Source of the DNA: a virus | Lineage: Duplodnaviria > Heunggongvirae > Uroviricota > Caudoviricetes | Length of the DNA: 50,095 nt | IMG/VR virus record: IMGVR_UViG_646564533_000009 | Strand: one strand, 5' to 3' | Shown: one piece after another, positions 1 to 50,095 of the stretch | Layout of the letters: each line of letters opens with the position of its first letter | Numbering within the stretch: position 1 is the stretch's first letter | The notes under the pieces: model-generated | Database searches by the model: none | Seen by the model: the letters and a program-made list of their open reading frames with translations, nothing else | Told to the model about the DNA's origin: nothing | Translations under genes and position numbers: made by a program

Positions 1-1284
1 TCAGTGTGGTACATGGATATCGATACCACGGCTAAGTATAAATCTGGTGTTACTACCGTGAAAGACTCGGTACGACTGGATCCGTGGGTGTTTATGTTCT
101 CCGCAGGATATCGTTTTTAATTTTCTCTGCAAAACCTCTGCAAAACTGGTCATCAAATGACCAGTTTTTTTCCATTCCTTACCGCGTGCGTCGTTGTAAA
201 TATCGGTCATTTTTTGATTCGAATGGCCTAGCAAAATTTTGGTATCAACCCCCTGCTCTCTGAACAATCGCTCTGATAAAGATCTCTGCTCATGGAAAGA
301 GGGTGGGGTGCCATTAGCACGCCAGTTGTAATCCACAGAATCCCGGGCTTTTTTAAATGCAACGGTTAATGTTGCTGGCTTAACCATCCCGCCGCGCTTA
401 GCTGTCCCTTTCGCGTGATGGTGGTGCAATAGCCACGGACTAAGAACGCAATCGCGGCAGGATGACACCACATCATCTAGGGTGAGATTTAATTTATCGC
501 AACGCAGAGCCAGAGGGATGGCAATCCGGGTTCCTGTTTTTTGCTGTTCGACATGACGATAACCATCCCGGATATCCGAAAATTGCATTTTGCAAATATC
601 TGAAAGGCGCTGGCCTGTCATCAGTGCCAGCAGCATACCGCGCTGTAAAAAGTAACCATCCTTTTCCGCTGCGTTATAAATCATCATCCACTCATCAAAA
701 GTCAGTCGCTGTCTTGATATCCGCACCTGCGGTTTTTTTGCAGATTCTGCAGGGTTAAAGCCTGGCGGGACATCGCCCGTTTGCTGAGCTTCCCGGAAAA
801 CATCGATCAGTACTTTCCTGAAAATTTGTCCCATTCTGTTATGTCCTCTGGCCTTGTACTCTTCCAGTACTGATACCACATCTTTTACGGTTATGGCATC
901 TAACGGTCTGGTGCCAAAACGTTCATCAAATACCCTGAGAGGGGCCGCTTTCTGTTTCAGCGTGTTGAGTTTGATCTCGCCGTTTTCATATCTTTCCTGT
1001 TGAATTTTTCTGTAATTATTCAGAAAAATGGTAACGGTTGATGAACCGCCGGTATCACTAATAATTTTCTCCTGCAGACTGAGCATTTGTTCCATTTGCT
1101 GCCGGGCAAGACGGCTGTTCGCTTCTGCTGCAATAGTTTCTGCCAGTTTCTGGTCAATACTGCCGAGACCGTGATTTTTGCCTGTTATGGGATGCCTGTA
1201 ACGCCAGTAAACTTTGTTATTTCTTTTGTCAAAATACGGAGATAATCCCGGAACATCGGTTTTATATTTTCGCGGGCGCGCCAT
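1..1284 (-). CDS. int: Phage integrase (tyrosine recombinase)
   Basis: 427-aa ORF whose stop is at the window edge; terminal position in the prophage next to an excisionase-like gene; integrase-like sequence (recalled family resemblance). Confidence 0.85.
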   Translation of the reverse strand: MARPRKYKTDVPGLSPYFDKRNNKVYWRYRHPITGKNHGLGSIDQKLAETIAAEANSRLARQQMEQMLSLQEKIISDTGGSSTVTIFLNNYRKIQQERYENGEIKLNTLKQKAAPLRVFDERFGTRPLDAITVKDVVSVLEEYKARGHNRMGQIFRKVLIDVFREAQQTGDVPPGFNPAESAKKPQVRISRQRLTFDEWMMIYNAAEKDGYFLQRGMLLALMTGQRLSDICKMQFSDIRDGYRHVEQQKTGTRIAIPLALRCDKLNLTLDDVVSSCRDCVLSPWLLHHHHAKGTAKRGGMVKPATLTVAFKKARDSVDYNWRANGTPPSFHEQRSLSERLFREQGVDTKILLGHSNQKMTDIYNDARGKEWKKTGHLMTSFAEVLQRKLKTISCGEHKHPRIQSYRVFHGSNTRFILSRGIDIHVPH

Positions 1285-1510
1285 CTTCCAGTATCCTCTT
1301 CAAAGCAGGGTGATCTGTGGCGATCACCTCCGGCTTGTTTACCATTCCGACAAAGCGAGCTTGCGGATCCACTCGCCAGCGTCTTCCAACTTTTTTGGGG
1401 AGAGGAAATATCATTCCGGCTTTAGCGTATTTACTTAACGTACTCGGAGTAGGGACCGGTTCACTGAATTCCTCTTTTGCCCACTCAGTGAGCAGAATAA
1501 GTCTTGCCAT
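1262..1510 (-). CDS. xis: Excisionase-like DNA-binding protein
   Basis: 82-aa ORF immediately upstream of int and overlapping its start; small basic protein (MARLILLTEWAKEEF...KKVGRRWRV) typical of lambdoid Xis. Confidence 0.7.
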   Translation of the reverse strand: MARLILLTEWAKEEFSEPVPTPSTLSKYAKAGMIFPLPKKVGRRWRVDPQARFVGMVNKPEVIATDHPALKRILEDGAPAKI

Positions 1511-1574
1511 GAGCGTCGTTCGCTAATCATGGTCGCCGCCACTATAGCTGGTGGGCAACGACCGGGGTTGAACA

Positions 1575-4025
1575 TTAAAAATCAGCCTGATTCGGGAGCA
1601 GTTTTTGCCAGATAGTTGAAACGTATTTTGCCTGGTAACGGGCATCATCCAGCGCATTGTGGCGCTCACCTTCGAATGGGATAGCAGTTCTGGCATCGAA
1701 GTCTACGGCTTTCCCCAGCTCAACGATTGTGCGTACATCGCGATCGTTGCAGTAGCGCCACGGGCAGGGGATACCCTGTCGTTCGTATGAACGGCGCAAA
1801 ATAGTGTTGTCGAAGTTGGCCCCATTACCCCAGACCTGAACAAAAAACTCACCGGAGTTTTCGTCGATAAATTCCCGCAATTGCAGTAGTGCATCATCTA
1901 ACGGGATTTCATCGGTCATAATGGCAGACTGCGCTTCACGTGATTGCTTCAGCCACCATTTAATGACGTCACGATCAATGACTCCGCCAGCAGTATCCAG
2001 ATCGATGGTCTTGCTAAATTCTGGTCCCATATCTCCGGTTTGCGGATCGAAAAATATTGCGCCTATTGAGATAATCGGGGCATCGGGATTTTTTCCCATG
2101 GTTTCAAGGTCGATCATCAGATGAATCCCCGCTCTGCTGGTGGATGTGAGATTATGATGACTGTTCGCCTTAATTAAGGGATCTGACGCCTCGCCAGTTT
2201 CACTATCGCTGGCATGATGCTGATTGCCGCCAGTGTTCTCCTTGTGCTGATGTGCAGTACCTTCCATTTCCTCCGGATCATTTTCCTGAACTTCAGGCTG
2301 ATTCTCTTCATCGAATATTTCCTGGTATGTTGCGTCGCCCATCACCGCGCCACAATCAGGGCAGTTGCCGCCGCCGGTCTGACCGCAGGCGGTGCAGACT
2401 TTTTCCACTTCCTGTTGCGCCACTGGTTCAGGCTGTTTCGTTTCTGGCTCGTTTTGTAACGCATTTGGGCTGTTCTGTTCCGTTTCTTGCTGGTTCTGGT
2501 TCACAGAATCGCGGGTTTCAATCCCCTTCACCCATTTCGGATCATTCGGGTCGCTAATCCCTGCAACAAATTCACCACGTGATGCGGCGAGCAACTGATT
2601 GGCGTCAGGCTGGCTGATATTGGCTGCCTGCATAATTTTCTTTACTTCGTCAGCGGTAACTTTTACCGGTTCTGGTTGTTCAGAATTTTGTGCGGTATTT
2701 GCATTTTGCGGTAAGCCTGTGTATGTGCCATTTTTTCGGGCAAAATATTCTTCTTTTGTGATTTCAGTAGCCCCGGCAGCCAGCGCCTTATCCAGACCAG
2801 AAAGTTTGTTTGCGCGACCGTATTTTTCGCAATCCTTGTCGGTGAAGAGGAAGTAGAACGGCCCCTCACGCTCTACAGATGGTTCGACTTCCACTTTGCA
2901 TTCGGTTTTTTCGTTGTCCGGAATTGCCGTTTCCACTGCATCAGTTTCTGGTACTGGCGACGAGAGAGTGTCAGTTGCGCTCTGATTTGTTCCTTCATCT
3001 TCAAACACGCCCTTTGTAGTCAGGTATTCAGTAATGTATTTGTTCAGTGCCACAGGGTCTTTGTGAATGTCGATCGGACGTTCACGGACAAGGCCAAAAA
3101 TAGTCTGGCGGTCGTAGCGAAGGGCATCAGGCTGTTTGCGCATTGATGCCGAGATACGCTTCCAGTCTTCGCGGTCGTTGTCGATAACTTCATTTTTTGC
3201 CCAGCGATGGATGCTGCCGTCAATGTTTCCGGCATCCACATCACCAGGCCAGAGAGCGTAGGCCAGTTCGTCATCCAGTGTTTTCCATGTCTGCTTATAT
3301 TCGCGACGAATGACTGCAGTGACAGGGGGGATTTTTTCTGCTGAGTTTTCAGTGTGCTGTCGGTGGACTCTGGCGCGGGCGAGATCAACAACAGACGTGT
3401 ATTTTCCGGTTTCCTTGCGTTCACCTTCGCGACGTTTTTTCCAGATGCGCATTTCTGCCTGAATTTCGGGCCATTTGGCACCAGGCTTACATTTATGCTT
3501 AACCCACCCGATGGCATGCAGCTTAAGCTCCGGATACATGGCGTTAACTTCTGGCATTTTCATCAACGCTTCAACGATATGTCCGTCGAATGTTGCCATG
3601 TCTTCCTGCAACAATTCCTGCGCGCTAATCACCATATCAACGGTGATGTTTTCACATGTGTCGAACTTAACCATGACAGCGTTCTGTACTTCAGGGGCCA
3701 GCTTGTCAAAAGCGACGTTCATCGGATCTGATTCAGTCTCAACCGGGACAAAGGAAGCAGCCCCCTCATCCCAGCGGTTTTCCTGCATATATTCAGCATC
3801 CCAGGAATCGAGGGCAGGGCGGGGTATACCGGGTTTATCCTCGCAAACAAGAAATTTATAAGCGCAGTCCTGAGCAGCCGGATAATGCTCCAGGAATTGC
3901 CAGTGAAATTTTGCGCGGGCGCGACGTTCATCACCGGCTTCAATGGCAGTGGCTACAGCGACTGCACCTTCTTCCTTTATTGCCTGTTCGTCCGGAATGG
4001 CGGCGCAAATAAAGACTTTACTCAT
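1575..4025 (-). CDS. Exonuclease-family protein (YdfE / exodeoxyribonuclease VIII-like) with internal zinc ribbon and C-terminal DEDDh 3'-5' exonuclease domain
   Basis: 816-aa ORF; C-terminus carries DEDDh-type motifs (MIDLETMG, WGNGANFDNTIL, HNALDDARYQ); CxxC...CxxC pair (CTACGQTGGGNCPDCG); sits in the lambda exo/recombination position between dicB-ydfD and xis-int. Confidence 0.75.
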   Translation of the reverse strand: MSKVFICAAIPDEQAIKEEGAVAVATAIEAGDERRARAKFHWQFLEHYPAAQDCAYKFLVCEDKPGIPRPALDSWDAEYMQENRWDEGAASFVPVETESDPMNVAFDKLAPEVQNAVMVKFDTCENITVDMVISAQELLQEDMATFDGHIVEALMKMPEVNAMYPELKLHAIGWVKHKCKPGAKWPEIQAEMRIWKKRREGERKETGKYTSVVDLARARVHRQHTENSAEKIPPVTAVIRREYKQTWKTLDDELAYALWPGDVDAGNIDGSIHRWAKNEVIDNDREDWKRISASMRKQPDALRYDRQTIFGLVRERPIDIHKDPVALNKYITEYLTTKGVFEDEGTNQSATDTLSSPVPETDAVETAIPDNEKTECKVEVEPSVEREGPFYFLFTDKDCEKYGRANKLSGLDKALAAGATEITKEEYFARKNGTYTGLPQNANTAQNSEQPEPVKVTADEVKKIMQAANISQPDANQLLAASRGEFVAGISDPNDPKWVKGIETRDSVNQNQQETEQNSPNALQNEPETKQPEPVAQQEVEKVCTACGQTGGGNCPDCGAVMGDATYQEIFDEENQPEVQENDPEEMEGTAHQHKENTGGNQHHASDSETGEASDPLIKANSHHNLTSTSRAGIHLMIDLETMGKNPDAPIISIGAIFFDPQTGDMGPEFSKTIDLDTAGGVIDRDVIKWWLKQSREAQSAIMTDEIPLDDALLQLREFIDENSGEFFVQVWGNGANFDNTILRRSYERQGIPCPWRYCNDRDVRTIVELGKAVDFDARTAIPFEGERHNALDDARYQAKYVSTIWQKLLPNQADF

Positions 4026-4117
4026 TTTGTTTTACCTCATTACAGATTTAAGGGTGAACAAATCCCTGCCATTGCTGGCATATAAGAATGAAATCGGATG
4101 TTTATTACGGAACTGTT

Positions 4118-4309
4118 TTAAAGACCTGCCGGGATTTCGTTATTATCCTGGTGAATAACTTTATCGACCGGGTAACAGTTACCGGGAATTTTCTGTTCGG
4201 TTGCTGCAGTCACACACTCCTGCATTGTCCTGTGAACACTGACTGCAATATCAACTGGCTCTCCGGAAACAAGAAAAACTGTCAGAACAAGTGCAAATGC
4301 TGTATTCAT
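4118..4309 (-). CDS. ydfD: YdfD-like small membrane protein (DUF1482-type)
   Basis: 63-aa reading MNTAFALVLTVFLVSGEPVD...; overlaps the dicB stop by 4 nt; matches the Qin prophage dicB-ydfD arrangement (from memory). Confidence 0.65.
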   Translation of the reverse strand: MNTAFALVLTVFLVSGEPVDIAVSVHRTMQECVTAATEQKIPGNCYPVDKVIHQDNNEIPAGL

Positions 4310-4494
4310 TGCCAGCATCCTTTTTGTATCGGACGTAAACGGGCCAGCATTGAAAGAATGCATATTTTATTTAATAACTCCCGTTCGTGTTTTCTCTTGT
4401 TAATGGCATCTTCAGTAAATACAGGGTTACTGATAGTGACACCAATTTCAAAACAACCTTCAGACGTATTAACGTTTGGTAATAACGTTTCCAT
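4306..4494 (-). CDS. dicB: Cell division inhibitor DicB
   Basis: 62-aa METLLPNVNTSEGCFEIGVTISNPVFTEDAINKRK...KGCWQ, near-identical to recalled DicB; lies immediately downstream of a DicF-like sequence. Confidence 0.85.
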   Translation of the reverse strand: METLLPNVNTSEGCFEIGVTISNPVFTEDAINKRKHERELLNKICILSMLARLRPIQKGCWQ

Positions 4495-4663
4495 TATCGC
4501 GTCCTCAACAATGAATTTTGTGATGCGGTGCCTGGTGCCTCCAGGTGACGTTAACCAGTTAACAATTAACGCCGGATACAGTGAATCCCCCCATAACACT
4601 GTTTTTAGCTTTAACTGTTCCGCGTGCGCTTAGCCGCATTCACTGCATCACAAAATTCACTTT

Positions 4664-4719
4664 AAAAAGGGCGGACATCAGTTCATGGGCAAACAGATGC
4701 CGCCAAACGTCACCAGAAA
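4664..4719 (-). ncRNA. dicF: DicF-like small RNA
   Basis: Minus-strand sequence UUUCUGGUGACGUUUGGCGG...CCGCCC followed by a U-run, matching the recalled DicF seed and terminator; positioned upstream of dicB as in Qin. Confidence 0.6.
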
Positions 4720-5263
4720 ATTGATAACAGAGGGCGTTGCAGCGGGGTTGTCACTTAAGCGTATGGTCAACCTGACAACCCGGTGTCCTCAACGGGGAAG
4801 GAATAACCCCGCCATACTTACCGCTGCGCCATTTCGCGGAGTGCCACAACCGGAAGCGCACGGTCGACGAAAATTTAACGACAGGCTATCTATGAACCAG
4901 CAACCTCGCCGTGCGCTTTCGCGTTATGCTCTGACTTTTCAGAGAAATATCCTTTCAGTAAACTGTCAGTGCCGGATGTTCACCCGTGTCCGGCGCACGC
5001 ACTCCACTTCACCCGTGGAGAACTCCTTAATTACCAACCCTCAGGAGGGTGAATGTTAAAATCAACTCTTATTGCTAAATGCCTTTATCAAAATCGCATG
5101 GTAAGCAGCATTTCAATAGGCGAGTCTGCAGTTAAAAGTATTTTCGAAGAGTACTTTCCCGGGCATGATTTTAATAAATGGAATACCAAATTACCGCCAG
5201 CAGTTTCAACGCGTATTCTGAAAGCAACCGAAAGAGCAAGTACAATTCGCGTTAACTATTTCA

Positions 5264-5671
5264 TTAAAGATTTGTGGGATCTTTGATATCCACAGAGCCT
5301 AAAGTATGTGCATATGGATGTGCTATTATGCGCCCTCGCAGATTTGCATCATTTTCTAAATTCACTGAACGAAACAGGGCATCAACAAGGCTCTGTACAA
5401 TGCAAAGGCAATCGAAGACTGTCGCCGTTTCTGTTTTGATTGATGAAAGAACATGGCCATTCACGCAAACAGAAATTACCCGTTTATTAACATCGCTTTC
5501 CTGCTTTTGATTATCAGAACCATATAGCCCAGAAAAAGCATTGCGCACATTACGAACCATATTATCGATGGTTTCTTTTTCTGCGGTACTAAGGTCAAGA
5601 GTAGCCAGTTGTGAACGAACTATATTCGATGCCATTTCCTGTAATGGCGTTGGTAAATCTTTAAATTCCAT
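5264..5671 (-). CDS. Hypothetical protein, early-left operon
   Basis: 135-aa ORF on the strand of the dicA-side leftward operon; no recognisable family. Confidence 0.45.
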   Translation of the reverse strand: MEFKDLPTPLQEMASNIVRSQLATLDLSTAEKETIDNMVRNVRNAFSGLYGSDNQKQESDVNKRVISVCVNGHVLSSIKTETATVFDCLCIVQSLVDALFRSVNLENDANLRGRIIAHPYAHTLGSVDIKDPTNL

Positions 5672-5693
5672 TATTAGCCTCGTTGGTTAGCTA

Positions 5694-5912
5694 TTAACGT
5701 GGGTATGTAATCATTCTGGCAATGCTTAATGCCGCTGCTTTTTCCAGATTGGTGATATCCTGCTCCAGAGCGGACAGATTTTCAGCCTGCTTAGCCCTGG
5801 CTTCATTGGCCCATTTCAGGTCCTGCACCGCCTTAATTTTCTGGTGCATCCACTCATAAAGTTCATCATCGGTATAGTCTGGCGCGATGATGACGGGGTC
5901 TCGTTTCTGCAT
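5694..5912 (-). CDS. Hypothetical small protein, early-left operon
   Basis: 72-aa ORF co-directional with dicB operon genes; 22-bp spacing to the downstream ORF. Confidence 0.45.
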   Translation of the reverse strand: MQKRDPVIIAPDYTDDELYEWMHQKIKAVQDLKWANEARAKQAENLSALEQDITNLEKAAALSIARMITYPR

Positions 5913-5984
5913 GTCGGCTCCTTGTGGTTAGCGTTGCCTGCTTTTTAACCACGTCAGGCGAGGTGGTATCCTCTGAGGGGTCTG

Positions 5985-6341
5985 TTACTCGAGAGGAAAT
6001 TGGTTATGAATACAATCAAGTTTTCTTGCCCAGAATGTGGTGGCTAAGTCTTTGACACATCCTTTAAGCCGCAGGGCTCTGACAGTTTCGCGGGAGCCAT
6101 CTGCAAAAATTGTGGTCACCTTGTAACTGAAGATGAGTCCTCGCAGTTCGATGACGAAATCGTTGACAATATCTTCGGTGCACTCACCAGAGACTTTCTG
6201 AAGTAAAGGCGCATACCGCTTAGTTACCGCTCTGATAACTCTTACCTGTCCGGCAATGGCGCTGATATCAATATAAAGCGCCATCGCTGTTTCTTTGCTG
6301 ATCCCTGGACGCCTTCCATTCTGATGTTTGACTTCGCCCAC
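5985..6341 (-). CDS. Hypothetical protein in lambda N-like position
   Basis: 118-aa ORF; first gene downstream of a putative OL-like operator region left of dicA; true start may be an internal Met. Confidence 0.4.
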   Translation of the reverse strand: MGEVKHQNGRRPGISKETAMALYIDISAIAGQVRVIRAVTKRYAPLLQKVSGECTEDIVNDFVIELRGLIFSYKVTTIFADGSRETVRALRLKGCVKDLATTFWARKLDCIHNQFPLE

Positions 6342-6423
6342 TGAGAAATCCTCTGCTTCCCCTTAACGCCGGGTAGCGGAACTGTTTGCTGAGAACACCG
6401 TGCGGTGTCTTGATGAGTAGAAT

Positions 6424-6437
6424 TTAGAATAGCCTAA
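6424..6437. promoter_or_regulatory. Candidate repressor operator (TTAG-N6-CTAA palindrome), OL-like
   Basis: Perfect palindrome ttagaatagcctaa in the intergenic region downstream of dicA and upstream of the leftward operon; same motif as the two sites between dicA and dicC. Confidence 0.35.
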
Positions 6438-6548
6438 GAGTTATGGTCAAGCTTTTTGTGTAGAAAAACCTAAGCTTCTTGATGTAAAAAACACAAGTAT
6501 TTGAAAGTTTGTGCTTTTTATTACAGAGAGTTGCGAAAAAAAGGGGGG

Positions 6549-6956
6549 TTATTTATTTGCGCTTCTTTTGCGAGCTTTGAGTAGTTCTTCAAAAAGTTTG
6601 TTGAAATTCTCAACTCGAGCACGCATCTCTGACAACAGAGCCTTTTGCTCTGACTCAGGCAGTGCGTCGAACAGTTGAAGCAACTCTTTTTGATCTTCTG
6701 TCAGATTGACTGGCTGATTATCTGGGATCGGTTCGCCTGGTTGCTTATCTTCATCTCCAAAAAGAAGCCAAGTCGGCGAGCACTGAAGCGCCTGGCTCAG
6801 TGCGAATAATCTCTTCCCCGCTGGCTGTGTTTCATCTCTTTCCCATTGAGAAATTGTTACGTGAGCCACTTTGACCAGCTTACCTAATGCGGCCTGAGAC
6901 AGTTTTAATTTTTTTCGCCTGTATAAGAGGCGAGCACCGAAGGTTTCGTTTTTCAT
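6549..6956 (-). CDS. dicA: HTH repressor DicA (cI-like immunity repressor)
   Basis: 135-aa XRE-family HTH protein with strong recalled similarity to DicA (…SQWERDE…LFALSQALQCSPTWLLFGDEDKQP…FNKLFEELLKAR); divergent from dicC. Confidence 0.9.
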   Translation of the reverse strand: MKNETFGARLLYRRKKLKLSQAALGKLVKVAHVTISQWERDETQPAGKRLFALSQALQCSPTWLLFGDEDKQPGEPIPDNQPVNLTEDQKELLQLFDALPESEQKALLSEMRARVENFNKLFEELLKARKRSANK

Positions 6957-6957
6957 A

Positions 6958-7022
6958 TTAGGTAATTCTAATTTTTCTTGACTTAGGTTTCTCTACGATC
7001 TAGTTTCCTTAGGAAAATCTAA
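6958..7022. promoter_or_regulatory. dicA-dicC divergent promoter/operator region with two TTAG-N6-CTAA palindromes
   Basis: ttaggtaattctaa (6958-6971) and ttaggaaaatctaa (7009-7022) in the 76-bp gap between divergent repressor genes. Confidence 0.4.
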
Positions 7023-7032
7023 GGGGTTCGAT

Positions 7033-7260
7033 ATGTTGAAAATTGATGCTATAGCGTTTTTTGGCAGCAAAACAAAGCTTGCCAATGTCGCAGGAGTTAG
7101 GCTGGCAAGCGTTGCTGCATGGGGGGAACTGGTTCCTGAAGGTCGCGCGATGCGCCTGCAAGAGGCATCCGGCGGGGAACTTCAGTACGACCCCAAAGTT
7201 TATGACGAATATCGTAAGGCAAAGCGGGCGGGGCGGTTGAACAATGAAAATCACCACTGA
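7033..7260 (+). CDS. dicC: Cro-like regulator DicC
   Basis: 75-aa MLKIDAIAFFGSKTKLA…RAMRLQEASGGELQYDPKVYDEYRK…, strong recalled match to DicC. Confidence 0.85.
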   Translation: MLKIDAIAFFGSKTKLANVAGVRLASVAAWGELVPEGRAMRLQEASGGELQYDPKVYDEYRKAKRAGRLNNENHH

Positions 7261-7795
7261 ACAGGTTTGTGAGGCTCTGGATACCTGGGTATGCCGACCA
7301 GGAATGACACAGGAGCAGGCGACGATATTAATCACGGAAGCATTCTGGGCTCTGAAAGAACGCCCGAACATCGATGTTCAACGCGTCACGTTTAATGATG
7401 GCGAGGTTGATCAACGGGCGCTGGGCGTTAACCGGGTGAAGATATTCGAACGCTGGAAAGCTATCGACACCAGAGATAAGCGTGACAAATTCACGGCGCT
7501 GATTCCGGCAATTATGGAGGCTATCCGGATCAGCGATTTCAGATTGTATTGTGAAATTACTGACGGAAAAAGCATTACGTACATGATCGCCGGGTTAAAC
7601 AAAGAATATGGCGATGTGGTGGAGTCCGGGCTGCTTTTTGCGGATCCAGTTGTTGTGGAACGTGAGACTGACGAGCTTATAGAAAAAGCTATTGCTTTCA
7701 AGCACGCGTATCGTCAGCAATACCAATATTACTTTGCAGATAAACAAATGTCTGCCAGGGGTTCGTATGAGTATCGATGCACTACGATGGGCTAA
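7244..7795 (+). CDS. YdaT-like protein (cII-position regulatory protein)
   Basis: 183-aa ORF directly after the cro-like gene; central region resembles the YdaT family (recalled). Confidence 0.55.
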   Translation: MKITTEQVCEALDTWVCRPGMTQEQATILITEAFWALKERPNIDVQRVTFNDGEVDQRALGVNRVKIFERWKAIDTRDKRDKFTALIPAIMEAIRISDFRLYCEITDGKSITYMIAGLNKEYGDVVESGLLFADPVVVERETDELIEKAIAFKHAYRQQYQYYFADKQMSARGSYEYRCTTMG

Positions 7796-8807
7796 AAAGG
7801 TGAAAACCGGCAGTTCATCCAGTAAGTCAGTATTGACCTGGCTTGCTGATATGTGCGGTGCCGATTTGTGTGCATACCCGTCTGTATCTGCACTGGCAGA
7901 AGTAACGGAACTGAACAAAAAGACTGTGCAGGACAGCTTACGACACCTGATGGAGATTGGGTTAATTGTTGATACCGGTGAGAGAAAAGGCAGAACAAAG
8001 CAAATTGTGGTGTACCGACTTATCGGTGTAGAAGAAAGTGTTGCCGAGCCTGAATACACCCAAAAACGGGAGTCTTTAAAGGTGGGTAAAATTGGTGCTG
8101 TTAATAAAAACAGTACCGAAAATGGTTATGTTTCAGCACAAAACAGACCCAAAAACAGAACTCTTAGCTGCATGGAAAATAACCAAAGACACCCAAATTT
8201 TCCATCAAAGACACCCAAAAACGGATCACGGAACCCAAAGGAACCCAAAGATCTAAACCCCACACATAACGCACGCGAGAGTGCTCCGACCAGTGAGCAG
8301 GAAGTTTTGTCGTTACAGGCAGCCCCCCCTGTATTCCTGTATGGCCTGAGCGAACCCATCGGAAAATTCCCGATGAGCGATAGCTGGTATCCGTCACGGG
8401 ATTTTCGACGACGGGCTGCGTTGTGGGGGATGGCTTTGCCGGAGACAGAATTTACACCTGCTGAACTTGCCGCCTTCCGGGACTACTGGGCAGCGGAGGG
8501 GAAAGTGTTTACGCAGATTCAGTGGGAGCAGAAATTCGCCCGTCACGTAAATCACGTCAGGGCGCAGGTTAAACCAGTCAGCAAAGGGGTAAACCATGCA
8601 GCAGCACCAGGTGGCACCGCATCACGGGCAGTTCAGGAAATTCGGGCAGCACGTGAGCAGTGGGAACGTGAAAACGGATTTATCAGCGACGGAAACGGCC
8701 TGGAAGCTGTGGGAACTCATGGGGGTGGTTTATTCGAACCGCTGGATCCAGAAGAACGGGGCCGCACCTTCGAAGCTCTGGATTGCACAGATTGGCGCGA
8801 TGACTGA
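7767..8807 (+). CDS. Replication initiation protein (lambda O-like, HTH N-terminus plus DnaT-like domain)
   Basis: ATG at 7767 (MSIDALRWAKK…); N-terminal wHTH replication-initiator-like region; central DSWYPSRDFRRRAALWG…FRDYWAAEG motif; stop overlaps an ATGA at 8800-8807. C-terminal ~70 codons overlap the P-like ORF. Confidence 0.7.
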   Translation: MSIDALRWAKKVKTGSSSSKSVLTWLADMCGADLCAYPSVSALAEVTELNKKTVQDSLRHLMEIGLIVDTGERKGRTKQIVVYRLIGVEESVAEPEYTQKRESLKVGKIGAVNKNSTENGYVSAQNRPKNRTLSCMENNQRHPNFPSKTPKNGSRNPKEPKDLNPTHNARESAPTSEQEVLSLQAAPPVFLYGLSEPIGKFPMSDSWYPSRDFRRRAALWGMALPETEFTPAELAAFRDYWAAEGKVFTQIQWEQKFARHVNHVRAQVKPVSKGVNHAAAPGGTASRAVQEIRAAREQWERENGFISDGNGLEAVGTHGGGLFEPLDPEERGRTFEALDCTDWRDD

Positions 8808-9261
8808 GCAGCAAATCCGGCAGGTCTGCCGCCAGTGCATGGACCGCTGCCGGGCGGGTGAAACATGGCCTCCGGACCTGGCTGAGTTTGTGGCACTGAT
8901 TTCGAAAAGCGGAGCCAATCCATTCGGTCTGACGGTGGATGCTGTGATGGAGGAGTACCGCCGCTGGCGCAATGAGTCCTGGCGATACGACGGAAGTGAT
9001 AAGTACCCGTGGTCTCAGCCTGTGCTGTATCACATTTGCCTCGAGATGCGTTCAAAGGGGATTGAGCGCCAGATGACCGAAGGGGAATTAAAACGGCTTG
9101 CAGAACGGCAACTGACGAAATGGGCAAAGCATGTTAGTAACGGCCTGAGCGTTCCGCCAGTCCGGCGACAACTGGCGGCCCCCAAACGCCCGTCGGGGCC
9201 AACGCCAATTGAGTTGCTGAAACAGGAATATGAACGCCGGAAAGCGGCTGGTTTTGTTTGA
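8596..9261 (+). CDS. Replication protein P-like (DnaB helicase loader)
   Basis: 221-aa ORF; C-terminal half aligns by eye with lambda P (…EYRRWR…YPWSQPVLYHI…LTEGELKRLAERQL…); good RBS (aaagggg) before the ATG at 8596. Start is ambiguous (8596 vs 8800). Confidence 0.7.
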   Translation: MQQHQVAPHHGQFRKFGQHVSSGNVKTDLSATETAWKLWELMGVVYSNRWIQKNGAAPSKLWIAQIGAMTEQQIRQVCRQCMDRCRAGETWPPDLAEFVALISKSGANPFGLTVDAVMEEYRRWRNESWRYDGSDKYPWSQPVLYHICLEMRSKGIERQMTEGELKRLAERQLTKWAKHVSNGLSVPPVRRQLAAPKRPSGPTPIELLKQEYERRKAAGFV

Positions 9262-9294
9262 GTTGAGAAGTGATTTTTTACCGGGAGGAAATTT

Positions 9295-10029
9295 ATGGAG
9301 ACTGTTTTTGACGCACTGAAAGCGATGGGAAAAGCCACGTCGGTAGAGCTGGCTGCGCGACTTGATATCAGTCGTGAAGAAGTACTGAACGAGCTGTGGG
9401 AACTGAAAAAGGCTGGCTTCGTTGATAAAAGCGTATACACCTGGCGTGTGGCTGATAACAACGTTCAGCAGGAACAGCCAGCGCCAGAAGAAACCACCAC
9501 GGCAACAGAAGCGAAAATCTCAGAGTGCGATTTAACCGCGACGATTGAACAACGCGGACCACAAACGGCGGATGAACTGGCTACGCTGTTCGGTACAACA
9601 TCCCGCAAAGTTGCTTCAACGCTGGCAATGGCAATCAGCAAAGGTCGTCTGATTCGCGTAAACCAGAACGGTAAAATTCGTTACTGCATACCAGGTGATA
9701 ATTTACCAGCAGAGCCGAAAGTTGAATCGGTAGCGGAAACCGATGGTAAAGCCTTTCCTCAGCCAGCCGGTGTTGCGTTACCGGTACAGAAAGATGCAAC
9801 ACAGGAAGATATTAAAACAGAAACTGTGGCGGACATTGTGCAGTCGCTGCCATCGTTTACTGCAACGCGAGAAGATGATTTGATTTTGCCATCGCTGCAT
9901 ATGGCAAATCGCGAACTGCGTAGGGCGAAGAATCATGTCCAGAAGTGGGAGCGAGTCTGCGCCGCGCTGCGGGAGCTGAACAAGCACCGGGATATGGTTG
10001 CCGGGATTTGTCGGAAGTCCGGGCAATGA
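9295..10029 (+). CDS. Hypothetical protein with N-terminal winged-helix-like region
   Basis: 244-aa ORF following the replication genes; N-terminus (…[30 protein letters not shown]…) looks like a wHTH; function unknown. Confidence 0.55.
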
Positions 10030-10229
10030 GCGGATGGTGCAGGCCTGAAATCATGATACTAACAATGAAGGTAAAATGCATCGGCAGTCTGATTGGTCGT
10101 AGTGAGGCGGCGGTCAGGATGAAAGCCCAGGTTAAGGGAATAAGCCTGATTCTGCGGGGTGATTTTCACCAGTCAACAAAATATCCGTAGCGCGATAACG
10201 GTCAAAAATTATGGCGCTGACACTTTTGT

Positions 10230-10650
10230 GCCACTGGAGATGACTGTACCTAAGTTCAGGGGAGAAGAACACGTCCGGTGGGATGGTCGGGCCAGATTTA
10301 AAGGGCAGGTCATGGCTCCAGCCTGTACGCTGGCAATGGAGGCTGCCTGGCGGGAAATTGATATGGGAACCACGCCACTCAGGGATTTACTGCCGGTCCA
10401 GAGAATAAATTCCTGTTACGGTTACACCACTGTGATCTTGCAAGTGCAGGAAAGTAGGTCTACACGGTAACGCGAGTGCGTGTAACTTTTGATGTCATTC
10501 CCGTAGAAACACCGGACAAATTTTCGCTGACAGGTCATGCAGAAGGTATAAATCTGCAGATTATGGACAATTACGGATATCCGGCAAGAGCCGGAAAAAG
10601 CATGCCGCCTCTAATTCTCAGTGGAAGATGGACTTGATTATACTCATTGC
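10230..10650 (+). pseudogene. Fimbrial major-subunit-like remnant (frame-disrupted)
   Basis: Two frames carry fimbrial-subunit-like motifs (…RFKGQVMAPACTLA… and …GINLQIMDNYG…) resembling type 1 fimbrial subunits; no intact ORF. Confidence 0.3.
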
Positions 10651-10697
10651 ATTGTCAGAAATAGTTATCCATTAAAGGCTGGCTATTCCAAACAGGA

Positions 10698-10723
10698 TGT
10701 TGATTACAAAAATGTAATCAACA
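10698..10723. promoter_or_regulatory. Perfect 11-bp inverted repeat (tgttgattaca-aaaa-tgtaatcaaca) upstream of the binding-protein gene
   Basis: Seen directly in the sequence within an AT-rich putative promoter region about 165 bp upstream of the ORF at 10889. Confidence 0.35.
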
Positions 10724-10888
10724 TGTAAGGTTTATACTCTTCAATATGCGTATAATTTTCCTTATTTTGTTGACTTTAAATAACAAGCTATGCACGAGGT
10801 AAAGTCGGATAAGTTTATCTGGATGTAATATATATTATTTGTAGTGTTTATAACTTTATTTCATGATAACCAATAAAAGGAGTTTTTT

Positions 10889-11647
10889 ATGAGGAACATA
10901 ATGGCAGGTTTTTTAATATTCCTGTCTTCTGCTGCTTATGCTGATATCAATCTGTATGGTCCTGGTGGCCCGCATACAGCCTTGCTTGATGCAGCCAAAC
11001 TTTATGCCGAAAAAACAGGTATTATAGTGAACGTTCATTACGGCCCACAGAACAAATGGAATGAAGATGCCAAAAAAAATGCAGATATCTTGTTTGGCGC
11101 ATCAGAACAATCTGCTCTGGCTATCATTCGGGACCATAAAGACAGCTTCAGTGAAAAAGATATTCAGCCTCTTTATCTGCGAAAAAGTATTTTACTGGTA
11201 AAGAAAGGTAATCCTAAAAATATCCGGAGTATTGACGACCTGACCAGACCTGGGATTGGCGTAATTGTTAATGATGGTGGTGGTACCAGTAATACATCAG
11301 GCACTGGCGTCTGGGAAGATATTGCCGGACGTAAAGGGAATATAGAAACTGTCGCCGCAATCCGAAAAAATATTATTTTATATGCGCCCAATAGCGGAAC
11401 TGCACGTAAGGCTCTTGAGAATCAGCCTGGAGCAGATGTCTGGATAACCTGGGCTGACTGGGCAGCCAGTAATCCAGAAATTGGTGATGTCGTGGAAATA
11501 GCGCCAGACTACGTGATATGGCGTGATATGAACATTACAGTACGTCAGGATGCAAATGATGAAACCCGTCGATTTGCAGAATGGCTACAAACCGATGAAG
11601 CGGCGCCTGCATTCAAAAAATATGGCTGGACCAGGAAAGGCACTTGA
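10889..11647 (+). CDS. Secreted periplasmic substrate-binding-like protein (ModA/PBP-fold family)
   Basis: 252-aa ORF with a signal peptide (MRNIMAGFLIFLSSAAYA|D); architecture and C-terminus resemble molybdate/anion-binding periplasmic proteins; low-GC context with its own AT-rich upstream region. Confidence 0.7.
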   Translation: MRNIMAGFLIFLSSAAYADINLYGPGGPHTALLDAAKLYAEKTGIIVNVHYGPQNKWNEDAKKNADILFGASEQSALAIIRDHKDSFSEKDIQPLYLRKSILLVKKGNPKNIRSIDDLTRPGIGVIVNDGGGTSNTSGTGVWEDIAGRKGNIETVAAIRKNIILYAPNSGTARKALENQPGADVWITWADWAASNPEIGDVVEIAPDYVIWRDMNITVRQDANDETRRFAEWLQTDEAAPAFKKYGWTRKGT

Positions 11648-11883
11648 CATCCTCGTCCTTCAGGACGTGGATTCTTTTTCCGGATGCCGCGCCAGCGGCA
11701 TGTAGGGGCAGCTCACAAAACGGAAAAAATTGTACGCTAAGCCTCGCCAGGTGAACTGAATTCATTCCGATATGGGAATTCCCATATCGGGCGAAAACGG
11801 TTTGCTGTAACGGCAGAGTTAAGTAGGATTGCTGCGGGTGCTTGAGGCTATCTGCCTCGGGCATGAACACCAACGGCAGATAG

Positions 11884-11935
11884 ATAAAAGCCCCACCCGA
11901 CTATAAATCGAAGTGAGGCCCCTATATGCTCGTCA
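11884..11935 (-). ncRNA. sok: Predicted Sok-like antisense RNA
   Basis: Minus strand has a TTGACC -35-like element (plus 11964-11969) and a hairpin GCCUCAC…GUGGGGC followed by a U-run (ending near 11884), antisense to the mok/hok leader. Confidence 0.4.
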
Positions 11936-12138
11936 CATATAGATTGCCTCTTACGGACCGAAAGGTCAAGGAGAAGCAGGCTATGAAGCAGCAAAAGGCG
12001 ATGTTAATCGCCCTGATCGTCATCTGTTTAACCGTCATAGTGACGGCACTGGTAACGAGGAAAGACCTCTGCGAGGTACGAATCCGAACCGGCCAGACGG
12101 AGGTCGCTGTCTTCACAGCTTACGAACCTGAGGAGTAA
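11926..12138 (+). CDS. mok: Mok (in-frame N-terminal extension frame over hok)
   Basis: 70-codon frame sharing its stop with hok, as in chromosomal hok/mok loci. Confidence 0.6.
   Translation: MLVTYRLPLTDRKVKEKQAMKQQKAMLIALIVICLTVIVTALVTRKDLCEVRIRTGQTEVAVFTAYEPEE
11983..12138 (+). CDS. hok: Hok/Gef-family type I toxin
   Basis: 51-aa MKQQKAMLIALIVICLTVIVTALVTRKDLCEVRIRTGQTEVAVFTAYEPEE, very close to recalled Hok/Gef sequences. Confidence 0.9.
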   Translation: MKQQKAMLIALIVICLTVIVTALVTRKDLCEVRIRTGQTEVAVFTAYEPEE

Positions 12139-12206
12139 GAGACCAGGCGGGGGAGAAATCCCTCGCCACCTCTGATGTGTCAGGCATCCTCAACGCACCC
12201 GCACTT

Positions 12207-12232
12207 AACCCGCTTCGGCGGGTTTTTGTTTT
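12207..12232 (+). terminator. Rho-independent terminator after hok
   Basis: Hairpin aacccgc-ttcg-gcgggtt followed by a T-run. Confidence 0.6.
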
Positions 12233-12311
12233 TATTTTCAACGCGTTTGAAGTTCCGGACGGCGCCGGAATAGAATCAAAAATACTTAAGTAGCGCGCAG
12301 GGAGAAGAGGG

Positions 12312-12617
12312 ATGGACCCCGAACAGGGGGAGTGCTATTTATCTGGAAGGATTCTGTTGATGAAAATCGAAGAATTACGTGAAATTTTTAGTGAAGATGG
12401 CCTCTATACTGTGCGCGTTGAGAATGGCGCTATTGTCAGCCACTGCCGTATTAAATGTTTACAGTCTCTACATAGGAAGAGTGGAGCTGCGTTAATTTAC
12501 TTTGTGGATGGGCTTGTGACGGATGGTTTTATTTTGCGTGCAAATGAATTTGTCACATCGTTGCCGTCTCTGAAAGAAGCTGGGATTAAGGCTGGTTTTT
12601 CTGCTTTTGAAGATTAG
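12312..12617 (+). CDS. Hypothetical protein (possibly Rem-like)
   Basis: 101-aa ORF (85 aa from an internal Met) between hok and the DUF968 gene; the Qin prophage has a similarly sized gene in this position (weak recollection). Confidence 0.45.
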   Translation: MDPEQGECYLSGRILLMKIEELREIFSEDGLYTVRVENGAIVSHCRIKCLQSLHRKSGAALIYFVDGLVTDGFILRANEFVTSLPSLKEAGIKAGFSAFED

Positions 12618-12686
12618 TGAATTCATCTACAATTCAGCGCAGGGCTGAACCCCTGTTGAGTAACACTGTGCCACCGGAGAAAGCCG

Positions 12687-12965
12687 ATGGCGCAAAATTC
12701 CAGACTACACAATTCTGATAATTCAGCCGTCTTTGCCAGCAGGCACGGGCGGCGTTCTCATGCATTCAAATCTGACTGGTTCCGGCACGCCCCATGCACT
12801 GAAGAACAGGCCGAATGGCTGATTCAGAACTACCGCAGACGTGGGTATGAGTTTAGGAAAGCCCTCAGCCTCGATTATCGTCACTGGATAATCTACGTCA
12901 GGCTGCCGTACTCCGAGCGCCCACCGCGTCCGTCCCGCACATTCCAGCAACGCATCTGGAGGTAA
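12687..12965 (+). CDS. Hypothetical protein
   Basis: 92-aa ORF upstream of the DUF968 gene; overlaps an antisense ORF, so coding status is uncertain. Confidence 0.3.
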   Translation: MAQNSRLHNSDNSAVFASRHGRRSHAFKSDWFRHAPCTEEQAEWLIQNYRRRGYEFRKALSLDYRHWIIYVRLPYSERPPRPSRTFQQRIWR

Positions 12966-12966
12966 C

Positions 12967-14022
12967 GTGCGGGTATTACTTCGACCTGTTCCGGTACCGG
13001 AACTTGGGTTGGTGGTCCTTAAACCAGGCCGTGAATCCATGCAGGTATTCCATAACCCTCGAGTGCTTGTGGAGCCGGAACCGAAAAGCATGCGCGGTCT
13101 GCCGTCCGGCATCGTCCCTGCCGTTCGCCAGCCGCTGGCGGAGGATAAATCATTACTGCCGTTTTTCAGCAATGAGCGTGTGATTCGTGCTGTTGGTGGC
13201 GCTGGTGCACTGTCTGACTGGCTGTTGCGTCATGTCAAATCCTGCCAGTGGCCTCATGGTGACTATCATCACAGTGAAACCGTTATTCACCGTTATGGTA
13301 CCGGCGCAATGGTGTTGTGCTGGCACTGCGACAACCAGCTGCGTGACCAGACATCCGAATCACTCGAGCAACTTGCTCATCAAAACCTGTCAGCATGGAT
13401 GATTGACGTCATCGGTCACGCAATAAGCGGTACGCAGGAGCGTGAATTATCTCTGGCTGAATTATCCTGGTGGGCGGTCCGCAATCAGGTGGCGGACGCG
13501 CTACCGGAAGCGGTATTACGTCGTTCGCTGGGGTTGCGTGCGGAAAAAATCCGCTCAATGTACCGTGAAAGCGACATCGTACCGGGAGAGCAGACCGCCA
13601 CCATCATACTGAAGCAGCGCACAAAAAATCTTGCGCCGCTGCCTCACGCCCACCAGCAAAACCCGCCACAGGAAAAGACGGTGGTCAGCATTGCCGTTGA
13701 TCCGGAGTCACCGGCTCAGTATCTCCAGCGCCAGAAACCACAACGGGAAGAGATGCCTGTATACACGCGCTGGGTAAAAACGCAGAAATGCATGACGTGC
13801 GGTAATCAGGCAGATGATCCGCATCACATCATTGGTCATGGACTGGGAGGGATGGGAACAAAGGCTGATGATTTGTTTGTTATTCCGCTGTGCCGTAAAT
13901 GTCATAACGAACTGCACGCTGGGGTAAAAGATTTTGAAGAAAAACACGGCAGCCAGCTGTTGTTGCTGATTCGTTTTTTAATGCACGCGAGAAATTCGGG
14001 TGTCCTGAAGTGGAAAGCATGA
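12967..14022 (+). CDS. DUF968-family protein (YdfU-like) with C-terminal HNH-like Cys/His cluster
   Basis: 351-aa ORF; C-terminal CMTCG…HHIIGHG…CRKCHNELH motif; precedes rusA and Q as in nin regions. Confidence 0.75.
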   Translation: MRVLLRPVPVPELGLVVLKPGRESMQVFHNPRVLVEPEPKSMRGLPSGIVPAVRQPLAEDKSLLPFFSNERVIRAVGGAGALSDWLLRHVKSCQWPHGDYHHSETVIHRYGTGAMVLCWHCDNQLRDQTSESLEQLAHQNLSAWMIDVIGHAISGTQERELSLAELSWWAVRNQVADALPEAVLRRSLGLRAEKIRSMYRESDIVPGEQTATIILKQRTKNLAPLPHAHQQNPPQEKTVVSIAVDPESPAQYLQRQKPQREEMPVYTRWVKTQKCMTCGNQADDPHHIIGHGLGGMGTKADDLFVIPLCRKCHNELHAGVKDFEEKHGSQLLLLIRFLMHARNSGVLKWKA

Positions 14023-14388
14023 ATGACTGAACGGATAGAATTTGTTTTGCCTTACCCGCCGACGGTGAATACCTACTGGCGACGTCATGGCAATACGTAT
14101 TTCATCTCGGAAGCCGGAAAGCGTTATCGCCGTGATGTGGCGCTAATTGTTCGCCAGCAGCGGCTGAAATTAAACCTGTCCGGAAGGCTGGTGATAAAGA
14201 TTATTGCAGAGCCACCGGATAAGCGCCGTCGTGACCTGGACAATATCCTGAAAGCACCACTGGATGTGCTGACGCATGCCGGACTTCTCATAGACGACGA
14301 GCAGTTTGATGAAATCAATATTGTGCGCGGTCAGCTCGTTCCTGGTGGGCGGCTGGGGATAAAAATCACAGAACTGGAGTGCGCATGA
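14023..14388 (+). CDS. rusA: Holliday junction resolvase RusA
   Basis: 121-aa; alignable by eye with RusA (…PPTVNTYW…RRRDLDNILKAPLDVLTHAGLLIDDEQ…GGRLGIKITELE). Confidence 0.9.
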   Translation: MTERIEFVLPYPPTVNTYWRRHGNTYFISEAGKRYRRDVALIVRQQRLKLNLSGRLVIKIIAEPPDKRRRDLDNILKAPLDVLTHAGLLIDDEQFDEINIVRGQLVPGGRLGIKITELECA

Positions 14389-15074
14389 ATAACCACTATT
14401 TACAGTTTGTGCGTGAGCAGCTCATTATCGCCACCGCTGATTTGAGTGGGGCAACAAAAGGTCAGCTTGAAGCCTGGCAGGAGAATGCCATGTTCGATAC
14501 AGGGCGTTACAGGCGAAAAAAAATCCGGTACCGCGATGAAGTGACTGGAAAAATGATAACGCGGGATAATCCACCAATCCCGGGAAAGCAATCGCTGGCG
14601 AAGGTGACGTCAATTCCTCTGGTCAGTCCGGTTGAGTTTTCGACATCATCGTGGCGGCGGGCTGTTCTGTCTCTTGAAGAACATCATAAAGCCTGGTTGT
14701 TGTGGTGTTACAGCGGGAGTATTTGTTGGGAATATCAGATCGCGATAACACAGTGGGCGTGGAATGAATTTAATACTCAATCCGGTACCAGAAAAATTGC
14801 TGGGAAAACGCAGGAACGCCTGAAAAAATTAATCTGGCTGGCGGCGCAGGCAGTAAAAGCAGAACTTTTTGGTGGGGAAGGTTATGAATATCAGGAGCTG
14901 GCATTACTGGCGGGAGTGACAACTAAAAACTGGTCCAAAACATTTACTCGTCACTGGGTTGCAATGAAACACATTTTTCACCGACTGGATAGTGAGGCTT
15001 TATTATTTGTAATGAGAACACGTTCAAAACAAAAGGCGGCATTTTCAAAGCAAAGTGTTGCAAAAGTAGATTGA
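14379..15074 (+). CDS. Late-gene antiterminator Q-like protein
   Basis: 231-aa ORF directly after rusA and before a terminator-like hairpin and the tRNA cluster; position and size match QuuQ-type antiterminators. Assignment is by synteny. Confidence 0.6.
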   Translation: MRMNNHYLQFVREQLIIATADLSGATKGQLEAWQENAMFDTGRYRRKKIRYRDEVTGKMITRDNPPIPGKQSLAKVTSIPLVSPVEFSTSSWRRAVLSLEEHHKAWLLWCYSGSICWEYQIAITQWAWNEFNTQSGTRKIAGKTQERLKKLIWLAAQAVKAELFGGEGYEYQELALLAGVTTKNWSKTFTRHWVAMKHIFHRLDSEALLFVMRTRSKQKAAFSKQSVAKVD

Positions 15075-15137
15075 AAGGCATATATTTCATGCAAATCTGA
15101 TATTTTGCCGATTTTGTACGTGATGGCAAAAGCAAAC

Positions 15138-15166
15138 AAAACCCGCCCACAAGCGGGTTTTGTTGT
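15138..15166 (+). terminator. Terminator-like hairpin downstream of Q (tR'-like)
   Basis: acccgc-ccacaa-gcgggt stem-loop followed by a T-rich run. Confidence 0.45.
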
Positions 15167-15269
15167 GCCACTTATCTCGGATAGACATGGTGAATGCGCT
15201 GGTGGAGGAGATAAGGGTGATTTTTGTATGCTTGCAACATTGATTTCGTAACGTTATTATCCTGCGCCC

Positions 15270-15345
15270 GGCCCTTTAGCTCAGTGGTGAGAGCGAGCGA
15301 CTCATAATCGCCAGGTCGCTGGTTCAAATCCAGCAAGGGCCACCA
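15270..15345 (+). tRNA. ileZ: tRNA with CAU anticodon (ileZ-type tRNA-Ile2 / Met-like)
   Basis: Manual cloverleaf: acceptor ggccctt/aagggcc, anticodon loop cuCAUaa, T-loop ttcaaat, encoded CCA. Confidence 0.8.
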
Positions 15346-15346
15346 A

Positions 15347-15422
15347 CCGCCACTAGCCATCAGGAAAGAGCGTCAACCCTTTAAGTTGAGTGTGCGAGGT
15401 TCGAGTCCCCGGTGGTGGTCCA
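15347..15422 (+). tRNA. tRNA-like gene with atypical anticodon loop (argN position)
   Basis: Standard spacing: acceptor ccgccac/gtggtgg, U8A9, perfect anticodon stem tcaac/gttga, T-loop ttcgagt, encoded CCA. D-stem is weak and the anticodon loop reads ccuuuaa (C33; anticodon UUU by position), so identity is uncertain. Confidence 0.5.
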
Positions 15423-15435
15423 TTATCGGTATTCT

Positions 15436-15509
15436 GCGTTGTTAGCTCAGCAGGACAGAGCAATTGCCTTCTAAGCAATCGGTCACTGGTTCGACTCCAG
15501 TACAACGCG
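15436..15509 (+). tRNA. argO: tRNA-Arg (UCU anticodon)
   Basis: Manual cloverleaf: acceptor gcgttgt/acaacgc, D-arm gctc…gagc, anticodon loop cuUCUaa, T-loop ttcgact. Confidence 0.8.
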
Positions 15510-15681
15510 CTACACTTATTTTCCCGGCTCGCTTTTGCGGGCCTTTTTTGTATCTGCGCCACGCCCGGCGCATACCAACCACAGAGCCTTTCGGGGGGGA
15601 GCTTACGGAGTGGTCAGTGTGACTTTCTCTGTGGGCAGATCGCTCCCGGGCGTTGGCTCACCCACCCAAAGGAACGTCACG

Positions 15682-16113
15682 ATGTTTGGTATTTTTGGTA
15701 AAAAAAGCCCGCAGAGCGGCAACGGAAATTAAAAAGTTTGAAAAACGCGATCTGGCACAGGTGGTGATTAACGCCGCATACCTGGTGGCCTATGCAGATG
15801 GTGAATGTGAGGCTTCCTAGAAAGCGAAGATCGAACAGGTACTGCGTAATCAGCCTGCGCTGTCCGCGTTTACGTCAGAAATTAATGCGATTAGCGCAAC
15901 CATTATCGGTCAGCTGGATACGAACTTTAAAACTGGTCGTCGTGCGGCGTTACGTGAGATCGAGGATGTGAAACACGATACGCGTGAAGCGGAAGATGTG
16001 CTGGATGTGGCGGTGGCCATTGCGGAGGCAGACGGCGAAATTGAGCCGGAAGAGCGCAAGGTGCTGGAAGAGATTGCCGGTGTTCTGGGTCTTCGTCTGG
16101 AGAATTACCTGTG
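15682..16113 (+). pseudogene. TerB-like (tellurite-resistance TerB family) pseudogene
   Basis: ATG at 15682; frame is lost in an A7 tract (15700-15706) and the continuing frame has an in-frame TAG (…YADGECEAS*). Downstream residues (…EAEDVLDVAVAIAEADGEIEPEERKVLEEIAGVLGL…) look TerB-like. Confidence 0.55.
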
Positions 16114-16592
16114 ACGGTAAAACTGCGCCTGACTGTGGCTGCACTCCTGCTGTTTCTGGTGGTGATGGTGGATTTCACCAGCAGAATCATGTCGGTGCTG
16201 GCGGATGGGGGGCTGGTCTGCGGCATTATGGTATTGCTGTGGCCGGTGATAAAAAGAAACAGCCTGCATAATGCTTGATTTTTTTGTTTGCTGTTTATTA
16301 AAAACACTTCTGCATGGTGAATCCCCCTGTGCGGTGGGGCAATCAGCAAGAAGGAATATGGGGTAATCGCGGATTCAGGTGCTGATACTGAATTCACCGG
16401 GAGGCACCCGGCACCATGCTTTGCCACAAAAGTGTTATTTCTGTTTTTCTCAAACTATCATCGTTATCCCTTTATTTTCGGCTGCGCATGGCGCGGCCTT
16501 TTTTTTACGACCAGCCACTGGCAGATGGTCATCCTGTGATTTGATTCCGCTTCCGGCTTTTTAACTCTGTTCCTCTACACGGGAGAAATTCG

Positions 16593-18443
16593 ATGTCGAT
16601 TAAACATTACGATGTTATCAGGGCGGCGTCGCCGTCAGACCTTGCGGAAAAGCTGACACACAAACTGAAAGAGGGCTGGCAGCCATACGGCGGACCGGTT
16701 GCCATTACGCCGTACACACTGATGCAGGCGGTGGCTATTGAAGGAGAGCCACAGGTCGGCCCTTCATCTGAGCCGGATTGGTACTACGTCATCGTACTGG
16801 CCGGGCAGTCCAATGCAATGGCTTACGGTGAAGGGCTTCCGCTGCCGGATTCATACGATGCTCCGGATCCGCGCATTAAACAGCTGGCGCGCCGCAGTAC
16901 AGTGACGCCGGGTGGGGCTGCCTGCAGATATAACGATATTATTCCGGCTGACCACTGTCTGCATGATGTGCAGGATATGAGTACGCTGAATCATCCGAGG
17001 GCTGACCTGAGCAAAGGGCAGTACGGCTGTGTCGGTCAGGGTTTACATATTGCCAAAAAACTGCTCCCGTATATCCCGAATAACGCGGGGATCCTGCTGG
17101 TACCATGCTGTCGTGGTGGTTCGGCATTTACCCAGGGCGCGGAGGGGACATTCAGCGAGTCCACGGGGGCCAGTCAGGATTCGGCACGCTGGGGGGTGGG
17201 CAAGCCGTTATATCAGGATCTGATTTCCCGCACAAAAGCGGCATTGCAGAAAAATCCCAAAAACGTTCTGCTGGCCGTCTGCTGGATGCAGGGTGAGTTT
17301 GACATGAGCGCCGCCACCCACGCACAGCAACCTGCGCTGTTTACAGCCATGCTGACACAGTTTCGTGCTGACCTCTCCGTGTTTAACGCGCAGTGCCATG
17401 GTGGCAGTGCTGCAGATGTGCCGTGGGTTTGTGGTGACACGACGTATTACTGGAAAAATACATACGCTACCCAGTACGACACCGTGTACGGCGGGTATAA
17501 AAACAGGGAGAGTGAGGGCGTTTATTTTGTGCCCTTCATGACAGATGGTAACGGCGTCAATACCGCCACTAACGCGCCGGCAGAAGATCCGGATATTCCG
17601 GCATCAGGATATTACGGTGCGGCATCGAGAACGAATGGAAACCAGGTATCATCAAACCGCCCGACACATTTCAGTTCATGGGCGCGCAGGAGCATTATTC
17701 CGGATCGTCTGGCAACCGCTATTCTGAACGCAGCCGGGCGCACCTCAGCCTTCATCAGTGGTAAGGCACCGGAAATCAAACCCTCGCCCGGCGGCAACAC
17801 GCCATCGGGTCCGTCTGCAGATACGTCCGTTCGCACAATCTCCCTGCTGCCGGCAGCCGGAGAGGCTGCTGCGCAGGGCTGGAGCATTAAGGATGGCGGA
17901 ATTCAGTTGTCAGATGGTGTATTTAAGATCACCAAGCAGAGCAATAAAACCTGGTCCCTGACGCATCCGGTGGATGACGCAATTACCCTGCTGACACAGG
18001 GCGGCAGACTGACCTGTAAGTTCCGCCTGTCAGGCGCACTGACCAACAATCAGTTCGGGCTGGGGATTTATCTGTATACGGATGCTCCCGTTCCTGATGG
18101 TGTGGCGATGACGGGTACCGGTAATCCGTTCCTGATGTCGTACTTCACTCAGACCACTGACGGCAGAGTGAATCTGATGCATCACAGGAAAGCCGGAAAC
18201 ACGAAGCTGGGGGAGTTCGGCGATTACGGTAACGACTGGCAGACGCTGGAGCTGGTGTTCACCGCCGGCAGTGCCACGGTTACTCCGAAACTGAATGGAG
18301 TGGCTGGCCCGGCATTCCAGGTTATAAAAGACAGTCTGACACTGGGACTGAATGCGCTGACGCTGACGGATGTTACAAAAAATGCAGCGTATGGCGTTGA
18401 GATAGAAAGTCTGGTGCTGGAGATAAATGCACCGGCAGCATAA
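16593..18443 (+). CDS. Prophage sialate O-acetylesterase (NanS-p-like; DUF1737 N-terminus plus SGNH/SASA hydrolase domain)
   Basis: 616-aa ORF; GQSN motif (VIVLAGQSNAMAYGEG); sits between the tRNA cluster and the lysis genes where NanS-p homologues are found in lambdoid prophages of EHEC (recalled). Confidence 0.8.
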   Translation: MSIKHYDVIRAASPSDLAEKLTHKLKEGWQPYGGPVAITPYTLMQAVAIEGEPQVGPSSEPDWYYVIVLAGQSNAMAYGEGLPLPDSYDAPDPRIKQLARRSTVTPGGAACRYNDIIPADHCLHDVQDMSTLNHPRADLSKGQYGCVGQGLHIAKKLLPYIPNNAGILLVPCCRGGSAFTQGAEGTFSESTGASQDSARWGVGKPLYQDLISRTKAALQKNPKNVLLAVCWMQGEFDMSAATHAQQPALFTAMLTQFRADLSVFNAQCHGGSAADVPWVCGDTTYYWKNTYATQYDTVYGGYKNRESEGVYFVPFMTDGNGVNTATNAPAEDPDIPASGYYGAASRTNGNQVSSNRPTHFSSWARRSIIPDRLATAILNAAGRTSAFISGKAPEIKPSPGGNTPSGPSADTSVRTISLLPAAGEAAAQGWSIKDGGIQLSDGVFKITKQSNKTWSLTHPVDDAITLLTQGGRLTCKFRLSGALTNNQFGLGIYLYTDAPVPDGVAMTGTGNPFLMSYFTQTTDGRVNLMHHRKAGNTKLGEFGDYGNDWQTLELVFTAGSATVTPKLNGVAGPAFQVIKDSLTLGLNALTLTDVTKNAAYGVEIESLVLEINAPAA

Positions 18444-18452
18444 TAAAAAAAG

Positions 18453-18484
18453 CCAGCGACTGACCTGAAAAAGAAGACGCTGGC
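18453..18484 (-). terminator. Hairpin with U-run on the minus strand (one of two similar hairpin repeats)
   Basis: gccagcg…cgctggc stem preceded on the plus strand by an A-run; a similar unit occurs at about 18595-18640. Confidence 0.3.
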
Positions 18485-30110: not shown

Positions 30111-30433
30111 CGGCATTACTGACACTGGAAGAGATCAAGGCACATCTGCGTGTTGACCATGACGCGGATGATGACATGCTGATGGACAAGGTTCGTCAGG
30201 CTACCGCCGTGCTGCTGGCCTACATTCAGGGCAGCCGGGATAAAGTGATTAGTGAGGACGGTGAGCTGATCCCGGGCGAGGCATTAACCCGGATGAAGGG
30301 GGCTGCCATGCGACTGACCGGGATGCTGTACCGGAATCCGGATCTTGCTGAGCGGGAAGACCTCGTGCAGGGGGAACTGCCGTTTTCTGTGTCCGTGCTG
30401 ATTTACGATTTGCGTTGTCCGACGGTGTTATGA
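30107..30433 (+). CDS. Head-tail connector (gp6-like DNA-packaging protein)
   Basis: 108-aa ORF in the head-tail joining position. Confidence 0.7.
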   Translation: MTALLTLEEIKAHLRVDHDADDDMLMDKVRQATAVLLAYIQGSRDKVISEDGELIPGEALTRMKGAAMRLTGMLYRNPDLAEREDLVQGELPFSVSVLIYDLRCPTVL

Positions 30434-30443
30434 GGAGGGAGGA

Positions 30444-30794
30444 ATGGCAATATCTGCAGGTCGTCTGACACAGATGATAAGTGTTCTGAAGCCGGTGTTA
30501 ACCCGTAATGCTGCCGGAGAAATGACAGAAGAATGGGTGTCATGCGGGAAAATTCATGCGGATATCCGTGGCAGGAGCAGCCGGGAGCGGATGCAGTCCG
30601 GTGCGGAAATGGCGCAGGCGGAAATCCGCATCTGGGTGCGCGGTCAGTCCGGCCGGGAAATCACGGCAGCGTCACGACTTCATGTGCTGAGTGGTCCATG
30701 GCGTGACCGGATCCTGAACGTTGTCGGGCTGCCCGTGCCGGATGCGACCGGCGGGCGTCTGGAAATTCTCTGTCGGCTGGGAGGGGAAAAATGA
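30444..30794 (+). CDS. Head closure / head-tail adaptor protein
   Basis: 116-aa ORF, second of the head-tail joining genes. Confidence 0.7.
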   Translation: MAISAGRLTQMISVLKPVLTRNAAGEMTEEWVSCGKIHADIRGRSSRERMQSGAEMAQAEIRIWVRGQSGREITAASRLHVLSGPWRDRILNVVGLPVPDATGGRLEILCRLGGEK

Positions 30795-31237
30795 TCGAAA
30801 CCCTGCTGGATTTTTCGGGGCTGGAGGACATCAGCCGCGATTTGCAGCTTCTGAGTGGTGCGGAAAATAACCGGGTGCTGCGTGAGGCAACCCGTGCGGG
30901 TGCGAATGTGCTGAAAGAAGAAGTGGTGTCACGGGCACCGGTACGCAGGGGAAAACTGCGCCGCAATGTGGTGGTCCTTTCCCGGCGCTCCCGCGATGGC
31001 GGGATGGAATCCGGTGTCCATATCCGTGGTGTTAATCCGGACACCGGTAACAGCGATAACACCATGAAGGCGGATAACCCGCGCAACGCTTTCTACTGGC
31101 GGTTTGTGGAAATGGGGACCGTGAATATGCCACCGCACCCGTTTGTGCGCCCGGCGTTTGATGTGCGCAGTGAACAGGCAGCTCAGGTGGCGATTGCGCG
31201 GATGAACCGGGCCATTGATGAGATACTGAGACGATGA
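30791..31237 (+). CDS. HK97 gp10-like tail component
   Basis: 148-aa, overlapping starts and stops with neighbours. Confidence 0.7.
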   Translation: MIETLLDFSGLEDISRDLQLLSGAENNRVLREATRAGANVLKEEVVSRAPVRRGKLRRNVVVLSRRSRDGGMESGVHIRGVNPDTGNSDNTMKADNPRNAFYWRFVEMGTVNMPPHPFVRPAFDVRSEQAAQVAIARMNRAIDEILRR

Positions 31238-31578
31238 CGGAGGTGGATTTGTATCCTTATCTGGCGCATCTTGCCGGCGGGCAGGTGTACCCGTATGTGG
31301 TCCCCCTGCTGGATGGCAGGCCGTCGGTGGCGCTTCCGTGGGTGGTTTTCAGCCTGATTTCATCGGTGTCGGCGGACGTGATGGGCGGGCAGGCGGAGTC
31401 CTCAGTGTCGGTGCAGATAGACGTTTATGCCGGGACTGTGACGCAGGCGCGTCAGATACGTCAGGACGCCCGTGAAGCCATAATGCTGCTGGCCCCGGGA
31501 TCCGTCAGTGAAATGCAGGACTATATTCCGGAAAACCGCTGTTACCGTGCAACCCTGGAGTTTCAGGTCACGGTGTGA
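31234..31578 (+). CDS. Tail completion protein (DUF3168-like)
   Basis: 114-aa ORF immediately before the major tail gene. Confidence 0.65.
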   Translation: MTEVDLYPYLAHLAGGQVYPYVVPLLDGRPSVALPWVVFSLISSVSADVMGGQAESSVSVQIDVYAGTVTQARQIRQDAREAIMLLAPGSVSEMQDYIPENRCYRATLEFQVTV

Positions 31579-31644
31579 CTTTTTCTTTTTTTCTACAAAA
31601 CCCATACCCCGCCGCGTGCGGGTTTTTTATTATCAGGAGGCAGA

Positions 31645-32361
31645 ATGTCTGCTTTGTATGAACGCTCACAGCTGACGCAGGTGATGATTTCATCTGCCCC
31701 GGCGACTGCTGAAACTATGGATAAGGCGGAATATCTGCGCCTGGACTGCACCATCAAGGAAGTCCAGTTCACCGCCGGTCAGAAACAGGATATTGATGTG
31801 ACCACGCTCTGCTCCACAGAGCAGGAGAACATCAACGGTCTGGGGGCGTCGTCCGAGATTTCCATGTCGGGTAATTTTTATCTGAATCAGGCCCAGAACG
31901 CCCTGCGTGATGCCTATGACAATGACACGGTGTATGCGTTTAAGGTGCAGTTTCCGTCCGGTAAGGGCTTTAAGTTCCTGGCGGAAGTGCGTCAGCACAC
32001 CTGGTCATCCGGTACCAACGGCGTGGTGGCTGCAACGTTTTCACTTCGCCTGAAGGGTAAACCGGTGTCCTATGTGGTACCGCTGGCGTTTGTGAAAAAT
32101 CCGGAGAAGACACTTACCATGAATACCGGTGCGCTGCTGACAATGTCAGTCAGTGTCAACGGGGGAACGCCGCCTTATAAACACGCCTGGAAGAAGGATG
32201 GTCAGCCGGTAGAGGGACAGACTACTGACACTTTCAGTAAAGCCAATACGCAGTCAGGTGATAAGGGGGCTTATACCTGCGAGGTAACGGATTCTGCAGA
32301 ACAGCCGCAGAGCATTACCTCTGATGCGTGTACAGTAACGGTTAATGGTGCGGGCGGATAA
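31645..32361 (+). CDS. Major tail protein with C-terminal Ig-like domain
   Basis: 238-aa; C-terminal …LTMSVSVNGGTPPYKHAWKKDGQPV…YTCEVTDSA…CTVTV is an Ig-like pattern; followed by G/GT and the tape measure. Confidence 0.8.
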   Translation: MSALYERSQLTQVMISSAPATAETMDKAEYLRLDCTIKEVQFTAGQKQDIDVTTLCSTEQENINGLGASSEISMSGNFYLNQAQNALRDAYDNDTVYAFKVQFPSGKGFKFLAEVRQHTWSSGTNGVVAATFSLRLKGKPVSYVVPLAFVKNPEKTLTMNTGALLTMSVSVNGGTPPYKHAWKKDGQPVEGQTTDTFSKANTQSGDKGAYTCEVTDSAEQPQSITSDACTVTVNGAGG

Positions 32362-32366
32362 GGCTT

Positions 32367-32741
32367 ATGGCAAAAGATCTGAAAACACTGGCGCTGGCCA
32401 GACTGTCGGGGTTCCGTCATAAAACGGTGAAGGTGCCAGAATGGAGAAATGTCAGCGTGGTGCTGCGGGAGCCTTCGGCAGAGGCCTGGTATCTGTGGCA
32501 GGAAGTGCTCAATGGTGATGGAGAGGATGACGATACCCTGTCGGTGGTGGCGAAAACCCGCCGTAACCTGGAAGCGGATGTGACGCTGTTCTGCGATGTC
32601 CTGTGTGATATTGACCTGCAACGGGTGTTCACTCCGGACGACCGTGAGCAGGTGCTGGCCGTCTATGGTCCGGTACATGCCCGGTTGCTGCGTCAGGCAC
32701 TGGAACTGATCGCTGATGCAGAGTCGGCCAGAAAAAAGTAG
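32367..32741 (+). CDS. Tail assembly chaperone G
   Basis: 124-aa acidic protein before the tape measure; ends at an A AAA AAG slippery site. Confidence 0.8.
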   Translation: MAKDLKTLALARLSGFRHKTVKVPEWRNVSVVLREPSAEAWYLWQEVLNGDGEDDDTLSVVAKTRRNLEADVTLFCDVLCDIDLQRVFTPDDREQVLAVYGPVHARLLRQALELIADAESARKK

Positions 32742-33046
32742 CCCGCCCGGAAATTCGCTTTCTGATGCGACTTGCGCTCCGTCTGGGGCGCACCTTATCC
32801 GAACTGCGGCACAGCCTGAGTGCGAGCGAGGCGATGATGTGGATGGAGTTTGACAGGGTGTCCCCGCTGGGTGATGAGCGCGGGGATATCCGTAATGCAC
32901 AGATCGTGAAAGCGGTTTTCGGGGCACAGGGGATGAATGTTGCACTGAAGGACGCCATGCTCTGCTGGGGCGAGGATGAGGATAAGCCGGAGGTGGATCC
33001 GTTTGCGGCGCTGGAAGACGCGCTGAGCCTTGCAGCAATGTCATAA
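32367..33046 (+). CDS. Tail assembly chaperone GT (programmed -1 frameshift product)
   Basis: Slippery heptamer A AAA AAG at about 32733-32739; -1 frame continues to 33046 (…KKVARPEIRFLMRLALRLG…). Confidence 0.65.
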
Positions 33047-33097
33047 ATAATGATGAAAACCTGCTGTGGCAGGTTTTTTTTGCCCGGAGAAAGGTGA

Positions 33098-36000
33098 ATG
33101 GCGACGTTACGTGAACTGATTATCAAAATTTCGGCAAATTCACAGTCATTCCAGTCGGAGATCCAGCGGGCGTCCCGTATGGGCAGTGAATATTACCGGA
33201 CCCTGCAGAATGGCGGGCGTCAGGCCGCTGCGGCAGCCCGGGAGCAGCGACGTGCCCTGGCAGAACTGAACAGCCAGTTGACGGAAATTCGCGGTTCTGC
33301 TGTCGGAATGGCTGGCGCATTTGCCGGTGCCTTTGCCACCGGACACCTGATTTCACTGGCTGATGAGTGGAGTTCCGTGAATGCCCGTCTGAAACAGGCG
33401 TCGCAGTCATCTGATGAATTTTCGTCATCACAGAAAGTGCTGATGGATATCAGCCAGCGGACAGGCACGGCATTTTCGGATAATGCGGCCCTGTTTGCCC
33501 GTTCGGCTGCCTCGATGCGTGAATATGGTTACAGTGCCGGTGATGTACTGAAGGTGACGGAGGCCATTTCGACAGGGCTGAAAATATCCGGTGCCAGTAC
33601 GGCAGAGGCGGGCTCGGTGATCACCCAGTTCAGCCAGGCGCTGGCACAGGGTGTGTTACGGGGTGAGGAATTTAATTCGGTCAATGAAAGCGGAGACCGG
33701 ATCATACGTGCACTGGCTGCGGGTATGGGCGTGGCCCGTAAAGACCTTAAGGCGATGGCGGACGACGGCAAACTGACGGCGGATAAAGTCGTTCCTGCGT
33801 TAATCAGCCAGCTGGGGGTATTGCGTGATGAATATGCCGCCATGCCGGAAACGGTCTCTGACGGGATCACAAAGGTGGAAAACGCCTTTATGGCCTGGGT
33901 GGGTGGCGCGAATGAAGCCAGCGGAGCGACGAAAACGCTCTCCGGCGTGCTGAACGGTGTTGCCGGACAGATTGATAATGTGGCAACAGCCGCGGGGGCG
34001 CTGGTTGCCGTCGGGGTGGCCCGGTACTTTGGCAATATGGCCGCAGGCGTGGGAAAGGTCACCACAGAGCTGATCGCGGCGAAGTCCGGGACGGTTGCCC
34101 TTGCAGCCGCACAGGCAGATGCGGCTGTTCAGGTGCAGCGTAAGGCGGCAGCTGACGCGCTGGCGGCAGAACGTGCCTGGCAACTGGCACAGGCTGAACT
34201 TGCACTGGCCAGAAATAGCAGTGCAGAGGCGCTGGCCACACAGAATGCCGTCGCAAAACGCCGGGCCATGATTGTGGCCAATGCCGCACTGGTACAGTCG
34301 AATCAGGCGGTGGCGGCCTCGAGGAAGGCGCTGGAGAATGCCACGTCGGTTACGGGAATGCTGAAAAGTGGCGCGGCATCCCTGCTTTCGCTTGTCGGCG
34401 GGATATCCGGTTTACTGATGCTGGGAGCCGGTGCCTGGTACACGGTGTACCAGAATCAGGAACAGGCCAGGGAGTCCGCCCGTCAGTATGCATCGACGAT
34501 TGATGAAATCCGGGCAAAGGTACCGGGAATGACCCTTCCGGAACTGGCTGATAATGAGGGTAAAACTCGCGAGGCACTGGAAGAGCAGAATCGTCTGATT
34601 GCTGAGCAGGAAAGTAAAGTCCGGGGACTGAAAACACAGATTGCTGACTATCAGCGCTGGCTGCAGGAAAATCCACAGGGTGGTTCAGGTGTGGAGATTA
34701 TAACCCATGGCCTTGCGGAGGCAACTGGCAAACTGGCGGTTGAACAGTCACGACTGACACAGATGCAGGAAAAGGCGAAGTCTGTACAGGAAGCTCTGGC
34801 GTCACTGGAATACAACCGTGTGGCGAGGATACGCGAGGAGGCAGCAGAGCAGAACAGAGCATACCAGGCATTGCTGCAGATGAATGTTCAGCATACGGAA
34901 TTTAACCGTCTGCTGGGGCTGGGGAATGAACTGCTTCAGCAGCGGCAGGGACTGGTGAATGTGCCGTTACGGCTGCCACAGGCCACCCTGGATGATAAAC
35001 AGCAGAGTGCCCTGACAAAAACAGAGCGTGAGCTGGCCCTGTCCAGACTGAAAGGGGAAGAAAAAGAGCGTGTCCGGCTGGGATATGCGGCGGATGACCT
35101 CGGTTTTGTGGGTGATCCGTATCAGGAGGCGAGACAACGTTATATCAGTAATGCCCTGGAAGCCTGGCGCAATAACGAGGCGAATAAACCCAAATCCCGG
35201 GGTGGAAAATCAGAGACGGAAAAAGCGGAAGACAGTTTTTCCCGGCTGCTGAAGCAGCAGAAAGAGCAACTGGCACTGGCGGGTCAGTATACAGAGCTGG
35301 CGAAGCTGAAGTACCAGACTGCGCAGGGCGAACTGAAAACCCTGACGGAGATGCAGAAGCAGGAACTGCTGCGTAACGCGACCCTGATTGACCAGCAAAA
35401 AATCCGGGAACAGTTGCGATCCCGGGAAGAGACACTGAAGAATGAGAATGCGGCTGCGCGTGCGTCGAATGATGCTGAACTGCTGGGGTACGGGCAGGGG
35501 GAACGAGCCAGAGAACGCATGCGGGAGTTGCAGCAGATCCGCGACAGCTTCCGCCAGAAGGATGCGGACCTTCAGTCTCAGTATCAGACCGGGGATAACA
35601 GTGAGGATTTTTACAGACAGGCGCTGGCGCAGAATGCACAGTATCTGAGTGAACGTCTGAAAGAGCAGGAAGCCTTTTATGCCGAATCGGATGTGCAGCG
35701 TGCGGACTGGCAGAAAGGGCTGCAGGAGGGATTCAGTAACTGGGTGGATAATGCGTCCGATTACGCCTCACAGGCAGCACAGCTTGCGACGGAGGGTATC
35801 TCAGGGATGGTGAATAACATCACGGAGATGCTGAACGGAAATAAAGTGGAATGGCGCAGCTGGGCCTCATCAGTGCTGCAGGAAATATCAAAAGTTCTTA
35901 TGAATGCCGCGATTGTCAACGGGATCAAGACGGCGGCAAACGGTATGTCCGGTGCAGGAGGATTTCTTGGCAGCATTGGTGACTGGCTGGGCGGTGCGGT

Positions 36001-36364
36001 GGTCAATGCAAAAGGCGGCGTGTATACCTCGGCAAACCTGAGCGCGTACAGCAACAGCATTGTGGACACGCCCACGTACTTTGCGTTTGCAAAAGGGGCC
36101 GGGCTGATGGGGGAAGCCGGACCTGAAGCCATTATGCCCCTGACCCGGGCGGCGGATGGCTCGCTGGGCGTACGCGCCGTGGGCAGTATGAACGGCAGTG
36201 CTGGTCTGGTGTATTCCCCGGTCTACCACATCGCCATTCAGAATGACGGGGCTAACGGACAGATAGGGCCGGAGGCGGCAGGCAGTCTTGTGCAGCTGAT
36301 TGACCAGCGGGTGCAGGCGGTGATGCTGTCCATGCGACGTGACGGAGGAATGCTGAGTGGCTGA
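33098..36364 (+). CDS. Tail tape measure protein
   Basis: 1088-aa Ala/Gln-rich coiled-coil protein in the canonical position. Confidence 0.92.
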   Translation: MATLRELIIKISANSQSFQSEIQRASRMGSEYYRTLQNGGRQAAAAAREQRRALAELNSQLTEIRGSAVGMAGAFAGAFATGHLISLADEWSSVNARLKQASQSSDEFSSSQKVLMDISQRTGTAFSDNAALFARSAASMREYGYSAGDVLKVTEAISTGLKISGASTAEAGSVITQFSQALAQGVLRGEEFNSVNESGDRIIRALAAGMGVARKDLKAMADDGKLTADKVVPALISQLGVLRDEYAAMPETVSDGITKVENAFMAWVGGANEASGATKTLSGVLNGVAGQIDNVATAAGALVAVGVARYFGNMAAGVGKVTTELIAAKSGTVALAAAQADAAVQVQRKAAADALAAERAWQLAQAELALARNSSAEALATQNAVAKRRAMIVANAALVQSNQAVAASRKALENATSVTGMLKSGAASLLSLVGGISGLLMLGAGAWYTVYQNQEQARESARQYASTIDEIRAKVPGMTLPELADNEGKTREALEEQNRLIAEQESKVRGLKTQIADYQRWLQENPQGGSGVEIITHGLAEATGKLAVEQSRLTQMQEKAKSVQEALASLEYNRVARIREEAAEQNRAYQALLQMNVQHTEFNRLLGLGNELLQQRQGLVNVPLRLPQATLDDKQQSALTKTERELALSRLKGEEKERVRLGYAADDLGFVGDPYQEARQRYISNALEAWRNNEANKPKSRGGKSETEKAEDSFSRLLKQQKEQLALAGQYTELAKLKYQTAQGELKTLTEMQKQELLRNATLIDQQKIREQLRSREETLKNENAAARASNDAELLGYGQGERARERMRELQQIRDSFRQKDADLQSQYQTGDNSEDFYRQALAQNAQYLSERLKEQEAFYAESDVQRADWQKGLQEGFSNWVDNASDYASQAAQLATEGISGMVNNITEMLNGNKVEWRSWASSVLQEISKVLMNAAIVNGIKTAANGMSGAGGFLGSIGDWLGGAVVNAKGGVYTSANLSAYSNSIVDTPTYFAFAKGAGLMGEAGPEAIMPLTRAADGSLGVRAVGSMNGSAGLVYSPVYHIAIQNDGANGQIGPEAAGSLVQLIDQRVQAVMLSMRRDGGMLSG

Positions 36365-36698
36365 GATAAAAACGCTGCATCTGGTCCCGCGTGAAGGGAT
36401 GCAGGTGAGTGAGAAGCCGTCGGTGGTGAGGGTGCGGTTTGGTGACGGTTATGAACAGCGCCGCCCCACAGGGCTGAATCCTCAACTGAAGACGTTTCAG
36501 GCGGTGTTCCGGGTGACGGATGAGTCAACCCGGCGCTGGCTGGATGAATTTTTATCCTGGCATGGTGGTTACCGTGCCTTTTTGTGGCGACCGCCGAAAC
36601 ATAACCGGACGGTGAGGGTGGTGTGCCGGGAGTGGAGCGTCACGGATAACGCCCGGTACAGTGATTTCAGCTGTACGATTGAGCAGGTGGTGAACTGA
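36357..36698 (+). CDS. Minor tail protein M
   Basis: 113-aa ORF after the tape measure, lambda gpM-like position. Confidence 0.85.
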   Translation: MAEIKTLHLVPREGMQVSEKPSVVRVRFGDGYEQRRPTGLNPQLKTFQAVFRVTDESTRRWLDEFLSWHGGYRAFLWRPPKHNRTVRVVCREWSVTDNARYSDFSCTIEQVVN

Positions 36699-37396
36699 TG
36701 CAGAATATTCATGAAGAAAGCCTGAACGAGTCGGTTAAATCAGAGCAGTCACCGCGGGTGGTGCTCTGGGAAATTGACCTGACGGTGCAGGGCGGTGAGC
36801 GGTATTTTTTCTGTAATGAGCTGAATGAAAAAGGGGAGCCGGTGACCTGGCAGGGGCGTGAATATCAGGCGTACCCGATTGAGGGCAGCGGCTTTGAGAT
36901 GAACGGAAAGGGCAGCAGTGCCCGCCCGTCGCTGACGGTGTCCAATCTTTTCGGCCTTGTCACCGGGATGGCGGAGGATTTGCAGAGCCTGGTGGGGGCC
37001 ACGGTGGTCCGCCGCCGGGTGTATGCCCGTTTTCTGGATGCGGTGAATTTTGTGGCAGGCAATCCTGAGGCAGACCCTGAGCAGGAGCTGACGGACCGGT
37101 GGGTGGTGGAGCAGATGTCATCGCTGACGGCCATGACGGCCTCGTTTGTGCTGGCGACACCGACGGAGACGGACGGGGCGCTGTTTCCCGGTCGCATCAT
37201 GCTGGCGAACACCTGTATGTGGGATTACCGGGGCGATGAATGCGGGTATAACGGTCCGGCAGTGGCGGATGAGTTCGACAACCCCACCACGGATATCCGG
37301 AAGGACAGATGCAGTAAATGCATGCGCGGGTGTGAGATGCGCGGCATGGCGGTCAATTTTGGCGGTTTCCTTTCCATCAATAAACTTTCGCAGTAA
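36698..37396 (+). CDS. Minor tail protein L
   Basis: 232-aa; C-terminal Cys cluster (…CMWDYRGDECGY…CSKCMRGCE…) as in lambda gpL. Confidence 0.85.
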   Translation: MQNIHEESLNESVKSEQSPRVVLWEIDLTVQGGERYFFCNELNEKGEPVTWQGREYQAYPIEGSGFEMNGKGSSARPSLTVSNLFGLVTGMAEDLQSLVGATVVRRRVYARFLDAVNFVAGNPEADPEQELTDRWVVEQMSSLTAMTASFVLATPTETDGALFPGRIMLANTCMWDYRGDECGYNGPAVADEFDNPTTDIRKDRCSKCMRGCEMRGMAVNFGGFLSINKLSQ

Positions 37397-37406
37397 ATCC
37401 TGTTTT

Positions 37407-38150
37407 ATGACACAGACTGAATCAGCGATTCTGGCGCATGCCCGGCGGTGTGCGCCTGCGGAGTCGTGCGGCTTCGTGATAAGCACGCCGGAGGGGGAAC
37501 GGTATATCCCTTGTGTGAATATCTCTGCAGAGCCGGAGGCGTATTTTCGTATCGCACCGGAAGACTGGCTGCGGGCAGAGATGCAGGGGGAGATTGTGGC
37601 ACTGGTCCACAGTCATCCCGGTGGTCTGCCCTGGCTGAGCGAGGCCGACCGGCGGCTGCAGATAAAAAGTGCACTGTTCTGGTGGCTGGTCTGCCGGGGG
37701 GAAATTCATAAATTCCGCTGTGTGCCACATCTGACAGGACGGCGCTTTGAGCACGGGGTGACGGACTGTTACACGCTGTTCCGGGATGCCTACCATCTGG
37801 CGGGAATTGATATGCCGGATTTTGAGCGTGAGGATGACTGGTGGCGCAACGGTCAGAACCTTTACCTGGACAATATGGCGGTCACAGGCTTTTACCGGGT
37901 GCCCCTGTCCTCTGCACAGGCGGGCGATATCCTGCTGTGCTGCTTTGGCGCATCGGTGGCCAATCATGCCGCCATATACTGCGGCAACGGTGAGCTGCTT
38001 CACCATCTGCCTGAACAACTGAGTAAACGGGAGAGGTATTCCGAAAAATGGCAACGACGAACGCATTCAGCCTGGCGTCACCGCCACTGGCACGTATCTG
38101 CCTTCACGGGGATTTACAACGATTTGGCCGCCGCCTCAGCCTGTATGTGA
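37407..38150 (+). CDS. Tail assembly protein K (JAB/MPN plus NlpC/P60-like)
   Basis: ATG at 37407; HSHP motif (…VALVHSHPGG…) and Cys/His peptidase-like region; overlaps the start of I. Confidence 0.8.
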   Translation: MTQTESAILAHARRCAPAESCGFVISTPEGERYIPCVNISAEPEAYFRIAPEDWLRAEMQGEIVALVHSHPGGLPWLSEADRRLQIKSALFWWLVCRGEIHKFRCVPHLTGRRFEHGVTDCYTLFRDAYHLAGIDMPDFEREDDWWRNGQNLYLDNMAVTGFYRVPLSSAQAGDILLCCFGASVANHAAIYCGNGELLHHLPEQLSKRERYSEKWQRRTHSAWRHRHWHVSAFTGIYNDLAAASACM

Positions 38151-38725
38151 ACACGGCAGCGGAAGCCATCCGTGCCCTGTCGATGCAGATGCCGGGATTC
38201 CGCCGTCAGATGAACGAAGGCTGGTACCAGATACGTATTCGCGGTGAGGACACGGCACCGGAGGCGGTGTACGCCCGTCTTCACGAACAGCTGGGTGAGG
38301 GAACGGTCATCCACATTGTGCCGCGACTGGCCGGGGCCGGAAAGGGTGGACTGCAGATTGTGCTGGGGGCGGCAGCCATCGTGGGCTCTTTCTTCACTGC
38401 CGGGGCATCAATGGCGTTATGGGGTTCAGCCCTGGCAGCCGGTGGTTTTTCTGCCACCACGATGCTGTTTTCACTGGGGGCCAGCATGATACTGGGTGGT
38501 GTGGCTCAGATGCTTGCCCCGAAGGCAAAAACACCGGATTACCGCGCAACGGATAACGGCAGACAGAACACGTACTTTTCCTCACTGGACAACATGATTG
38601 CTCAGGGGAACCCGATGCCGGTGCCTTACGGTGAAATGCTGGTTGGTTCACGACGGATATCCCAGGACATCAGCACCCGTGATGAAGGCGGAGACGGGAA
38701 AGTGGTGGTTATCGGGCGGGGATGA
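38048..38725 (+). CDS. Tail assembly protein I
   Basis: 225-aa; Gly/Ala-rich hydrophobic C-terminal region as in lambda gpI. Confidence 0.8.
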   Translation: MATTNAFSLASPPLARICLHGDLQRFGRRLSLYVNTAAEAIRALSMQMPGFRRQMNEGWYQIRIRGEDTAPEAVYARLHEQLGEGTVIHIVPRLAGAGKGGLQIVLGAAAIVGSFFTAGASMALWGSALAAGGFSATTMLFSLGASMILGGVAQMLAPKAKTPDYRATDNGRQNTYFSSLDNMIAQGNPMPVPYGEMLVGSRRISQDISTRDEGGDGKVVVIGRG

Positions 38726-38965
38726 AAATAAAAAAATCCCGCAGAGTTAGCGGAGCTGCGGGAGAGAACGATGAAGATTAACGTTATGGAGTTATTTTTC
38801 AGGCATCAAAAAAGTAATGCAGCGTCATTATTGCGGCTACAGGCAATTGCCGGAAATGTGAAGAGTTTCAGAAATTTTATTCCGTCATGACACAGGCACC
38901 CTCCGGGGTGCCTGTTGTTTTCTGGCATAAACAGATTCAGACATCAGACAGGAGAGGGGGACAGA

Positions 38966-50095: not shown

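Follow-up and report, generated by a model that had tools for sequence, protein, structure and literature searches.

A RecE-type scaffold protein with a predicted DEDDh exonuclease head in a Qin-type early-left operon

The gene at positions 1575..4025 of the window (the whole stretch of 50,095 nucleotides of viral DNA analysed here, IMGVR_UViG_646564533_000009) codes for an 816-aa protein which, as judged from sequence relatedness, is a member of the RecE family with an exchange confined to the catalytic head at its C-terminus. The sequence shows that its scaffold, consisting of an alpha/beta N-terminal module, a Mid module, a small domain and an acidic linker, is common with exonuclease VIII, and a putative 3'-5' exonuclease head of the DEDDh type (DexA/Rv2179c-like) takes the place of the PD-(D/E)XK 5'-3' nuclease of RecE. 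The absence of a partner gene beside the DEDDh head is systematic in the related loci. The protein is best read as a recombination-module 3'-5' DNA exonuclease of the early-left operon, which would act on DNA ends and rely on host recombination, and we put the probability of this reading at about one half.

Domain Architecture

The modules of the protein, as delimited by alignment, structural model and motif positions, are listed in the order of the polypeptide.

3621..4025, minus strand: N-terminal module, aa 1-135, of the 'qN' type
2991..3620, minus strand: helical 'Mid' module, aa 136-345 (alignment and helical model)
2871..2990, minus strand: acidic disordered linker, aa 346-385 (pLDDT <50, net charge -8 to -9)
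2721..2870, minus strand: small beta-hairpin/helix domain, aa 386-435 (GPFYF...GRANK...EITKEEY; alignment and model)
2406..2720, minus strand: linker, aa 436-540 (BLASTP vs K-12 RecE; NCBIfam PRK09709)
2352..2396, minus strand: zinc ribbon CTAC-x7-CPDC, aa 544-558 (motif positions)
2136..2351, minus strand: acidic linker tail, aa 559-630 (net charge -8 to -11 per 40 aa)
1608..2123, minus strand: predicted DEDDh 3'-5' exonuclease head, aa 635-806 (Pfam PF16473)

The earlier note on this DNA had claimed a C-terminal DEDDh 3'-5' exonuclease domain for the 816-aa protein, and this assignment is borne out by a match to the Rv2179c-like family PF16473 (E=2.1e-65, 220 bits vs a gathering score of 27), which spans aa 635-806 and positions 2-177 of the 177 of the profile. 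All five DEDDh residues are present in the head (D639, E641, D739, H789, and D794), and they are invariant in an alignment with T4 DexA, an EcD-like protein and four members of the family. The internal zinc ribbon in an acidic linker was also seen correctly, with its cysteines in the arrangement C544-x2-C547 ... C555-x2-C558 and a surrounding net charge of -7 to -11 per 40 aa. The linker with the ribbon is itself a RecE feature, and the ribbon is also kept in Rac RecE. As it occurs in 140/142 proteins combining the qN N-terminus with a DEDDh head, 42/101 with the RacN N-terminus and a DEDDh head, 37/59 with RacN and a PD-(D/E)XK head, and 0/4 with a Rad52-like head, the ribbon is an optional element of the scaffold.

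Purifying selection acts on the folded modules (dN/dS 0.04-0.2), with values of 0.09-0.38 for the head and of 0.04-0.16 for the small domain at aa 386-435, which are among the lowest of all modules. This small domain contains many invariant alignment columns, is modelled with a pLDDT of 77-87 and occurs together with all three head types of the family. The acidic tail at aa 559-630 reaches 0.36-0.95, and the linker at aa 346-385 mostly gives 0.3-1.2, apart from two comparisons near zero, in which this linker had hardly diverged.

Relation to RecE

A domain check of the N-terminal 600 aa, as the earlier note had suggested, shows homology of the N-terminal two thirds to the part of RecE outside its nuclease domain, a kinship missed when the gene was described as a DEDDh exonuclease in the exo position. 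The DEDDh head in place of a RecE-type nuclease, as given in that description, stands, but the protein is no unrelated enzyme that happens to occupy the exo position. The matching region extends over aa ~136-620 and includes the zinc ribbon. It is closest at aa 473-618, which are ~80% identical to residues 453-591 of Rac RecE (BLASTP vs K-12 RecE, E=2e-59), and NCBIfam PRK09709 gives a partial match to aa 452-619 with 277 bits, below its curated cut-off of 1269. The Mid module is common to all long representatives of the family, the RecE proteins of Gifsy and Rac included; the Mid region is aligned with residues 177-534 of Gifsy-2 RecE (facing aa 136-533 of the window protein) and 278-591 of Rac RecE, and is helical in the model apart from a basic insert at aa 205-238, which is disordered. 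The 'qN' N-terminus represents an alternative to the Exonuc_VIII N-terminal domain PF06630 of Rac RecE, which has no match at E<=1 in the 816-aa protein, and other relatives combine an N-terminus of this RacN type with a DEDDh head.

The absence of a nuclease domain of the lambda Exo or RecE type, as previously claimed, is confirmed: Pfam finds no PD-(D/E)XK domain (PF12684/DUF3799) in the 816-aa protein, whereas Rac and Gifsy-2 RecE do match it, and tblastn of the window with both RecE-type nuclease domains returned nothing significant. The exchange of heads within the family warns against carrying the RecE annotation over to these proteins. Several phage records name such proteins 'exodeoxyribonuclease VIII', though they are without the nuclease domain of that enzyme and are expected to have the opposite polarity. 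The PGAP record of the 816-aa protein (WP_000048548.1) and the PHROG family matching it over the full length (phrog_2082) are both named 'exonuclease', and PGAP names certain alleles '3'-5' exoribonuclease'.

Genomic Context and Partner Genes

The protein is 100% identical to a copy in NZ_CP015241, and its gene lies in a Qin-type early-left operon with the following neighbors.

1575..4025, minus strand: gene for the RecE-scaffold protein with predicted DEDDh exonuclease head, 816 aa (ORF, ATG start)
4035..4038, minus strand: Shine-Dalgarno motif GAGG, 9 nt 5' of the ATG (read off the sequence)
1262..1510, minus strand: excisionase gene (xis), directly downstream (ORF and PGAP)
4118..4309, minus strand: DUF1482 (ydfD-like) gene, directly upstream (Pfam and PGAP)
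4306-4494: dicB, ahead of the DUF1482 gene
4669-4718: DicF variant, ahead of the DUF1482 gene (Rfam 43.5 bits, slightly under the gathering score; E=5e-8)

The gene forms the distal end of this repressed operon, and consensus scans for a promoter or terminator of its own gave counts at the level of shuffled sequences. Its stop codon is separated from xis by a gap of 65 bp with no recT-type gene in between. The prophage carries two IS copies and may be defective.

The annealing protein neighbor reported missing in the earlier note is indeed lacking: PGAP annotates no such gene in the identical NZ_CP015241 region, Pfam detects none among the early-left ORFs of the window, and tblastn of the window with RecT (two types), lambda Bet, Gam, Gp157 and the Rad52-like head found nothing. 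No overlooked gene of the recT, bet or erf type turned up in these searches, and of the two findings that would have refuted the earlier note, a canonical RecE-like PD-(D/E)xK nuclease and a missed recT-like gene, neither was encountered. Compared with the SynExo two-component recombinases, the locus contains neither an adjacent annealing protein nor a 5'-3' nuclease.

A view on the related loci (about 313 were fetched) and on 149 family representatives surveyed for domains shows that this absence is no peculiarity of the window. The representatives combine the Mid module with two types of N-termini and three heads, nearly every combination of N-terminus and head being found, and the downstream gene co-varies with the type of head. 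A PD-(D/E)XK head is followed by RecT in 59/60 loci and the Rad52-like head by Sipho_Gp157, whereas a RecT, Bet, Gam or Gp157 partner accompanies the DEDDh head in 0/249 loci. Instead, xis follows directly in about 235/250 DEDDh-type loci, at a median distance of 53-73 bp, and this partner-less arrangement is uniform over both N-terminus types and several genera. The third head is regarded as Rad52-like because PF04098 matches six of its eight members and its Foldseek matches bear the names Rad52, Erf or SSAP.

The gene is among the commonest prophage genes of E. coli, being present at a coverage of at least 80% in 3532 of 5426 complete genomes (about two thirds), often in multiple copies. This recurrence and the low dN/dS of the folded modules show that the reading frame does not exist by chance. 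Full-length proteins of the DEDDh type number 214 distinct sequences, in 211 of which motif III is recognizable by a crude pattern, and intact copies occur in the plaque-forming phages Tritos, mEp460_ev081, Evi, and HannyBb. The copy of PPompW_14040 is frameshifted, and only an N-terminal piece truncated by IS2 is left in Qin of K-12; we take this piece to be ydfE, which thus appears to be an IS2-truncated remnant of the gene. These damaged copies and the two IS insertions of the window prophage would fit a decaying remnant that lost its original nuclease and RecT partner and is becoming a pseudogene in defective prophages, but this is very improbable in view of the many intact full-length proteins, the low dN/dS of the folded modules, the viable phages carrying the gene and the uniformity of the partner-less arrangement.

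Proposed Function and Alternatives

The proposed exonuclease would be produced from the early-left operon of an induced or infecting lambdoid phage and would act on DNA, trimming or degrading 3' single-stranded tails, 3' ends at double-strand breaks and the ends of the phage DNA. Degradation of 3' tails and 3' ends is the described activity of T4 DexA. The scaffold may provide the head with the same targeting or assembly function as it provides for RecE. Not being a 5'-3' resection nuclease, the head would not make the 3' tails onto which an annealase is loaded, and the locus retains no annealase gene next to it; the phage would then have to draw on the recombination machinery of the host (RecBCD/RecA) or on the annealases of co-resident prophages. 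The earlier note had left the role open between recombination, anti-defense, and processing of host DNA or RNA; of these, recombination or DNA-end processing is favored, since in sister proteins the scaffold is joined to a 5'-3' recombination nuclease or to a Rad52-like annealase, whereas anti-phage defense and RNA processing are less supported. Reading the protein as part of a recombination module is further preferred because standalone heads with 55% identity occur within erf-ssb-exo-abc2 modules.

Some observations count against this reading. Rv2179c, after which the Pfam family is named, is an RNase, and the window prophage with its two IS copies is possibly defective. Moreover, 3'-5' DNA exonucleases mostly inhibit rather than promote recombination (PMC12315714), and a positive role is therefore not obvious. 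Chi enrichment was considered as a sign of RecBCD dependence and was not seen in the window, which contains three top-strand sites and one bottom-strand site; as 21/100 shuffles reach this total of four, the count is not above chance, and the expected signature of RecBCD reliance is therefore absent here.

The best surviving alternative, which we regard as rather unlikely, is a prophage-encoded defense nuclease, whose head would protect the lysogen by degrading modified DNA (5hmC-type) when T-even phages superinfect, in the manner of EcD ('HREX'), an E. coli homologue of DexA reported to digest T4 DNA and to protect against T4 (Kang et al., NAR 2025, PMC12153337). An EcD-like standalone ORF of 189 aa is 37% identical to the head (E=9e-36) and likewise prophage-borne, apparently in a P2-like prophage, and the extreme prevalence of the window gene in E. 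coli would agree with such a function. The head itself is not EcD, since the primers given in the supplement of PMC12153337 code for MIDTET... and have no match in any gene with the scaffold; they correspond to the 189-aa ORF, the forward primer exactly and the reverse primer in all but one base, and this ORF has Ala at residue 78. At this position, which is D90 in DexA, the head has by alignment retained Asp (D711), so that it does not share the loss seen in EcD. W152 and D169 of DexA, reported as necessary for 5hmC DNA (PMC12153337), are aligned in the head with Cys (PWRYCND, with a Trp three residues upstream) and Gly/Lys, respectively, although the equivalent positions are uncertain because the alignment shows only 25% identity. 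The distal position in a repressed operon without an above-chance promoter-like site in front of the gene, the merely generic DEDDh match obtained with PADLOC and the ties of the scaffold to recombination enzymes also argue against defense.

Degradation of host DNA with scavenging of nucleotides during lytic growth, as known for DexA at low temperature, and with no role in recombination, seems improbable to us. The head is a DexA homologue (T4 DexA, PDB 8KEL, E=2e-5) and by alignment retains D90, the tetramerization residue needed for the attack on unmodified DNA (PMC12153337). However, lambdoid phages carry unmodified DNA and do not destroy the DNA of the host on a large scale; an untargeted nuclease would therefore attack the ends of the phage's own DNA, and neither the conserved RecE scaffold nor the standalone homologues lying between ssb and abc2 would be explained.

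An RNA exonuclease like Rv2179c, trimming 3' ends of the long dicBF-type operon transcript or of host RNAs, is more doubtful again. It would account for the best Pfam match being the Rv2179c-like exoribonuclease family, for the name given to some alleles and for the DicF variant and dicB in the same operon, but the closest characterized relatives, the EcD-like protein and DexA, are DNases (PMC12153337), the nearest standalone homologues are encoded within modules for DNA recombination, and the same head occurs in loci without dicB or DicF, such as those of mEp460 and g341c.

Beyond the function of the recombination-module exonuclease itself, we tentatively consider the N-terminal scaffold of RecE as a general recombination platform with swappable heads, each of which dictates the retained partner (RecT, none or Gp157). 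In this view, the DEDDh version would be a self-sufficient device that processes ends independently of an annealase and either channels phage ends into the RecBCD/RecA pathway of the host or shields them from it. The N-terminal two thirds of RecE are known to boost linear-linear recombineering, and the long-unexplained function of this part would become testable, as would the role of a 3'-5' exonuclease in a phage recombination module and the recombination route of lambdoid phages without annealase; for these questions, the series of PD-(D/E)XK, DEDDh and Rad52-like heads on one scaffold represents a natural experiment. If the scaffold is such a platform, the 'RecE-2' proteins (PMC12315714), to which neither a nuclease domain nor a known role has been ascribed, would be scaffolded annealases.

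Comparison with Known Systems

The arrangement as such is already known: the protein is 89% identical over its full length to gp27 of phage Tritos, the prototype of the 'nuclease-only' module (Zheng et al., 2025, PMC12315714). This Rec type is described as Chi-rich and without SAP, SSB or anti-RecBCD protein, and was listed as a class by Zheng, Casjens, Davidson, Amundsen, and Smith (Genome Res 2025, PMC12315714), who neither dissected nor tested the protein; a biochemical or genetic test of the gene was not found in the literature searched. Both loci share the order DicF-dicB-ydfD-exo-xis-int, with the nuclease gene in the early-left operon, and are without SAP, SSB or anti-RecBCD gene; in the window, SSB and non-Gam anti-RecBCD proteins were judged from the PGAP annotation only. 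They differ in that Tritos is a viable phage with nine top-strand and two bottom-strand Chi sites, whereas the window prophage carries IS insertions and has only three top-strand sites, fewer than the four or more taken as the mark of the Tritos type.

The RecE proteins of Rac and Gifsy-1/2 share the homologous Mid module and linker and a location in the early-left operon ahead of xis-int, but the window gene codes for neither a PD-(D/E)XK nor a PF06630 domain and has no recT downstream, and the expected polarity of its product is the opposite one (3'-5'). T4 DexA (8KEL/8KEN) and EcD belong to the same DEDDh subfamily as the head, with all catalytic residues kept, but are standalone proteins of about 190-227 aa, whereas the window head is fused to a scaffold of 630 aa. 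Rv2179c from M. tuberculosis, a standalone cellular 3'-5' exoribonuclease, resembles the head by virtue of the common Pfam family PF16473.

The ZF40 gp07/BUCT708-type proteins, which are probably the 'RecE-2' proteins of PMC12315714, have the N-terminal and Mid modules in common with the window protein (24-29% identity over aa 3-377) and end in a Rad52-like annealase head, followed by Sipho_Gp157. The closest standalone counterparts of the head are gene 29 of the Salmonella phage g341c (epsilon34-type; 54.5% identity) and gp26 of mEp460 (58.8%), both DnaQ-like and encoded in the early-left operon, where they occupy the Rec module or the exo position. The mEp460 gene lies directly upstream of xis, and that of g341c between ssb and abc2, adjoining erf; unlike the window gene, which stands alone, they are devoid of the scaffold, and g341c has erf, ssb, and abc2 alongside its copy.

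Exonuclease Gene and Catalytic Domain

The gene under study is preceded by a Shine-Dalgarno sequence (GAGG) 9 nt upstream of its start codon.

1575-4025 (-): exonuclease ORF, 816 aa, ATG start

The C-terminal domain matches the Rv2179c-like DEDDh family (Pfam PF16473, aa 635-806, E=2.1e-65), and the five catalytic residues (D639, E641, D739, H789, and D794) are all kept and invariant in an alignment that took in T4 DexA, an EcD-like protein, and four family members. A zinc ribbon (CxxC-x7-CxxC, aa 544-558) lies within a strongly acidic stretch, and neither a PD-(D/E)XK nor a lambda-Exo domain was detected in the protein by Pfam search or tblastn of the window. The next gene downstream is xis, at a distance of 65 bp, followed by int. 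The earlier note had described a C-terminal 3'-5' exonuclease domain, a zinc ribbon in an acidic linker, no lambda Exo or RecE-type nuclease, and no annealing-protein gene alongside, all of which was borne out; its interpretation stood only in part, as the kinship of the protein with RecE had been missed.

Relationship to RecE and Modular Composition

As judged from the alignments, the protein is a relative of RecE. Residues 262-618 align with residues 278-591 of RecE from the Rac prophage of K-12 (BLASTP, E=2e-59), with about 80% identity over aa 473-618, a stretch within which both the zinc ribbon and the acidic tail lie, and aa 452-619 match the NCBIfam exodeoxyribonuclease VIII model at a score far under its cut-off. 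The first 345 aa match the N-terminal regions of the Gifsy-1/2 and SPN3UB RecE proteins (24.5% identity, 91% of the query), as well as gp07 of Pectobacterium phage ZF40 and a Stenotrophomonas phage protein; residues 177-534 of Gifsy-2 RecE align with aa 136-533.

In an exhaustive HMMER search, the scaffold upstream of the catalytic head (aa 1-630) had only 250 relatives at E<=1e-3 among 1.84 billion representatives. The query and four reference proteins were cut into modules, which were scored in 149 retrieved representative sequences. The Mid module (aa 136-345) is found in every long relative, paired either with the N-terminus of the 816-aa protein or with the PF06630 type of Rac RecE, and is followed by one of three C-terminal heads, nearly all combinations of N-terminus and head being represented.

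Head 1: DEDDh
Head 2: RecE PD-(D/E)XK, Rac or Gifsy subtype
Head 3: about 300 aa, typified by ZF40 gp07, no Pfam match at default threshold

The zinc ribbon is an optional element across the family. The third head resembles single-strand annealing proteins of the Rad52 family. Scaffold proteins with this head, which include ZF40 gp07 (L005:3998-6163), a BUCT708 protein (L006:3974-6106), and the retrieved proteins P0128, P0133, P0274, and others, are probably the "RecE-2" proteins, reported as relatives of RecE that have no nuclease domain and no known role (PMC12315714); the same study lists ZF40 as encoding an anti-RecBCD function only.

Pairwise dN/dS was determined module by module against seven alleles. 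In most comparisons the DEDDh head, the N-terminal module, and the small domain at aa 386-435 have values of 0.04-0.2, and the acidic linkers have about 0.5-1. Among modules of one allele pair, dS differs several-fold, up to about 20-fold (L027, L007, L055, and other loci); for L027 against the window gene it is 0.05 in N/Mid vs. 0.9 in the head. Such differences would be expected from an exchange of modules by recombination, and point to breakpoints in the acidic linkers. The aa 386-435 segment (window 2721-2870) is a 50-aa beta-hairpin/helix domain with the motif GPFYF..GRANK..EI.KEEY, which goes with all three head types and is among the most conserved scaffold parts (dN/dS 0.04-0.16).

Neighboring Genes

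From genome and viral contig collections, 332 loci (L007-L338) were fetched, about 313 of them with a classifiable scaffold gene, and searched for RecT (two types), lambda Bet, Exo, Gam, and Gp157. Genes with a PD-(D/E)XK head are accompanied by RecT in 59/60 loci, directly 3' in those inspected, and genes with a Rad52-like head are directly followed by Sipho_Gp157 in three of four loci, as also in phages ZF40 and BUCT708. None of these partners occurs at any of the 249 loci with a DEDDh head, which represent 214 distinct proteins with both N-terminus types and identities down to about 50%; the absence of a partner is therefore systematic rather than an accident of this prophage. The gene after the DEDDh gene belongs to one of three excisionase-like clusters in about 235/250 loci (median gap 53-73 bp), and is followed by an integrase.

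Prophage Context and Distribution

The window represents a lambdoid prophage of E. coli with ompW as its integration site. Over its first 7 kb it has 95.6% identity to PPompW prophages, and its exonuclease gene is 100% identical to that of strain 2013C-4465 (NZ_CP015241). The early-left operon, which is of the Qin type, runs from a dicA-like repressor gene through ydfC, a DicF variant, dicB, DUF1482/ydfD, and the exonuclease gene to xis and int. Two 1260-bp elements, identical and inverted relative to one another, are probably insertions of the IS3 family (ISEc31-like). With one of them among the head (virion) genes, this prophage may be defective.

4669-4718 (-): DicF sRNA variant, 5' of dicB as in Qin (Rfam 43.5 bits vs. 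gathering threshold 48, E=5e-8)
24219-25478 (+): IS copy 1, 1260 bp, 348-aa ORF, full-score Rfam isrC at 24288-24410
42515-43774 (-): IS copy 2, 1260 bp, 348-aa ORF, full-score Rfam isrC at 43583-43705

Cargo and small RNAs in the early-right region (10889-11647, 11836-11985, 15270-15509, and 16283-16455) comprise the gene for the Paa adhesin of the AcfC family, hok/sok (Rfam sok, 104 bits), two tRNA genes annotated as Ile and Arg in the sister record, and a match to the STnc100 sRNA.

The exonuclease gene is present nearly full length (>=80% coverage) in 3532 of the 5426 complete E. coli genomes, with a median of two places per genome and a maximum of 10. K-12-type genomes keep only the first ~767 nt beside IS2, a piece which we take to be ydfE of Qin.

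Functional Interpretation

In this protein an intact DEDDh head is joined to a scaffold of the RecE type; the gene is under purifying selection and always lacks an annealase neighbor. We consider it about an even bet (probability roughly 0.5) that it is a RecE-scaffold 3'-5' DNA exonuclease serving recombination or end processing in a host-dependent manner; the identity half of this proposal is nearly certain, the functional half is the weaker one. The head would act on 3' tails and DNA ends during lytic growth, in a recombination or end-processing function of the phage, and recombination itself would be left to host RecBCD/RecA or to annealases from other resident prophages. An annealase may not have been retained because a DEDDh head would make no 3' tails for its loading.

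A defense nuclease resembling EcD, the E. coli DexA homolog reported to degrade 5hmC DNA and to give protection from T4 (Kang et al., PMC12153337), is a doubtful alternative. A standalone ORF recovered with the published EcD primers (forward exact, reverse one base off) has the Ala that EcD is stated to carry at residue 78, and shares 37% identity with the head.

L346, L356, L359:5679-6269 (-), L362:6401-6991 (-): EcD-like 189-aa ORF, primer match

It adjoins a probable DNA adenine methylase gene in the early region of a P2-like-looking prophage, so this published "bacterial" nuclease itself appears to be prophage-borne. T4 DexA (8KEL, E=2e-5) is the only solved relative of the head found by sequence. 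In an alignment at only 25% identity, which leaves these positions uncertain, D90 of DexA is kept as Asp, and Cys and Gly/Lys stand opposite W152 and D169, reported as necessary for 5hmC DNA (PMC12153337); the head therefore does not appear to fit that study's description of a 5hmC-specific enzyme. DexA-like scavenging of host DNA is less likely again, and both proposals explain the shared recombination scaffold less well than a recombination or end-processing exonuclease does. An Rv2179c-like RNA exonuclease, as the Pfam family name would allow, is slightly more improbable still and meets the same difficulty with the scaffold. A decaying remnant, which likewise accounts for it less well, is very improbable.

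Comparison with Known Systems

Much closer relatives of the head than DexA or EcD are standalone lambdoid genes. Gene 29 of Salmonella phage g341c (54.5% identity) sits tightly within erf-ssb-exo-abc2, a canonical recombination module, and mEp460 gp26 (58.8%) lies directly 5' of xis with no annealase gene nearby.

In an analysis of 325 lambdoid genomes, Zheng, Casjens, Davidson, Amundsen, and Smith (PMC12315714, Table 1) list four phages under a functional type named "Tritos"; these possess a nuclease, lack SAP, SSB, and anti-RecBCD functions, and carry 7-21 top-strand Chi sites. Tritos gp27 (823 aa) is 89% identical to the 816-aa protein over its whole length, and the order DicF-dicB-ydfD-exo-xis-int is common to both; the puzzle raised by the earlier note therefore corresponds to a published class. 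The two differ in Chi sites, with nine top-strand and two bottom-strand sites in Tritos vs. three and one in the window, the latter not above chance. Of the four window sites, one falls in the 3'-terminal part of the exonuclease gene (2136-2143, +) and another just beyond (1547-1554, +), both on the strand opposite to the gene, and the homologous Tritos gene also has a Chi inside (L366:27079).

No functional test of the protein was found in the literature searched. Nor did the papers searched state that heads are swapped on one scaffold, that the neighboring gene varies strictly with the head, or that the third head is Rad52-like, all of which emerged from the present analysis. The protein is already catalogued by PGAP ("exonuclease" or "3'-5' exonuclease" for the gene copies), PHROGs (phrog_2082 "exonuclease," its full-length family), and Pfam, and as part of the Tritos-type module of 2025. 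The head-swap series, head-neighbor co-variation, and Rad52-like head merit follow-up, but do not constitute a new kind of system.

Follow-up and report, generated by a model that had tools for sequence, protein, structure and literature searches.

In lambdoid phages, the early-left operon is a site of exclusion genes such as sieB, and an antisense RNA is involved in the SieB/Esc system of P22. The SieB exclusion phenotype itself has been described (PMC10883804). A second early-left system, the dicBF operon of the Qin prophage of K-12, is a long-studied model of host-affecting prophage genes, with the gene order dicA, ydfA-ydfB-ydfC-dicF-dicB-ydfD. Its polycistronic transcript is processed by the RNases E and III (PMC10448788), and its DicF, DicB and YdfD products are toxic (PMC5069750, PMC10448788). 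The promoter-proximal genes have no assigned role, and ydfABC is still described as uncharacterised (PMC10448788, PMC5069750). Here, we compare these systems with a related locus in a phage-derived stretch of 50,095 nucleotides (the window), concentrating on the genes that lie between its dicA and DicF.

A dicBF-type early-left operon in prophage PPompW

The region is the promoter-proximal stretch of a DicA-repressed, dicBF-type early-left operon in prophage PPompW, with the following features in window coordinates.

6549-6956: transcriptional repressor DicA (NCBIfam NF007257; score 241.6 bits, cutoff 101)
6421..6450, minus strand: dicBp-like sigma-70 promoter of the early-left operon (TTGACC, 18-nt spacer, TAAATT; promoter scan)
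6357..6382, minus strand: leader element GTTCCGCTACCCGGCGTTAAGGGGAA, a small hairpin directly 5′ of the first ORF and its Shine-Dalgarno (SD) sequence
6349-6353, minus strand: SD sequence of the first ORF, GAGGA
5985..6341, minus strand: ORF118, an orphan small basic protein (phrog_21318, E = 8.6e-67)
5694..5912, minus strand: ydfC, 72 aa, acidic and predicted to be helical
4719..5039, minus strand: DicF precursor leader, untranslated and structured, 321 nt, matching the untranslated region between ydfC and dicF of K-12 at 96.3% identity
4669..4718, minus strand: DicF variant sRNA (Rfam RF00039, E = 1.8e-7, 43.5 bits, which is below the gathering score of 48)
4306-4494, minus strand: dicB (DicB Pfam E = 1.7e-37)
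4118-4309, minus strand: DUF1482/ydfD-like gene (DUF1482 E = 3.7e-25)

An initial annotation of this DNA had described three minus-strand ORFs in an early-left position under a DicA-type repressor, co-directional with DicF, dicB and ydfD. This description was borne out: the ORFs were found at the claimed sizes (5985-6341, 118 aa from a GTG; 5694-5912, 72 aa; 5264-5671, 135 aa) on the same strand as the DicF-like RNA, dicB and the DUF1482/ydfD-like gene, and the adjacent repressor matches the NCBIfam DicA model. Membership in the dicBF type follows from the presence of a DicA-family repressor with a divergent promoter region, and of DicF, then dicB and ydfD; in pairwise alignment, the promoter occupies the position of the K-12 dicB promoter. 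The locus thus shares with K-12 Qin its repressor family, promoter position, 5′ leader, gene order and strand, at identities of 95.9% for ydfC (nucleotide level, over 219 nt of b1573), 96.3% for the DicF leader, 93.1% for dicB and 97.4% for ydfD. Differences are an unrelated ORF118 in place of ydfA and ydfB, a 634-nt cassette (ORF135 and ORF77) inserted between ydfC and the DicF leader, and the 3′ terminator hairpin of DicF, the 5′ seed of which is identical to that of K-12. PPompW is an E. coli O55:H7/O157-like prophage that is common in E. coli and appears complete, whereas Qin of K-12 is cryptic.

Upstream of DicF, about 540 bp had been taken to be free of minus-strand ORFs. None of any size indeed exists in the ~545 nt between ORF135 and DicF, but this interval is occupied: a plus-strand gene, ORF77, lies at 5053-5286, and the DicF precursor leader at 4719-5039. 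The 386-nt stretch at 4660-5045, DicF included, has a fold z-score of -4.0. A plus-strand ORF of 124 aa at 4685-5059, antisense to DicF and the leader, was rejected as a gene, being truncated or frameshifted in related loci.

The minus-strand genes and their families

The three minus-strand ORFs are real genes encoding small, apparently soluble proteins. They are more than chance reading frames because each has an SD sequence at its 5′ side, an end-to-end match to a PHROG family (E-values from 9e-39 to 9e-67) and diverged homologues in other prophages. The earlier verdict that none was recognisable stood as far as established function is concerned, Pfam, NCBIfam, PADLOC, PDB sequence and fold searches being empty, and gave way for the 72-aa ORF, which on sequence similarity is YdfC, a known K-12 family without known function. 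This assignment rests on the near-identity to b1573, on a phrog_1744 match to residues 1-68 of 68 (E = 9.1e-39), on the RefSeq product name for 5694-5912 (‘protein YdfC’) and on position, as the gene lies upstream of the DicF leader of a dicBF-type operon in the same orientation, with the 634-nt cassette between them. The one family thereby assigned is accordingly not one with established function. The earlier suggestion that these ORFs include new inhibitors is still a hypothesis. The sole paper with many mentions of YdfC concerns an evolved artificial function in yeast and not a native role, and a literature search by protein accession found nothing.

Remote homology searches, proposed as a check, were uninformative throughout. 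For ORF118, YdfC, ORF135, ORF77 and six alternative opposite-strand proteins described below, they covered Pfam, NCBIfam and PADLOC, sequence profiles of the PDB and, with HMMER, an exhaustive scan of 1.84 billion representatives; repeat proteins P0182 and P0204 from the latter are low-complexity artefacts. The PHROG matches are all to ‘unknown function’ families, PADLOC defence models gave no match for ORF118, YdfC, ORF135 or ORF77 at E ≤ 0.1, and no known defence, anti-defence, toxin or antitoxin family was matched by any of the proteins. Structure prediction, likewise proposed as a check, yielded an AF2 model of ORF118 at pLDDT 74 with an alpha-alpha-beta-beta-alpha layout, for which fold searches found no relatives, and a model of ORF135 that was too poor for use (pLDDT 50), the sole BFVD match of which was a 52-aa homologue of its own N-terminal domain.

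ORF118 occupies the place of K-12 ydfA/ydfB and is related to neither: no DUF1391 (YdfA) match was found, and the region does not align with K-12 ydfA or ydfB, the 42% identity there being alignment noise. Its family is tiny, with only 23 protein clusters, in E. coli, Klebsiella and Citrobacter. The GTG at 6341 (118 aa) has the better SD sequence, while RefSeq and the distant homologues use an alternative ATG at 6284 that gives 99 aa; profile-profile comparison of this 99-aa form with ORF135 detected no relationship.

The placement of these ORFs had been likened to that of lambda N, and on this basis ORF118 could work like N, as an antiterminator with a nut-like target in the leader (6357-6382). 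As with lambda N and nutL, ORF118 comes first among the genes behind the early-left promoter and has a small hairpin just before it that is conserved in all related operons, and dicB is reached only if the operon reads through the DicF terminator. Against it, the N-terminus of ORF118, MGEVKHQNGRRPGISK, has only two arginines and no arginine-rich motif, Pfam and PHROGs gave no N family match, and the leader has no boxA/boxB consensus, its hairpin not fitting the boxB form. Furthermore, in K-12 and all dicB-type loci retrieved, irrespective of their immunity type, the GTTCCGCTACCCGGCGTTAAGGGGAA element stands before the opening ORF of the early-left operon, yet the genes behind it are unrelated (ydfA, a ydfC-like gene, a 110-aa ORF). 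ORF118 homologues are also placed in an early-right operon, as well as downstream of an STnc100-like element, and the predicted structure is a folded alpha/beta domain, whereas N is disordered. We consider an N-like role very improbable.

A convergent gene pair in a polymorphic slot

The initial annotation missed that ORF135 is one half of a convergent two-gene unit. ORF135 (5264-5671, 135 aa) is modular, and the unit comprises the following elements.

5507..5671, minus strand: ORF135 N-domain, residues 1-55 (MEFKDLP...GLY), conserved in all E. coli/Salmonella family members (alignments)
5264..5506, minus strand: ORF135 C-domain, residues ~56-135 (‘VNG’ domain), the cassette-specific part and partner of ORF77
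5053..5286, plus strand: ORF77, 77 aa, with an AGGAGG SD sequence (RefSeq CDS WP_000920491.1)
4969..5052, plus strand: ORF77 5′ flank with three dyad symmetries, the third including the SD sequence; conserved

ORF77 and ORF135 are arranged tail to tail, with 3′ ends that overlap by 23 nt. The ORF135 N-domain is common to PHROGs 1363, 6937, 2151, 9419 and 33007 and is restricted to prophages of E. coli and Salmonella. In Serratia, Yersinia, Klebsiella and Proteus, the C-domain has counterparts at 34–40% identity, either stand-alone proteins of 77–80 aa or the C-terminal end of a protein of 191 aa, and each of them faces an ORF77 homologue in convergent orientation. ORF77 homologues are 77 aa long, with 55–72% identity across at least eight enterobacterial genera and 30 invariant columns. 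In the Serratia, Yersinia, Klebsiella and Proteus prophages, this first pair keeps an overlap of 23–26 nt despite different flanking genes and 34–72% protein identity. A second, independent pair, formed by the last ~45 aa of a 201-aa variant and a 63-aa opposite-strand gene, recurs in convergent and overlapping form in Edwardsiella phage EPP-1 and Shigella phage SfII. Stacked domains of this kind occur in the minus-strand proteins of the 201-aa form, of EPP-1 and of Yersinia, where a gene fusion joins a YdfC-like domain with the ORF135 C-domain (alignment at E = 1e-10) and so ties YdfC to the latter. Charge complementarity between ORF77 and the C-domain in the window's own pair was discarded as a feature, as it is not conserved in other pairs or genera. 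No clear membrane segment was found in ORF77 (top 19-aa hydropathy window 0.59), and the corresponding value for ORF135, 1.58, is borderline.

Together, ORF135 and ORF77 form an AT-rich cassette of 634 nt (5040-5673; GC 36–41% compared to 52% for the window) that is absent from K-12 Qin and carried by 645 (~12%) of 5426 complete E. coli genomes, O157:H7, O145:H28 and O111 among them, and by the culturable phage Evi. The site is a slot with conserved flanks at which at least eight alternative cassettes are found in E. coli, and from one to the next, the C-domain type on the minus strand and the gene on the opposite strand vary in step. Across 93 surveyed loci, every C-domain cluster corresponded to one opposite-strand gene cluster with a single exception, the 201-aa variant, which keeps the pair-1 C-domain, carries the pair-2 gene and lacks ORF77. 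Pairs are not kept everywhere: the family member carried by Stx phages lacks an intact partner on the opposite strand, and at several loci the gene on that strand has decayed to a pseudogene.

Conserved ribosome-binding flanks are common to unrelated opposite-strand genes, and the same flank layout was found 5′ of such genes in E. coli and five other genera. Across six E. coli variants, this flank folds with z-scores of -2.4 to -4.6 in the sense direction and -0.3 to -1.9 in the antisense direction; the dyad symmetries may be RNA structure or DNA operators. Loci outside E. coli have a conserved extended -10 promoter, TGGTATCTT. No convincing promoter was found for the E. coli version of ORF77, only a weak TTTTCA-17-TAAACT match at 4936-4964.

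Candidate antagonism and alternative readings

Our preferred reading, held tentatively and as somewhat less than probable, is that ORF77 and the ORF135 C-domain are a cognate antagonist pair tied to the state of lysis or lysogeny and serving phage-against-phage conflict. On this reading, based on gene arrangement and covariation, the two would be cognate and probably physically interacting antagonists. In a lysogen, DicA would hold the early-left promoter off while ORF77 is made from its own signals; upon derepression, leftward transcription would run antisense through ORF77 and produce ORF135, the C-domain of which would neutralise ORF77. The most likely role for such a pair would be conflict between phages, with ORF77 as a prophage-expressed exclusion or interference factor and ORF135 as an early counter-factor that frees lytic growth of its own phage, or of a phage with the same cassette, from ORF77. 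YdfC would belong to this functional set as a further early accessory module, and so, possibly, would ORF118. The stacking of several domains in minus-strand proteins would fit an accumulating counter-factor.

The evidence for a cognate pair also applies if the roles are reversed in a toxin/immunity-like manner. ORF135 (perhaps also YdfC and ORF118) would then be a host-directed early inhibitor of the Kil/DicB type, and ORF77 a lysogen-expressed cognate antidote against leaky early-left expression or against the inhibitor of a superinfecting phage. Such a reversal suits an operon in which the neighbours DicF, DicB and YdfD are all toxic (PMC5069750, PMC10448788), and the partnerless family members are found only in lytic operons of Stx phages, where a toxin needs no antidote. 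We nevertheless regard it as rather unlikely, since none of the proteins resembles a toxin or antitoxin family, the convergent layout departs from that of the classical type II toxin-antitoxin operon, loss of an antidote through decay, as seen for the opposite-strand gene of resident prophages, would be dangerous, and several stacked toxin domains facing a single antidote are hard to explain.

It is also conceivable that the three ORFs and ORF77 are unrelated accessory genes, co-located in a recombination hot spot, with an overlap that reflects genome compaction and no interaction. Lambdoid early-left regions are mosaic, and conserved slot flanks would favour cassette exchange by recombination. 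Two different pairs, however, keep the convergent overlap in several genera each, in differing neighbourhoods and at 34–72% protein identity, and C-domain type and partner type match one to one within E. coli; that the genes are independent of each other is doubtful in our estimation.

Extending the preferred reading of ORF77 and ORF135 as antagonists, the stretch that separates ydfC from the DicF leader, together with its repressor-adjacent counterpart in other enterobacterial lambdoid phages, might constitute a polymorphic slot for an undescribed class of convergent overlapping cognate pairs, in which a small protein made in the lysogen is opposed by a neutralising C-domain made early in the lytic cycle. 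Such pairs could confer strain-specific exclusion and counter-exclusion, and the minus-strand proteins could be chains of counter-domains, YdfC-like ones included, accumulated against the factors of rival prophages. This generalisation is speculative, and we consider it rather unlikely to hold. The conserved convergent pair, the interchangeable cassettes in a fixed slot and the YdfC fusion turn a set of ‘hypothetical proteins’ into a testable hypothesis of phage-phage or phage-host conflict, and experiments are straightforward, as the cassette is present in ~12% of complete E. coli genomes and in the culturable phage Evi. Should exclusion or induction be controlled by the pair, it could help to decide which of the Shiga-toxin phages establish or spread in carrier strains.

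Among described systems, SieB/Esc offers a likeness in logic and location only: there, as may be the case here, an early-left prophage-expressed factor is combined with a phage-encoded, self-sparing escape function. The two differ in sequence, with no similarity, no SieB family match and no clear membrane segment at this locus, and in arrangement, as the sieB gene runs in the direction of the early-left operon and also yields Esc in frame, whereas ORF77 and ORF135 come from two distinct genes in convergent orientation. Type II toxin-antitoxin and polymorphic toxin-immunity systems are likewise small cognate pairs that vary together as cassettes, and the conserved N-terminal and variable C-terminal parts of ORF135 recall polymorphic toxins. 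Unlike such pairs, ORF77 and ORF135 have no match among toxin, antitoxin or immunity families, converge with an overlap of 23 nt instead of being co-transcribed, and have one partner placed under the control of a phage repressor.

A dicBF-type early-left operon

Positions 4000-8000 of the window match E. coli O55:H7 RM12579 and related O55:H7/O157-like genomes at 100% identity; in these genomes the matching element is a lambdoid prophage integrated beside ompW and deposited also in phage records under the name "PPompW". RefSeq orders the minus strand as integrase, excisionase, an 816-aa exonuclease, a DUF1482 protein, dicB, three small coding sequences and a helix-turn-helix repressor, and the rightward genes as cro-like, YdaT-like, DnaT-like and P-like; with 241.6 bits (cutoff 101), the repressor matches the NCBIfam model "transcriptional repressor DicA". 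Products of dicBF besides DicF, DicB and the lysis protein YdfD are uncharacterised (PMC5069750, PMC10448788). The features considered here are as follows.

4669-4718, minus: DicF-like RNA (Rfam 43.5 bits, E = 1.8e-7, below the gathering score of 48)
4719-5039: DicF precursor leader, part of the 540 bp without a minus-strand ORF
5053-5286, plus: ORF77, 77 aa, AGGAGG Shine-Dalgarno, annotated in RefSeq
5264-5671, minus: ORF135, 135 aa
5694-5912, minus: 72-aa ORF
5985-6341, minus: ORF118, 118 aa
6421-6450: promoter-like site (TTGACC, 18-nt spacer, TAAATT) aligning with the K-12 dicB promoter

The DicF copy shares its 5′ target-pairing seed with K-12 and falls under the Rfam threshold because its terminator hairpin differs; downstream lie dicB (Pfam E = 1.7e-37) and a DUF1482/ydfD-like gene (E = 3.7e-25). 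Immediately before the first early-left ORF, a conserved 26-nt element, GTTCCGCTACCCGGCGTTAAGGGGAA, forms a small hairpin (6357-6382, minus) that is present in the K-12 prophage Qin and in all related loci, regardless of immunity type or first gene; it is nutL-like in position, unlike nutL in sequence. Between DicF and dicB (4475-4680, minus) there is an STnc100-like element below threshold (32 bits against a gathering score of 47), a similar one precedes an ORF118 homologue in a further prophage group (L031, 3300-3480), and a full-scoring STnc100 copy occupies 16283-16455 (plus). Two isrC sRNA copies of 150.2 bits each (24288-24410, plus; 43583-43705, minus), inverted and ~19 kb apart, suggest a duplicated or inverted prophage segment. 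Positions 11836-11985 and 15270-15509 (both plus) take in a sok antitoxin RNA adjoining hokD and two tRNA genes within the prophage; the equivalent RefSeq locus also includes the adhesin gene paa and a fimbrial gene with a frameshift.

Three minus-strand genes and the interval upstream of DicF

All three minus-strand ORFs of the initial annotation lie where it had placed them, each with a full-length PHROG family match and a Shine-Dalgarno sequence (GAGGA 7 nt before GTG 6341, AAGGAG before ydfC, GAGG before ORF135), and they are genes of the early-left operon. Aligning the minus strand of 4100-7000 to the K-12 dicA-ydfD region gave identities of 95.9% for ydfC, 93.1% for dicB, 97.4% for ydfD, 96.3% for the 321 nt upstream of DicF and 85% for the 5′ leader after the promoter. 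The 72-aa ORF is therefore YdfC, a known family, so that the description of all three as unrecognisable holds for the orphans ORF118 and ORF135 only. The ORF118 stretch did not align with K-12 ydfA/ydfB, which identifies ORF118 as a replacement of both genes, and nothing in K-12 corresponds to 5040-5673 (634 nt), which places ORF135 within an indel. ORF118, ORF135, ORF77 and six alternative opposite-strand proteins had no Pfam, NCBIfam or PADLOC match, a search for relatives with a solved structure found none, and the proteins lack a clear membrane segment, ORF135 showing a single borderline amphipathic stretch.

The ORF118 family is very small (23 clusters), and its homologues always lie within early operons, though not always of the early-left dicBF type: in Klebsiella the gene has a cro-like gene on one side and the replication genes on the other, and in another group it follows an STnc100-like element and precedes kil. 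Its start may be GTG 6341 or that of a 99-aa form. Distant members from Klebsiella and Citrobacter (93-102 aa) have starts corresponding to about residue 18-20 of the window ORF, which favours the shorter form; the only good Shine-Dalgarno sequence in E. coli is at GTG 6341, exactly at the position of that of K-12 ydfA, and the N-terminal extension is open in 8/8 aligned full-length (118-aa) homologues. ORF118 was rejected as an N-like protein since an arginine-rich motif and an N family match are both lacking, a role disfavoured also by the conserved leader element preceding unrelated first genes in other phages.

The 540 bp upstream of DicF, noted initially as having no minus-strand ORF, are occupied by the DicF precursor leader and the plus-strand gene ORF77; the original finding is real, though partly mis-described. 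Leader and DicF together (4660-5045, 386 nt) have a much more favourable fold than their shuffled versions (z = -4.0). A large protein search recovered ORF77 homologues of exactly 77 aa and 55-72% identity from Klebsiella, Raoultella, Dickeya, Xenorhabdus, Salmonella, Morganella, Yersinia and Serratia, whose alignment has 30 invariant columns, and a genome scan added Proteus and a frameshifted copy in Photorhabdus. Judged by this conservation, ORF77 is a real protein family. A longer plus-strand ORF antisense to DicF (4685-5059) was rejected as a gene, being broken in related loci.

Three dyad symmetries directly precede ORF77 (4969-5052, plus), the third containing the Shine-Dalgarno sequence. 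The layout is found again, with other stems, ahead of unrelated opposite-strand genes in E. coli and in Serratia, Yersinia, Proteus, Edwardsiella and Shigella phages. Stems vary across lineages in hp1 (GCCGGA/TCCGGC, GCCGGG/CCCGGC, GCCTG/CAGGC) and in hp3 (CTCCT/AGGAG, CTCCAT/ATGGAG, CTTGG/CCAAG). In six E. coli variants the sense RNA of the 5′ flank folds better than the antisense; the symmetries may act as RNA leader or as DNA operator. In loci outside E. coli the start codon of the opposite-strand gene is preceded at ~35 nt by a conserved extended -10, TGGTATCTT, and a TTTTCA-like -35 lies a further ~18 nt upstream; in E. coli the ORF77 promoter has a single weak candidate (4936-4964).

Matched cassettes in E. 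coli and convergent pairs across genera

ORF135 and ORF77 form a cassette between ydfC and the DicF leader, present in 645/5426 complete E. coli genomes and with a GC content of 36-41%, against 52% for the window. Relatives of ORF135 came from enterobacterial prophages only (224 clusters in a k-mer-seeded search, 39 representatives in an exhaustive one); common to them are the ~50 N-terminal residues (MEFKDLP...KETIDN...NVR.AF.GLY), followed by mutually unrelated C-terminal parts, for total lengths of 122-212 aa. In every E. coli context fetched the gene comes after ydfC or a DUF1391 (ydfA-type) gene, and in most a small opposite-strand ORF of differing sequence converges on its 3′ end, beginning at either of two conserved ribosome-binding flanks at the DicF-leader border, AACCCTCAGGAGGGTGA(A)-ATG or ATGGAGGATAAA-ATG. 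The two partners vary in a matched manner.

Pairing of ORF135-family forms with opposite-strand genes in 93 loci, mostly from IMG/VR, a sample biased to close relatives of the window
135-aa form, 77-aa gene: 63 loci
201-aa form, 63-aa gene: 8 loci
124-aa form, 73-aa gene
208/212-aa forms, 69-aa gene
129-aa form, 99-aa gene
122-aa form, 100-aa gene
133-aa form, frameshifted 92-aa gene
One additional cassette type

In several prophages a frameshift, a truncation or an internal duplication affects the opposite-strand gene, with the minus-strand partner intact. Degraded copies were noted in comparison loci L009/L010 (4362-4646), L014, L085 and L097.

Beyond E. coli, two different convergent pairs recur. 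The first, present in Serratia, Yersinia, Klebsiella and Proteus prophages, joins an ORF77 homologue to a minus-strand gene with 34-40% identity to ORF135 residues ~56-135, whose product is either stand-alone (77-80 aa) or the C-terminal end of a longer protein of 191 aa; the genes overlap by 23 nt (26 nt in Yersinia) and lie just left of a CI-type repressor, at times as the first early-left gene. Of these, the Serratia, Yersinia and Klebsiella loci yielded no DicF or dicB. A 307-aa gene without Pfam match (L018, 4213-5136, minus) separates the CI repressor from the pair in Serratia, in a slot where lambdoid prophages often carry defence genes. The second pair, an independent case, comprises the additional C-terminal segment of the 201-aa E. 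coli variant and its different 63-aa opposite-strand gene, and recurs as a convergent overlapping pair in Edwardsiella phage EPP-1 and Shigella phage SfII. The SfII minus-strand partner, an unannotated 68-aa ORF (L028, 2654-2860, minus) convergent with SfII_36, matches the C-terminus of the 201-aa member at 50% identity over 44 residues and is probably a gene missed in the SfII record. Furthermore, a YdfC-like domain is fused to an ORF135-type domain: residues 29-88 of the Yersinia 191-aa protein, whose C-terminus is that domain, align with YdfC 5-64 (35% identity, 60% positives, pairwise E = 1e-10), which suggests that YdfC and the ORF135 C-domain act in the same process.

Possible roles of the convergent partners

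The main interest lies in the overlooked opposite-strand gene ORF77 and in the cognate-cassette architecture. With matched variation in E. coli and recurrence across genera, the partners would be expected to interact; a null model, in which ORF135, ORF77 and their neighbours are unrelated to one another, we regard as a less probable alternative. The partners may also be expressed in opposite states: ORF135 would depend on the DicA-repressed promoter, and the plus-strand partner faces that promoter, so that leftward transcription must cross it in antisense. We prefer to read ORF77 as a putative interference factor made in the lysogen and ORF135 as its early counter-factor, roles that would account for the several domains stacked in the minus-strand proteins. 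The same opposition could be cast in reverse, with ORF135 an early toxin and ORF77 the lysogen's antidote, an assignment we hold somewhat less probable. The SieB exclusion system has a phage-encoded escape function, Esc, and in P22 involves antisense RNA. Exclusion by SieB in P22 and lambda leaves the encoding phage untouched (PMC10883804) and is alike in logic and location to the preferred reading of ORF77 as interference factor and ORF135 as counter-factor.

Follow-up and report, generated by a model that had tools for sequence, protein, structure and literature searches.

The 3.4 kb between positions 9295 and 12650 of the stretch of viral DNA analyzed here (50 095 nucleotides, hereafter the window) is a known locus that has already been described, real but ordinary. 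The 252-aa protein that it encodes is, by its sequence, Paa/AdfO (z2053 of the EDL933 island OI-57), which has long served as a marker of virulence in pathogenic E. coli and is linked to adherence, and the hok/mok/sok locus in the same segment is the published companion marker ckf (z2054). We consider it probable that the segment is best explained as Paa/AdfO and hok/sok cargo of an OI-57-type prophage, acting through the mechanisms proposed below.

Identity and distribution of the locus

Over all 3356 nt of positions 9295-12650, the window is 100% identical to an ompW-integrated lambdoid prophage in E. coli O55:H7 genomes, where the match is annotated 'paa: AcfC family adhesin Paa ... hokD'. 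Copies in O157, O145, O111, O26 and O121 strains are 99.8% identical to the region, as are the PPompW phage records, which carry the annotation 'Paa/adherence factor AdfO'. OI-57/CP-933O in ompW carries adfO (paa) and ckf, the published marker pair of this island (PMC9729726; PMC8565820). Nothing of substance differs between that prophage and the present one: the Paa/AdfO protein is 100% identical, the prophage type, the ompW insertion and the ckf/hok neighbour are alike, and the present copy has an O55:H7-like background and an extra IS in the capsid gene. The flanks consist of a lambda-P-like gene upstream and DUF968/RusA/Q downstream. The region is probably the slot for early-region cargo in the lambdoid prophage at ompW that goes by the names CP-933O, OI-57, Sp9 or 'PPompW', with the replication genes on one side of the slot and the nin/Q block on the other.

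Among 5426 complete E. coli genomes, 572 carry the locus, and its fimbrial fragment, paa and spacer occur in about equal numbers (572, 572 and 576 genomes, respectively). In more than 500 genomes, the paa locus keeps an identity of 99% or higher. The original prediction listed elements that are all present, at or near the places it gave, and took the binding protein for unusual phage cargo, a view that does not survive this distribution or the naming of an identical protein in RefSeq and in phage records.

Mosaic structure of the segment

The 3.4 kb are a mosaic and not a single low-GC island (Table 1). Homology to the Rac phage backbone covers 9260-9998 and 11819-12694, and homology to the OkiPb01705 prophage, which lacks paa, stops at 10197 and restarts at 11744. 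The DUF1627/YdaW gene on one side and hok/sok and rem on the other are thus conserved phage backbone, and of the proposed single moron island only the 1.5 kb at 10198-11743 are an inserted or replaced module, made up of a dead PapH-like fragment and a paa cassette of about 1.0 kb. Plasmid cassettes align to 10685/10689-11707 with 86-89% identity, and the replacement would be the dead fragment fused to a self-contained paa (adfO) cassette. Low GC content was borne out for this cassette (41.5%; 26.9% upstream of paa and 43.9% in its coding sequence) and failed elsewhere, the remaining parts having 48-53% GC compared with 51.9% for the window.

Table 1 Features of the segment and the evidence for each (positions in the window)
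Feature	Position	Strand	Evidence
DUF1627/YdaW-like gene, 244 aa	9295-10029	+	Pfam DUF1627, phrog_630
54-aa ORF, 5' remnant of a small phage 'DNA-binding protein' gene	10026-10190	+	phrog_30109, E 6e-17
PapH-like (pi-class chaperone-usher) minor fimbrial subunit gene, dead internal fragment	10223-10687	+	Nucleotide identity
Perfect inverted repeat, 12-nt arms, loop of 4	10697-10724		Sequence; 5' edge of paa cassette
Candidate -10 hexamer TATAAT of paa promoter	10751-10756	+	Invariant in six alleles
paa/adfO, putatively exported AcfC/PEB3-family orphan substrate-binding protein, 252 aa	10889-11647	+	100% identity to named protein
3' end of paa cassette, two hairpins	11654-11701	+	First by scan, second read from sequence
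24-nt perfect palindrome CCGATATGGGAATTCCCATATCGG	11767-11790		Self-match; backbone DNA upstream of hok transcript
hok mRNA (ckf of OI-57)	11836-12232	+	Rfam RF01794, Pfam HOK_GEF, phrog_251 MokW-like
Putative antisense sok gene	11885-11969	-	Promoter read from sequence; hairpin fold
mok	11926-12138	+	Overlaps hok
hok	11983-12138	+	Pfam HOK_GEF, E 3e-23, full model; PGAP HokD; toxin ORF of about 50 aa
rem-like small phage gene, backbone	12357-12617	+	phrog_340, E 1e-23; 79% nucleotide identity to phage Rac

The 244-aa protein matched Pfam DUF1627 (E 8e-93, 308.7 bits against a cutoff of 28.1) and phrog_630 (E 7e-123), with a sub-threshold HTH_20 match at residues 4-44, and its gene is 76% identical at the nucleotide level to ydaW of phage Rac 442/2. 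The AlphaFold model, whose confidence is modest (domain pLDDT 70-82), places an HTH at residues 4-39, a winged HTH at 77-131 and a long helix at the C terminus, in agreement with the winged-HTH protein that had been proposed. Its position after the replication genes is common to Rac, vB_EcoS-683R6 and the OkiPb01705 prophage; judged by sequence, the gene is part of the conserved lambdoid/Rac-like backbone, not cargo. A related prophage has the small 'DNA-binding protein' gene that follows in an intact form of 85 aa, and the OkiPb01705 homology ends inside this gene. At the other end of the segment, the PPompW and Rac records annotate the counterpart of 12357-12617 as rem.

The suspected remnants of a fimbrial-subunit-like gene proved to be a PapH-like fragment with 85-86% nucleotide identity to intact 588-bp genes (from E. 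coli ECC-1470 and a plasmid of a pigeon isolate). An intact chaperone-usher subunit was rejected: only residues 24-182 of 195 are present, without the signal peptide and the C-terminal strand, the frame is broken by two frameshifts and one in-frame stop, and no usher or chaperone genes are found in the annotated surroundings, unlike in intact operons. PGAP also calls the fragment a frameshifted pseudogene.

The paa cassette

At the 5' edge of the cassette lies an inverted repeat with arms ATGTTGATTACA (10697-10708) and TGTAATCAACAT (10713-10724), which is real and perfect as predicted, although its arms are of 12 nt and not 11. Its 16-nt core has a single occurrence in the window, where 0.03 would be expected, and the core ATTACAAAAATGTAAT(CAA) is unchanged across six diverged alleles. 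A terminator was rejected because there is no T-run. About 27-54 bp downstream of the repeat is a perfect TATAAT, which is invariant in six diverged prophage and plasmid alleles, and a promoter belonging to paa itself is therefore plausible. A consensus scan found no sigma-70 site scoring at least 9/12 between the repeat and paa, and no -35 matching this TATAAT was found. Transcription of the gene would start at an AT-rich promoter of its own and would not depend on the lytic programme of the phage. On its 3' side, a terminator-like hairpin with a T-run (11654-11677) is followed by a second, GC hairpin (ATGCCGC-GCCA-GCGGCAT, 11684-11701), and the homology to plasmid cassettes stops at 11707. 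The palindrome in Table 1 lies beyond this point, within the backbone common to the OkiPb01705 prophage.

Plasmid alleles of paa from ETEC, E. albertii and other E. coli, annotated as 'substrate-binding domain-containing protein', comprise the same ~1.0-kb cassette, bounded by the inverted-repeat core and the 3' hairpins, with 86-89% nucleotide and about 92% amino-acid identity to the prophage copy. They differ in having other flanks (IS elements and plasmid replication genes), in lacking the fimbrial fragment and in the outer arms of the repeat, which are not conserved. On plasmid pCFS3246-1, the cassette adjoins the STa toxin gene.

The Paa protein

The 252-aa protein is 100% identical to 'AcfC family adhesin Paa' of RefSeq and is also named in phage records. 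The HMM searches suggested for this and the 244-aa protein returned clear assignments, here Pfam SBP_bac_11 (E 5e-34). The gene has a Shine-Dalgarno sequence AAGGAG 6 nt 5' of its ATG, and the N terminus is a signal-like segment, MRNIMAGFLIFLSSAAYA|D, with n, h and c regions ending AYA|D. Residues 1-18 form the predicted signal peptide and have low pLDDT, and the solved mature chains of PEB3 and AcfC begin at the equivalent of residue 19. A secreted binding-protein homologue, as first proposed, is what these sequence features point to, within the AcfC/PEB3 family.

Sequence matches in the PDB were PEB3 (E 1e-81) and AcfC (E 3.5e-81). The AlphaFold model (pLDDT 90.5) has a two-lobe class II periplasmic-binding-protein fold and is superposable on the solved members: Foldseek gave a TM of 0.97 and an rmsd of 1.1 A to AcfC with bound D-aspartate (4jb7), and a TM of 0.96 to PEB3 with phospholactate (3fj7). 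The pocket motifs GPGGPH, G70/S72/Q74/S75 (GAS.QS), SNTSGTG and NSG, and also W185/T187/W188/D190/W191 (W.TW.DW), are invariant in 34 homologues of 51-92% identity. Outside the family, the nearest folds are ModA, sulfate-binding and sugar-phosphate-binding ABC components.

Vibrio cholerae AcfC shares 52% identity with Paa and, like it, is an orphan binding protein encoded on a mobile virulence island, with a signal peptide that in Paa is a predicted one. AcfC differs in belonging to a ToxT-regulated operon of the TCP island and in its demonstrated periplasmic location and role in mucin chemotaxis. Campylobacter jejuni PEB3 (2hxw, 3fj7 and 3fjg) shares 54% identity, and its T138/S139, the pair mutated as T138A/S139A, are kept as T136/S137 in the SNTSGTG motif of Paa. 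PEB3 differs in being chromosomal, with known ligands, and in being N-glycosylated at a DFNVS sequon that Paa lacks. At the position of PEB3 K135, which reportedly affects ligand stabilisation, Paa has Thr, a difference that counts against a PEB3-like mechanism.

Transporter partners are absent beside paa in the window, where there are no permease or ATPase genes, in line with the original prediction. The phage copy is not exceptional in this: family members in five other genera (Enterobacter, Edwardsiella, Francisella, Campylobacter and Vibrio) likewise had no cognate permease or ATPase in their neighbourhoods, so that the lack is family-wide in AcfC/PEB3/Paa. A housekeeping component of the Sbp/CysP/ModA kind was rejected on the NCBIfam scores (best 22.6 bits against a cutoff of 288; modA 18.3 against 62.5) and is also disfavoured by the absence of an adjacent permease and ATPase. 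ModA, Sbp and CysP share with Paa the class II fold and backbone-amide anion-binding loops, but identity is only 12-19%, and Paa, unlike those systems, has no permease or ATPase next to it. In E. coli, no chemoreceptor, sensor kinase or transporter partner of Paa has been identified.

The hok/sok locus

A complete hok/mok/sok locus had been predicted, and the locus is indeed architecturally complete: HOK_GEF, RF01794, the overlapping mok, the fold-back and a putative antisense promoter and hairpin are all present. Rfam RF01794 scored 103.9 bits (gathering score 59) at 11836-11985, on the hok strand and ending at the hok AUG, and the model therefore describes the Sok-targeted leader. Behind the 5' leader, mok and hok, the mRNA has a 3' fold-back element (12188-12200) and a terminator (12207-12224). 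The minimum free energy of 11836-12232 is -166 kcal/mol (z -7.7), with 5' GGGUGCUUGAGG pairing with 3' CCUCAACGCACCC in a 5'-3' closure (tac/fbi fold-back). The putative sok promoter on the minus strand consists of a -35 TTGACC (11969-11964), a 17-nt spacer and a -10 CAATCT (11946-11941), and the putative sok hairpin, GGGGCCUCAC...GUGGGGCUUUU followed by a U-run, folds at -28 kcal/mol (z -4.1).

Plasmid R1 hok/mok/sok and chromosomal or prophage hok loci (hokD/'ckf', mokW) likewise combine a toxin ORF and an overlapping mok with an antisense promoter and hairpin and a 5'-3' fold-back; the mRNA here is about 397 nt. The present locus differs from that of R1 in being prophage-borne. Judged by its architecture, it would help to maintain the defective prophage through post-segregational killing and may also make infections by other phages abortive.

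Proposed role of Paa

By analogy with its solved relatives, Paa is most likely a Sec-exported periplasmic orphan protein that binds a small anion and aids adherence indirectly. The precursor would be exported by Sec and cleaved after Ala18, and the mature protein of ~25 kDa would sit in the periplasm and close on a small anionic ligand of the phospho- or carboxy-acid kind, for which the precedents are 3-phosphoglycerate, PEP and citrate in PEB3, and aspartate and sulfated ligands in AcfC. Liganded Paa may then promote adherence or colonisation through chemotaxis, signalling or secretion, not as a classical surface adhesin. AcfC is periplasmic and affects chemotaxis to mucin, not cell adhesion (PMC5976639), and the adfO mutant shows reduced adherence and secretes fewer proteins (PMC8565820). 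The classical reading in the literature, in which Paa is a true adhesin exposed on the surface and makes direct contact with components of host cells or mucus such as sulfated glycans, is in our view rather unlikely. Reviews (PMC5976639; PMC8565820) describe Paa, after Batisson 2003, as an adhesin in early attachment, which counts against an indirect role, report weaker adherence of paa/adfO mutants to pig ileum or HeLa cells, and state that Paa and PEB3 are 'considered adhesins'; purified AcfC also binds heparin, chondroitin sulfate and mucin in ELISA (PMC5976639). However, the Paa sequence has no outer-membrane anchor, lipobox or autotransporter/usher signal, the model has the closed two-lobe shape of a periplasmic binding protein, in which the pocket for a small ligand is buried and invariant, loss of AcfC leaves cell adhesion unchanged (PMC5976639), and the pleiotropic secretion defects of the adfO mutant (PMC8565820) suggest an indirect effect. 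Unlikely, too, is a nutrient-uptake component that passes a phosphorylated or carboxylated metabolite to a chromosomal transporter elsewhere and gives the lysogen a metabolic advantage in the gut. PEB3 has been described as a transporter for 3-phosphoglycerate-type metabolites, the nearest folds outside the family are the ABC components named above, and paa expression is up in gut contents (PMC8524897), but scores lie far under the cutoffs of the NCBIfam transporter equivalogs, no permease or ATPase partner adjoins the family members examined in six genera, and no partner of Paa is known in E. coli.

The original prediction offered lysogenic conversion or phage exclusion as the function of the binding protein. 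Paa is cargo of the former kind, and its mutants are impaired in adherence (PMC8565820). That Paa excludes superinfecting phages or otherwise acts against phages is very improbable, even though its gene occupies a variable early slot that holds varied cargo in other Rac-like phages, such as the kinase, FtsH-like ATPase and S8 peptidase genes of vB_EcoS-683R6: PADLOC found no defence-component match among the six proteins of the region, with none for Paa, Hok/Mok, rem and the small ORFs and only weak matches (E 1e-4 or worse) of the DUF1627 protein to HTH portions of Csa3/CARF-type regulators; the gene is also conserved outside any phage context, on plasmids and chromosomes from many genera; and the published phenotypes are adherence and chemotaxis. 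If the region holds a phage excluder, hok/sok is likelier than Paa. It is hardly credible that the whole segment is decaying junk without current function in a defective prophage, although truncations or frameshifts affect both the fimbrial piece and the small DNA-binding gene, the capsid gene contains an IS and the annotation of the reference strain marks the portal gene as frameshifted. Against this stand the near-identity of the locus in more than 500 genomes and a hok/sok that keeps every structural element. For paa, conservation and published transcription have already refuted decay: the island is neither silent nor decayed at this gene, which is intact, shows strong purifying selection (dN/dS 0.07-0.08) and is expressed as RNA in the EDL933 lysogen, with regulation evident in its induction in rumen and rectum contents (PMC8524897).

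Identity and distribution of the paa locus

The 3356-nt segment between the P-like replication gene and the DUF968/RusA/Q block (window 9295-12650) matches several E. coli O55:H7 chromosomes at 100% identity and O157:H7, O145, O111, O26 and O121 strains at 99.8%, and at least 80% of it is present in 572 of 5426 complete E. coli genomes. Every element named in the original prediction was recovered by ORF listing and domain searches. At the matching locus RefSeq lists, in order, a DUF1627 protein, one hypothetical protein, a fimbrial pseudogene with a frameshift, then 'paa: AcfC family adhesin Paa', followed by 'hokD' and two further hypothetical proteins; records of PPompW phages name the product 'Paa/adherence factor AdfO' and label the neighbours of paa as gef and rem. 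The prophage is inserted at ompW, as is OI-57 (prophage CP-933O) of strain EDL933, which carries adfO (paa, z2053) and the hok-family killer gene ckf (z2054), two genes that reportedly always co-occur (PMC9729726; PMC8565820). The O55:H7 genome paper had also already mentioned paa (PMC2806823). Because the OI-57/CP-933O literature describes the same unit, the paa/adfO and ckf locus is a rediscovery. The gene had been flagged as unusual lysogenic-conversion cargo; it is of the lysogenic-conversion type, but is neither unusual nor new. The result therefore matters chiefly as a negative one, the cargo being the textbook EHEC/EPEC/ETEC virulence marker pair of OI-57, which needs no follow-up as a discovery.

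Features of the paa region and of the surrounding prophage (window positions unless a comparison locus is named)
Feature	Position	Details
Lambda-P-like replication gene	8596/8800-9261	Upstream of the region; Pfam Phage_lambda_P, E 1e-16
Backbone common to phage Rac 442/2, left	9260-9998	ydaW
DUF1627 protein gene	9295-10029	244 aa; E 8e-93; weak HTH matches
Small ORF	10026-10190	54 aa
PapH-like fragment	10223-10687	85-86% identity to intact gene
paa cassette	10685/10689-11707	86-89% identity to plasmid cassettes
Inverted repeat	10697-10708 / 10713-10724	Perfect 12-nt arms, 4-nt loop
TATAAT, candidate -10	10751-10756	
paa (SBP_bac_11 protein)	10889-11647 (+)	252 aa; E 5e-34
Terminator-like hairpin	11654-11677	
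Second GC hairpin	11684-11701	
Perfect palindrome, CCGATATGGGAATTCCCATATCGG	11767-11790	24 nt
Backbone common to phage Rac 442/2, right	11819-12694	hok/sok, rem
Hok/Gef-family ORF and overlapping longer frame	11926/11983-12138	E 3e-23
isrK-like Rfam match	12147-12228	24.9 bits (gathering 50)
DUF968, RusA and Q genes		Downstream of the region
Three tRNA genes	15270-15510	Met/Ile2-type CAT, Lys TTT, Arg TCT
Rfam STnc100 sRNA match	16283-16455	100.8 bits
PerC-family regulator gene	~20.5-20.8 kb	Locus L001, 21230-21544
IS3-family copy	24219-25478	ISEc31/IS629-like
Rfam isrC match	24288-24410 (+)	Inside the IS copy
IS3-family copy, inverted	~42515-43775	ISEc31/IS629-like
Rfam isrC match	43583-43705 (-)	Inside the IS copy
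Second cargo cluster	~45.5-50 kb	Locus L018, 25987-27533

Mosaic structure of the region

Backbone DNA common to phage Rac 442/2 flanks the paa segment on both sides, and in Rac 442/2 the space between the two shared blocks holds lygF and small ORFs. The OkiPb01705 prophage, a paa-less relative, shares the P-DUF1627-...-hokD-DUF968-RusA-Q backbone; homology between it and the window stops at 10197 and restarts at 11744. The break at 10197 lies inside a small phage 'DNA-binding protein' gene, within which the paa-containing replacement starts; what is left is a 54-aa ORF that overlaps the DUF1627 stop codon and corresponds to the truncated 5' part of an 85-aa gene. The DUF1627 protein itself is very common in prophages (2724 database relatives) and its gene always follows the replication genes in the phages and prophages compared; it is backbone, not cargo. 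In its modest-confidence model (pLDDT only 60), two HTH-type domains and a long C-terminal helix are predicted, joined by two disordered linkers.

The replaced segment (10198-11743) consists of a fimbrial fragment and the paa cassette. The former resembles a PapH-like gene, intact and 588 bp long, for the minor subunit in a P-type chaperone-usher operon (ECC-1470 and a pigeon-isolate plasmid) and is dead, retaining only residues 24-182 of 195 with two frameshifts and one stop. The latter, 1.0 kb with sharp ends, is found on many plasmids and is shared with enterotoxin plasmids; in one ETEC plasmid it has the STa enterotoxin gene on one side and IncFII repA on the other. Its 5' end is the core of the inverted repeat and its 3' end falls just beyond the two hairpins downstream of paa. 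Since the fimbrial fragment, paa and the downstream spacer occur in essentially equal numbers of genomes (572, 572 and 576), the fimbrial fragment-paa composite has a single origin and travels with the prophage. This map of backbone, dead PapH-like fragment and paa cassette shows a promoter-to-terminator cassette moving between plasmids and a prophage slot. The low-GC island that had been predicted is confined to the paa cassette (41.5% GC; 26.9% upstream of paa and 43.9% in its coding sequence), whereas GC content stays near the window mean of 51.9% in the DUF1627 gene (51%), in the fimbrial fragment (48%) and in the hok locus (53%).

The cargo at the equivalent position differs greatly in other Rac-like phages, and the paa position is a general variable cargo slot, as is usual for lambdoid morons. 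In the Rac-like phage vB_EcoS-683R6 (locus L017, 5230-8741) the slot holds a kinase fragment, an FtsH-like ATPase and an S8 peptidase, a combination suggestive of a defence module or some other accessory one.

The upstream region of paa

The perfect 11-bp inverted repeat described upstream of paa is real, although its arms are slightly longer, at 12 nt. The window holds a single copy of its 16-nt core, for an expectation of 0.03. We aligned six diverged alleles, the prophage copy and plasmid copies from E. coli and E. albertii, in which three blocks, ATT(A/G)CAAAAATGTAATCAA, GTAAGGTTTA and TATAAT, are invariant in a region otherwise about 73% identical. Because the outer bases of the arms vary among several plasmid alleles, the conserved unit, as judged from this alignment, comprises only the core with 6-nt arms, plus CAA, and precedes the candidate -10 by about 27-54 bp. 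It could be an activator/operator site or an UP-like element; a terminator is ruled out by the absence of a T-run. Compared by eye with FNR, CRP, Fur, LexA, TyrR, ArgR and GntR-type consensus sites, the repeat fits none of them. The core is absent upstream of paa-family members in Enterobacter, Edwardsiella, Francisella, Campylobacter and Vibrio. A consensus promoter scan gave no sigma-70 site scoring at least 9/12 between 10690 and 10888, and the TATAAT at 10751 lacks a recognisable -35, so the paa promoter stays inferred.

The hok/mok/sok locus

The hok/mok/sok locus had been called complete, and from its sequence the architecture is indeed so, with putative leader, overlapping frame, antisense promoter and hairpin, fold-back and terminator all in place. 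The Rfam 'sok' model matches the hok strand (103.9 bits) and the match ends at the hok AUG; it therefore marks the mRNA leader targeted by Sok. On the antisense strand, TTGACC and CAATCT, separated by a 17-nt spacer, precede a strong hairpin that carries a U-run (z -4.1). In the fold of the 397-nt hok transcript the 5' end pairs with the 3' fold-back element (z -7.7); the transcript ends in a canonical terminator. The isrK-like match on the hok 3' UTR and terminator, well under the gathering score, was set aside as chance or terminator similarity. The 24-nt palindrome lies ~45 nt upstream of the hok mRNA start, in backbone DNA common to the paa-less prophage.

Fold, conservation and genomic context of Paa

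Among PDB sequences Paa matches Campylobacter jejuni PEB3 (E 1e-81, 54% identity) and Vibrio cholerae AcfC (E 3.5e-81). Its AlphaFold model (pLDDT 90.5) superposes on AcfC 4jb7, a D-aspartate complex, with a TM of 0.97 and rmsd of 1.1 Å, and on PEB3 3fj7, a phospholactate complex, with a TM of 0.96. Behind these rank the folds of ModA and of sulfate-, iron- and sugar-phosphate-binding proteins, which are 12-19% identical. The loop motifs lining the anion pocket of this fold (G24-H29; G70, S72, Q74, S75; S134-G140; N168-G170; W185, T187, W188, D190, W191) are invariant across 34 homologues that are 51-92% identical to Paa and come from Enterobacterales, Aeromonas, Vibrio, Francisella, Helicobacter and Campylobacter. 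The S134-G140 motif contains T136/S137, the counterparts of PEB3 T138/S139, which we take to be ligand-site residues.

Differences between the prophage and plasmid alleles of paa are mostly synonymous (dN/dS 0.07-0.08), and in EDL933 the gene is transcribed, with induction in the contents of bovine rumen and rectum (PMC8524897); both point to a functional gene rather than a silent or decayed one. The protein is not a housekeeping transporter component either: NCBIfam sulfate, thiosulfate and molybdate binding-protein models match far below cutoff. As predicted, no ABC permease or ATPase gene lies near paa in the window, and none lies near its relatives in Enterobacter, Edwardsiella, Francisella, Campylobacter and Vibrio. 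In each of these five genera the gene is isolated among unrelated neighbours (the closest ABC system in Enterobacter has its own binding protein), and the missing transporter partner is thus a family-wide trait, not due to phage carriage. An Fe-dependent alcohol/glycerol dehydrogenase gene adjoins the paa-family gene on an E. coli plasmid (locus L004, 4507-5598) and in Edwardsiella chromosomes (loci L010/L011, 7310-8410); this adjacency may be the remnant of an older shared module, or a coincidence.

The role of Paa

Two molecular roles are considered for Paa, that of an adhesin and that of a ligand sensor in the periplasm. Because the pocket is invariant and orphan status is family-wide, we argue that the conserved activity is ligand binding and not adhesion as such. 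In published accounts, paa and adfO mutants show reduced adherence, and the adfO mutant also releases fewer secreted proteins (PMC8565820). Taken at face value, the adherence phenotype suits a true surface adhesin; published work places AcfC in the periplasm, where it binds sulfated glycans in vitro and influences chemotaxis to mucin, not adhesion to cells (PMC5976639), and we consider a surface adhesin rather unlikely. An indirect, ligand-dependent role is the reading towards which we lean slightly: Paa would be exported via Sec and bind a small anion in the periplasm, and its effect on adherence would be indirect. A role in nutrient uptake overlaps both readings; the PEB3 literature regards that protein as a transporter or binder of 3-phosphoglycerate-type metabolites, and Paa itself is an orphan.

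In a bolder version, which we offer tentatively and think doubtful, Paa would be no adhesin at all, but a periplasmic protein, spread by phages and plasmids, that senses a small anion from the gut (3-phosphoglycerate/PEP/aspartate/sulfated-sugar class), signalling to a chromosomal chemoreceptor, sensor kinase or secretion machinery, with expression set by a regulator binding the invariant ATTACAAAAATGTAATCAA at the 5' edge of the cassette. An exclusion factor had also been proposed; PADLOC returned 0 defence-system matches among the proteins of the region, and an anti-phage role for Paa finds no support.

Other features of the prophage

Of the two inverted IS copies, the first is absent from the O55:H7 reference strain RM12579 and interrupts the major capsid gene ~100 bp into its coding sequence. 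The portal gene is moreover annotated as frameshifted in RM12579, and overall the prophage is judged defective. Downstream of Q, RefSeq annotates two tRNA genes of the cluster in RM12579 against three in PPompW phage records; the STnc100 match follows them in the Q-to-lysis interval, and a TerB-family pseudogene and a SASA-family (NanS-like) esterase gene also lie between Q and the holin gene. The PerC-family transcriptional regulator gene comes after the lysis genes; PerC/Pch homologues are LEE activators. The second cargo cluster, at the right end, contains nleH1-2 and nleF, which are T3SS effector genes; pieces of tail fibre and a degraded integrase also occur, and in RM12579 an espO remnant follows just past the right end of the window.

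Follow-up and report, generated by a model that had tools for sequence, protein, structure and literature searches.

A TerB-family gene, tciA, very probably dead after two successive lesions in the late-operon cargo slot of an Escherichia coli O55:H7-type prophage

The DNA analysed here (the window, 50,095 nucleotides, IMG/VR record IMGVR_UViG_646564533_000009) is a lambdoid prophage of the Escherichia coli O55:H7 type, integrated beside ompW, and it is collinear over its whole length with RM12579, from which it differs by a few SNPs and one additional IS copy. Its late region carries a gene for the antiterminator Q, promoter and hairpin elements, a tRNA cluster, the pseudogene tciA, the small gene tciB, an sRNA-like element, and genes for an esterase and for lysis (Table 1). 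The interval 15270-16592, described in an earlier note on this DNA as a TerB-like pseudogene in the place of stx, does hold the pseudogene, and it also holds an intact tciB and an element of the STnc100 family.

Table 1. Features of the late region around tciA, with positions in the window.
Feature	Position	Strand	Evidence
Late antiterminator Q (PF06323 type)	14385..15074	+	Pfam E=1e-90; RefSeq annotation
PR'-like sigma-70 promoter candidate, TTGCAA-17-TATATT, overlapping the end of Q	15058..15086	+	consensus scan only; putative
tR'-like hairpin, 12-13 bp stem followed by a U-rich tail	15135..15164	+	fold, terminator scan; putative role
pT-like promoter candidate, directly 5' of the tRNA cluster	15232..15260	+	scan; 933W annotates a putative pT there
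tRNA-Ile2 (CAT anticodon), ileZ homologue	15270..15345	+	72.5 bits; identical to 933W ileZ
Degenerate argN homologue, ARAGORN 'tRNA-Lys TTT'	15347..15422	+	Rfam tRNA 28.2 bits, below the cutoff of 29
tRNA-Arg (TCT), argO homologue	15436..15510	+	68.1 bits; two positions differ from 933W argO
Intrinsic terminator after the tRNAs	15526..15553	+	scan; common to 933W, there 'terminator upstream of the stx genes'
Poly-G tract (G7) in the tciA leader, ~85 nt 5' of the ATG	15593..15599	+	allele comparison
tciA pseudogene (TerB family)	15682..16114	+	ORF translations; comparison with intact alleles; Pfam, phrog_632 and 2JXU matches; RefSeq pseudogene flag
tciB (DUF3927, 55-aa hydrophobic protein), intact	16111..16278	+	Pfam E=6e-16; phrog_1470 7e-29
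STnc100-family (PasD-like) sRNA-like element	16283..16455	+	Rfam 100.8 bits, cutoff 47; alignment
Intrinsic terminator-like hairpin with a T8 run, after the sRNA-like element	16480..16508	+	scan
NanS-p-type esterase (DUF1737 + SASA + DUF6645)	16593..18443	+	53% identical to the 933W esterase
Lysis cassette: class II holin (from 18891), endolysin RrrD, Rz-like spanin	18891..20058	+	RefSeq of the collinear RM12579 locus; ORFs

The order of Q, hairpin, three tRNAs, NanS-p and lysis genes, previously likened to the late region of Stx phages, matches that of phage 933W, where the annotated order is Q, pR', qut, terminators, ileZ-argN-argO, terminator, stx2A, stx2B, esterase, S and R; only two of the three tRNAs are sound here, however, the middle one being a relic of argN. 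The Q gene of the window keeps the position of the 933W Q and is unrelated to it in sequence (no similarity found), and the PR'-like candidate sits where 933W has pR'. The tR'-like hairpin folds with a z score of -4.1, none of 200 shuffled sequences folding equally well, and a short PR' transcript would terminate at it; weak isrK and OrzO-P matches also fall there. Within the tRNA cluster, which spans 15270-15510, the relic has a broken D stem and C33, aligns to the 933W argN (anticodon TCG), and is called by ARAGORN only, with no annotation in RefSeq.

Intact tciA is a TerB-family phage accessory ("moron") gene of 143 codons. The window copy starts with an ATG at 15682, ends with its natural stop, a TGA, at 16112-16114, and carries two lesions between them. 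The first is a run of seven adenines at 15700-15706 (A7), where intact alleles have six (A6); the ATG frame reads MFGIFGKKSPQSGNGN and ends at a premature TAA (15730-15732), giving a 16-residue peptide, and from 15686 the +1 frame carries on the TerB-like sequence. The second is a TAG at 15818-15820, codon 46 of the TerB frame, where intact alleles have GAG. The window copy holds no uninterrupted frame for the TerB domain, most of which lies beyond the TAG. Both the +1 change and the in-frame TAG had been noticed earlier from the window alone, and comparison with an intact homologue bears them out, as the tciA gene of phage JLK-2012, encoding a 143-residue protein, has A6 and GAG at the two sites and is ~95% identical to the window elsewhere.

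When both positions are mended in the translation, the repaired TciA matches the Pfam TerB family PF05099 (E=1.6e-15, 57.8 bits against a cutoff of 24.4), phrog_632 ('tellurite resistance', moron category; 5e-69, full-length coverage) and the solved TerB structure of Klebsiella pneumoniae, 2JXU (E=3.7e-7, residues 15-137). The proposed membership in the TerB family is upheld by all three, the profile match being a strong one. In a scan of PADLOC-DB for defence systems, TciA gave only a non-significant match (13.5 bits, E=0.007) and TciB gave none. Altogether, 15682-16114 is very probably a dead copy of tciA in a late-operon cargo slot, lost in two steps, and this copy is dead through the TAG whatever the status of the A7 tract. 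The pseudogene was already known, since RefSeq marks the gene as such, and its decay is of an ordinary kind.

The GTG start of tciB, the small membrane-protein gene that accompanies tciA in lambdoid prophages, overlaps the stop of tciA (GTGA), and phrog_632 is followed at this locus by phrog_1470, the succession that defines a TciA/TciB moron pair. The same two genes, about 93-98% identical, are found in JLK-2012 (from O55:H7 DEC5E) and as pairs of TerB and DUF3927 genes in lambdoid prophages of EHEC and EPEC, where they likewise follow Q and a tRNA cluster and precede the esterase and lysis genes, and where the GTGA overlap and the sRNA-like element recur. JLK-2012 differs from the window in its intact copy, in its Q, and in its tRNAs, which are Asn and Gly (ARAGORN), with Thr also annotated. 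A more distant relative is the tciABC operon of phage P1, whose TciA has 41% identity along the entire protein and which also adjoins phage tRNA genes, but this is a three-gene operon on a plasmid prophage and not part of a lambdoid late region. The P1 operon was non-essential for plaque formation in a CRISPRi screen (PMC10695390), and the 'tellurite/colicin/cell division' label of the P1 tci genes is homology-based (PMC9603915). TerB of the ter operon (terZABCDEF; 2JXU) has the same domain, but terZ, A, C, D, E and F are absent here and the partner is a 55-residue DUF3927 protein; no other ter gene appears in the RefSeq annotation collinear with the window (to ~24.2 kb, and beyond the extra IS copy). 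Homologues of TciA occur in 131 phage records, including P1, P7, D6, virulent jumbo phages of Erwinia, and phages of Vibrio and of Pseudomonas. As to the function of TciA and TciB, only homology-based labels were found in the literature.

The earlier claim that a TerB-like gene lies where stx sits in Stx phages agrees with the layouts of 933W and of Shigella phage 75/02, whose stx1AB occupies the same place as stx2AB of 933W, and also with the flanking DNA. On the left of the slot, DNA homology to 933W runs through the tRNAs and the terminator behind them and ends at ~15560; on the right it resumes at a core of ~110 nt (GCATGGTGAATCCCCC ... ACCGGGAGGCACCCGGCACCATGC), which lies 3' of stxB in 933W and 75/02 and 3' of tciB in the window and JLK-2012. 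Because both edges are DNA-homologous to 933W, tciAB and stxAB are alternative cargoes of one slot with conserved edges. The window thus shares with the two Stx phages the late-operon slot itself, homologous ileZ-argN-argO genes with their terminator, the STnc100-like element, a NanS-p-type esterase and lysis genes, while it differs from them in that its cargo is tciAB and not a toxin, in that its Q belongs to an unrelated family, and in that it contains no stx sequence. A 2026 preprint (bioRxiv 10.64898/2026.05.13.724894) connects STnc100 with the PasD sRNAs and names TerB as one of the genes common near the prophage sRNAs PasA and PasC. In ompW prophages of O145:H28, ISEc20 occupies the cargo spot, and a deletion extends up to the terminase genes.

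Errors of sequencing or assembly in an intact gene could in principle produce such a locus, given that homopolymer errors are frequent on some sequencing platforms, but the probability of this is close to nil. The TAG is a substitution and not a homopolymer error, and all 1082 nt of the region of the finding recur without a single difference in eight complete genomes that were assembled independently; RM12579 is one of them, and seven bear the name O55:H7. Complete E. coli genomes, 20,395 records in all, were searched for exact 75-mers: the A7 sequence was present in 555 records (O157:H7, O26, O111, O103, O55:H7 and others), the A6 version with the same flanks in 8, and the TAG sequence in 185. 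With these alleles recurring in hundreds of genomes sequenced independently, by many laboratories and on many platforms, an assembly error is ruled out and the lesions are real.

Allele classes were drawn from 156 usable loci, taken from IMG/VR and from fetched records, many of the sampled IMG/VR loci being clonal duplicates. They comprise 55 A6 loci, 51 with a tract-less N-terminus (MFGIFKKKTRR), 16 with A7 that are otherwise open, and 34 with A7 and the TAG. All 34 TAG loci have the A7 background and no TAG occurs on any other. Of the open alleles, the one closest to that of the window belongs to the A7 class and differs from it at 6-7 of 575 nt; the A7 insertion came first and the TAG second. 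The 55-codon ORF of tciB is kept in all 34 TAG loci; its product could have a use of its own, or too little time could have elapsed for its loss. The leader of tciA also differs between loci, its poly-G tract ranging from G6 to G12 in those of the A7 lineage and being interrupted (GGGGGTG) in 93 of the 104 scorable intact loci; no promoter was found at this tract by scan.

Selection separates the allele classes, although the substitutions behind the statistics are few and recombination has made the alleles mosaic: pN/pS is 0.045 in intact alleles, 0.14 in A7-open alleles and 1.05 in A7-TAG alleles. Because of this mosaicism, private variants were also counted. Those of the A7 clade are all non-synonymous (0 synonymous to 7 non-synonymous, the TAG included), whereas among the polymorphic codons of intact alleles 58 vary only synonymously and 16 alter the amino acid (Fisher p=7e-5), and the A7-open alleles taken alone give 0:4 (p=0.003 against intact). 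Intact tciA is a constrained, working gene under strong purifying selection, and the TAG alleles look to be evolving neutrally. Small as these counts are, they agree with one another, and it was apparently with the A7 insertion that constraint ceased.

It may be argued that A7 is not a lesion, the protein being made from a start at the TTG (15686) or through slippage, either programmed +1 or transcriptional, so that the TAG would be the sole inactivating event. This is how the annotation reads: RefSeq models A7 alleles as intact 142-residue proteins starting at this TTG (for example WP_001303509.1 of O157:H7 TW14359), P0056 counts 847 members, and the RM12579 locus, 100% identical to the window, is flagged as a pseudogene for an 'internal stop' only, again with TTG 15686 as its start. 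The A7-open alleles retain the 142-codon ORF from the TTG, their pN/pS is below 1, and the change that breaks up the tract of one locus (L101) is synonymous when read from the TTG. Nevertheless, the Shine-Dalgarno spacing is 8 nt for the ATG against 12 nt for the TTG, and the ATG is the stronger start codon, and because of this the TTG gene model is, we think, an annotation convenience. In addition, the four variants private to A7-open alleles all change the protein, and the low pN/pS of these alleles is largely made up of synonymous diversity shared with intact alleles, as recombination predicts. Expression that leaves A7 harmless is therefore unlikely, and the A7 alleles annotated as intact from the TTG in O157:H7 and other EHEC are probably non-functional too, which is a modest new point, though they may keep some low-level expression or residual function.

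The earlier note had left two possibilities for this gene, a decayed alternative cargo or a phase-variable one, and the evidence is in favour of the former. As a phase-variation switch, the A tract would toggle between A6 and A7 by slipped-strand mispairing and turn TciA on and off. The homopolymer does sit five codons into tciA, A6 and A7 both occur on identical 75-nt flanks, and a second tract that is truly variable in length, the poly-G tract, lies in the leader of A7-lineage alleles. However, the 555 records against 8 are no mixture, and 49 of the 50 sampled A7-class loci have exactly A7, none has A8, and the single exception is interrupted (AAAGAAA). The A6 alleles on these flanks are recombinants, closest (2 nt) to tract-less alleles and not to A7 ones; no near-identical pair of A6 and A7 alleles was found, the smallest distance, 5 of 575 nt, involving an allele in which the tract is broken already. 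Moreover, seven bases are short for a contingency locus, and the TAG, carried by alleles that evolve neutrally, is irreversible by slippage of the tract. Phase variation at A7 is thus rejected on record counts, tract constancy and allele distances, and it has to be considered extremely improbable. Also very improbable is a reading in which the A7 alleles dominant in EHEC are alive as a contingency-regulated cargo, expressed at a low and tunable level from the TTG or by slippage and with the poly-G tract as a second switch, the TAG of the window being a later loss. What happened at this locus is two-step decay, not phase variation: the TAG is nested in the A7 clade and neutral, the variants private to A7 alleles are all non-synonymous, and the prophage is degenerating.

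The course of events may be pictured as follows. Transcription of an intact tciAB would most likely start at PR' and, as for stx2, proceed past tR' and the terminator behind the tRNAs through the action of Q as antiterminator, and a scan between that terminator and the ATG found no promoter specific to tciA; the translation of tciB, to judge from the GTGA overlap, would be coupled to that of tciA. In a first step, an insertion would have turned A6 into A7 five codons past the ATG, and ribosomes starting there would make only the 16-residue peptide, the TerB frame then being within reach only by a start at the weak TTG that lies 4 nt further on, or through a rare slip. In a second step, on the A7 background, GAG would have become TAG at codon 46, truncating the TerB-frame product before the TerB domain. 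The allele would then have spread with EHEC and EPEC prophages, both by descent and by recombination.

The loss of tciA fits a wider degeneration of this prophage, in which pseudogenes, IS elements and the argN relic are found together. RefSeq marks fimbrial, portal, HNH and integrase pseudogenes and an IS3-family element, a second copy of which interrupts the major capsid gene in the window; the exact junction of IS and capsid gene is absent from complete genomes, where the best match is 97.5%. Rfam matches to 'isrC' were set aside, as they fall inside the two IS3/ISEc31 copies and are unrelated to the tciA finding.

For EHEC, the gene annotated as an intact 'tellurite resistance TerB family protein', being probably a frameshifted remnant, bears on annotation and on pan-genome counts. 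Intact tciA, constrained and found in phages of many genera, is a reasonable target for functional study, which the dead copy is not; given its strong purifying selection and its occurrence in both temperate and virulent phages, our guess is that TciAB has a membrane-associated role in the infected cell rather than a toxin-like role in virulence, with TciB as the likely anchor. As for the late region, the stx site of Stx phages is a general cargo slot, occupied by tciAB in many non-Stx prophages of EHEC and EPEC, and the flexibility of this slot is an aid in reading prophage mosaics and the gain and loss of stx.

Alleles of tciA that carry seven adenines in the tract near the start (A7 alleles) are present in 555 E. 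coli records, and RefSeq models them as intact 142-aa TerB proteins with a TTG start. The private variants of the A7 clade are all non-synonymous (synonymous to non-synonymous, 0:7), which suggests that these 142-aa proteins are mis-modelled pseudogenes. In rare A7-type TciA proteins (P0008 and P0012 in the collected set), a Trp codon, TGG, stands where the TAG would be. TGG is a single step away from TAG, and the stop may have undergone a pseudo-reversion here.

Features of the tciA neighbourhood, of the wider prophage and of two comparison records
Feature	Position	Remarks
sok antitoxin RNA (103.9 bits) and hokD toxin gene	window 11836-11985 and 11983-12138
Weak matches to isrK and OrzO-P sRNA models	window 15087-15175	PR'-like promoter to tR' hairpin
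Degenerate middle 'tRNA'	window 15347-15422	diverged homologue of 933W argN
Poly-G tract	window 15593-15599	about 85 nt upstream of tciA ATG
STnc100-family (PasD-like) sRNA-like element	window 16283-16455	between tciB and esterase gene
Terminator-like hairpin after STnc100-family element	window 16480-16508
IS3/ISEc31-type element, 1.26 kb	window 24219-25478 and 42515-43789	two copies in opposite orientation
Rfam 'isrC' matches	window 24288-24410 and 43583-43705
A7 tciA allele annotated intact (RefSeq)	L088 2528-2956	O157:H7 TW14359
Region with ISEc20	L086 6084-7542	O145:H28 ompW prophage (PPompW / Stx2_14040 record)

O145:H28 has a homologous ompW prophage, where ISEc20 lies immediately 3' of the tRNA cluster and is followed directly by the terminase genes, and tciAB, the esterase and the lysis genes are absent. 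Upstream of tciA in the window's own prophage, sok and hokD adjoin the paa adhesin gene. The first of the IS3/ISEc31-type copies, which RM12579 (a collinear O55:H7 genome) lacks, breaks the major capsid gene, and the 'isrC' matches fall within the two copies.

The middle member of the tRNA cluster is called Lys-TTT by ARAGORN; the anticodon of its homologue argN in 933W is TCG. Its D stem is broken, C33 is present and its Rfam score lies just under the cutoff (28.2 versus 29); compensatory changes maintain pairing in the acceptor and anticodon stems.

The weak sRNA-model matches between the PR'-like promoter and tR' are consistent with a short PR' transcript, similar to IsrK or to StxS, the latter described in PMC7547250. 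In 933W and Shigella phage 75/02, a core of about 110 nt of the STnc100-like element is kept downstream of stxB.

The tciA leader also contains a poly-G tract, which ranges from G6 to G12 across A7-lineage loci; an interrupted, stable GGGGGTG occupies this position in 93 of the 104 scorable loci with intact alleles. This length variation may be neutral slippage upstream of a dead gene, or else the tract may be regulatory.

Follow-up and report, generated by a model that had tools for sequence, protein, structure and literature searches.

A degenerating copy of a prophage tRNA-Lys(UUU)-like gene, probably a co-transcribed pseudo-tRNA, in the argN slot of a lambdoid tRNA cluster

We suggest that the tRNA-like gene of 76 nt at positions 15347..15422 (plus strand) of the DNA analyzed here, a viral sequence of 50,095 nucleotides (IMG/VR record IMGVR_UViG_646564533_000009; referred to below as the window), is a co-transcribed pseudo-tRNA in a decaying prophage, a degenerating copy of a prophage tRNA-Lys(UUU)-like gene; the probability that we attach to this reading is roughly 0.6. 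To judge from sequence comparisons, the parent gene is itself a relative of argN with a different anticodon, and the copy in the window has most likely lost its function as a tRNA. The initial annotation had offered a choice between a pseudo-tRNA, a decoy and a tRNA with unusual decoding, and this interpretation is supported in part: a pseudo-tRNA fits the window copy best, in view of its D-stem deletion, the lack of a report by the Rfam tRNA model and a prophage type that is reported as defective.

The gene, a Lys(UUU)-type allele, was defined from its sequence, from ARAGORN and from alignments to argN and to an intact Lys-type family, and it reads directly as CCGCCAC-UA-GCCA/UCAGGAAA/GAGC-G-UCAAC-CCUUUAA-GUUGA in the 5' half and GUGUG-CGAGG-UUCGAGU-CCCCG-GUGGUGG-U-CCA in the 3' half. 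The acceptor stem (15347-15353 with 15412-15418) comprises 7 bp, starts with a C1-G72 pair and includes one G3.U70 wobble (15349/15416); it is followed by a discriminator U (15419) and an encoded CCA (15420-15422). The T-loop, UUCGAGU, is canonical (UUCRANY type), and the stem of the same arm (15395-15411) is not fully paired, having an A51.C63 mismatch at 15397/15409. The first description of a standard acceptor, T-arm and CCA therefore stands for the acceptor and the CCA and fails for the T-stem. In E. coli, the discriminator of tRNA-Lys is A73, which contributes to recognition by LysRS; the window gene has U73. The D-arm (15356-15371) retains G18G19, and the weakness of its stem, noted at the outset, is evident from the apposition of GCCA and GAGC, which gives two continuous pairs (G10-C25 and C11-G24) and a third, C-G22, if A23 is bulged, short of the three to four continuous pairs of a standard D-stem. 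An anticodon stem of 5 bp (15373-15377 with 15385-15389) closes a loop of 7 nt, CCUUUAA (15378..15384), in which C32 is at 15378, C33 at 15379 and the anticodon UUU at 15380-15382, followed by A37 and A38; the loop sequence, C33 and UUU are those given in the initial annotation. Position 33 is U in almost all tRNAs; the gene thus departs from the canonical form at this base, and its UUU with A37 (15380-15383) is that of a tRNA-Lys(UUU). ARAGORN called three tRNA genes in the cluster region (15200-15560) and returned tRNA-Lys(ttt), not a canonical Arg tRNA, for the same interval, so that the manual fold stands.

The gene occupies the argN slot of a three-tRNA cluster, an assignment that is upheld by its position between ileZ and argO and by 84-87% identity to annotated argN genes. 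The cluster lies just downstream of the gene for the late-gene antiterminator Q (14385..15074, plus strand, within the open reading frame 14379..15074), as it does in Stx and other lambdoid phages; in loci that are identical across the tRNA cluster this gene is annotated as "phage late gene regulator Q" or "bacteriophage antitermination protein Q." A consensus scan found a sigma-70 promoter-like site, TTGCAA-17-TATTAT (15232..15260, plus strand), which stops 9 nt before the first tRNA, has hexamers that are kept in phage Evi, strain SCU-115 and phage 2851, and is a candidate promoter for a three-gene tRNA transcript. The first gene is a canonical ileZ-type tRNA with anticodon CAU (15270..15345, plus strand), called by ARAGORN and annotated as "tRNA-Ile" by PGAP in matching E. 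coli loci. The third is an argO-type tRNA-Arg(UCU) of canonical fold (15436..15512, plus strand; 15436-15510 in ARAGORN), also identified by alignment, with CTA at 15510-15512 where argO of Stx phages has CCA, so that no CCA is encoded. A hairpin resembling an intrinsic terminator, GGCTCGC-TTTT-GCGGGCC followed by a T run (15526..15551, plus strand; consensus scan), is a candidate end for the transcript. Because the gene sits between the promoter-like and the terminator-like elements, with 1 nt between the CCA of ileZ and 15347 and 13 nt between 15422 and argO, it is very likely that ileZ, the middle gene and argO share one transcript. Two open reading frames that overlap the interval, 15353..15562 (minus strand) and 15390..15701 (plus strand), run through tRNA genes and were not taken as genes.

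Many Stx phages have, upstream of stx2, an ileZ-argN-argO cluster to which the window cluster, 361 bases in all, shows 88-95% identity, and in an alignment with four Stx-phage clusters ileZ is unchanged and argO nearly so, while the middle gene has about a dozen differences from argN. Given its identity to annotated argN genes and, at 97%, to an annotated tRNA-Lys family, the middle gene is not a chance match. It shares with argN of phages such as 2851 and Stx2a_WGPS6 the slot after ileZ and downstream of Q, the acceptor sequences CCGCCAY/RTGGYGG, the D-loop AUCRGGA, the T-loop UUCGAGU, the discriminator U and the encoded CCA; its 3' end with U70 and the argO that follows are of the argN-cluster type, and the A51.C63 mismatch is common to the window gene and the argN allele of phage 2851. 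The differences from argN lie in the anticodon loop (CCUUUAA versus CUUCGAA for UCG or CUUCUAA for UCU), in pair 30-40 (A-U versus G-C), in pair 27-43 (U-A versus U.G) and in the D-stem, which is short of one base. In homology and synteny the gene corresponds to argN of the Stx phages; UUU stands in place of an Arg anticodon (NCG or YCU). In the literature searched we found nothing on ileZ, argN and argO.

When the 76-nt interval was searched against 5,426 complete E. coli genomes, 221 records held the window allele at an identity of at least 99%, 534 fell into a class with 95-99% identity, and more than 1,200 further copies were more distant, the sampled ones being mostly annotated as tRNA-Arg. 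The window allele is 100% identical in the 221 records and in about 15 IMG/VR contigs, without further decay; O145:H28 strains and E2865 are among its carriers, and strain SCU-115 has the intact allele. The class with 95-99% identity is a 77-nt gene whose anticodon loop is likewise CCUUUAA, whose D-stem (GCUC/GAGC) is intact and which is usually part of an Ile(CAU)-Lys(UUU)-Thr(UGU)-Gly(UCC) cluster after Q. Among isolated phages, Evi, PhiR47_1, vB_EcoM-606R7 and vB_EcoS-689R5 carry this intact C33 allele, and when one genome was scanned for each species, the Lys-type anticodon arm turned up in the E. coli and Shigella flexneri representatives only, which gives no sign of the family outside Escherichia/Shigella. 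The window gene and the 77-nt prophage tRNA-Lys (as in PhiR47_1 and vB_EcoM-606R7) agree in the C33/UUU loop, the anticodon stem, the variable loop and the T-arm; they differ in T12, which is missing from the window allele, in position 70 (U in the window allele, C in the 77-nt gene) and in the genes that come next (argO in the window, copies of thrU and glyT after the 77-nt gene).

The missing T12, a 1-nt deletion at 15357..15358 (plus strand) that turns the GCTC of the intact family into GC-C in the alignments, is what breaks the 4-bp D-stem. Comparison of the alleles indicates that the weak D-stem is an event separate from, and later than, the acquisition of UUU and C33: phage Evi has a Lys-type/argO junction with an intact D-stem. 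Since the 3' end of the gene and the gene downstream are of the argN-argO type, the window cluster is a recombinant of two cassette types, and the crossover is likely to have occurred in the shared T-arm/acceptor sequence. The T12 deletion is found also together with C70 in the Thr-Gly context (L027 and L084), and thus in both the argO and the Thr-Gly contexts.

Detectors of tRNA genes separate the window allele from its relatives. At the gathering threshold of 29 bits, the Rfam tRNA model (RF00005) reported just the two outer genes, ileZ at 72.5 bits and argO at 68.1 bits, and in a permissive search of 401 bases it left 15347-15422 unreported even at an E value of ≤10; the best match for the interval within the clan was tRNA-Sec (15.7 bits; E = 2.1). 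With the same model, argN(UCG) of phage 2851 scored 43.0 bits, the common intact C33 allele 44.4 bits and a relative with U33, described below, 53.2 bits. PGAP annotated the intact Lys-type allele as tRNA-Lys in 6/6 sampled loci and gave the window allele no annotation in 5/5; records in the style of DFAST/ARAGORN name the window allele tRNA-Lys, and the pipelines therefore disagree. Minimum free energy is no test of the cloverleaf here, the minima for the window allele, the intact allele and argN of phage 2851 all being non-cloverleaf structures, and for this reason we used the energy of an imposed cloverleaf, which was -19.6 kcal/mol for the intact allele and -12.4 to -12.7 kcal/mol for the window allele. 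The non-cloverleaf minimum of the window allele, -23.3 kcal/mol, is about 10.6 kcal/mol below its imposed cloverleaf. Loss of T12 thus accounts for the drop in both measures and puts the window allele beyond what structure-aware models detect.

The anticodon with C33 has a different standing. C33 was present in 15/15 distinct Lys-type alleles sampled, in which position 32 varies among C, A and U, and all other tRNAs called in the same 130 related loci had U33. UUU with C33 is the fixed state of a large prophage family and no private lesion of the window copy. In the literature searched we found no mention of C33 in an annotated tRNA-Lys. A U33 version, sought in IMG/VR with the pattern GCGTCAACNTTTTAAGTTGAG, gave no matches; a less biased sample, drawn through the 3' end of ileZ, contained one U33 relative (L142) with the canonical Lys loop CUUUUAU, a perfect T-stem and a compensated 4-69 pair, and a follow-up U33 pattern returned this relative and, within coding sequence, two matches that are due to chance (L241 and L242). 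In an alignment of 22 distinct alleles of the Arg(UCG), Arg(UCU) and Lys types, 95.9% of cells obeyed cloverleaf pairing, compared with at most 53% when the 3' partners were shifted, and changes on both sides occurred at pairs 7-66 (C-G/U-A), 27-43 (U-A/C-G) and 30-40 (A-U/G-C). These paired, two-sided changes imply that the scaffold evolved under tRNA-like constraint and that the slot once held real tRNAs.

Signs of decay accumulate in this slot, beside a nearly invariant ileZ. Diversity per site among IMG/VR contigs was 0.025 for the Lys-type gene and lower for its neighbors (ileZ, 0.004; Thr, 0.014; Gly, 0.013), a sign of relaxed constraint that shows even though the search pattern had fixed 22 of the bases of the Lys-type gene. 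In the first sample the T-arm was fixed by design, and its conservation there is uninformative. Two lesions that are expected to be harmful recur among the 113 Lys-type copies, a U8C allele (16 copies, with no PGAP annotation) and the T12 deletion (14 copies); rarer copies have mismatches in the D-stem or the anticodon stem, the whole anticodon arm is missing in three (L148, L195 and L202), and one (L097) has a large internal deletion. A survey of the second slot in 102 ileZ-linked contigs absent from the T-arm sample gave 63 argN(UCG) variants, 29 "class 3" elements, in which the anticodon arm is replaced and the T-loop is non-canonical while the acceptor stem and CCA are kept, and 3 argN/argO fusions. 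The slot has been seen to hold Arg(UCG), Arg(UCU), Lys(UUU), C33 forms, replaced anticodon arms and deletions, whereas ileZ hardly varies; within the tRNA cassette that follows Q in lambdoid phages, this second position is unusually prone to change.

The surroundings of the gene point in the same direction. The cluster is 100% identical to that of "PPompW" prophage records, in which the middle gene is annotated as tRNA-Lys, and PPompW prophages also match the first 25 kb of the window, with 72% covered at 97.8% identity. All PPompWs analyzed by Nakamura et al. had multiple gene inactivations and were apparently defective, and packaged PPompW DNA was undetected in that study (PMC8112680). Just downstream in the window, a TerB-family gene contains an in-frame stop (TAG), and the absence of an encoded CCA from argO is a further local lesion. 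Like tRNA pseudogenes in cryptic prophages, the window gene derives by a single lesion from a detectable tRNA gene and lies in a prophage type reported to be defective; unlike them, it lies between two intact tRNAs and has a complete acceptor/T-arm helix and CCA, and it is probably still transcribed and cut from its precursor.

These observations are compatible with the following history. Lambdoid E. coli phages would carry, after Q, a tRNA cassette whose second slot holds one scaffold with the anticodons UCG or UCU (argN) or UUU. One rare relative has the canonical Lys loop CUUUUAU, and the common E. coli Lys-type allele has C33 and the A51.C63 mismatch in the T-stem. Recombination in the shared T-arm/acceptor sequence may then have joined the Lys-type allele to an argN 3' end and argO, as in phage Evi, after which the window allele would have lost T12 and with it the D-stem. 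The acceptor/T-arm helix that remains could still guide cleavage by RNase P, but the broken D-arm, C33, U73 and the mismatch in the T-stem would make efficient folding, charging and decoding unlikely, and the likeliest fate of the RNA would be degradation by the quality control that the cell applies to defective tRNA.

Several points count against a pseudo-tRNA. The identity of the allele in 221 records could mean that it is retained, and the clonal spread of STEC lineages explains this identity equally well. The acceptor and anticodon stems, the 7-nt loop, the T-loop, G18G19 and CCA are all intact, and a bulged D-stem of 3 bp need not abolish the function of a tRNA. An invariant C33 beside a variable position 32 is not what decay alone would predict, and the intact C33 allele is carried by isolated phages.

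We regard it as improbable that the gene is instead a working, if unusual, tRNA-Lys(UUU) that is charged by LysRS through its UUU anticodon, reads AAA and AAG, and evades nucleases directed at tRNA-Lys, sustaining translation of the phage or its host during nuclease attack. The anticodon loop agrees with that of E. coli tRNA-Lys (which we take to be the lysT sequence) at 6/7 positions, A37-A38 included. AAA is a common codon, so that codon supply would not explain a phage-borne tRNA-Lys. Set against this are the broken D-stem of the window copy and its failure with the Rfam tRNA model, U73 in place of A73, and the A.C mismatch in the T-stem. The location in a PPompW-like prophage, of a type reported as defective (PMC8112680), argues in the same sense, as does the statement, quoted in PMC3664417, that changing U33 "markedly degrades translational efficiency." In favor of a working tRNA, a U33C mutant of yeast tRNA-Gln could be studied in vivo, and its phenotype was consistent with poor decoding (PMC3664417).

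Three nucleases, PARIS AriB, P2 OLD and PrrC, would be escaped by such a tRNA on account of its argN-derived scaffold. In E. coli tRNA-Lys, the AriB cut falls within U36AAUC|A41, and U39A abolishes cleavage (PMC12409363); the window gene reads U36AAGUU41, so that in this comparison of sequences positions 39-41 are GUU and not the UCA of the AriB site. P2 OLD has a preference for tRNAs in which 28-30 and 40-42 are paired CNG motifs, and it cleaves thrU fastest and tRNA-Lys(UUU) as well; the Thr(UGU) tRNA of lambdoid phage 21 counters this nuclease, and phage tRNA-Thr6 resists it partly through a changed 30-40 pair (PMC12445682). At these positions argN has CAG/CUG and the Lys-type gene CAA/UUG, both sides of pair 30-40 being changed, although a changed CNG pair alone gave no protection in the OLD study (PMC12445682). 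PrrC cuts immediately 3' of U33 (PMC2610378), exactly the base that is C in the Lys-type gene; we found no paper on the effect of C33 on PrrC, and in the literature cleavage by yeast gamma-toxin is unaffected by U33C, so that a change at position 33 is no automatic block to an anticodon nuclease. Beside the intact allele, the Thr and Gly genes agree with host thrU and glyT at every base (100% identity), AriB and OLD motifs included. The Ile-Lys-Thr-Gly cassette is thereby ruled out as a set of nuclease-resistant variants for Thr and Gly, and since these are host copies the intact cassette was not shaped as a resistant set, which weighs against an evading tRNA-Lys.

Nuclease-resistant phage tRNAs, such as the tRNA-Lys(UUU) of T5 against AriB and tRNA-Thr(UGU) against OLD, offer a close comparison: they bear the anticodon of the targeted host tRNA, as the window gene does, and, at the level of sequence, the window gene likewise differs from the host at 39-41 (AriB) and at pair 30-40 (OLD). 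Those tRNAs restore decoding, whereas the window gene has C33 and a broken D-arm, and the Thr neighbor in the intact cassette is the sensitive host thrU. A broader claim, which we think has a small chance of being correct, is that the C33 tRNA-Lys(UUU)-like family, found in about 1/7 of complete E. coli genomes, may be a selected anti-defense RNA and no relic. Its argN scaffold would carry a Lys anticodon with C33 at the scissile bond of PrrC, A30-U40 would remove the CNG motif of P2 OLD and the bases at 39-41 the site of PARIS AriB, and the product would be a cleavage-proof substitute for host tRNA-Lys or a non-cleavable decoy. By analogy with these phage tRNAs it is conceivable that the intact C33 family evades nucleases or acts as a decoy; were this true, the window allele would represent a family member that is weakened or dead.

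It is similarly doubtful that the window gene is a non-decoding RNA kept for its tRNA shape, as a processing signal or as a decoy for nucleases or modification enzymes that act on tRNA. RNase P recognizes its substrates mainly by the acceptor stem, T-arm and CCA, and these are the parts that are intact in the window allele, the damage being in the D-arm; even the rearranged "class 3" elements retain the acceptor stem and CCA. Given spacers of 1 nt and 13 nt, maturation of ileZ and argO would depend on cuts at the middle element: a cut by RNase P at the 5' end of this element, 1 nt past the CCA of ileZ, would free ileZ, and the 3' end of the element would help to free argO. Such a use of the acceptor/T-arm helix is a more modest possibility suggested by the arrangement of the genes. 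As for a decoy, overexpressed viral tRNAs might, in the view of the authors of PMC12409363, inhibit AriB by competition. Both versions are weakened by loci in which large parts of the element are lost (L097 and L148) or argN and argO are fused (L154) and the neighbors are apparently retained.

That the gene is an ordinary tRNA-Arg (argN) and the manual fold wrong can be practically dismissed, its argN slot and its identity to annotated argN genes notwithstanding: with UCAAC/GUUGA as the anticodon stem, the loop must be of 7 nt and positions 34-36 must be UUU, ARAGORN reads ttt, the loops of true argN alleles are different, and C35 is the main ArgRS identity base, so that a gene with U35 is not expected to be an Arg acceptor under known identity rules. 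The absence of an Arg anticodon, claimed in the initial annotation, is thereby sustained. The probability that remains falls outside the pseudo-tRNA, working tRNA-Lys, processing signal or decoy, and tRNA-Arg readings.

If the window gene is, as we favor, a pseudo-tRNA in a decaying prophage, then this feature in itself matters little. What deserves to be followed is the invariant C33 in a "tRNA-Lys" of hundreds of E. coli genomes and the changeable second slot in which it resides. Were the C33 form functional, it would be a natural elongator tRNA without U33, or a tRNA decoy, in a temperate phage.

Among the relatives of the window's middle tRNA gene (15347-15422), a probable pseudo-tRNA of the prophage Lys(UUU) type on an argN-like scaffold, the related IMG/VR locus L131 (401-560) carries an Arg(UCU) allele that shares the acceptor stem of the Lys-type gene and has a perfect T-stem. 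The cloverleaf of this allele lies 1.5 kcal/mol above its minimum-energy fold. The allele appears to be intermediate between the Lys-type gene and argN, and 3' of it lies a Thr pseudo-tRNA in an advanced state of decay. The only canonical U33 tRNA-Lys(UUU) found with the Lys-type/argN scaffold is located on the minus strand of a second related locus, L142 (4006-4082; loop CUUUUAU; 53.2 bits), where it adjoins an ileZ variant whose 31-39 pair is compensated and has a DNA methylase gene upstream.

The argN slot, the second position of the cassette, directly after ileZ, has other occupants. An element of approximately 80 nt, designated class 3 (CCGCCATTAGCTTATCAGGAAGAGCAGACGACACGATAACAGGGTTGTTGGTGCGGGGGCGGGTCCCCGATGGCGGTCCA), fills the slot in L147 and 28 more IMG/VR prophage loci (L141, L185, and L182 among them), a frequency of 29/102 ileZ-linked loci in IMG/VR; it retains an acceptor stem and CCA of the argN type, but the anticodon arm has been replaced and the T-loop is without TTCGA. 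A related element of 82 nt in L019 was called Val(aac) by ARAGORN. Sub-threshold Rfam matches to YrlA, of the Y RNA-like family, extend from ileZ into the second gene in L002 (1584-1642; 21.8 bits; E = 0.02) and in L006, which bears an intact Lys-type allele (2468-2526; 16.9 bits), and are probably a mere reflection of the tRNA-like module of YrlA.

In the window, the argO-type tRNA-Arg(UCU) is followed at 15510-15512 by CTA in place of the CCA that is encoded in Stx-phage argO; phage Evi displays the same state, and T-loop position 59 of this tRNA is C, not A. Just 3' of the tRNA cluster, a TerB-family open reading frame (15683-16114) contains an in-frame TAG at 15818-15820, and its counterpart in E. 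coli strain E2865, at the matching locus that is identical across the middle tRNA gene, is annotated by PGAP as a pseudogene with an "internal stop." Upstream of the cluster's own promoter-like site, a promoter-like site that overlaps the end of Q (TTGCAA-17-TATATT; 15058-15086) and a subsequent 13-bp hairpin (15135-15164) form a layout that resembles lambdoid pR'/tR'. The Q-tRNA region is bracketed by Rfam matches to the sok antitoxin RNA (11836-11985; 103.9 bits) and the sRNA STnc100 (16283-16455; 100.8 bits).

Elsewhere in the window, the arms of a 1,275-nt inverted repeat (24204-25478 and 42515-43789) are 99% complementary and 17 kb apart, and each contains an Rfam match to isrC (24288-24410 on the plus strand and 43583-43705 on the minus strand; 150.2 bits in both cases); the arms may represent an insertion-sequence pair or a duplicated prophage module. 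A direct repeat at 29051-29644, with three overlapping copies in a 162-nt register and 84 to 86% identity, suggests a 54-codon unit in tandem within a structural gene.

In the prophage Ile-Lys-Thr-Gly cassette, Thr(UGU) and Gly(UCC) (2580-2733 in L006, with about 100 further loci) match the chromosomal genes thrU and glyT at 100% identity, and tyrU is absent between them. This pair looks like a captured fragment of a host tRNA operon.
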